From contig NC_047016.1 in assembly GCF_902652985.1 (NCBI RefSeq), positions 8,184,001-8,248,000 of the forward strand: 64,000 bases of DNA, written 5' to 3'. A model generated the notes under the pieces. The model saw only the letters and a program-made list of their open reading frames with translations. It did no database searches and was not told where the DNA came from. This DNA is from Pecten maximus. Taxonomy: Eukaryota. The translations under genes were made by a program, and so were the position numbers. Positions within the stretch are counted from its first letter, which is position 1. Every line of letters begins with the position of its first letter. Positions 1 through 64,000 of this stretch are shown in pieces.

Positions 1-13800: not shown

Positions 13801-16800
13801 CTCTGTCACCTTGTAGATGTTTGGACTACATTGTTTACCTCTGTCACCTTGTAGATGTTTGGACTACCTTGTTTACCTCTGTCACCTTGTAGATGTTTGG
13901 ACTACCTTGTTTACCACTGTCACCTTGTAGATGTTTGGACTACATTGTTTACCTCTGTCACCTTGTAGATGTTTGGACTACCTTGTTTACCTCTGTCACC
14001 TTGTAGATGTTTGGACTACATTGTTTACCTCTGTCACTTTGTAGATGTTTGGACTACCTTGTTTACCTCTGTCACCTTGTAGATGTTTGGACTACCTTGT
14101 TTACCTCTGTCACCTTGTAGATGTTTGGACTACCTTGTTTACCTCTGTCACCTTGTAGATGTTTGGACTACCTTGTTTACCTCTGTCACCTTGTAGATGT
14201 TTGGACTATCTTGTTTACCTCTGTCACCTTGTAGATGTTTGGACTACCTTGTTTACCTCTGTCACCTTGTAGATGTTTGGACTATCTTGTTTACCTCTGT
14301 CACCTTGTAGATGTTTGGACTACCTTGTTTACCTCTGTCACCTTGTAGATGTTTGGACTACCTTGTTTACCTCTGTCACCTTGTAGATGTTTGGACTACC
14401 TTGTTTACCTCTGTCACCTTGTAGATGTTTGGACTACCTTGTTTACCTCTGTCACCTTGTAGATGTTTGGACTATCTTGTTTACCTCTGTCACCTTGTAG
14501 ATGTTTGGACTACCTTGTTTACCTCTGTAACCTTGTAGATGTTTGGACTACCTTGTTTACCTCTGTCACCTTGTAGATGTTTGGACTACCTTGTTTACCT
14601 CTGTCACCTTGTAGATGTTTGGACTACCTTGTTTACCTCTGTCACCTTGTAGATGTTTGGACTACCTTGTTTACCTCTGTCACCTTGCAGATGTTTGGAC
14701 TACCTTGTTTACCTCTGTCACCTTGTAGATGTTTGGACTACCTTGTTTACCTCTGTCACCTTGTAGATGTTTGGACTACCTTGTTTACCTCTGTCACCTT
14801 GTAGATGTTTGGACTACCTTGTTTACCTCTGTCACCTTGTAGATGTTTGGACTACCTTGTTTACCTCTGTCACCTTGTAGATGTTTGGACTACCTTGTTT
14901 ACCTCTGTCACCTTGTAGATGTTTGGACTACCTTGTTTACCTCTGTCACCTTGTAGATGTTTGGACTACCTGGGTTGATGTGTACTATCAGTCAGAATAA
15001 CCAAAGGACAGACCCTGTAGAAGTGTATGGTCCAGTGGGCCTCCGGAAATTCCTACGTGTCAGTTTGGAGCTGTCACGGTCACTCCTGGGGTTCAGTTAT
15101 ACTGTCCATGAACTGGAATGTTTGACTAGTCAGTATCCAGATGACTGGAATGTAAGTTACACCACCACACCATACCCGGTACCTAGAGACATAACTTAGA
15201 CTTTAGATACATATGTAATTATAACTTGTGGATATATTCATGACTTTTCATAAATAATTAAGACTATTAGATTGTGATTTGTACAAACATTTATATTGTG
15301 GTTATATACATGATGATCATATATGTTGTTTTGCATTAACATGACTAGTACATAGTATATTGGCATACCTATCTTCCACTAAAAGGATTTAACTGAAATG
15401 TGGAATATTTTTCAGAAGCGATGGAAGGTGGATCATTCATCATCTTATCAATGTCATCCGAATGAAAAAAATGGCACCACATTAAAGCCCGACCAAAACT
15501 CAATCTGGAATCTGTAAGTGTCGCTGTATACTGGAAATTTTGAATCATTATCGGAGTGTTATCATAATTAGAGATTTCGTATCATTACTGGAGTTTTATC
15601 ATTATTAGAGATTTTGTATCATTACTGGAGTGTTATCATAATTAGAGATTTTGTATCATTACTGAAGTGTTATCATTATTAGAGATTTTGTATCATTACT
15701 GGAGTGTTATCATAATTAGAGGTTTTGTATCATTACTGAAGTGTTATCATAATTAGAGATTTTGTATCATTACTGAAGTGTTATCATTATTAGAGAGTTT
15801 GTATCATTACTGGAGTGTTATCATTATTAGAGATTTTGTATCATTACTGGAGTGTTATCATTATTAGAGATTTCGTATCATTACTGAAGTGTTATCATTA
15901 TTAGAGATTTTGTATCATTACTGGAGTATTATCATTATTAGATATTTTGTATCATTACTGGAGTGTTATCATTATTAGAGATTTTGTATCATTACTGGAG
16001 TGTTATCATTATTAGAGATTTTGTATCATTACTGGAGTACGTGTTATCATTATTAGAGATTTTGTATCATTACTGGAGTGTTATCATTATTAGAGATTTC
16101 GTATCATTACTGGAGTGTTATCATTATTAGAGATTTTGTATCATTACTGGAGTACGTGTTATCATTATTAGAGATTTTGTATCATTACTGGAGTGTTATC
16201 ATTATTAGAGATTTTGTATCATTACTGAAGTGTTATCATTATTAGAGATTTTGTATCATTACTGGAGTATTATCATTATTAGAGATTTTGTATCATTACT
16301 GGAGTGTTATCATTATTAGAGATTTTGTATCATTATCGGAGTGTTATCATTATTAGAGATTTTGTATCATTACTGGAGTAGTATCATTATTAGAGATTTT
16401 GAATCATTACTGGAGTGTTATCATAATAAGAGATTTTGTATCATTACTGAAGTGTAATCATAATTAGAGATTTTGTATCATTACTGAAGTGTTATCATTA
16501 TTAGAGATTTTGTATCATTACTGAAGTGTAATCATAATTAGAGATTTTGTATCATTACTGAAGTGTTATCATTATTAGAGATTTTGTATCATTACTGGAG
16601 TGTTATCATTATTAGAGATTTCGTGTAATTACCGGAGTGTTATCATAATTAGAGATTTTGTATCATTACGGGAGTGTTATCATTATTAGAGATTTTGTAT
16701 CATTACTGGAGTAGTATCATTATTAGAGATTTCATATCATTACTGGAGTGTTATCATTACCAGAGATTTTGTATCATTACTGAAGTGTTACCATTATTAG

Positions 16801-19800
16801 AGATTTTGTATCATTACTGGAGTGTTATCATTATTAGAGATTTTGTATCATTACTGAAGTGTTATCATTATTAGAGATTGTGTATCATTACTGAAGTAGT
16901 ATCATTATTAGAGATTTTGTATCATTACTGGAGTGTTATCATTATTAGAGATTTTGTATCATTACTGAAGTAGTATCATTATTAGAGATTTTGTATCATT
17001 ACTGGAGTGTTATCATTATTAGAGATTTTGTATCATTACTGAAGTATTATCATTATTAGAGACTTTGTATCATTACTGGAGTGTTATCATTATTAGAGAT
17101 TTTGTATCATTACTGGAGTGTTATCATTATTAGAGATTTTGTATCATTATTAGAGATTTCATATCATTACTGGAGTGTTATCATTATTAGATTTCGTATC
17201 ATTACTGGAGTAGTATCATAATTAGAGATTTTGTATCATTACTGAAGTGTTATCATTATTAGAGATTTTGTATCATTACTGGAGTGTTATCATTATTAGA
17301 GATTTTGTATCATTATCGGAGTGTTATCATTATTAGAGATTTTGTATCATTACTGGAGAAGTATCATTATTAGAGATTTCGTATCATTACTGGAGTGTTA
17401 TCATTATTAGAGATTTTGTATCATTACTGAAGTGTTATCATTATTAGAGTTTTTGTATCATTACTGGAGTAGTATCATAATTAGAGATTTTGTATTGTAT
17501 CATTACTAGACAATTTCTATTGTAAGACTAGACTATTTTGTCACACTGACGAAAAGTGGCTCTGGATGCTAAATACAGCCTTTGGCTTAGTTCATTATAT
17601 ATCTTATTGGTAATACATTTATTTGTTACCAGAACTTTTTTTGGAAACTGACTATTGAAATGGAAAAGTTTTTAGACAAAACTGAATTGACCAGATATTG
17701 ATGTCGAGTTAACGAATCCACTTTCATGCAGATCTATTGAACCAATCATTTGTAACAATTATATGAAAACCTCGTTATCAAACAGGGAACCGTTTCTTTT
17801 TCAGTTTCTCTGATGATAAAATGCAAGTATCAGCAATTTGGCTAAAGCACAGGATTCCTTCTTTTGGCTTCATAATTCAGGAAAAACCACTACCAGGAAA
17901 GTAAGTTATTGTTGAAACTTGACATAGTATCTGAGTAGCTGGTAAAAATAGACAAAGTATCTGAGTAGCTGGTAAAAATAGACATAGTATCTGAGTAGCT
18001 GGTAAAAATAGACATAGTATCTGAGTAGCGGGTAAAAATAGACATAGTATCTGAGTAGCTGGTAAAATAGACATAGTATCTGAGTAGCTGGTAAAATAGA
18101 CATAGTATCTGAGTAGCTGGTAAAATAGACATAGTATCTGAGTAGCGGGTAAAAATAGACAAAGTATCTGAGTAGCGGGTAAAAATAGACATAGTATCTG
18201 AGTAGCGGGTAAAAATAGACATAGTATCGGAGTAGCGGGTAAAATAGACATAGTATCTGAGTAGCTGGTAAAATAGACATAGTATCGGAGTAGCGGGTAA
18301 GAATAGACATAGTATCTGAGGAGCTGGTAAAATAGACATAGTATCTGAGTAGCGGGTAAAATAGACATAGTATCTGAGTAGCTGGTAAAATAGACAGTAT
18401 CTGAGTAGTGGGTTAGAATAGACATAGTATCTGAGTAGCGGGTTAGAATAGACATAGTATCGGAGTAGCGGGTAAGAATAGACATAGTATCTGAGTAGCG
18501 GGTTAGAATAGACATAGTATCTGAGTAGCGGGTAAGAATAAACATAGTATCTGAGTAGTGAGTAAAAATAGACATAGTATCTGAGTAGCTGGTAAAATAG
18601 ACAGTATCTGAGTAGCTGGTAAAATAGACATAGTATCTGAGTAGCGGGTAAGAATAAACATAGTATCTGAGTAGCTGGTAAAATAGACATAGTATCTGAG
18701 TAGCGGGTTAGAATAGACATAGTATCTGAGTAGCTGGTAAAATAGACATAGTATCTGAGTAGCGGGTAAAATAGACATAGTATCTGCGTAGTGAGTAAAA
18801 ATAGACATAGTATTTGAGTAGTGGGTAAAAATAGACATAGTATCTGAGTAGCGGGTAAAAATAGACATAGCATCGGAGTAGCTAGTAAAATATACATAGT
18901 ATCTGAGTAGCGGGTAAAAATAGACATAGTATCTGAGTAGCTGGTATAATAGACATAGTATCTGAGTAGCTGGTAAAATAGACATAGTATCTGAGTAGCT
19001 ATTAAAATAGATATAGTATCTGAGTAGTGGGTAAAATAGACATAGTATCTGAGTAGCGGGTAAAATAGACATAGTATCTGAGTAGCGGGTAAAATAGACA
19101 TACTTTCTGAGTAGCTGGTAAAATAGACATAGTATCTAAGTAGCGGGTAAAAATAGACATAGTATCTGAGTAGCTGGTAAAAAAGACATAGTATCGGAGT
19201 AGCTGGTAAAATAGACATATTATCTGAGTAGCGGTAAAAATAGACATAGTATCTGAGTAGTGGGTAAAATAGACATAGTATCTGAGTGGCTGGTAAAATA
19301 GACATAGTTTCTGAGTGGCTGGTAAAAATAGACATAGTTTCTGAGTAGCTGGTAAAATAGACATAGTTTCTGAGTGGCTGGTAAAAATAGACATAGTATC
19401 TGAGTAGTGGGTAAAATAGACATAGTATCTGAGTAGCTGGTAAAATAGACAAAGTATCTGAGTAGCTGGTAAAATAGACATAGTATCTGAGTAGCTGGTA
19501 AAATAGACAAAGTATCTGAGTAGCTAGTAAAAATAGACATAGTATCTGAGTAGCTAGTAAAATAGACATAGTATCTGAGTAGCTAGTAAAATAGACATAG
19601 TATCTGAGTAGCGGGTTAGAATAGACATAGTATCTGAGTAGTGGGTTAGAATAGACATAGTATCTGAGTAGCTGGTAAAATAGACATAGTATCTGAGTAG
19701 CTGGTAAAATAGACATAGTATCTGAGTAGCTGGTAAAATAGACAAAGTATCTGAGTAGCGGGTTAGAATAGACATAGTATCTGAGTAGTGGGTAAAATAG

Positions 19801-22800
19801 ACATAGTATCTGAGTAGTGGGTAAGAATAGACATAGTTTCTGAGTAGCTGGTAAAAATAGACATAGTATCTGAGTAGCAGGTAAAAATAGTCATAGTATC
19901 TGAGTAGTGAGTAAAAATAGACATAGTATCTGAGTAGCGGGTAAAATAGACATAGTATCTGGGTAGCTGGTAAAAATAGACATAGTATCTGAGTAGCGGG
20001 TTAGAATAGACATAGTATCTGAGTAGTGAGTAAAAATAGACATAGTATCGGAGTAACGGGTAAGAATAGACATAGTATCTGAGTAGCTAGTAAAATAGAC
20101 ATAGTATCTGGGTAGCTGGTAAAAATAGACATAGTATCTGAGTAGCTGGTAAAATAGACATAGTATCTGAGTAGTGGATAAAATAGACATAGTATCTGGG
20201 TAGCTGGTAAAAATAGACATAGTATCTGAGTAGCGGGTAAAATAGACATAGTTTCTGAGTAGCTAGTAAAAATAGACATAGTATCTGAGTAGCGGGTAAA
20301 ATAGACATAGTACCTGAGAAGTGGGTAAAATAGACATAGTATCTGAGTAGCTAGTAAAAATAGACATAGTATCTGAGTAGCGGGTAGGAATAGACATAGA
20401 ATCGGAGTTTCTGGTAAAATTGACATAGTATCTGAGTAGCTAGTAAAAATAGACATAGTATACGAGTAGCTGATAAGAATAGAAGTCATTCCTCTACTAA
20501 TGGTTTTTGATAAAATTTGGCCTGGAGTATTATATTGGGTGAAGGAAACACGATGTATAAGCCAAAGGGATGGAGGGACAAGGCTGGGATGGGGGATTAG
20601 GTGTACAACATTTAAAGTTCTTCTGCATAACCTGAAGGATTTTGATCAAATTTAGTGTAGACTAGATGTTGTATATGGAAGGGCCCTGACTCCTTCGGGA
20701 GCAGAGGGACAGGGCCCACTAGTGGAAATAGAGGAATTCTTTATTCTTATGTATGAATAAAATGGTCGCTAAAGGGAAGGGTTGACTTTCATGAATGGTA
20801 CAGAGAATGGTAGTCCAAAATGGAAAAGTATTCATAATATAGGCTACAATAAATGAGGGTGTTTTGTCATGATCACAGAATTATCCAGGTGAGTGATTTC
20901 TGGCCACATGTTTGTACTTGTATATCAATGTTTTAATGGACAAAGTCAGCTCAAGTGAAGAGCAAGGGAGTCTCAACCATGTCACCTCATACAGAAGTGA
21001 TCAGTCTTCTCTGTATATGTTGTTTAGACTGGACCCAGTGAAATTAAAGGCCCGGGGACTAAAGCCTGGACCGGAGTATGGAAAACTGAAACAGGGGTTG
21101 TGTGTTACCCTTCCTTCAGGGGAAGTCGTAAGTATTGTGGCTTATCTTTATTGGGTAGATAATGGATTATGTTGTAAAACCTATTTGGTATTGTCAAAGA
21201 TGTTCTGAACTTACTTAAATTTCATTAATAAAAGAAAATTCAAAAGATATAAGCAGGACCTATCTTCAATTCTTATGGATATTGATCACAAACTGATTTA
21301 TCGATGCATTCCAGTTGTTAATAGGATTAGATAGGATTAGAAAGATGGTGAATAGGTCAATAATGATCCAGTTGTTCTGAATCTTCATACACTCATAAGC
21401 ATCATCTATTGAACAAATTCAGGTTTCAACCACCAGGGGGGCAAAATTAAGGTCACTATTACTATAGAAATATTTTTGATGTCCTCGCTCTCCTGACCTC
21501 ATTAATTATCTTAGTCCGGAACCTCTATATACTTACAACCATCATCTTCTGAGCAAATTTGGTTACAACAACCTCATGGGGTCAAACTTGAGGTCACTAT
21601 TACTATAGATTTTCAACATCCTCATTCTACGAACTTCGTTGATTATGTCTGATTGTATTAATTTTGATTTCAATCTCCTAGGATACCAATTGATGTCACT
21701 CTTATTATGGATTTTTATCATCCTGGATCTACCAACTTTGTTAACTATCATATAGAGTTCTGTTTCTTTAAACTCTTTCTCAACTATCATCTCTTGTTAA
21801 GATATTTAGTAGTGATTTCCCGAGTGGTGTAGTGATTCAACAGTTCTTGCTATTCTTTTTTGTGTATTAGTTGATGTTGAATACTTATAAGGGATTCTTA
21901 TTGTTGAGCGAGATGCCATATTGGTTTTTGACTCATGGTGTGGTGCGAGACAACATTGTCAGCAGAATTGACTACAGCACTACAGCACTACCATGTTTAG
22001 GCTGCTTTGACCCACTTTTTATACCTTTGTTATGAATTGGTCATATTATGGTGTGACTTCGATCTGTCATCCTGTCCATGAAGCATTTCTTTACATCTTC
22101 CCTTAAACTAGGTAAGCGATTCTAATATGCAAGTCTTTGCATTGATTTCAGTAATGTCCATTTTACACCTGTAGCATCTGAAAACTATATATGTGTCACA
22201 TGTCAGATGCCTGTTACTTGAGTACAAGATAAAGGCCATTCATTGATGTCAAACTTATGGATATTAATTGATGTCCCTAAATAGCAGACTTTATTAGTAC
22301 ATGTAGTGGTTTAACTTATCATTAAAAGTCTGATGAACTGAGTCAGAAAAAATAAGAAGGACTAAAACATGTTGTATTATAGTGCTGTGAGTTGTCTCTG
22401 TGAATTGTTTTAAAAAGACATTTATCAGCAAAAACAAAAATTTATTGCGTTTTTGCCAGTGAAATATAGAAATTTATAACAAAATAATAAAACTTATATT
22501 TTCACTGCAACGATGAGCGGTGAAAACAGTTTTTCATTTTTGACCAATCAGTGCGAAGCTTTGTATTCACCTCATTGATACTTGCTGATATTTCCAATCA
22601 AAGCGAAGATAGATGAATTGGTTATTTTGCTGTAACTCTGAAATATTCAGACTAGTTTTTGACAAAATACTCACTTGACATTAGCTCATCATGCACAGAT
22701 TATCCGATAACAGCAGAACAGCTTAAATTTTGTTGATCAGTCCTTTCAAAATGGCGCCCTCAAGTTGACGTGGAGTAACGTCACAAAGAGATGACGAAAT

Positions 22801-24761
22801 CATGAATTACATGTATTTTACTGATTCCCGCACTTTTTGACATCATTGATTTTTCAATGATTTTAATTTTGTTTTTAAGCATATAAAATGCAATTAATAG
22901 AAAATTAAATGGTTTCCCGTTTAATTTATATAACATATATTCGAATTTTCACTTGTATGACAGAATATTTCGATACTTTTCACTCGTGCTTCGCATTGTG
23001 AAAATATCAATATTCTGTCATACAAGTGAAATATAAGTTATATTAAACGGAAAACCATTCAATATTCTCTGTTTACGGTTAAAGTATTAGATGTAACCTT
23101 TAGTTCTAGAAATGTCAAAGCTTCGTTTTCTGCTATTTGTATTCACATCTGACAGTAGAAACATTGAGCTATAGAAGTTTGTGAATGTTATCAGATAAAA
23201 CCAGAAGAAGTCATGGGTCCTCCACGACCAGGTCGAAAGGTTGTCATCATGGGAGACTCTTGTGATTCTTCAGAGCTATACAAGCTAGGTCATGATGCTG
23301 ATGTTTTGGTACACGAGGCAACACTCGAGAATGATCTGAAAGACAGTGCCCTTGAAAAAGGTCATTCAACACCAGGTATATAATTATAAACAATAAAGTT
23401 TTCAATGTGGACAAACTATTAGAAATTTAATTAATTCTGTCTAAAACATCACTGGGTGAGGCTAATCATTTCTGACATAACAAGGTTGGTTTGCCAATGA
23501 TATTGATTTTCAGTTATTGGCCTTGTTAACTTGAATTTATATTGTCATTTAAGAGAATTAAAATTCTTTCATTTGTTAATTGAAATTTTGTAGGCATGGC
23601 GTCTAAACTGGCATCAGAACTCAAAGTTAAACAGCTGGTCCTTACTCACTTTAGTCAGAGATATAAACCAATGTCTGCCGATATAAAGGTAAGTAGTCCC
23701 TCAGAGGCAGTGAATTATTGTATTTAACCAGACAGATATGTTCGACTAAATAATATATAAAACTCTGTAGATAAAATAGCTTTGTAATTAGCAGTAACTT
23801 TTAATCTTCTGTTAGCATTGTTAAACTACTTTACTTTTATGTGTTAGTTATGATGAACCTGATTTCTTTGAGGGCTTTGTGATGGGCCTTAAAGAGGTCT
23901 ATTCACTTATGAAAACAAATTTTGTTTTCCAATTCTAAAAAGTCAGTCATAATTGATATTATTGGCTGTTTATATCTCGGGGGGAATTATTACAGATTAA
24001 GGAATAAAAGTCCATGGGTTCCCTAACTGTTGGCAATTTCCTCTCTATATTTATTTCTGTTGGTTACAATAATTTTGTGGTTTTATTATTTTATCACAAC
24101 TCCACACAAGTTAGGATTTCATTATGCTTTTTCAATAAAATTTACACAAAAGCGTTTACTTCATCTATTTATGTAAATCATATGCTTCAATATAAATGGA
24201 TATACAAAATGTTAACAAGTTTACTTTTTATTAGACAAACAGTATGAAATATATGTGTACATAATAAAATTGACAGGAAATGAGCCTTATAAAGCAGAAA
24301 TTATAATTAACAGCTTAAACACTTGTGTATTTACCCAATACTAAGATAAAATCTATCCTGTGAGCATTCAATTCTGGATTCCTCAATTGCTGGTCCAAAC
24401 TGACTACAGGGTTAATTTTATTTTTGAAGCAAACAATATACGTTATATACAGGCGGTCGTTAGAGCAGGTTTGACTGTAGCTTTAAAAATCATTAAAAAA
24501 TATTCTTATAAGGTACACTTGTCAAAAAAAAATTTAAACTATGTACTGTTTACCTTTTAATTATCTTTTTTACTTTTTCATACCACAGTGACATCAAATA
24601 TTAAGAATGAGATTGTGATTACTCTTGTATTTATGTAGGAAGGAGATGAGACTGTGAAGAAGTTACGTCTCGAGGCTATGGAGATTCTGAGAGATGACCA
24701 GGTGGTGGTGGCTGATGATTTCATGTCATTAAACATCCCAATGAAGTCAGCAATTTCCTAG
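7861..24761 (+). CDS. ELAC1: Zinc phosphodiesterase ELAC protein 1 (tRNase Z short form), 9 exons, 363 aa
   Basis: Exons 7861-7945, 12888-13006, 14957-15151, 15416-15513, 17805-17900, 21028-21127, 23195-23375, 23594-23688, 24639-24761; all GT-AG, phases consistent, total 1092 nt. Motifs: [36 protein letters not shown] (HxHxDH), HRIPSFGF, exosite [31 protein letters not shown]. Confidence 0.96.
8040..11370. repeat. Minisatellite, 49/54-bp unit, ~65 copies, in ELAC1 intron 1
   Basis: Unit AAGTCATTAAGTCTGTACCCCTAACCTACAACAAGTTTATCTGTAGAAC with an optional TACTG insertion; degenerate units reach back almost to the exon-1 donor. Confidence 0.97.
11490..12290. mobile_element. Two tandem ~420-bp copies of a foldback (Crypton-like non-autonomous) repeat
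   Basis: ACCCTGGACAGGGATATCC recurs at ~11500 and ~11922; each copy ends in a long imperfect palindrome centred on TGCCAAACAC-TTGGCAAGCCTC-GTGTTTGGCA (11752-11911; second copy ~12120-12268). The family name is inferred. Confidence 0.55.
13083..13366. mobile_element. Possible small MITE
   Basis: Imperfect terminal inverted repeats TTTGACCTAATA ... TATTAGGTCAAA(TACGG). Confidence 0.4.
13603..14970 (+). repeat. 38-bp minisatellite, exactly 36 copies, each = ELAC1 intron-2 acceptor plus first 14 nt of exon 3
   Basis: Unit TTGTTTACCTCTGTCACCTTGTAG|ATGTTTGGACTACC; 1368 bp = 36 x 38; the last copy runs into exon 3 (MFGLPGLMC...). Confidence 0.98.
15530..17510. repeat. 37-bp minisatellite (two related 20+17-bp subunits), ~53 copies, in ELAC1 intron 4
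   Basis: Unit ATTATTAGAGATTTTGTATC-ATTACTGGAGTGTTATC; starts ~16 nt after the exon-4 donor. Confidence 0.97.
17921..20485. repeat. 29/30-bp minisatellite, ~87 copies, in ELAC1 intron 5
   Basis: Unit GACATAGTATCTGAGTAGCTGGTAAAA(A)TA; starts 20 nt after the exon-5 donor; source of the long spurious minus-strand ORFs. Confidence 0.97.
22897..23070. repeat. Long imperfect palindrome (~70-bp arms), probable end of a foldback/Crypton-like element
   Basis: AATGGTTTCCCGTTTAAT...TTTCACTTGTATGACAGAATATT...TTTTCAC-TCGTGCTTCGCATT-GTGAAAA...AATATTCTGTCATACAAGTGAAA...ATTAAACGGAAAACCATT. Confidence 0.75.
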
Positions 24762-25189
24762 CACACCTGTTTATGTTGATGGAATAATAGACCAGTGTTT
24801 ATGTGAACAAGGCAAAGTTGTGATGTGAAACAGCCTGTGATCGTTTAAAGCCTGTTATAACAGGTCTTTCATACAATACTGAGTTATCTACACAGGGGTG
24901 ATAGATACTGGCCAGTCAATAGCGATTGAAATGTGTGGGCTACAGCCAGTGACTTTGACATGTGTAATGTTTATAATATTCATCGACTATAACAACACGA
25001 CAAACTTGCATTAAAGCGAGCCATCAACATAGATCTTTTAAGGGTGAATAATCGATTCAGCTCCCCAAAGTATTCACTAAAATGTGGCTACTGTACATCA
25101 CAAACTCTCGTCACATTTTTTTCTGGTATTTGAGAGGCTGATAAGATTACTTGTGAACCAATATGACAAGTCATCATGCTGATCCTATG

Positions 25190-25430
25190 AAAGTCTACTC
25201 CTCCCAAAGGTTTGAAACACCACTAGGGAGGCAATCACATTTGGTATAACTGAAGTTTGAAAGTCTACTCCTCTGAAACAGCTGGATGGATTTCAATTAA
25301 ATATGTCTTGAAAATACCACAAGGGAGGCAGTCACATTTGGTATGACTGAAGTTTGAAAGTCTACTCCTCTCAAACAGCTGGATGGATTTCAACTAAATA
25401 TGGCTTGAAAATACCACTAGGGAGGCAGTT
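25190..25430. repeat. ~90-bp degenerate tandem repeat (3 units) downstream of the ELAC1 stop
   Basis: GAAAGTCTACTCCTC...CCACTAGGGAGGCA repeated three times; likely a TE core remnant. Confidence 0.6.
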
Positions 25431-25822
25431 GTATTTTGTGGGAGTCAGAAGTTCAATTATGTCTGCCATATTGGACAAACAAAATTACTCAGGGAAGATT
25501 CTTAATAATTAGAATATGAAAATCTGGTTTATTTGTTAGACACTTCCTAGGTTCTAACTTTTTTCAGACACCAATATATATTGTATGACTTAAATCTTAA
25601 AATGTATTGTTCAAATATGGGTGAATCTGCCTGCTAAATTAGATGTAATGAAATATAAAAACACATCTGACAGAGCAATTACGCATTGACTATAAATACC
25701 ATAAGCTTGTTTAAATGTATTGTTAAATCCTGTTACATTAAAATGATTGGCAAACATTGTTTGTTTTGTTGTAATATCAAAATGGGTGGACTTGCATGAA
25801 ATGGGACTCGAAATACAGCTAT

Positions 25823-26893
25823 AAACAAAGAGATACTAGCGGGATTTTGGTGCCCACCATTGAATGATCTTATTGGTTTTATGTCAGACTGATCTTCTCT
25901 CTACTTTTTCCTTCTTTCTTAATAATCTGATAACAAGATCAAGTGGAACATTACATGTGAAGTTTGAGGAACATCCCTCCAGTTCTTAAGAAATAGAGAT
26001 AACAAACTTCAATTCTCCAAATCCAAGATGGCCGATTTTTCTGATCAATAATCTGAGACTGAATTGAACTTGCACAACTAGGTACCTACAAGGTTTGATT
26101 GATATGTTGTGAGCCTCGTATTTAAGGAGGTACTCGAGGATGTTCTTTTAAGTTCTACTACTCTCTGACTATAAAGGGCCGTGTACCAAAGAACTGGTCT
26201 CATTTGGTTAGTTTATATCCATGTGGTAGTACAAAAGTAGCGACTTTTGCAAAATGGATAAAATCGGTAAGGGTAAAAGAGTCCGTCATTGCCATAGCTG
26301 CCATTCACGGTTGTGGCTTTAAATTGATTGAGCATCCGCCTTATTCACCTGATCTTGCTCCATCAGACTTTTATCCATTTCCAAAACTGAAAAAGCTATT
26401 TCAGGCACCCTAACCCTAACATGCAGTGGATGACTTTCTTAACAGCCAAGAAAAAGAGTTCTATAAAATTGGCATTGTGATACCCTTAAACACTGCTGGC
26501 GAAAGTGTATACCGAAGATAATGAAGGGAATTACTTGGGTATATTGAAAAATTATACAATATGTCCAGCAAAATTCAAATCCTTCAATATGAGGCTCACC
26601 AACTTATCAATCAGCCCTTGTACATTAGAAGATTGAGGAATATCCCTCCATTACATTTCAAGAAATAAAGATAACGAACTTCAATTCTCAAAATCCAAGA
26701 TGGCTGCCTATCGGCCATTTTGTTTTTCTGATCACCAATTGAACTGGCATAACTAGGGGTACCAAGGAGAATCTACACATGAAGTTCGAGAAATATCCCT
26801 CCAGTACTTTGCAAGAGATGGCGATAACAAAGATCGGTTATGGATGACGGGTGATTTGAATAGCTAACCATCTGATGATGGTAGGCTTATAAA
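25823..26893 (-). mobile_element. HINE of the same family as 2724-5495, reverse orientation, interrupted by a mariner derivative
   Basis: Reverse-complement ends GCCCACCATTGAATGATCTT (~25853) and TTTGAATAGCTAACCATCTGATGATGGTAGGCT (~26855-26887); cores AAATCCAAGATGGC. Confidence 0.75.
26089..26620 (+). mobile_element. Internally deleted mariner (Tc1/mariner) element with transposase remnant
   Basis: ~30-bp TIRs CAAGGTTTGATTGATATGTTGTGAGCCTC / GAGGCTCACCAACTTATCAATCAGCCCTTG, TA on both sides (26087-88, 26621-22); translation includes HPPYSPDLAPSDF.F.KLK (mariner YSPDLAP motif). Confidence 0.9.
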
Positions 26894-27176
26894 TATGGCA
26901 AAACTGATAAAATAACAGAACTTTGTACATACAATCAAAACTTTCATTTAATATCAACAAAATTCATAATAAACAACAGCAAATATAGTAAACATCTAGA
27001 TGCAGAGAGCACAGCCTGTAAATTGGAGAATACTATCTGCTCTGGCACAATTGGTCCCAAAAATAAATATTTTCCAGTTTCCCAAGTCCATTCAATTATT
27101 TTTAAGAAATTCATGTTTACTGCAAAAGTTCTGGCAATCAAACTTTATTTTCCTATTAGGTTTAAAATTGTCTCTT

Positions 27177-30100
27177 TCATACATCCATGCTATCGCCATT
27201 CTGTGACAGTTCATTTCCATTGTGATTCTCAGAAGAGCTTGCGGTGAGTGTTGATGATGAGGTTGAAAGGGGAGTTGATACAGACACCTCAGATGTTACA
27301 ATAGATTCGGGTGTTGTGGCAGCAGCACTACTTGTGGTCTGTCTTGGACTGGTTGTGGGGACACGTCGGTTGTGGATACTAGTAAGGTCTACCTTCCCCT
27401 GTAAGTGCTGAAGCAACAGTGGTCCATAGGCTACCTTCTTTTCCTCTTTGGTTTCATCTGACCAAGGAGAAGGAGATGATGATGAAGATGCAGATGACAT
27501 ATTCGAGGAAGACTGCTGTTGATCAAGCTGGATTTTGAGGTCAGAGTCTATTAGATGTTTAGAAGGCATCAGGTTCTGTAAAGAATCCTGTGTATAGGAC
27601 GACATTGGATTATCATCAGGCTCTGATCCTGAGAAAATGGACTCCGGAAGTTCTGGGTTTTTGGAAAGGAGATGTTGGGCCATTGCATCCCTGGCTTGCA
27701 AGGCGTCAAGGTGGGGAAGCAATATGTCCTTGGGCAACAACTCTGCCTCGTCAAGGTCAAGTTCATCATCAGTTTCCTACAACATACAAAATAAGTTTAG
27801 AATTATTAAGGTAGTTTTACACTAAATAAGATTTTCACATTACATGAAATTCAACTAGTATAATGATAGGCCAGCAAATGTGCTGAAACGGTTGACAGGT
27901 CCAAATGTAATAAATACCATTTTCAAAACAATGCACAATAATATTGTCAGTGATTGACAGCTATTTACATAAATGCAACAAAAAGCAGTTTCGAGCATTA
28001 TTTTTAATTTATTACAATAAGAAACTGTCACTTTCAAGCCTATCAATATGGACAAATCATGCAAATCTTCAGCAATGTTTTAGTAGATGCTTTACCTCTG
28101 GTTTGAGAGGAAACCTGGTCTCCATTTCCTTAAGTGAAGTGTGGAGTGGACAGCGTGCATTATCCTCTAGGGTGACCACAGGCTGACCACACCGTCCTCC
28201 TCCAAACTGACAAGGTCGGTACAACACCTGATACTGGTCAGTTAGAATGTCTAGGGTGATGTCAAGGTTAGCTAATGGTTATATATAGATATTTTTCTAG
28301 TGACTTTAGAAACCAGTGTATAGTCTGTATCTAAGCAATTGAAATATGAAGCAAAATTGTGGTAATATATATTGATATCAACTGTGTTGAATTTTAATAA
28401 AGCTACATGTATATGACATTTCTATTTGCAAAGAAAAGTTTGTCAAATGTATTCATATTTTCAGAGAGTTATTTAGATAATAGACTAGAAGAAAATATAA
28501 CTGAAATTCATAAAATTAATATGTTTGAGAACATACATAAGGAGCTTAATGCAAAAATTAAGATATCAAAGTCCAAATCATGTAAAAATTAGACTCCCTA
28601 ATACTTTTCATGCAAAATATCAGTAGTCTCTCAATACACACAAACTCTACAAATCTTCTTTAATATCTAACTTGTACACTGAGAGATAACAGCTAACAGT
28701 TTCTGTCCCTAGCCACTTAAAGGCAGAAGCATGAAAAAATCAAAGAAAGCTAATAACTTCAATTATCCTCTTCTCAATCTAATGCAAGTCTTGAAGATGT
28801 TTATGAATCGAAATAAATTGACTTGGTGGTCAAAAAGGAACTTAAGAGATATTCTGTATATAAAAAAGGATACGTTGCGAGCAATACTTGGACAGTGGAA
28901 GGGCTCTGTGTGAACACTTGTTGCCATCTTCTACATATACACACTTGGGGTAGGATGGTGGTCTGTAATTGGCCCCTTCTGACACAGCGATCCTCCTCTG
29001 TTTGGACTGACGATGTAGTAATGCCTCCTGTAATAGAAATGGGTGGAAAGCTACTGAAAAAATGTTCGCAAGCAACCAATGCATGATGTTACCTAAGGAA
29101 CTGAAGGCAATGACATAGACGGTCTGTTGCTTCTTCAAGACACCATTGTATTGTTAGCAGATTTGGTGCAGCGTCTCATCTGTCTGGTATATTTTTTTCA
29201 ATTTAAATGACTACTTCTCATTAACCAAAATGCTAAGAGTCGTGACATTTGGCCGATAGGTTTCCGGGATGAAAGTTTTGCCAAGAAATATGACCTTGAC
29301 ACATATTCAAGGTCAGAGGGGTCAAATTTGTTAGAATTTTCAAACAACTTCTTCTCATAAACTAAAAGGCCTAGGAGCGTGATATTTGGCTGTTAGATTG
29401 GTGGAAGATGAATCCTGACAAAGTTGGCGAGGAAAAGAAGAATGACCTTGACCTGTATTTAAGGTAAAAGTAGTTAAAACTTTCAAATGACTTGTTCTCA
29501 AAAACCAAAGGACCTAAAATGGAGCCCACACAATTTGCAAAAAGAAATGATCTTGACTTATATTCAAGATCAAAGAAGTCAAACTTTTTAAACATTAAAA
29601 TGGATTCTCCTCACAAACCAAAAGGCCTAGAATCATGATATTTAACTGTTTTAATAACTAAGTTACTTATTCTTAAAATATAAACATGTAATATCCATTG
29701 AAATAATTCAATAATTTCAAATGATTAAACAATCTGAATACCTGAATTATTATGCAAGATGTTATTTTGTTTTATGATAATTGGTTCAAGCAATTTTTCA
29801 TTATTATTTTACACAATATATGAGTTTGCCTCAGTCTGACGTGCTGTGTCAACATTAAATTCAGGAACAAATCTAATTTCTTCATCATAGGCAACCACAT
29901 AATAGTTTTAACCAGCTATTGGCATCTTTCGAATCTTTTTGCTTTCCAACTTTCAAGGCAGACTTCCTGTCTGTTCTAGGCACCATGCTTCTGCCTATTC
30001 ATATCATGGCTATTATTTAATGAACTTCATAATATTGGCTAATGTGTCAAGAGTAGAATAGTTTAAAATGATGCTGACTTTTCCATACTCCCTTTAGGCT

Positions 30101-33100
30101 CTGCCCCTCAGCCCCCTGGGGTCAGCTCATGATCAGCCATTTGCAACTTTTTGAATCCCCACCCCCTAGGGATGCCAGTTAAATGAGAGTGATATCGATC
30201 ACTAAGTTCCAGAGAAGTGCAGCAATGATACACTTCCCTCATGATATATGTATCACGATACTTGTCCCATGGTACAATACACATAAATTCATTAACATTT
30301 ATTTCGCAAATAATCAAAAGATTAATTTAAAACCATCTGTTTCAGTTAAACAGAACCCAAAATGTTTCCAGATATGTGATTTAAATGAAGTAGGTGGTTC
30401 TTTCAATCCTTAACAGTCGCTCAACGAAAGCGCTTCCGCTGTCATGCTGGTTTTTGGCAATACTAATTTCTGCACAGAAAACTGAAAATGGCCTGATCCA
30501 GAACAATGGGCATAATGTGATATGAGAAAAAAATAATCTGAACTGAACCGTGCCATTTACACAGCCCTAAAATGTCCCACGGATTACTGTTGCAGCACTT
30601 TTCCAGAGAATTAGTCGTTTATAGCTATATAGACAAATTACTCTGTTTAGGAATACCAGGTGAGCGATACAGGCCCATTGGGTCTTTTCCTCTTGTTTGT
30701 TATAACATTACAGCTGGATGTTATGACATTAGGATGCAATACCTGGTCAATAAAAACTCTTTCTTGATGTATAAGAATTTCACCCATTCTTGTGTGCTTT
30801 ATAAGTGTCTCTCAACAACAAACTTTTTGCCCTAATGAGTAGATGATGCTTACAATGTCTTGAATTTGAATCAGAGATGTGTTCATCTTTGTTAATATTA
30901 AAATTTTGGTTAAACATTGTGTTTGTAATACAGATCTATGTGATAAAACAATGACTCGGGATACATTTTTATCATATCTCTGTTCACTTTTAAGATAAAC
31001 TAAATTATTTTGTTTTTAAATTTAAACATTTAAAGATTATTGAAATAATTCACTGATTTCAAAGGATTAAACAAGATATCTGTAGATTATTATGTAAGAT
31101 GTTATTATGTTAATTGGTTCAAGCAATTTTTCATTATTATTTTACACTATACAAGAGTTTGCCTCAGTCTGACGTGCTGTGTCAACATTAAATTCAGGAA
31201 CAAATCTAATTTTTTCATCATAGGCAACCACATAAGAGTTTTAACCAGCTATTGGCATCTTTCGAATCTTTTTCCTTTCTAACTTTCAAGGCAGACTTCC
31301 TGTCTGTTCTAGGCACCATTCTTGTGCCTTTTCATATCATGGCTATTATCTAATGAACTTCATAATGTTGGCTAATGTGTCAAGAGTAGAATAGTTTAAA
31401 ATGATGCTTACTTTTCCATACTCCCTTTTGGCTGATCATGAGCCCCCTGAGGTCAGCTCATGATCAGCCATTTGTAACTTTTTGAATCCCCACCCCCAAG
31501 GGATGCCAGTTAAATAAGAGTGATATCGATCACTAAGTTCCAGAGAAGTGCAGCAATGATACACTTCCCTCATGATATATGTATCACGATACTTGTCCCA
31601 TGGTACGATACACATAAAATCAAAAGATTAATTAAAAACCATCTGTTTCAGTTAAACAGAACCCAAAATGTTTCCAGATATGTGATTTAAATGAAGTAGG
31701 TGGTTCTTTCAATCCTTAACAGTCACTCAACGAAAGCGCTTCCGCTGTCATGCTAGTTTTTGGCAATACTAATTTCTGCACAGAAAACTGAAAATGGCCT
31801 GATCCAGAACAATGGGCATAATGTGATATGAGAAAAAAATAATCTGAACTGAACCGTGCCATTTACACAGCCCTAAAATGTCCCACGGATTACTGTTGCA
31901 GCACTTTTCCAGAGAATAAGTCGTTTATAGCTATATAGACAAATTACTCTGTTTAGGAATACCAGGTGAGCGATGCGATCTAATGAGTAGATGATGCTTA
32001 CAATGTCTTGAATTTGAATCAGAGATGTGTTCATCTTTGTTAATATTTTAAAATTTTGGTTAAACATTGTGTTTGTAATACAAATCTATGTGATAAAACA
32101 ATGACTCGGGATACATTTTTATCATATCTTTGTTCACTTAAGTTTTAATATCAACTAGATTATTTTGTTTTTAAATTTAAACATTTAAAGATTATTGAAA
32201 CAATTCAATGATTTCAAAGGATTAAACAAGATATCTGTAGATTATTATGTAAGATGTTATTATGTTAATTGGTTCAAGCAATTTTTCATTATTATTTTAC
32301 ACTATACAAGAGTTTGCCTCAGTCTGACGTGCTGTGTCAACATTAAATTCAGGAACAAATCTAATTTTTTCATCATAGGCAACCACATAAGAGTTTTAAC
32401 CAGCTATTGGCATCTTTCGAATCTTTTTCCTTTCTAACTTTCAAGGCAGACTTCCTGTCTGTTCTAGGCACCATTCTTGTGCCTTTTCATATCATGGCTA
32501 TTATCTAATGAACTTCATAATGTTGGCTAATGTGTCAAGAGTAGAATAGTTTAAAATGATGCTTACTTTTCCATACTCCCTTTTGGCTGATCATGAGCCC
32601 CCTGAGGTCAGCTCATGATCAGCCATTTGTAACTTTTTGAATCCCCACCCCCAAGGGATGCCAGTTAAATAAGAGTGATATCGATCACTAAGTTCCAGAG
32701 AAGTGCAGCAATGATACACTTCCCTCATGATATATGTATCACGATACTTGTCCCATGGTACGATACACATAAAATCAAAAGATTAATTTAAAACCATCTG
32801 TTTCAGTTAAACAGAACCCAAAATGTTTCCAGATATGTGATTTAAATGAAGTAGATGGTTCTTTCAATCCTTAACAGTCACTCAACGAAAGCGCTTCCGC
32901 TGTCATGCTAGTTTTTGGCAATACTAATTTCTGCACAGAAAACTGAAAATGGCCTGATCCAGAACAATGGGCATAATGTGATATGAGAAAAAAATAATCT
33001 GAACTGAACCGTGCCATTTACACAGCCCTAAAATGTCCCACGGATTACTGTTGCAGCACTTTTCCAGAGAATAAGTCGTTTATAGCTATATAGACAAATT

Positions 33101-36100
33101 ACTCTGTTTAGGAATACCAGGTGAGCGATGCGATCTAATGAGTAGATGATGCTTACAATGTCTTGAATTTGAATCAGAGATGTGTTCATCTTTGTTAATA
33201 TTTTAAAATTTTGGTTAAACATTGTGTTTGTAATACAAATCTATGTGATAAAACAATGACTCGGGATACATTTTTATCATATCTTTGTTCACTTAAGTTT
33301 TAATATCAACTAGATTATTTTGTTTTTAAATTTAAACATTTAAAGATTATTGAAACAATTCAATGATTTCAAAGGATTAAACAAGATATCTGTAAATTAT
33401 TATGTAAGATGTTATTATGTTAATTGGTTCAAGCAATTTTTCATTATTATTTTACCATACAAGAGTTTGCCTCAGTCTGACGTGCTGTGTCAACATTAAA
33501 TTCAGGAACAAATCTAATTTTTTCATCATAGGCAACCACATAAGAGTTTTAACCAGCTATTGGCATCTTCCGAATCTTTTTCCTTTCTAACTTTCAAGGC
33601 AGACTTCCTGTCTGTTCTAGGCACCATTCTTGTGCCTTTTCATATCATGGCTATTATCTAATGAACTTCATAATGTTGGCTAATGTGTCAAGAGTAGAAT
33701 AGTTTAAAATGATGCTTACTTTTCCATACTCCCTTTTGGCTGATCATGAGCCCCCTGGGGTCAGCTCATGATCAGCCATTTGTAACTTTCTGAATCCCAA
33801 CCCCCTAAGGATGCCAGTTAAATAAGAGTGATATCGATCACCAAGTTCCAGAGCAGTGCAGCAATGATACACTTCCCTCATGATATATGTATCACGATAC
33901 TTGTCCCATGGTACGATACACATAAAATCAAAAGATTAATTTAAAACCATCTGTTTCAGTTGAACAGAACCCAAAATGTTTCCAGATATGTGATTTAAAT
34001 GAAGTAGGTGGTTCTTTCAATCCTTAACAGTCACTCAACGAAAGAGTTTCCGCTGTCATGCTAGTTTTTGGCAATACTAATTTCTGCACAGAAAACTGAA
34101 AATGGCTTGATCCAGAACAATGGGCATAATGTGATATGAGAAAAAAATAATCTGAACAGAACCGTGCCATTTACACAGCCCTAAAATGTCCCACGGATTA
34201 CTGTTGCAGCACTTTTCCAGAGAATTAGTCGTTTATAGCTATATAGACAAATTACTCTTAGGAATACCAGGTGAGCTAGATGAGTAGATGATGCTTACAA
34301 TGTCTTGAATTTGAATCAGAGATGTGTTCATCTTTGTTAATATTTTAAAATTTTGGTTAAACATTGTGTTTGTAATACAGATCTATGTGATAAAACAATG
34401 ACTCAGGATACATTTTTATCATATCTCAGTTCACTTTTAATAAGTTTTAATATCAACTAGATTATTTTGTTTTTAAATTTAAACATTTAAAGATTATTGA
34501 AACAATTCAATGATTTCAAAGGATTAAACAAGATATCTGTAAATTATTATGTAAGATGTTATTATGTTAATTGGTTCAAACAATTTTTCATTATTATTTT
34601 ACACTATACATGAGTCTGCCTCAGTCTGACGTGCTTTGTCAACATTAAATTCAGGAACAAATCTAATTTTTTCATCATAGGCAACCACATAAGAGTTTTA
34701 ACCAGCTATTGGCATCTTTCAAATCTTTTTGCTTTCCAACTTTCAAGGCAGACTTCCTGTCTTCATTTAGTAAACTTCATAATGTTGGCTGATGTGTCAA
34801 AAGTAGACCAGTTTAAAATGATGCTCACCTTTCCATGCCTTTTGTGGTATCTCTTGAGAGCCTTCAGTTTTGTGTATTTGTCTCTTGTTTCTGGACCTTC
34901 TTTGTAAACAGATAAACTGCCTAGAAATATACAAAGTTATTAACTAATCAAGTTTTAGGGTTTAAACAAAACTTTAAGCCATAGGCCCATCAGTATAACT
35001 GAGCAAACATACAGTAGAGATTCAATGCAGAATAATGTATAGAGAACGAATTCCTTTTGATATACAATATACAATTATATCAGATCAAACACATTCAAGC
35101 AGTTCTTAACCAATTATATTCAAAAATATATTTACCTCATGCACATAGTTCATTAATGCTTAGAGAATGTAGAAGCTGGATAGCCTTAAAACTGAAGCAG
35201 TTTTCCAGTAATATCTTTTTGCTATTTTTGTTAATTTGTTACAAGTTAGCCAACTACACAATCAACCAATGTATTTTCAGAAAATTGTTTTCCAGTAAAA
35301 CAATTGCTTTTTACCTGTTCATACTCTTATCGAACCTCGCAAAAAGGTTTCAAATGAATATAGCTACCTAGATTTTATGTGGTGGAAAAGGTGACAAGAA
35401 GTGTAATATGTCGAGCTTTAAAACCTTCTTAGTAAAAGTAAAATGGAAGTTGTTAATGTGAAAACCGACCAGAGTAATTTATGTCCCATTTATTTGTCTG
35501 TGTAATATTCAAGGATTCTTCAATTTTGTATGCGACAAAAAACATTTCTCCCAAGACTTTATCACTACATGTATGCTTTTATAAGATAGATAGCACAACC
35601 TTTTGCTACTTATCTTTAATTACACATCTTATTTATGGCTTTTCCAGAAAAATACAGCTTCCCCACCACAGGCAGTGTGCAATATAAATATTACCTAGAG
35701 ATTCTTTTTCCTGTTTGTGAGTGTGCAAGTACTTTCGTCTTTTTTCCTTCATGATGTGCTGAAGTCGTTTGAACTGGTCAATGTAGAGTGACTGTAGTCG
35801 TATGAGTTTGTCCCGCATTACCAGAGCCACCTCCTCGGCAGTGTACACACCGGCATGTCTAAAAACAAATTGAAAATATTAGAGATCTTCACTTCATTTG
35901 TCCTGACAGGCTGAAGTCACAATGTCTTAAACAATATATTAATTATATATTAGTTTCTAGACGTAGATTAAGTACGTTTAGTTTGGCTAGACTAATATAA
36001 ATGACTCCATCTTTGTGCTTTATTAAAGAATATAAATAGATTCTGTAATTTCAAACACTTTTAATTATAATTTATATCATTTTAGTTTTGATGCAAAATA

Positions 36101-39100
36101 CATCTATTTGAATAATTATCTTGGGAATATCATTTAACCATGACTTTTAATTATATATATAGTGACTTAGACAAATATTAATAACACGAAAGCAGAGGAT
36201 GATGATTACATTCAGACCATTGATTAGAGTAGGCAGTCTTACTTGAGTAGGTCCTCCTGATCACTGTCGATACTCTCTGGGTCACTGTCCCCATCCCCTC
36301 GCCATGCTTGGTCCACTAGAGGAGGCTCCAAGTCAGAATCCTCAGAACTAGCATACTCTATATACACACAAAAATAGATATAAAACCCCTAACATACTTT
36401 CATTATTTACTGCCAAAGGACAGAAAACATTGCTGAATAGGAAAGAGATATTATCAGGGAAATAATACACAGTAATAACATAATGTTCTAGGAAATAAAA
36501 TTATGTATACATGTATTACAATGGATTACATGGTGGAATATATATAACAAAGGCGAGAGAACATTGGAAAGCAACAAATTCTGCAATGTAACTTCAGTTA
36601 TTTTCATTTGAATACAACTTATTACTTTCGTTCAGGAGGAACTTCATTATTTTACAGTATCAGTATGTGTATGTATTATGAATTTGCCTCAGCCTGACGT
36701 GCTGTGTCTTCATCAAATTCAGAAGCAAATCTTAATGACTTCATCATAGGCATAAACATAATTACAACATAACCTGACAAAAAAGACACTTGTTTACTGC
36801 ATGCTCTCAATGAAATGAATCGATGATGTGTTCAATTATGGTCAATACTGTGGTTACATTGTATATTTCATAAAGATCTATGCATTAAATCAACAGCTTT
36901 CACTACACAATCTTTTACTTTAATACATCTTTGCTTTAAATCTTAATTTGATTTCTGATGTCTACTTAAAGAATTCTAAAATCTCAAATTATATAAAGTT
37001 CCTGCAAGATTTCAGTATTATTTTACGTTTGCCTCAGCCTGACGTGCTGTGTCAACCTTTAATTCAGAAGCAAATCTTATGGCATCATCACAGGCAAAAT
37101 ATCTCTTGAAGCAAGGGCTGTTTTGTCTAATGTTCGGAACTCACTAATCATGCAGATTTTCCAGAATATATCTGTATCATGCTAACTGGTATACAAGAAC
37201 TTTTCCAGCATTGTTCCAAAACAAGGTGGGGAAGGACATATTGATACATAACATAACTTATAGCATATTTGTGTACAATAAATAAACACAATGTTTAATC
37301 AAAGTCATAGGAATATAAGATAAGGTCACAGTGACCTACATACATAGTATACTGTAGTACCTAAGGAGTTTGATGACTTAGGACAAATGACATTAGATAT
37401 ATGGGAGCCTAAGTTAAGTCAACCATGCACAAAATGAAACTTAAGTACAGTGGACCCTCGATAATCCGAACACCTTTGTTCCCAGTCCAAACCGTCCGGA
37501 TTACGAGTTTTCCGGACTGCCGAATTTTGTGTACCAGGTCAAAAAAATTGTCGTGTAAGAGTTATCTCCCTTGATTATATACAATCCGGGACGTTTCATA
37601 AACACGTCTAATTGTCAGACTTTTTAACAATAAATATACTTATGTTTCTGATGTTTTTAAAAGAACATGTAAAGTGAAAGTTGTTTTATTTATAGCGGGC
37701 ATTTGTGACCTACAAACAACACACATGTGTCACGTCCCGGAGGTTCACAAACAAGTAGAAATTACAAACGTTAAATACCTTAAATAAAATACACGGATTT
37801 TACAACTTACCGTCAGTCCATGTTTTTTTTTAATGATTTTTACGTACCAGAAACCCCAAGCTATCTATTTAAAAGTATGCGACACCAGCGAGAACTACCC
37901 AAGATGTCCGATAACTATTAAACCCGTATTCACTTAACAATGTGACGCTTAGTTAAGTATCAGACGACTATTGACTAATTTGTGTGTAATCAACCCAGTT
38001 CTTGTGATCACTGCTTAATACGTAAATGTGTATGTAATTAATAACATGCATCTTTCAATGAGTCGTCGTTTCACGTAACGGTGTTACAAGCCGATATCCG
38101 TGTTTACCCAATACAAGTGTTAATGATGTTAATTACTGATCATAAATTTATTACATGTATTTGAGATTGATTAATTATTGTATCACGTACTGTATGTTTG
38201 TGCATAAATTCTGTAACATTTAGGTCGTAGAGAAAAAGCAATGTACCGTTATAAAAACAAAAGCTACACATTGTAACACAGGTAAACACCCGGGGCTATG
38301 ACCTGGCAGCGGTCGCTATGACTACGCACAGTGTCAAGCGATAGTCTGTACAGCTGTCGACACGGGTGACTTGCACCGACATTTTTTTCTCCTCGTGGTG
38401 AAAAAATCATCCGGATTATTGAGGGAAATTTACTAATGAAAAGTACGTTCTGTTCCCAAAATGGGCTTCCGGAATCGGAATCCGAATTTCCGGACTGGTG
38501 AGTACAAATAACGTTACGGAAATCCGTTCCGGTGCATTTCCATCCGGACTGTGAGTTTTCCGGACTATCGGCGTCCGGATTATTGCGGGTCCACTGTAGT
38601 GTAGTTGAAAGTACAGCATGTTGACCTACTTATCAAACAAAAATGGTAATTTTGCCAATACTTTCTAACCAAGGACGTAGGAAGAAAATAATAAAAATTT
38701 AAAGTTTTGCCTCAGACTGACGTGCTGTTATCCACAAATTATTCAGGTGCAAATCTATTTTTCATCACAGGCAAAGCTTTGATTCAACAAAAACACGTCC
38801 TTGATACATAAGCAGTATACCTAAACAGCATCCAAATATAAACATTATCCTAACAAGATACTAACCTAGAACTTTGCTGGCTACACTATCGGAGTAGCCC
38901 TTGATTCGCCGACTGTCTTGCACACCTTTAAAGTGATCTAGGTCCTCTAGCAGACTTTCAGCTGTTTCCTTGGGCTGTGCTTTTCGGGTGGATCTCTGCC
39001 GTAGTAATACTGCTCTCCGTGAATGTTCTGCACAGTAACTGTAAAAAGCCAATAGCAAGTTAATTCAAGTGACACTTAACAAGACGAATAGATTTGTACT

Positions 39101-39845
39101 TTGCAATCTCAACCAATATTAGATATATTGTTGAAAAATAATTTTACATCTTATGCCTCATTAACAGGTAAAATCACATGTACTATACATGCCGCCTTCG
39201 AAAGCAATTTAAAATGTAAAGGAAAATACACTGCCACATGAGCTAATATTCCGGTACCTGCTAATCTTTGTTTTCCTCATGTCAGTAAAAACTAGTATTA
39301 AAGTCAGATTGCTAAGTGAATGATACAGTAAAAACACACATAAATGTGGTGTTAAGACATGTCAAATCTCAATAAAAATTTGCCAGTCAACTAGTACAGT
39401 GTTGTCTACTTGTAGGCTGCCACTATATATATATACAAATAATTTGGCTGATGCATGAAATTGTATTATTGCATCATTATTTTTTCTAATATTTCAGTGT
39501 GTTCCAATAGAATGCTATAAACGTGACAATATCTAACACATCTACTAAACTGAATGATGGCGTTGGAAAATTATCAAAAGCCATTTTAATCTTTTTATAA
39601 GAACCTTACCCATCTTTCCTATCTGCTTTTGGTGCAGCATTGAGACAACGTTTTCCGTTTTTGCTTGAAATGAAAGCACACTGTTTGAATGGTGCATTCT
39701 TGTCCTCAAGAATGTGTCTTATACAATAGTCATATCCATCCAGTCTGTTGTGCATGCAGGTCCTGTGAGTGTAATTACAGAAAACTCCTTCCACTGGCTG
39801 GCGAATTCGCCGCGGGTTGGGAATCTGGTTTTTGGACTTAATCAT
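27177..39845 (-). CDS. KANSL2: KAT8 regulatory NSL complex subunit 2, 8 coding exons, 562 aa
   Basis: Exons (5'->3') 39845-39610, 39038-38866, 36357-36243, 35858-35695, 34920-34829, 29027-28874, 28250-28096, 27776-27177; phases consistent, 1689 nt. Motifs: [85 protein letters not shown], second C3Hx-type finger. A non-coding first exon probably lies near 43.6 kb (not defined). Confidence 0.93.
28251..28873 (-). other. U12-type (minor spliceosome) GT-AG intron in KANSL2
   Basis: Donor C|GTATCCTTTT at 28873; branch-site-like AACCTTGAC ~10 nt upstream of the acceptor CCCTAG| at 28251; no polypyrimidine tract. Confidence 0.9.
29826..29894 (-). ncRNA. Box C/D snoRNA, copy A (predicted LSU rRNA guide, snR72-like)
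   Basis: Minus strand: TTGCCT stem, box C ATGATGA, box D' CTGA, guide ACAGCACGTCAGA, box D CTGA, GGCAA stem; sense to the host gene KANSL2. Confidence 0.8.
31159..31227 (-). ncRNA. Box C/D snoRNA, copy B
   Basis: Same architecture as copy A; boxes, stem and guide intact. Confidence 0.8.
32314..32382 (-). ncRNA. Box C/D snoRNA, copy C
   Basis: Same architecture as copy A; boxes, stem and guide intact. Confidence 0.8.
33467..33535 (-). ncRNA. Box C/D snoRNA, copy D
   Basis: Same architecture as copy A; boxes, stem and guide intact. Confidence 0.8.
34616..34684 (-). ncRNA. Box C/D snoRNA, copy E
   Basis: Same architecture; one substitution outside the rRNA-complementary core. Confidence 0.78.
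36684..36753 (-). ncRNA. Box C/D snoRNA, diverged paralog F
   Basis: TGCCT-ATGATGA...AGATTTGCTT-CTGA-AT-TTGATGA (near-canonical C')-AGACACAGCACGTCAGG-CTGA-GGCA; flanks largely unrelated to the other copies. Confidence 0.82.
37028..37098 (-). ncRNA. Box C/D snoRNA, diverged paralog G
   Basis: TTTGCCT-GTGATGA...AGATTTGCTT-CTGA...ACAGCACGTCAGG-CTGA-GGCAAA. Confidence 0.82.
37448..38596. mobile_element. Non-autonomous Tc1/pogo-like DNA transposon
   Basis: TIRs CAGTGGACCCTCGATAATCCG / CGGATTATTGCGGGTCCACTG, TA on both sides, subterminal TCCGGA repeats, no transposase ORF. Confidence 0.88.
38706..38775 (-). ncRNA. Box C/D snoRNA, diverged paralog H
   Basis: TTTGCCT-GTGATGA...AGATTTGCAC-CTGA...ACAGCACGTCAGT-CTGA-GGCAAA. 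Confidence 0.82.
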
Positions 39846-40406
39846 TTTTTCTTTCTGCTGACAAAAAATATGCATTTATATAGTGTATATATATAATAAA
39901 AAACATTTATGTAAAAAAAAAAAAAAAAAAAGTATTGTAAGTACTGTAAATGAACATTATTGTTTATGTGCATGCAAAAATAGTACCCTGTTTAAGTTAA
40001 AAGTTGATCAATAGGTTTCAATAAATTTAAGAATTAATTGCAAATAATCTTGAAACATTCCGAGCCGTTCTGATACGATTGTATAAAATTGGAAGTAAGC
40101 TGATCTAGCTTGGATACAAATATAATTTGTCTGTGTTTTTTTCCCGGTAGATGCTTTTGCTTTTGATACAGTTGGGACTGTGTGACCTTATTTATGCTAA
40201 CACTCCAGTATGCACTAAATGTAGATAATTTTATCGTTTGTTAGGCCTTATTCAATTTTTTATGCAGAAAATTTGTACACTGACAAGCATAACAAAATTA
40301 TTAAATGCCAAAACTAGAGCTGCTAATAAAGGCTTGAATTAGGAATGTATCCTATTGAAACTGTAATAACTACTTAAGCGTGTAAGGTAAATTTTACTTC
40401 AAAATA

Positions 40407-41115
40407 ACAAGAGGCCCATGGGTTTTAACTGTCATCTGACTCTTAAGATCCTTGTTCTATTGTAGTATACATGTACATATTCAGTTACATTTTAGTGGTA
40501 CTGCTGGCCATGGCAGCCATCTTGTATTTTGGACTGACCAGAAAAATAACAACACATGTACATGTTCTGGACAATCTCAAGATCATTGTAGCCAACCTTG
40601 AGTTGAATGCCACTGGTGGAACTTGAGAAAAGTTTGAAATAGGTGTTGTTCAGGAAAACCATTATTCCACAATCATGTTACAAAATGGCGGCCATGGCTT
40701 CCATGTCAAACTTTTTACTAGGCCGAAAAATAACACTTTGTTGGCTGGAAATTGTTAAGGTGACAAACCACATGACCAATTTGATTTTCTTTACAATAAA
40801 TTGAGCATGGATCATGTTTACCATCAACAGTGAAAGTGAACAATGTTTTAACCCCGTACATATGTACAAGAGGCCCATGGGGCCTGTATCGCTCACCTGG
40901 TTGGATTAGACCAAATGTCAAATAACGTTCATGTTCAATTCGTTTATTTGTAAATTTCTCAAACAATGCTATATATATAGTGTGGGGATCCCAACTACTT
41001 AAAAGAAATAATTAAGTCCAGACTCTCTAAGGCCTGAAAGATCTTTGGCCCCCTTGGGGGTTAGAGTCACCATTTATGCAAATCTGTTCTCCTTCCCCCA
41101 AGGATGTTTCAAACC
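40407..41115 (-). mobile_element. Two adjacent or nested HINE-like fragments
   Basis: Termini AACAAGAGGCCCATGGG (40407) and ACAAGAGGCCCATGGGGCCTGTATCGCTCACCTGG (40866), the reverse complement of the common CAGGTGAGCGA + GGCCCATGGGCC hairpin end. Confidence 0.6.
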
Positions 41116-41692
41116 AGCTACTACCAAAAATATTACCCTTACTGCATCTTAATATTGTACTATTTTCTAGTAATGTTTATATATCATGCGATTGTACATG
41201 TATTCTCTGTGTCTAGATAAAGGGGGGATTGCCTCATAAATTTGATATTTTTTATTGTCCACACTGTTAGAATTACTTATTTGCCCCATATTAACATTTC
41301 AAGTAATTTGTATCCTGCAGACAAACCTTTGCAAGGATCCAGTGTTACCCTGATAATTACCATTTGTATTACTTCTTAGGGATCGGTTGCTGAAGGTTGC
41401 TTGGCGTCAGAACAAAAAATTAGCCAGAGACATTAAGCTAGCTGAAGTAATACGTGGGTATTTAGTTGGGGGCCAATGCAGCAGGAGATGGAAAATGCAA
41501 CTGCAAGACTGGGACTTGAAACCGGGACCTCAAACTCTAGACAGATGCTCTAACCTTTTGATTTTCCTGGCCACCAGCACTCAGCCCAGTCTAGCTATAT
41601 AATAAGATAATTTGGCAAATTAGTCTCCAACTGGATGTAAATTATTTATTTTTTTATTTTACTGCAATAGGAATCAAGGAGTAATGAAAAAT

Positions 41693-42266
41693 TAGGGCTG
41701 TCACGGGTACAAATTTTTTGCCCCGGGTACTCGGTCTTTACAACCCGACCCGTACCCGGTTACCCGTTGGCTATAGACTTGTAAGTTGTAGCCCTGTACG
41801 GACATTTAGAACTAGAACAGGAGAGGCCTTCGATAATGAACATGGATTTGTTTGTGCTAAATGAATACTTTGAATAGTTCTTACTTCTTAGTAGAACATT
41901 ACTGATGAAGTCATGATATGTACTGATGAAAAGACATCGTATTGAGTCACGCTTCAATCAAGGAAGCCATGTTGTTTGGTTGACATACGTGCAGTTTGTT
42001 TTACGCATGACCGGAAACACAGCTCTACCATAATAGCTCAGGTAGAGAGAACACACGAAAACGACATGATGAATAAGTATCTATATGTGATGAGTGTGTC
42101 AAAGTTATACAGTGTTCTTTGAAATATATGTGTATTTCGGTGAACTATAGTAGTTATTACTATGTTAGTACAAAGTTTCGGGGTTCGGGTACACAATTTC
42201 AAACCTGGGTCGGGATCAAAACCGACCCGTGACGGGTCTGTGCCCCGGGTACTCGTTACAGTCCTA
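41693..42266. mobile_element. hAT-family MITE with 8-bp target-site duplication
   Basis: TIRs TAGGGCTGTCACG / CGTTACAGTCCTA; TSD TGAAAAAT at 41685-41692 and 42267-42274; subterminal ACCCG/CGGGT repeats. Confidence 0.9.
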
Positions 42267-42625
42267 TGAAAAATACCCTGGTGGTGCCAAGGCTCAAACT
42301 AGCGAGCTCTCGCTCTCAAAGTTAACATCCTACCTCTAGGCTAAAGGGAGCTTTCTGCTTGTCAGAACTTGTAAGGCGACCTTATATTCTCTACTTTTAC
42401 ACTAATCCCTCCTTCACAAAGTCCTCGCCCTCGAAGACAACCCTCTTTAGCTCCAAGAAAATTCTCTCAATCTCCTAAAGCTTTCACTTTTAGTGGTCAA
42501 CGTCACACAAAATTTATAAGGAGTGATGAAAACTACCCTTCCCACTTTGGGGCTTTAACTAGTGATCTCTCGCTCTCAAGGCAAACATCCTCTTGCTAGC
42601 TAGGCTAAAGGGCAACTCCTGCTAG
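42267..42625 (-). repeat. Degenerate tRNA/SINE-like repeats (two related copies)
   Basis: AGGAGT(A/G)ATGAAAA...CTCTCGCTCTCAA...AACATCCT...TAGGCTAAAGGG occurs twice; the first copy is split by the hAT MITE. Confidence 0.4.
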
Positions 42626-43589
42626 TCTAAACTAGTAATTACCATATAAGGTACCCTAGGCCTGGACTGTGAGCTGGAAATTAATGCCAAGTCCCTGTGC
42701 ACCCTACCCGTCTTTCCAAGATACCCAATACAGTCTACCCACATAGGCATGCCTAGTCTTATATAAAAATAATAGCCATAAATACCTATATTTTTCAGCA
42801 TAGCTGTATAATATTTTTTTGGCTACGGATATGACGCGGCAGATAGCGTTACTGGTCAAGATGAAGTATGTGATTGGTCAATGTAGCGGTAAATGCAAAA
42901 TGTAGATAAAAACGAAAGAAAGTTAAGATTGAATGCAAGCTGAATAATTGGATGGATCTTTTCAAATGACACATTAATAAAATTATATTCCTGATTCAAA
43001 TGCAATCTTATTATCAACAAAAATGATTCAAACTGATATAATTTTGTTATCCGTTCTGAAACGCATTTAGTTCTTTAATTTATTTCGCCTAGCAGTTTTA
43101 CATTATAACCACCAGCATCAAAACTATGAAAACTTTTTAAAAGGTATTTCTTGTTTTTATATAAGACTATAGCTATATGGCCCTGTGGTCTACCACTAGT
43201 AGTCTACCAGGCCATTGCAGAAATCTATTTTTGGAAGGCACATATATTATACGTGGATATCAAAATGAGTGGAGTCGCTTCTATTTTATACAGATTTTAT
43301 ACGTATAAATATTGCATAACGAGATGAAATAAAAGGGAAGCAATTGTCAAATGAACGAGTAATAGAATGCACTATTTTTCTTGGATGCGCAGTAGGAAAA
43401 CCCACATGGCAGTGAAGAGGTCTGCACTTTTCCAAGAATATTGACTTGGCTTTCGGCCGCTTTTCAATGTATATCGAGTCAAATTTCGGTTAAACAGACA
43501 TGGCAAAAGAAATGAAACGACTACTTGCACAAGCAAAAATAAAAAACCAACGAAAACGTGAACGAATAAGTCGAAAATATACGTACATT

Positions 43590-43895
43590 TGGGTCCACTT
43601 CCAACATACACCACCACGCACATGTCACCAGTTTTCGTATAAGTACACTCGCATGCTAAATATTTTGAGTGTACATTTTATCTATGCTGAAATAAATCAT
43701 TATTTGATAATAACAGGCTTTGGATATTTGTTACATGGCTGAATATTTGAATTAATTTTGATATTAATCCGAACCTCGAATTAAGTTGTTTTTCAAAAAT
43801 TATTTTGACTAATCGTTTTCAAGCAAAATCTCAGTCTGAGCTATAATTTAAAATCTGAGCATGCGCTCTTGCGATATTTCCTTGGTGCTGGGTAA
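43590..43895. promoter_or_regulatory. Probable bidirectional promoter region shared by KANSL2 and cyclin T
   Basis: Divergent gene orientation, CpG-retaining unique sequence, candidate minus-strand donor AAT|GTACGT at ~43586 for a KANSL2 5'UTR exon. Inferred; no TSS data. Confidence 0.4.
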
Positions 43896-46800
43896 ATGGC
43901 GGGGGAGCGATGGATTTTCACCAATTCGCAACTTTTGGATACCCCCAGCCGAAAATGTGGGATAGATAACGACAAAGAACTGGCATACAGACAACAAGCT
44001 GCCAACCTGATCCAGGAAATGGGACAGAGCCTCATAGTGTATCCTGTTCAGGAGAAAGTTGGCAGTGAAGTGGTGTGGTCGAATCGTCACCGGTTTGGTC
44101 GCACCATTTTCTATTCTGTTGTGCTATGTTGTCTAAAATCGTTCTTAAACACATTTATCAAGTTCAAAGAAAGCAAATTGAAAACCATATATTATGGTTA
44201 TACAAATTAAAGAGATGAAACCCGAAATAGTGTGAATTATCATACATTTATTTGTTTTCTCCGATGCGTAGTAATGCAACTGATCCTAGTAAATTCATGA
44301 CCTCATTTTCGTCAATGGATACCGGCGCAATGATTGTAAATTCCTCATAGTAAAGACCACGTGCTTCTAAGCTCATTATTAACGTATGCATTCAATGGTA
44401 GTCCATTGTTTATAAATGTATATGCAAACCATTTCGTTTATTCAAACCATTTCGTATAACGTCATTAACGATAGTTCTTTGTTTAGTTGAAATAGGAGAT
44501 TTATAATATATATATTTTTTCTTGTGGGATTTTAATATCGGATTGCTTTTACACTATGTAGTATGACTTGACTTTCATATATTGTCGTTTAGTTCTACAG
44601 AATGTGAAGAATTGCCCTAATAAATTAATGCACACGTATCTAATGTTGATTTACTGCACGTTCAATCCTTAACTCTCTGCCAGAACCCAGCTATGCATCA
44701 ACACTGCCATCGTGTACATGCATCGGTTCTACATGTTCCACTCCTTCTCCAGGTTCCATCGCAATGTAAGTAACAATAAAATTACAGTGATCTGAGAACT
44801 GCATGTTGAGACCTCTAATTTGTAGTTAGTGAACTGGTCTTACAGATATAAATTATTTCAGTATCCAACACAGAAATATTCAAATGGTCTGTACTTGTGT
44901 TTTGAAAGGAAAAGGATGATCATGGATAATTTGTATGCAATTTTAAGAACATACGTTTTGCGATATGGAATATTAGAAAGTTATAGATATTTCCTCTATC
45001 TTCCATTAAAATAATGCTAGATATTTTTACAAACAGCTTAATGTAGCTATCACAATGTATTAATTGTTGAAAGAACATTGGGCCATAATCCCACAAGTTT
45101 GATGTTTTATGTGGCATTTAATTAAAAAAACCTGCTGCTACATGTGCTTAAGTACACGCCCTATAAACATTCCCTCCCTAAGGTAATTATTGCTCTAAAT
45201 GGTATATACATGTCACTGTCCCTGAAAGTCTTAATATGAACAATGCTTTAAAATATAATCACCTCTGTTAGTGAAAAACTATGATCATAAGTGGTAGGAT
45301 AGTGAGTGACTTAAGAGAGTATGAAATTCAGTGAAATTTGAATAATCATATATTGACCTATTATTAATTAGTTTATTTCATGCATATGTACCAATGTATT
45401 CAAGGAACTTTGTTGAGAGAAATTTCTGTATACCATAGAACTGCTAAATTACGAGTCATTATTGTTACCACCATCTCTTTTAGGAAGAAAATGCAAGATA
45501 TTGCAAATTGGAAATATTTTGAAAATGTTATTATGGACTATAGGTATTGTTAAGATGTTTTCTAATGTTCAAAAGTTGTTTAAAAATCTGAAGATTGCAA
45601 AATCTGTCAATTGGCTGGCACTTTCAATGCAGAAGTGTGCAAAACCCAAGGAATTATGCTGAATTTTTATTGATACAGACAGAAATTTTCATAATAACCT
45701 CTAAAACATTGGGGTTTGAATTGGAAATGAACATTTAATGTTGAATAACAATAATGTGCTAAATATCCCTTTTATACATAGTCTCATTCATACTAGAAGA
45801 TGTGGATAATGATCAATTTATATGATGAATGTTGAAGTTAAGACAACATCTTAGAAATGCAGTATATATTATTAATATTAATGGTGATTATTGAAAATTT
45901 AAGAATGTCAATGATTTCCTTTCCACATTGCAGTCCATGGCGCCAGTTTGTCTGTTTCTTGCCGCAAAAGTAGAAGAACAGCCCAGAAAACTGGAACATG
46001 TTCTTAAACTAGTCCACAAGTCGCTACACAAAGATGGCCCTTTTGATGCCAAAAGTGATGTAAGTATAAAGGAAGTTAAGAAACTGCAATGTGGCGTTAA
46101 AGTTCTGTAAGTGGAATGTAATGTAATATTCACGTATAGTGCGCAAAGGTGATTCCGACGCTTGTTATTTGTTCTTGTAAAAAATGGCAAATAATGTAAA
46201 ACCTATGAAACCCCTGTGGTGAAATATATTGGAAAGGGTTGGGAATAAGAACCCAAACAAAGGGATTAAGAACCCCTGGCGATTGAATTGGCTAGAAGAA
46301 GTTATTAATGACGTAACTTTGTCAAAACATACTAGTAATTAAAGAACTACATAGGTGAGAATGGCATTTTAGATTGGTGCAAAGTCGCTGGCTTCAGAGA
46401 GACTTTCCCTCCCAGACCCCCCAATTGGGGCTTTGCCCCTGGCCCCTGACCCCGAAAATGTTCAACTATTTTCAGTTTGACTCAAAATCATGCCTGAAAC
46501 ATTGAACAAATGATAAAGTAAACGAATAGCTATTTTGATGTTTTATTCCTTGAAATTGTATATCCATCTATCGGCAATTACTATACAATTATAATAAAGA
46601 AGTTATTGACTTGTTTTCAGGTGAATACGATGATTTCTCAGCTGGGGAAAGTGATATATCCCAAGGCTGAAGGTGGGGGAAAATATCATTTTCAAGGGAT
46701 GATAAATCATTGTATTCACCTGAAAACGAGATGAATACGATGATTTCTCAGCTGGGGAAAGTGATATTTCCCGAGGCTGAAGGTGGGGGAAAATATCATT

Positions 46801-49800
46801 TTCAAGGGATGATAAATCATTGTATTCACCTGCACAAGAGGCCATCCTTAAATGACTTTAGCTGTTAATAGGACGTTAAACTAAATAAACCAAACCAAAC
46901 CAAACGTATTCACCTGAAAACAGGTCGATAAATTCTTTATTATATATGACAAAACTGCAACATTTTCACATTGATCAGAATGATTCCCATCACAATGGGA
47001 TTGGGTAGAGAATAGTGATCCTGGAAAAAAGATCAAAATGACAATAAATAAGACAGAATCAGCAAAGAACTTAAACTTCGTTAATCAGTATTGCTTTAAA
47101 TTCAACAAAATTTACGAATTAAATCTACTAGTACATACATACATGTGTATGTAAGCATACATTTTTGACGTCACAGATTGTGGGAAAGTCCCTTGTTATT
47201 ATATTTGGGTACAAACTCGAGTTGTTGAAGTTTTGTATCGGCCTGTAGCACGGATTCAGGATTGATATAATATTTGAGCAAAGTGAGAATGTTTAGAATT
47301 GGCCAATTAGGAAAGGCCGAACAATCACAGTCATATATATATTAAAAAGGATTCATCTTTGTCTAGCCACAAATGTTCCGCACACATACAATCGCACTTG
47401 AGCAAGTATTCAGGTGCATTACAGTGTATAATGGCTCAATTATACATCAAACAAAACTTGAAGTGATTTATCAGTACCTAGTTAATTCATTATTCTAAAT
47501 AAATCATCTTATAAATCCAGAGCTTTGCCAGAAACTGAAAAAGTTCAACATGTTTATTTACGGAAGCTGTTACAGCACGCATTCATAATTCCGCAAGGAT
47601 AACACTGATGCCCTGATCTCGTGCTGCAGTCACTGACCAAATAGCCCTATAAATTATGACTTTACTGAAAACTGCTCTGATTCATCATCTGCACTGTAAA
47701 ATTCATCCTATCAGCATCTTTATTTCGTTGATGTAAAAGTAGTGACCAGCACATGTACACTGACAGCAGAATTGTTCCGGTACGGCTAGTGTAACATTAC
47801 ATAGCCTACATTTATACTTAGCTTTCCAGTCAACCTAATTAGCTTCGTATGTACAGATACCACAAAAGATCATACTAATCACAAGCTAATTGGGGAAGGA
47901 TACTTTATTTTGTTTGTACAAACATCGTAGATGGGACTACTCCAATTTGCAAGCTGACTAGGCCAATCGCAGCATAATTAAACATCCTGTCAATCCAATG
48001 TGTCTAATCTGACCGGTGATAGCAATTCAATGTTGTAATTTAGCTTTGATAAGTTACAGGTTTCTGTCCTCTTATGCTGGAGTATTTAGCTACTGTGCAG
48101 TCAAAGTTAAACATTTAATTTTTTTTTTTTTTATAAAAATGAACCTCAAAAACGAACTTGCGCAAATTTACAATATGTGGCTTAGTTCAAAATTGTAAAC
48201 AGTGGTTCATGATGGCAGTAGTATGCCTATTTATTTAGACTTAGCATTTAGGTTGTCTTTTTTGGAATATGTTTGCTTTAGTTTGATGATTTATTGCACT
48301 TTGATGTCACATCTTTCAGAAATTATGTGTATGTTCAGTTTTAACAGATAAAGATAGAAAAGTTTAATGTAGATGCAGAAAAACAATTATATGCTCCTTT
48401 GATGACTAGTTTTAATTTACAGGACTACCTACAACAAGCACATGAACTGGTTGTGAATGAAAACATCCTTCTACAGACCTTGGGTAAGAACTTTGTTGTT
48501 TCAGAAATTAGAAATACAGTTTGTTTGTATATATGTTAACCTTACACCCCACTTGTGTACCAACAATACATTGTTACATGGAACCAAACAGAAAAAAAAC
48601 CAAACTGAACTGAATAAATCCTGAACTGTCCCACTCCTATTATTGAATAGTGGATGCTCAGACATATGTTGTGGTTTTTTTTTTTGCAGGGTTTGACCTG
48701 ACTGTAGACCATCCCCACACCCATGTGGTCAAGACATGTCAACTGGTTAGAGGTGAGTTTGTATCCACACTGCAGTGGCTATGGCAAGGAGTTGTAAATG
48801 TGTACCTCTGTTTACGTTTACTGAACATTTTTGCTGAAAATAAAAGTGTACAATTTTAATATGAAGTGGCTCAGTCCATAATGCATGGATGGAATCAATT
48901 TGATACAAAAGCTACATCATATTTAACCAAGGTGTCATACTTGACAGTATTTCATAATGGTCTGTCTGAGGTATTTTCTTTGTCTTTTAGATATTTACTG
49001 TAACTGAAGATTTTAGCTTGGTAACATTTCAAATTGAACATATCTGTAGGAGGGGATCAAATTTATGACGTTTAGATTAGGATTGGACTGCTAGATATCT
49101 TTTCTAAAATTCTTAGGCAGTATGCAAAATAGGAATGTAGAAGTATAAAGTTAAAGCAACTATTTAACATGTTCCCTTTAATTTGACAAAAGATTTCATT
49201 TGGAGACAAAAATGATAAATATCTTGCCTTGCAAAGGCTGATGCTAGTCATATTCAGATCAACATGATTATTTTGGGGAAAATGTTCAATGCCAAAAAAC
49301 CTCTAGTCATATTTTAGTCTTCATTGTACTGTCACAAGGACTTATTTTTCCAAATGATGAAAATAAATGATAGATCTTAACATATTTGCTACAAGTACAA
49401 TGCAACAGAAGAATATACTTTATGGAAACCTATATTCAACAGTTGGTTTTTCTTCATATTTGATAATTACTCTGTAGAAGGTTTTGTATGTATCATAAGG
49501 TGGTTTGCTTTTTGGGTATCATTTTGTGAATTTGTATTCAATTGGTTGAAATTTTATTATTTTAACTTGCTATTGAATAATCACTATATAAGTGTAAAAA
49601 TTACATATCAAAGCCTTTAGCTTGTAAATGTTGGAAGTAGAGATAATTTTTGCTGTCTTAATGTAAAGGTGCTATAACCATGTTCCTATGGAACCTTAAT
49701 ACCTATAACTAAGCATCCTTATTGAAAGAGCTTGCTTGAGATTGCATTTAAGGATCAAAGGTCAAGGTCACTTACAAGAAATGAAAAAATAGTGTCTGCT

Positions 49801-52800
49801 TAATAACTTGACTGTGGGGGCAATTTTGATTTCAATATGTGCTTGCATCCATAGCATTGCATTTTAGGTTCAAAGGTCAAGGTCATATAAAAATGGTTCT
49901 CACACAAAAACTTTCAGTTTCCTTTTGCTGCTTACAGTAAAATCAATGTTCATAAAATATATTCTTCAGTTGATAAGTGTATCTTTTCCCTGTGCAATTT
50001 TGCTACTGTTGCCCCTGCAAATGACCCATCCACTTTGTGAAATGCTATAAATGTCATTTCTAAAGCTTTTACAGGATTCTCTCTAACAAAGATATTGAAT
50101 ATTAACTAACTTGTGTGTTATTTTATGCTATTACAGGTAAAGTATAGGATGCCATATGGAATGCTGTCTCTGGATTATAGAAATGATCTGCTCATTTATT
50201 CTTCATATAAATGTTTATAATGTGTTTATTGTAATACAAATCTTTCATAAATGTGTAACTGAAATGTGACTCCATTCTGCATGTAGTTATGACAATAATG
50301 CATAATGTGCATTGTATATGCTCAAACATCTGTTTCATTGATTTTTGACTTTTTGTCACTTTCCTGCTCATTTGTGATTATTATAAAATCACCCCTTGAA
50401 AGCAAAAATGCAAATGAATTGGCAGAATGTGATTGAGTCTGCAGAATAACTTTTCTACCTAGTCATTTGAATCATTGATCATAAAAGTTTACGTTTTACA
50501 TGGAAATCATAATTGAATTCCCTATCAAGTGTTTTCACTTGTACAAGGAACATTACAAATTTCTGTGGCCAGAAGCCAAAAGTCATCTGACAGTTTGGGT
50601 ATAGTGTAGAAATATACAGAGTATAGGACTTTATACAAAGTTGATAGGATTGATATTTATGTTAGCAAGTCCTATAAAGGAAGGATTTAAAATAAGTTTG
50701 GCTTGGTAATTTGCCGAAAATATTCCCCATTAAAAAGGTACCCCAATACCTGCTGGCTTAGAATACAAGTGCATTTTAAATTTAGGGCTGTTGTTGCACA
50801 GGCTAATGGTGGCATATGTTTTCTTTCTCTCTGCCCCCACACTTGTGTTGCCTGTGACCTTGACCCTGTGCCTGTCACCGCTGTGTCGACCGGATGTTCC
50901 AATCACAGCCACCAAGGATCTCGCCCAGACGTCCTACTTCCTGGCAACTAACAGGTGCTCACATCAATGCCATTCGCCTCTCTCCAGCAGTATTTATGTA
51001 ATGGGTCACAAACTTTTTCTCTATGTAGCCAATGTCAGATTTTCATGTTTTCTTTCAAATGACTGCAATGTTTGCAGTTTTGTTTACTGAAGTAAATGCT
51101 ACTTAAACTAAGTTTCTGATTTGGCTATGTAGTCAAAAGTATTAATCCAGCATCATAATCATTAAAAAAAACCAGTACTCTTGATTTTGAAAAATATGTA
51201 GAAATTTATTTTACTTTTGAAAACAAGAACTGTATCAAGCTGACGATCATAATGATCTTTTATTATATACCTGGAAACCAAATTTCAATCTCATACATTA
51301 CTACTGTGACACAGCACATCACTTGTTTGAAAAGAAAAAGAAATGGACTCTTGCAAAGTATGCATGCTTTCAAACTTGAATGTGTTGCATATTCAGAGAG
51401 ATTTTTTTCAAAAGATACCCTTCCCACAGAATTTGACTTTAATATGTGGAAAGTTCAAATGGATTATACATATATATCATAATAAAAGTGTTCAATTGGA
51501 AACAAGAATGCATCTTAATGCCATTCAACTTTTTACATAAATGGAGAGAGAACATATTTCATGCATGTCTATAAGTTATAATCATTTTAATTTCAGATAC
51601 AATGCACATATGACTGGCAAGCATAGTGATGATTTCCTGTCTTTGAAGTTTTTCATCAATATCTTACATTTTTACTATATGTTTTTGGTATATATATATG
51701 TATGCATTAGGTTTTGAATTAATGTTTCCATTGCCTATTGCAGCCTCCACTTGACTACCATGTGTCTGCAGTACAAGCCAACAGTAGTAGCCTGTGCCTG
51801 TGTACATCTAGCCTGCAAATGGTCCAGCTGGGAGGTATAACTCGCCGTCCTTCCCAAAATATAAACATCATCCCCTCCTTTCCTGATATTGTAGATACCA
51901 AATAACCTGTGAAACAAGTACCCTGTTAGTATTGATATCGATGACACTCTGTCACTGAACTGATTTATATTCATACCAGACATAGCATCACACTTTCGAG
52001 TTCTGAACCTGATTAGATTTTGATGGTCATTGGTCAAGGTCAAAGGTCAGACTTTTACAATAAAAAGTTTGTGTACACAATATCTCGTGGACCTCTGAAT
52101 AGATTTAGTTCATATTTACATCGTAGTATCACACATCAAGTTCTACACCTGATTAGATTTGGTGGTCATAGGTCAAAGGTCACACTTGAACATTTAAAAA
52201 AAATCTGGTACACATGATGTTTGGTGAACCTCTGGATAGATATTTTTTGAGCATCCACTTTATTCTCACCAGAGTTCCTATTATTTTCTAGTAATATTTA
52301 ATATTATTTATATATTTAAATATTACTCCTTGATAGCTTGTATAGTGAACTTTTTATATTATAGTCTTAATAGTAAATAATTATATACTATTGAGACTAA
52401 AACACAAGTCTGATTTCGGTTCCTGACCGACTCTACTTCTGGTAATAGTCATGTATTTATTAACCCATTAGGTCCATCCATAAATACTTATACTTTGTAT
52501 AGTTATCTTTGTTTCTTCCTGGTACCTAGTATAGTAGTGTATGTTAAATTTTGAGACTGTTTGGAAACCAAAATGGCCAACATGCAGCCATTTTGAATTT
52601 GACAGTTTAAGCATGTCACTATTTCTCAAAGAGTACTTAATCTTTCTCAAGTTTCATATGTAGGTTGATTATTACAAAAATATGTTCCATGTCATTATCT
52701 TATTTCTTTTTACCATTTATAGATTCCTCGGTCAAGTGAAGGCAAAGATTGGCATTGGTACCTTGACAAAAATGTCACAGTCAAATTACTTGAAGGTAAA

Positions 52801-55800
52801 GCAGATTAAATGACAATCACATGAATATTTCAGGAAAATTCCAAAGTTGGTATATTAGATTAAAAGTGGTCAGGTTGCCTTTAATTATTTCATATTTATT
52901 AAATGATCTGGTGAAAACAACGATATGCTTTTCATATCAGTTCAATAAGAATCTAAGCAGATCAACAGTAAAGGTCTTTAATTGAATATTCTCTTTTTTG
53001 TAGGCAAATTAATGGCTTTGACATGTTATTAAAAATATTTTGTTTAAATTTATATTTAAAACACCTGTACTCAACAATGTAAGCATTTGACTTATTGAGC
53101 AGTTGACATTTCACAGACAGCAAAATCTTGTCTACTGCTTTCCATAAATATCGCCAACTTTGATTCATTCATAACATATAAAGTTGTATTTTTGCCTTTT
53201 AGATATGTCGCAGGAATTTCTCAATATACTGGACAAGTGCCCAAGCAAGCTTAGGAAGAAAATATTGACATGGAAGGTAAAAATCTGGATATGATAAATA
53301 CATTTTTAATGCTCCTCAAAAACACTTTAGGGGAGCAAAGTGTTTTGCCTGGGGTGGGAGGTCAATTTTACAATTCGCTGGAGATAGACAAATGAAATTT
53401 TCTGGTTATAGGTAGAATGGCAAGTTTGTGTTACACATTGTTCCTGGACAATACTTCAGGTCTGGGTCACACATTAATTCATGTTCCAAGCCTTACTTTC
53501 TGACTCATGAAATCAAATGCAAAGCTGTGTTTGACAAGTATGACGGGCCACAGGCCTCAAGTAAAGGCCACATTGAGATCATAGATCAAAAGTCAAATTC
53601 TTTGTCCAAGGTTAGTGACATATAGAGTTATGGCTAAGGTGGTTTTGCTGCATGCTACTTTGGGTGCAGGTGTGTGACTTGTATAAAATAACTATATCTC
53701 TCTTGAATCCTATACATGATATGTAGGCCTGTATTTCAGTTGCAATATATTTCTAGGGAGCACAGTATCAGTTTTACAGATTTGTAGTTGTTTAGAGAAG
53801 TGCATGTCCCTCCAAGTAAAATGTAAACTTGATTTACAACAAAATCAATCACAATAAAAGAATTGTTTGCAAGAGAAACTGCTAAATAGTGAAATTATGA
53901 AAGGTTTATCTAAAACTTTGTATATAGCATATATACTAATTCCTTAATTCCAGGGAAATCTTGAGAATAAGCAGATTTATTGCAAGAAATAAAAAAAAAA
54001 AACAACATTTATTAGTCCCCTACTGGTAAAACCAAGGAGACTCTAAGTTTCCTCCTCTTACGTCTTTCAGTCCATCCACTCAGATCAAGTTTGAGTTCTT
54101 GGGTCTTGTTTTGAAAAGTTTTATGCAGAAACTAGATGGTATCTTTCTGGGGTTTTTTGTGGCATAATGCAGCATGTTCACAATAATACAGGGGACCTGA
54201 GAACAGAATTATGATTTTATTTCAATATCTTTTGATTTTAAGTTAATGGCCTAATGGGGGAATCCTCTCTGAAAGCTTATTTATGGGTCTTAAATTTTGA
54301 AAAAAGGGAGGGATATTTGAATTCATTGGCTGCAAAAGGTCTAATTTGGATAGAATACTGTAATTGTGACTTGTTTTTGTTTTCTTTTCCAGTCTGGAAA
54401 GGACAGACCAGAGGAGTATGACCCTGAAAAGAAGAAGTTACGTGAGCAAGCTGCCCAGCAATCAGCGAGAGAATCTGGCGCAGGCAAGACATCATCCCAT
54501 CATCATTCAATGACCAACCATGACCGGAAAGGAGACAAATCTCATCACATAAAATCAGAAACATCACATGGTAGTTCAAAACATCATTCAGACCCCAGTG
54601 GAACAGCTCAGAGTGGCCACCACCATCACCAGCGTTCCCATACAGATTCTGCTGCATCAAAACCCAACCCTGTCCAAACTAGTACGGATTCAAACAAACA
54701 CAGCTCAGACCCTTCACATTTAGGGACCGTTACAAATCCGTCCATTTCTGCTACTGCTGCTGCTGCTGTTTCAACAGCAACCACCACTAGTACCACAAAA
54801 ACCACACTCAAAGAATACTGGGAGAAACAGAAAGAAAGAGAGAAACGTGAGGCTGCTGCTGCAGCTGAGAAGATTAAGCGTGAGCCTCAGGAAAGTGGTG
54901 AGGAGAGGAGAGTTCCTTCAGTAAAACTAGAACCAGGTCAGCATCCTGGAGTAGAGAAAACCAAACATCACCATCACAGAGATAGGGAACATCACCGAGA
55001 TCAGCATAGACAACAGCGAGATCTTGAAAAGATATCAGAAACTAAAATCAAAATTAAGTCAGAACCTGGTCTTACTCACCACAAGGTTACAAATGAAAGC
55101 TCTTCTCCTCTAAAACTAAAAATTAAAATGCCAAAGGACCAATCAAGTCATGGGGATAAGAAGCATTCTTCTTCCCAGTCATCATCTCAATCGGAACAAA
55201 AAGTGCCACCATTGAAAATATCTTCAGGCTCTTCAAGGCATCGTGGTGAGTCACATCATAAGTCACACAAGTCTTCGCGACACTCCAGTAGTAACTCCGA
55301 ACAAAGTTCAGGTATGAACCATTCAGGTGACGGTGGAGGTCACCACAGTGGGACCAACGGCCGCTCGGACCTCAAGCTCCACATCAACATGAACACAATG
55401 TCGTCATCCTCAAGCAAGTCTGGTCGTGAGGGAAAGGGGGAAAAACATAAGGACAAAAATTCTCGGTCTTCGTCCTCCCACCACGACTCGGCCAAATCTG
55501 CCTCTTCTTCCACGTCTTCACACAGCCACTCAGGTCACCCATGGACAATGTCAGAACTAATGGCCACAACAGCAGCTTCAAATTCAATGCCTTCGTCATC
55601 GTCACGGAAACGACCTCATAGTCCTGCAACAGACCATTTAAATGATTTACATAAGAATAAAGTGTCAAAATCAGAAACAAACCTGCGCAGGTCATCTTCT
55701 AACCATTCTATAGTGAGTATGGATTTGTCAGACACTGGGTCTCTGACTGGTGGGGATGTGTTCAATACAGAGACTAATATTGCACTACGTGGACTTGAAG

Positions 55801-56087
55801 GTGGAAGTAGAAACAACTCTCCGTTGATTGACGCCAGTAAAGAAAAGTTAGATATGCGAATACAGGAATTACAGCAAGTCATTGACTTGCAAAAGGCTCA
55901 AATAGCATTACAACAAACCCCCAGCAATCCTCAGGCACCGCCTCCGCCTCCTGCCCCCTCACTGAACACACCATTTACCGACATGCCAATGCAATCCTTG
56001 TTTGACATGGATTTCCTTTCTGACGATGCCTTGCCTCCTCTACCTGGTGACATAACGGAGAAACCTCCAACACCCACACACTTTTGA
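43896..56087 (+). CDS. CCNT1: Cyclin T (P-TEFb regulatory subunit; CCNT1/CCNT2 co-ortholog), 10 exons, 817 aa
   Basis: Exons 43896-44038, 44684-44765, 45934-46059, 48423-48483, 48690-48752, 50909-50954, 51744-51834, 52723-52795, 53203-53276, 54393-56087; 2454 nt, phases consistent. Motifs: [93 protein letters not shown], His/Ser-rich IDR and Pro-rich C-terminus. Confidence 0.95.
44039..44683 (+). other. U12-type GT-AG intron 1 of cyclin T
   Basis: Donor GT|GTATCCTG at 44039; consensus branch site TCCTTAAC at 44666-44673, 10 nt from the CAG| junction. Confidence 0.92.
46600..46945. mobile_element. Foldback (Crypton-like) repeat with a 110-bp internal duplication
   Basis: TGAATACGATGATTTCTCAGCTGGGGAAAGTGATAT...ATATCATTTTCAAGGGATGATAAATCATTGTATTCA repeated twice, each copy an imperfect palindrome. 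Confidence 0.55.
46833..46905 (+). mobile_element. 5'-truncated SINE tail with 11-bp TSD
   Basis: GACTTTAGCTGTTAATAGGACGTTAAAC plus (CAAAC)n tail, flanked by GTATTCACCTG at 46822-46832 and 46906-46916. Confidence 0.8.
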
Positions 56088-57664
56088 CTTAGGCCATACA
56101 TTAGGCAACTTTAATTTTATATACCAATTAAAAAAAGAAATAAAAACGCAAAACTTAACTTCCAGTATTTCAATATTCTGAGCTTTTATGAATTGAAAAC
56201 ATTACTGTAATTTACAAATCTTGTTTTGAATGCAAGTAGATATAAAGCACATGTATTTGTATATTTGTTTTTCTAAGATTATTTCATTTATACTTAATAT
56301 TGATCAGTAACAATATTGATGTTCTCATATTAATGATTTTAGAATATTTACATAGCAAAAATTGCTGGTGAATGTTAAGAGAATTTATTCATGATGTCGT
56401 CCATAGGAGATCGAAATTATTTTTTATCCAAATTGATGATTGAATTAACACAAAAATTGATGAAGTTCAGAAGATTCCACTTCAGAAGCTTAAAATTACC
56501 ATTTGCATAATAATAACACACGGCATTGAGTGGGGTGTCAAAAAGAAATAGACTTGTTTCAACCATGTCGTAATTTTTTGAATAAATCCCATTCACACTT
56601 TACCTTTCTCATAACCTTAATAATTTTTTCTTTGTTATAAATTGATCAATTGAAAAGATTTTCTAATGTGAAATCATTTTTCATAATGTCATGTACAACA
56701 ATTTATTCATAATATAGATAAAAAAAGAATTAGGGTAACCAAGAAAACTGAATACGACTAAGTGAGATTTAACTGTATATCTCGTTTATTGTATAAATGA
56801 ACACATAGTAACGATGGGGGTTGCAGGAGCGGGGGGTATGAGTTGGCCCTCTGGACGACAGTTCTAGTTTTAAATTGACAAAGACATTGTAAAGCAGTAA
56901 TGAGTATATAGATTTTCTAGATCATGTATACAATGCATAAATATTGCAAAGAGCTGGACAAGGCAAGATATTCCTGGGATTGGTGTCCATCAAAAATTCT
57001 TTCATTGTGGTAACGAGGTACCTAAAAAGAGTGCTAGAATCTTAGACAGATTGGTTATGTGATTGAAGTGGAATCTACTGTATTTTAGTGTGTATTGTGA
57101 TTCTGATAGAACCAAAGATTTCAAATATTTTACTTGACGTCAGTGATTGGTCAACACAGACTTGTATAGTAGATATTTTGTGAGAAAGAAAAGTAAACTT
57201 TCTGGCTATAGCCTTGTAGATTGCAACAACTAAATTACTGGTAAACACAAAAAATATATAGTTTTGTATTTTCACACATATGATGCATTTTCATTATAAT
57301 TACTGCCATGGGCATTAAACAAACAAATTTTATTTTATGTTGTTGTTTTTTACCAGAACTTTTTACTTGTATCTGAAAAATAATATTTAATTGAGACATT
57401 TTACTTAGAAATGTATGGGAAGAAGGTAAAGTGCATCCTGTCCTAAAGCAAAACTTTTTTTGTATTACATTGCTGGTTATTAATCGTCTGTGTAGATGGG
57501 TATGGCTCAAATTAAACTGAATTATGATTTGGGGGATGGGGGATTCCTGATTGTCAAAAGAATAAGGAAAAGAAAGCCCTGTCTCGGCTAAATTTGGTTA
57601 AACATAACTAGAGATCATCATCACCATTAAACTATTACTTAGATACATCACTTTACATCTTTAT

Positions 57665-57788
57665 AATCTGATTAAAACCAGATCTTTCAATTCCACTCTG
57701 ATACTCTACAATCAATGTAGATGTACTTGATGTTCCAGTTCCAGGTAGAGTATCAAAGTGGAATTAAAGATCTGACTTTAATCGGATT
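57665..57788. repeat. ~44-bp imperfect inverted repeat (hairpin) downstream of the cyclin T stop
   Basis: Left arm 57665-57709 matches the reverse complement of 57745-57788 with 4 mismatches and 1 indel. Confidence 0.85.
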
Positions 57789-60700
57789 GCCCATCAAGGA
57801 ATTTACCCTCAGTGCACTTAATATAATTTCCTACAAGTTTTGTAGGGGTTCTTTGCAGATTGGCATTACTATTAAATGCTTTAGATAGGCAGTCTTCGAG
57901 AATATGTTCCCAAGCAAATTCATGTTTCTCTCATTCCGGTTTCTGATGGATGTTTTAATGGACAAAAGATTTGGTAGTGATAACATATTGATAATGTACC
58001 GTGTTCCTAATGGCAACCATTTAAAAAAAGTTTTTATCTGTCTTGTTGAAAAGAAATGTTGATAAACATTCTCAACATTGTTATAGCTTGTTTGAATGGC
58101 AGGTTTTCAATAATAAATGTTTAATGGTGATTTCAATGTACATGTGTGTTATGGATTAGTACATATTAAGATTTTGTTTTTGTCATTTATAACAGGTTAG
58201 TAACCTAAATTGATGACCATACATAAATACTACTTTGCAACGTTTACCTCAAAATTAATCATGAGTTTTCAAAACTATCATACCCATTGAACTGGTGATT
58301 CTTGTGAGTTTTGGTGAATGAAAGTGCTAATTGCCCAATTCTCTTCAGTGTTTAAACAAAACTTTAGATGCACAAGTTACATGTTCAGTGTGTATCAATA
58401 TGTATGAGCTGTGCAGCCTTGATTTAGATCATGTAATCAATTTAACTTGACACTTCAAAATTATGTTCTCCCAAAGAATTACAGAATAGCCAGGTGCTCT
58501 AAATATAATCGTACACATTTTTACTGTTGAAATGTAACATTTTCGCATGTGTGAGTTTGCCATTGCAAAACTTTTCAATTTAAATCCAGTAAAAAAGCAA
58601 AATAAATCCTGAAATCATTCCTTATTCTTTTTATACCCATTTTACATGATCTATATCAATGCTTTAATCATAAGCAGTTTGACATTCACTATGGGTAATA
58701 GCACATTATCATTGTGTCTTGCCCAGCCAAGAAATGCACATTTTTCATCAAAAAGCAGTTGTGTTCTGCCAATGTTAGATCAATTACAAAAAGTTATACC
58801 ATCAAGTTCGACTTCGACACATGTTGAATTGGATGCAACCTTTCTTATCATTTTTTTTTGTAACCTTTGGAAAATTGAGATTATAAAGGGGAAACGTTTT
58901 TAAAACACCTAAGCGTTTTTGTTTTTGTTTAAGATATAAGCTAGAAAACCCCATATCAATGAATATATCATTTGAAGATTTGTTAAATTAGCAGCTAGAG
59001 GTAAAGTCCTTCTGATTTATTAGTTTATATTCACAATGTCAGGATTGTGCTGTCTGTATCTACCAGGATTTAATGAGGAGTTGATTTATGCAGGTGATTT
59101 TTACATGCTACATAAAGTGTCAGGCTAACTATAATACAGAGGTTTATCAGTCTTCTTAAGACTCGTGTGGTATGTTGAACTAACAAATTATCTTCAATAT
59201 ACAGGATGTTGTGTAAGGACAAACAAGAAAGGGCAAGTTTGGTATCAATTGTAATATTGGGATACATTCAGTATCATACTAGCTATTATGAAGGGGACAA
59301 ATCTTGGAGGTGTGTTTTGTAATGACTATATTCAGTATCGTTGTCTAGCAAGGTAAGTTTTGTGCACGTGAATCGAGGCCTTTATGAAGTGTCATTTCCT
59401 TGTTATCTTAGATGTTGTGGGAGGGCATTTTTGTCTGCTGGCGTACTAGTAGGGACTTTGTATAATATAAACCTCCAGTATTGTCATCAGGTGACATAGT
59501 TTCAGAATTGCCTAATTTAATCGCTGACTTAAAAAGTAGCGATACCATTTCTGTTATATTGTCATTGATGTACACGTATGTCTTGTTTTCATTTTTGGCT
59601 TGCATTGTTTCAACAGGTTTTGAAAACATAGCAAGTTTTAAGATAACACTGATCAGGGTAATATTTCAAAAACATAATGACAGTGTGGTGAATTTTCCGA
59701 GAAATTATTGCTGATCAACTTAAATAAAAAACTTTACAATATGGATACTACCTGGGATATGCCATGTTTATCTGGTAGAAATGCCTAAATGTAATGCCAT
59801 TTCTAGAAAAGAAAAAAAATGAAGAGAAATCAACAAAAAAAAAATGATTCAATTTTACCTACATGAAGGTTCATATTTTGCTTGATGTTTCATATAATAA
59901 TTTGGTTACCATATCTTTCACCTGCCATGTCATTACACCCATGTACATTATCTTTTTTCTATGCTATATCTACATATTCTCCTTGACAGGAGGTTTTTGT
60001 AGTCACGTGTCTGCAAGTCTGATACTGTTGTTTGTAGGATTTAAGCAGTATTCACTTTGATTTGGTACATAGGGATTAGGAAAACACTCTAGAGCATTGA
60101 TAAAGTGTGAATGGTAGCCAAAGTTTCCTCGGACAAAAGACTTGATGGACACTTCTGGTGTTGGGTCCAGATGAGACTTGGACTATATGAAAGCATCAGT
60201 GTTGGTTTAAATGCACAAGAAATCATGCCAAGAAGTTTGTTTTTGTGATTCTCTAATAATCGGGTAATATGTACTTTACTTACAAAAAAAAAAAAAAAAA
60301 AATTAAAATGCCACTGAACTTATTACATAATATCAGTATCTTTTTATTTAATCGTGTGTGAGATCAGCATATCTTTGTATTTTCAATGAGTTGTACGTTA
60401 GGAGGGAGAATTAAATGTGCTACACTATGTTGATAGGTTGGACATATTTACCTTGATTATATAAAACATTTTAAAATGGTACCAAGGTCTCCTGTTTTGT
60501 TTTTCTTGTCACCTGTGTAAAGCTAGTGATTGAGACTTCAGATTCTACAATTGTAATGGTCATGTAAAATCATTTGAACTACATATGTATCCTCTATTCC
60601 ATAACGCGCTGTATTTGTTTCCTCTGAATGCAAGCATTGAAATTTTAGCTTGCCTGCGTGAATAGCAAATGAGTATGTGCCATTCTGAAATCTCCGTCTG

Positions 60701-60839
60701 GTGTCAACATTTTCCTTGTAACCACTGCCTAATAACCAAAAGTCATGGTAGTGGGCTTGTAGAATGCTGGGATTATGGCCTGCAAGTTTGTTCAAATGAA
60801 TTACCTTGATCCTCTATAAACTTCAAACGTGTCAATCGG

Positions 60840-61047
60840 GGCCCAGTTGTTCAAAAGGTGATTAACTTAATATCTTGATAGTGAAAATCTCATTTATTTT
60901 TTTCTTCAAAATCCGAGTGTGTAGTACATGTATATACCAGTACTGTATTTTAATAAAAATGTTACTTTTACCAAAAATTATCTGATCAGAATTTTTAAAT
61001 TGTTGTTAAACTGTGATTAGCCTAATCACCTTTCAAACAACTGGGAT
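60840..61047. mobile_element. MITE (Harbinger-like, family inferred)
   Basis: TIRs CCCAGTTGTTCAAAAGGTGATTA / TAATCACCTTTCAAACAACTGGG around an AT-rich interior; TSD unclear. Confidence 0.7.
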
Positions 61048-63732
61048 CTCAATAACCAAGATGATTAGGTTCACAAAATTTGGCCAGTTGGATATTGGCA
61101 TGAAAAGGTTAAGTTTGTTTGATTTATAGCAATAACCATGACCAACTCTTAAGGTCGCAGGAGTGTACGATTTGTACTGTAATGTTTTATTATAACATTA
61201 AAAATATAACCTACATCAATTTGGGATCCATATCAATTACTTAAACCTAATTTAACTTTGGAAGTCGGAGCAATGAAATCTTATAAGTGTTTTCTTAACA
61301 AGCTTCAAAATAGATGGGAAGTACAGGCCCATGCAGCTTCTTGACTAGACTGTTCAGTTGATAATGAGAAATTACAACCAAAACAAAAAGTGACACTTTT
61401 ATCTGAATACTTTATTGGTGGGTAAAACTGAGTACCATACAGACACATAATACAATATAACATAGCATTTATCACAGCTTAGCAAAATCATCATTTAAAC
61501 TAACACATCAATTCGGTGGATGCTGAAAACTTTCTGACTAGCCTTGGAAATATTAATTTCATTCAATCATCAGTTTTAAGTAATTTGGGCTATTCTAGCT
61601 GGTGGTCCCTGTTTGACAAACCTTGAGTCCACCTTGTAGATATTTTAATGGAATAGCCCTTACAATGGTTTAAATAAAGACATTTAATACATCCCCTGGC
61701 AAATCAATTGTTGACTAAATCAATTTCTACTTCTCATACATTTTGAAACAATAACAGGAATGATGTATGTGTTGAGGTTACCAGAGCCAAAGACTTGTGG
61801 TGACCTATTGCACTGGCCTTTTGTCCATTAACTTCTCTAGTGAACATAATAACTTGAGTACTGGTGAATATGAACAGATTTTCATGCAGCCTTATACCAA
61901 TAAGATCTGAGACAAATTTGACAATCAGGCCAATTCAACTGTAACTTACGGTGCTATGACCCTTTGTAGTGTTATTGTCACTGAACCTTGTGAACAAGAT
62001 ATAAAGCAAATTACCAAACAGCATTCTTCTGGCCATTCTCTGCAGTGTCTCCGACTTCAAAGTTTGAACAAAAAATCTCAACAGTTATTCAAATTCAGTT
62101 ATGCTCCAACAATTCAAAATGTGCAAAAGAATGAAAAGTTTTTCGGTACCATTTCCAGAAAGAATTTTGACACCTGTCCCAGAAAGTAACTGTTGAGCAT
62201 GGAATGACTTAAAAACAGTAAATGCATCCTGGAAGGATGTAACAGCTATATAATGCAATCTTTACTTGTTTTTCTCTTCACTTGTTCCTTTGTACAATAC
62301 CTGACAACTTCTCAAGTCCATACTTTCAAAGTGATTTAGAGAAATCTCAGTATTTTTCATGCTTGAAATAAAACTTGATCATTTTTTTTTTAAAAGATAC
62401 TCCTGACAATAATGTGTATAAAATATTTACAGTTTTTACATATGTATCTTTGATCTTTTAAACAACCTCGGGACTAACCACATCAGAAAGGAGATGGCCG
62501 ACCACTATGGTGGAAATACTCATATTTTTTTTTTTTAAATTATATTTTTGATTAATTTTGTTCATATGTATCCATTGTCCACTAAAACCCCACTTAAACC
62601 AATTAACAAAATGGGGAAAATTGCAAACTATCAAATGAAGATGAAAGATGCATTTTAAGATTTAATATAAATTGCATGGAGGGTAGTGACTGTAACTAGG
62701 ACTCGTAGTCTGGAATATTTAAATATATTGGTCAACTTCCGGATGAACATCTCAAACACTTTGTGAAATGTTCTGTAATACTGCAATCACACAATACATT
62801 GATCAATAAACCACAAACTTCCTCATATATTCAATAGAGTACTGGGTACAATACCTAATACACATACATTGGATGGATGTTAGAATGGTCTCACTTTAAA
62901 AGCTTTATTACATCATTTGTGATGATGTAATTTACAGACGTGTCTATGGTAAGCCAATTATACATTAATTAAATGAGAATAGTCCTGTTTATCTTACATA
63001 AAGTGAGATATCATAAAATATGGATCTTAAATACATATATCTTAATACAGTAATTTATTCATTCATTTGTAAGATATGTTTTCACCTTATAAAAGTTTTT
63101 AAGTTTCTGTATTTTATAAGTTTCTGTATAAGAGATCTAATATAATTGGTTCAGAAGACATTGTATGAAGAATTAGTTGACTTTGAAGTAATGAAAGTTC
63201 CCAACATTAATGCAGGTCGGAAATCAAAGTAATTTAAGTTTTTATTCCAGGAAAGTTCATTTACAATGGATTTATTCTGGAGGATCAGCTTAATATGAAC
63301 ACAGATTACCAGCTTTTACCACAAAGCAAAATCAGGAATACATATTATCCATGCTGATATAACAATGTATTCATTTCTATAATATGAATATCTTATCATT
63401 GTTTAGCGGTAAATGTCACACAAATTGTAACTACTATCATATCTATTTAGTAATTTTTTAGTCTTCAAGAACATTTTTCATAATACCTGTAATAGATCTC
63501 CAAGTTTATGGATGTACCAAGATAAAAATTTTAACTATATCATAAATGATATATTGTCACAGGATTGGTCCTCAAATAAATGTAAGATTGGTTTACCATA
63601 TATGTTATAGATAGGTCTAGATGACTACCTATTTGTCTTATTTATAGATATACCTTGCAGGTGTCTGAAATGAGACACTTTTTGTGGAATAATGTCATTT
63701 TGTACAATGTTTTGTACTAATACATGGTGTTA

Positions 63733-63999
63733 TTATGTTTTCTGATCTGTGCAACCATCAGAGTCTGTCAAACTAACATCTGATAAAACCATGATGTCAT
63801 CACTTCCTGAGTTTGATCCATCTTTGTCTTCGTCTTTTCCTTCTATTTGAATTTCTTTTTGGTCTTCAGGTAGTATATTTTCATTGGCTATATCATGTGT
63901 CTCTTGACTCACAGCAGGGATTTCTTTACTATCATTTGTTAACAGGTCTACACTTTGTAAACTTTCACAGGATTGGTCAGTTCTTTCATCAGATTGTAA
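63733..63999 (-). CDS. 3' end (partial last exon) of an unidentified convergent gene; acidic disordered C-terminus
   Basis: Frame open from the window edge: LQSDERTDQSCESLQSVDLLTNDSKEIPAVSQETHDIANENILPEDQKEIQIEGKDEDKDGSNSGSDDIMVLSDVSLTDSDGCTDQKT*; coding-like composition; missed by the ORF track because its start is outside the window. Confidence 0.65.
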   Translation of the reverse strand, partial: LQSDERTDQSCESLQSVDLLTNDSKEIPAVSQETHDIANENILPEDQKEIQIEGKDEDKDGSNSGSDDIMVLSDVSLTDSDGCTDQKT

Positions 64000-64000
64000 T

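What the first reader, a model, noticed from the sequence alone, without database searches (positions are those of the whole stretch)
29826..38775. Eight-member intronic box C/D snoRNA family in KANSL2, predicted to guide an snR72-type LSU rRNA methylation
Seen: eight ~70-nt elements, all sense to KANSL2, each with a terminal TGCC/GGCA stem, box C (RTGATGA), D' (CTGA) and D (CTGA). In the diverged copies F, G and H the boxes, stem and two antisense elements are conserved while spacers and flanks differ, which points to selection. Recalled knowledge: the D guide GCACGUCAG is complementary to the conserved LSU rRNA segment CUGACGUGC(AAAUC). The D+5 rule selects the A of CUGAC in all eight copies, and only the D+1 position varies (A/G/T). 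This A corresponds to yeast 25S Am876 (snR72; plant snoR72Y). I do not recall this site in human or fly methylation maps, so this may be an unannotated lophotrochozoan retention or re-invention. Vertebrate KANSL2 is a snoRNA host too, but of H/ACA SNORA2-family RNAs, so host status would be conserved with different cargo (inference).
Basis: partly seen in the sequence, partly recalled or inferred. Interest (0 to 1): 0.85.

Follow-up and report, generated by a model that had tools for sequence, protein, structure and literature searches.

The report
Eight-copy intronic methylation-guide snoRNA cluster
Two introns of a bivalve KANSL2 gene carry eight copies of a well-formed, selectively conserved box C/D snoRNA whose guide points at a large-subunit rRNA adenosine that is methylated in yeast and plants but not in the human or fly maps consulted; expression as a small RNA and the methylation itself are still unproven.

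Summary
Eight elements of 68-70 nt lie on the minus strand, sense to KANSL2. Each has a terminal stem (5 bp, 4 bp in F), box C, D', a degenerate C' and box D.

- **Location:** H, G and F lie in intron 2. E to A lie in intron 5, inside a 1.15-kb tandem duplication.
- **Copy number:** they are the only copies in the 918-Mb genome, so this is not a dispersed repeat.
- **Selection:** between the diverged copies the bodies are 72-86% identical and the flanks are at random level. Substitutions avoid the stem, boxes and D guide (2/34 versus 21/37 columns, p = 3e-6).
- **Target:** the D guide pairs over 9-10 bp with this genome's own LSU rRNA and selects A1075. By constant-offset mapping this is yeast 25S Am876 (snR72) and Arabidopsis Am885 (snoR72Y). 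The human and fly maps consulted list no such site.
- **Rfam:** nothing reaches a gathering score. The best match is plant snoZ122 (31.6 versus 38 bits), which has the same guide.
- **RNA evidence:** spliced RNA contigs confirm the intron positions. One library shows a high-depth G-to-F species ending at F's 3' end, which resembles a sno-lncRNA.

Six KANSL2 loci from other molluscs and amphioxus lack the snoRNA, so host conservation is not supported.

Verdict: a new member of a known kind, of moderate interest.

The parts
38707..38774 (-). snoRNA copy H, 68 nt. It begins about 91 nt downstream of the exon 2 donor. Its D' element AGAUUUGCAC is the longest of the eight.
   Evidence: Covariance model R1 gives 79.8 bits. 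Its best Rfam match is snoZ122 at 31.6 bits, below that family's gathering score of 38.
37029..37097 (-). snoRNA copy G, in intron 2.
   Evidence: 91.2 bits.
36684..36753 (-). snoRNA copy F, in intron 2. Its stem has 4 bp.
   Evidence: 87.7 bits. A contig from run X4 ends at 36683, one base past its terminal stem.
36683..37097 (-). Candidate G-to-F RNA resembling a sno-lncRNA: two snoRNA ends with about 275 nt between them.
   Evidence: Run X4 has a contig at 36683-37056 with depth 243, against an exon depth of 92 and flanking intron bins at 0. Run X9 has a contig at 36715-37086 with depth 5.7. The 5' end is not resolved.
34616..34684 (-). snoRNA copy E. It is the first in intron 5 and begins 144 nt downstream of the true exon 5 donor.
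33467..33535 (-). snoRNA copy D.
   Evidence: In run X5 the depth over the copy is about 23-32, against 0-4 in neighbouring bins.
32314..32382 (-). snoRNA copy C.
31159..31227 (-). snoRNA copy B.
29826..29894 (-). snoRNA copy A. It is the last in intron 5, about 800 nt upstream of exon 6.
29637..34902 (-). Tandem duplication with spacings of 1149-1333 nt that carries copies A to E. Each unit also copies the last roughly 10 nt of exon 5 and its GT donor: GTGAGC in E, GTAAGC in D, C and B, and GTCAGC in A.
   Evidence: Apart from an old dispersed repeat of about 360 nt, the unit is specific to this locus.
36358..38865 (-). KANSL2 intron 2 (2508 nt), holding H, G and F.
   Evidence: The spliced joint 36357/38866 is seen in all four runs.
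29028..34827 (-). KANSL2 intron 5 (about 5.8 kb), holding E, D, C, B and A.
   Evidence: In three runs the contigs that end at 34828 continue with the first letters of exon 6, which begins at 29027 after TTACAG.
27180..39875 (-). Host gene KANSL2. Exons 2-5 are at 38866-39039, 36243-36357, 35694-35858 and 34828-34919. Exon 1 ends near 39609, exon 6 starts at 29027, and the last coding exon lies near 27180-27776.
   Evidence: Pfam zf-C3Hc3H in exon 1 and in exons 6/7. Named KANSL2 relatives. Splice joints.

Best explanation
These are eight paralogous genes for one box C/D snoRNA. They are transcribed as part of KANSL2 introns 2 and 5 and released from the spliced introns.

**Proposed mechanism**
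- Box C (RUGAUGA) and box D (CUGA), closed by the UUGCC/GGCAA stem, would form the kink-turn that assembles the snoRNP with fibrillarin.
- The element GCACGUCAG next to box D pairs with LSU rRNA 1071/1072-1080 (UCUGACGUGC).
- By the D+5 rule the snoRNP would 2'-O-methylate A1075. This is the counterpart of yeast 25S Am876 and Arabidopsis 25S Am885.
- The invariant D' element AGAUUUG(C) most likely adds pairing to the rRNA directly next to the target (1079-1085), supporting the short 9-10 bp guide. Alternatively it guides a second site.

**History**
Copy number grew by local duplication, in two phases: an older one giving H, G and F, and a recent 1.15-kb tandem amplification giving A to E.

**Shown versus inferred**
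- Shown: the anatomy, the restriction to this locus, the pattern of selection, the complementarity to the genome's own rRNA, the intron positions, and RNA contigs over the copies.
- Inferred: snoRNP assembly, discrete mature RNAs, and the methylation.
For: - **Anatomy:** all eight copies have the canonical layout.
- **Copy number:** only eight copies exist in 918 Mb, all on one strand at one locus.
- **Selection:** bodies are 72-86% identical while flanks are at the random level. Variable columns number 2 of 34 in the stem, boxes and D guide, against 21 of 37 elsewhere (Fisher p = 3e-6).
- **Target:** the D guide gives 9-10 contiguous pairs to this genome's LSU rRNA and nothing comparable elsewhere in 18S, 5.8S or 28S.
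- **Mapping:** A1075 corresponds to yeast A876 at a constant offset of 199. The same offset places yeast 867, 898 and 908 on G, U and G, as expected.
- **Known site:** it is methylated in yeast (snR72), in Arabidopsis (snoR72Y a-d) and in Pyrococcus abyssi (PMC8053091, PMC8583080, PMC11542601).
- **Rfam:** the best match is snoZ122, whose consensus guide AUUUGCACGUCAGUCUGA is the same.
- **Other organisms:** metagenomes hold many snoRNAs with this guide, and one close homologue scores 34-36 bits.
- **RNA:** spliced contigs place the copies inside introns. Depth over G-F, D and E exceeds that of the neighbouring intron.
- **Short guides:** snoRNAs with short guides commonly carry extra pairing next to the target (PMC3116282).
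Against: - No Rfam family reaches its gathering score.
- The guide duplex is short (9-10 bp), whereas the plant and fungal-type snoRNAs pair over 13-14 nt.
- Only assembled contigs were available, so no 70-nt product, RNA end or expression level could be read. The libraries probably lose RNAs this small.
- Three and five snoRNAs per intron is unusual for animals. Exonucleolytic trimming alone would not free the inner copies.
- The C' box is degenerate.
- KANSL2 loci of five other molluscs lack the snoRNA, so there is no cross-species conservation to lean on.
- The D' element fits three rRNA sites about equally well.
Confidence: 0.7

Rival explanations
1. Only some copies work. H, G and F (or a subset of them) would be the functional genes. 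The five near-identical tandem copies A to E would be a young structural duplication of intron sequence that adds little or no mature snoRNA, because inner copies of a multi-snoRNA intron are not released.
For: - A to E are 96-100% identical, flanks included, so selection on them cannot be read.
- Their D' element is weaker (GUUC instead of GCAC or GCUU) at all three candidate sites.
- No splice joint inside the array was seen.
- E has an A-for-C change just upstream of the guide and a G-for-A change in the stem.
Against: - In run X5 the depth over copies D and E is about 23-32, against 0-4 in the neighbouring intron.
- All five copies keep intact boxes, stem and guide.
Confidence: 0.15
2. It is a real snoRNA with a different job. 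The match to A1075 would not lead to methylation, and the RNA would act as an orphan guide on another RNA through the conserved D' element, or as a chaperone of rRNA folding.
For: - The D duplex is only 9-10 bp.
- The D' core AGAUUUG is as invariant as the D guide, and its target is unresolved.
- The site is not listed as methylated in the human and fly maps (PMC8583080, PMC11014333).
Against: - The D guide is invariant in all diverged copies and falls exactly on a site methylated in yeast, plants and an archaeon.
- The same guide core occurs in many snoRNAs of other eukaryotes.
Confidence: 0.1
3. The elements are fragments of a transposon or another dispersed repeat that resemble a snoRNA by chance.
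For: - The intron holds true repeats: a 1.15-kb element with terminal inverted repeats, with about 1000 genomic candidates, lies between H and G.
- An old 360-nt repeat lies inside the tandem unit.
Against: - The snoRNA itself occurs only eight times, at one locus and on one strand.
- Its substitutions avoid the functional positions.
- It lies outside the dispersed parts.
Confidence: 0.02

Closest known systems
Plant snoZ122 (Rfam RF00343) and Arabidopsis snoR72Y a-d
   Same: - Both are box C/D snoRNAs with the guide next to box D, sharing the core GCACGUCAG-N-CUGA.
- Both select the same LSU adenosine (Arabidopsis Am885).
- Both are multi-copy genes.
   Different: - Copy H scores 31.6 bits, below the gathering score of 38. 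The other copies score 25 bits or less.
- The plant guide pairs over about 13 nt (AUUUGCACGUCAG); here it pairs over 9-10 nt.
- The plant RNAs are longer (about 80-90 nt) and lie in polycistronic clusters rather than in introns of a protein-coding gene.
Yeast snR72
   Same: The predicted target is the same nucleotide, 25S Am876, by constant-offset mapping.
   Different: - No sequence match was found at E up to 10 in the Rfam scan.
- snR72 is cut out of the polycistronic snR72-78 transcript.
- Its D' guide is described as inactive and not conserved (PMC3116282), whereas here the D' element is invariant.
Mammalian sno-lncRNAs (Prader-Willi region and RPL13A; PMC4234469)
   Same: More than one snoRNA lies in a single intron, and in one library the sequence between two of them (G to F) is covered at higher depth than the host exons.
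   Different: - Those are documented only in human, rhesus and mouse, with both ends mapped and known protein partners.
- Here only contigs are available. The 3' end coincides with snoRNA F and the 5' end is unresolved.
Vertebrate KANSL2 as host of H/ACA snoRNAs (SNORA2A and relatives)
   Same: The host gene is orthologous.
   Different: - The snoRNA class and target differ.
- Six invertebrate KANSL2 loci show no snoRNA, so the two hostings appear to be independent.
Unidentified metagenome contig L044 (two copies in tandem units of about 490 nt)
   Same: - The layout is the same at 70 nt.
- The stem is UUGUC/GACAG and the C' box is UGGUGA.
- It shares the identical stretch ACAGCACGUCAGUCUGAG.
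- Model R1 gives 34-36 bits.
   Different: The D' element is unrelated, and both the organism and the host gene are unknown.

Membership tests
Box C/D snoRNA (class) | Box C RUGAUGA near the 5' end and box D CUGA near the 3' end | tested here: met
   All eight copies have both boxes.
Box C/D snoRNA (class) | Terminal stem that brings boxes C and D together | tested here: met
   The stem is 5 bp UUGCC/GGCAA. F has 4 bp, E has an outer U-G pair, and G and H have 6 bp.
Box C/D snoRNA (class) | Internal D' and C' boxes | tested here: met
   D' CUGA is invariant. C' follows the form NGNNGA (UGUUGA, UGAAGA, GGUUGA, UGUGGA) at a fixed position.
Box C/D snoRNA (class) | Guide next to box D or D' complementary to a target RNA, with the fifth pair on the modified nucleotide | tested here: met
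   The guide makes 9-10 contiguous pairs with the genome's own LSU rRNA, and the fifth position falls on A1075.
Box C/D snoRNA (class) | Stable discrete RNA bound by fibrillarin, Nop56, Nop58 and Snu13 | tested here: inconclusive
   RNA contigs cover the copies at raised depth. Contigs cannot show size or ends, and protein binding cannot be tested with these tools.
Rfam snoZ122 (RF00343) | Score at or above the gathering threshold of 38 bits | tested here: not met
   The best score is 31.6 bits (H). A to D score 25.1 bits.
Rfam snoZ122 (RF00343) | D guide GCACGUCAG-U-CUGA | tested here: met
   The alignment shows the identical guide.
snR72 / snoR72Y functional group (guides of the Am876/Am885 site) | The guide selects the LSU adenosine equivalent to yeast A876 | tested here: met
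   Offset mapping was checked on four modified positions. Site equivalences come from PMC8583080 and PMC11542601.
snR72 / snoR72Y functional group (guides of the Am876/Am885 site) | The site is actually 2'-O-methylated in this species | not testable with these tools
   This needs RiboMeth-seq, RTL-P or an RNase H assay.
sno-lncRNA | Two snoRNAs in one intron | tested here: met
   Intron 2 holds H, G and F. Intron 5 holds E to A.
sno-lncRNA | Accumulating RNA whose two ends are the snoRNAs | tested here: inconclusive
   The run X4 contig at 36683-37056 has depth 243 and ends at F's 3' end. The 5' end inside G is not resolved.

The most novel reading that the evidence does not exclude
A bivalve would have kept, or regained, the ancient LSU methylation known as Am876 in yeast, Am885 in plants and Am881 in Pyrococcus, which the human and fly maps lack. 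It would drive this methylation with an eight-copy snoRNA whose recognition of the rRNA is split between two elements. The short D guide would select the nucleotide, and the conserved D' element would pair with the rRNA stretch directly beside it. Because the copies share introns, the locus would also produce sno-lncRNA-type RNAs. That would be the first case outside mammals.
Probability: 0.3. Interest if true: 0.6.

Novelty: new member of a known kind. Interest (0 to 1): 0.45.

Why it matters
- **rRNA methylation maps:** few animal maps were found here, and none for a mollusc. This locus predicts one specific site, LSU A1075, that the human and fly maps consulted do not list but that yeast, plants and an archaeon do have. 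A single RiboMeth-seq run on scallop RNA would test it, and would show how changeable the animal set of methylated sites is.
- **snoRNA processing:** the arrangement of three and five snoRNAs per intron gives a natural case for asking how an invertebrate processes several snoRNAs from one intron, and whether sno-lncRNAs exist outside mammals.
- **Gene family growth:** the young 1.15-kb tandem array shows a snoRNA family expanding by intron duplication rather than by retroposition.

Tried and rejected
- **Rfam at gathering score, whole window:** nothing found. At E up to 10 there were only sub-threshold box C/D families and no snR72.
- **Transposon reading:** rejected by genome-wide counts.
- **Conserved host with a conserved snoRNA:** searched in the KANSL2 loci of Pinctada imbricata, Ostrea edulis, Solemya velum, Mercenaria mercenaria, Haliotis cracherodii and Branchiostoma lanceolatum. 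A guide pattern, a generic C/D finder, covariance model R1 and Rfam all found nothing. The one weak R1 match (L014 4007-4057, 15.9 bits) has no box D or stem.
- **Loci not on record:** those of Mizuhopecten yessoensis, Liolophura sinensis and Owenia fusiformis. The closest scallop could therefore not be compared.
- **Cryptic exons that would give each tandem copy its own intron:** no splice joint inside 33400-34828 in four runs. Exon 5 joins exon 6 directly.
- **Single target for the D' element:** LSU 1081, 1648 and 3422 fit about equally well, so none was chosen.
- **SNORD24 and SNORD38/snR61 sub-threshold hits:** followed up. LSU 1648 lies four nucleotides upstream of the U24-type C site, a position I do not know to be methylated. 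That placement rests on my recollection of the yeast 25S sequence, not on a tool result.
- **Papers:** the search for snoR72Y/Z122 gave only unrelated papers. The supplementary tables of the fly map are not held.
Full report
**What is there**

Eight elements of 68-70 nt lie on the minus strand between 29826 and 38774. Read 5' to 3', each has these parts in order:
- a 5' stem arm, UUGCC;
- box C (A/G)UGAUGA;
- a 15-18 nt spacer that ends in the invariant AGAUUUG plus three variable letters;
- D' CUGA;
- a 6-nt loop;
- a degenerate C' box (UGUUGA, UGAAGA, GGUUGA or UGUGGA);
- a stretch ending in (A)CAGCACGUCAG plus one variable letter;
- box D CUGA;
- the 3' stem arm, GGCAA.

The motif GCACGTCAGNCTGA occurs 8 times in the window, against 0.01 expected by chance. 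In the whole 918-Mb assembly, two patterns were searched: the guide with the stem, and box C followed by the guide. Each finds the same eight places and no others, all on one strand. A generic C/D finder run on the minus strand of the window returns only these copies.

**Host gene and intron positions**

The minus strand encodes a protein with two zf-C3Hc3H domains. [quoted passage not shown]

Contigs of four public runs of the same organism carry spliced joints at 36357/38866, 35858/36243 and 34919/35694. In three runs the contigs ending at 34828 continue with the first letters of the exon that begins at 29027. It follows that:
- H, G and F share intron 2 (2508 nt);
- E, D, C, B and A share intron 5 (about 5.8 kb);
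- no joint was seen inside the array.

**The two layers of duplication**

A to E sit in a tandem unit with spacings of 1149-1333 nt and 92-100% identity. The unit begins about 10 nt inside exon 5, so each unit copies the GT donor: GTGAGC in E, GTAAGC in D, C and B, and GTCAGC in A. This agrees with the scan's other note on this stretch. Apart from an old dispersed repeat of about 360 nt, the unit is found nowhere else in the genome.

F, G and H are older copies. Their bodies are 72-86% identical to each other and to A and E, while their 100-nt flanks are at the random level.

**Selection**

Across A, F, G and H I defined the functional columns in advance as both stem arms, box C, D', D and the nine guide letters. 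Of these 34 columns, 2 vary: the outermost stem pair in F, and the A/G of box C, both of which are permitted. Of the other 37 columns, 21 vary (Fisher p = 3e-6). This is the pattern expected of a working box C/D snoRNA, not of a decaying repeat.

**Target of the D guide**

I took one rDNA unit from the same genome and located the LSU, SSU and 5.8S rRNAs with Rfam. The D guide makes 9 pairs (H) or 10 pairs with LSU 1071/1072-1080, UCUGACGUGC. In A to E all ten are Watson-Crick; in F and G one is G-U. The next-best site in any rRNA has 7-8 pairs including wobbles. The fifth position falls on A1075.

I anchored on the conserved block GACCCGAAAGAUGGUGAACUAUGCC and used an offset of 199 from yeast numbering. 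With that offset, yeast positions 867, 876, 898 and 908 fall on G, A, U and G. These are the nucleotides known to be methylated at those positions in yeast (site list in PMC8053091). The anchoring of that block to yeast G805/A807/A817 is from my own knowledge of the snR39/snR59/snR60 sites. The four-fold agreement is the check on it.

What the papers say about this site:
- yeast Am876 is guided by snR72;
- Arabidopsis Am885 is guided by snoR72Y a-d, and the table in PMC8583080 has no human counterpart;
- PMC11542601 lists the site in tomato, tobacco, yeast and Pyrococcus abyssi (Am881), again with no human entry;
- the fly map has Gm1005, Am1007, Am1017 and Gm1108, which are yeast positions plus 200, but nothing at 1076 (PMC11014333).

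**Relation to known families**

No Rfam family reaches its gathering score. The best sub-threshold match is plant snoZ122 to copy H, at 31.6 bits against 38. Its consensus guide AUUUGCACGUCAGUCUGA is the same.

A pattern scan of metagenome contigs returned at least 120 contigs. Part of these must be chance, since I estimate on the order of a hundred chance matches for this pattern in a collection that size. Forty-seven matches have a flanking stem of 4 bp or more. Many of those are typical plant or fungal-type snoRNAs in clusters of 2-4 copies, with the longer guide (G)AUUUGCACGUCAG.

Only one contig, L044, is a close relative. It has two 70-nt copies in tandem units of about 490 nt, a stem UUGUC/GACAG, and the stretch ACAGCACGUCAGUCUGAG identical to H. 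Model R1 scores them at 34-36 bits. Its organism is unknown.

**The D' element**

AGAUUUG is invariant in all eight copies and always occupies positions 4-10 upstream of D'. Three rRNA sites fit it:

| Site | Position relative to known features | Pairing |
|---|---|---|
| LSU 1079-1085, GCAAAUC | Next to the D target and overlapping it by 2-4 nt | 9 Watson-Crick pairs in H; 7 in F and G; 7 with one wobble in A to E |
| LSU 1644-1653, with A1648 at the fifth pair | Four nucleotides before the U24-type C site (placement from my recollection of the yeast 25S sequence) | 10 pairs in H and G; 14 with wobbles in F; 8 in A to E |
| LSU 3422 | A variable 3' region | 7 pairs (8-9 with a wobble in A-E and H) |

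GCAAAUC occurs only once in the three rRNAs.

Placed end to end, H's D' element AGAUUUGCAC and the D guide GCACGUCAG spell the long guide seen in the plant and fungal-type relatives. PMC3116282 reports that the snoRNAs with the shortest guides carry extra pairing next to the target. It also reports that such pairing may overlap the guide site by one to five nucleotides and can raise methylation up to five-fold.

On that basis I favour an accessory-pairing role, but this is inference. A second methylation at A1081 or A1648 is not excluded.

**RNA evidence**

Only assembled contigs were available, so sizes, ends and levels cannot be read directly.
- Run X4 carries spliced KANSL2 contigs, so it is RNA. 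It has a 376-nt contig at 36683-37056 with depth 243. The exon contig has depth 92, and the intron bins on either side are at 0.
- The low end of that contig, 36683, is one base beyond F's terminal stem.
- Run X9 (RNA-seq by its record) has a contig at 36715-37086 with depth 5.7, against 19.4 for exons.
- In run X5 the bins over copies D and E have depth 23, against 0-4 in most neighbouring intron bins (all).

This fits RNA protected by snoRNP ends. For G to F it fits the sno-lncRNA type defined in mammals for introns with two snoRNAs (PMC4234469). It is suggestive only.

**Other species**

The KANSL2 loci of Pinctada imbricata, Ostrea edulis, Solemya velum, Mercenaria mercenaria, Haliotis cracherodii and Branchiostoma lanceolatum were fetched with their introns. 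None has the guide pattern, a canonical C/D candidate on the sense strand, a hit of model R1 below E = 0.1, or any Rfam family at gathering score.

Human KANSL2 hosts SNORA2A (PMC6466398). The hosting here looks lineage-specific.

Whole genomes of other molluscs could not be searched. The nearest scallop locus is not on record. Retention and re-invention therefore cannot be told apart.

**Verdict**

The most likely reading, at about 0.7, is a family of genuine intronic box C/D snoRNA genes that guide 2'-O-methylation of LSU A1075, the Am876/Am885 site.

It is a new member of a known kind and the functional counterpart of snR72, snoR72Y and Z122. It falls below Rfam's threshold for any family.

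Three side features raise the interest somewhat:
- a predicted methylation site that the human and fly maps lack;
- several snoRNAs per intron, with a possible sno-lncRNA;
- a conserved D' element complementary to the rRNA directly beside the D target.

Noticed in passing
window 37440-38600: A 1.15-kb element with 37-nt terminal inverted repeats (81% complementary) is inserted in intron 2 between snoRNAs H and G. The genome holds about 1000 candidate copies, many at 93-98% identity. RNA contigs cover it at depths of hundreds to thousands. It looks like a young non-autonomous DNA transposon.
   Followed up: partly
L044 1-1438 (metagenome contig Ga0224511_10274610): An unidentified eukaryote carries two copies of a close homologue of this snoRNA in tandem units of about 490 nt. 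Each copy is preceded by a conserved block of about 110 nt that may be a non-coding host exon. The organism was not identified.
   Followed up: partly
window 31547-31905 and the matching part of each tandem unit: About 360 nt inside the 1.15-kb unit match hundreds of places in the genome at 70-80% identity. This is an old dispersed repeat that was duplicated along with the snoRNA.
   Followed up: partly
window 37026: Three runs (X1, X4, X9) show an AT insertion immediately 3' of snoRNA G relative to the assembly. It is probably a polymorphism.
   Followed up: no
G000 contigs C679, C1629, C3906 and others: The rDNA units repeat every 7.2 kb or so, which is short for an animal. The 52 copies of the target motif found are spread over many small unplaced contigs, with one on chromosome-scale contig C16.
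   Followed up: no
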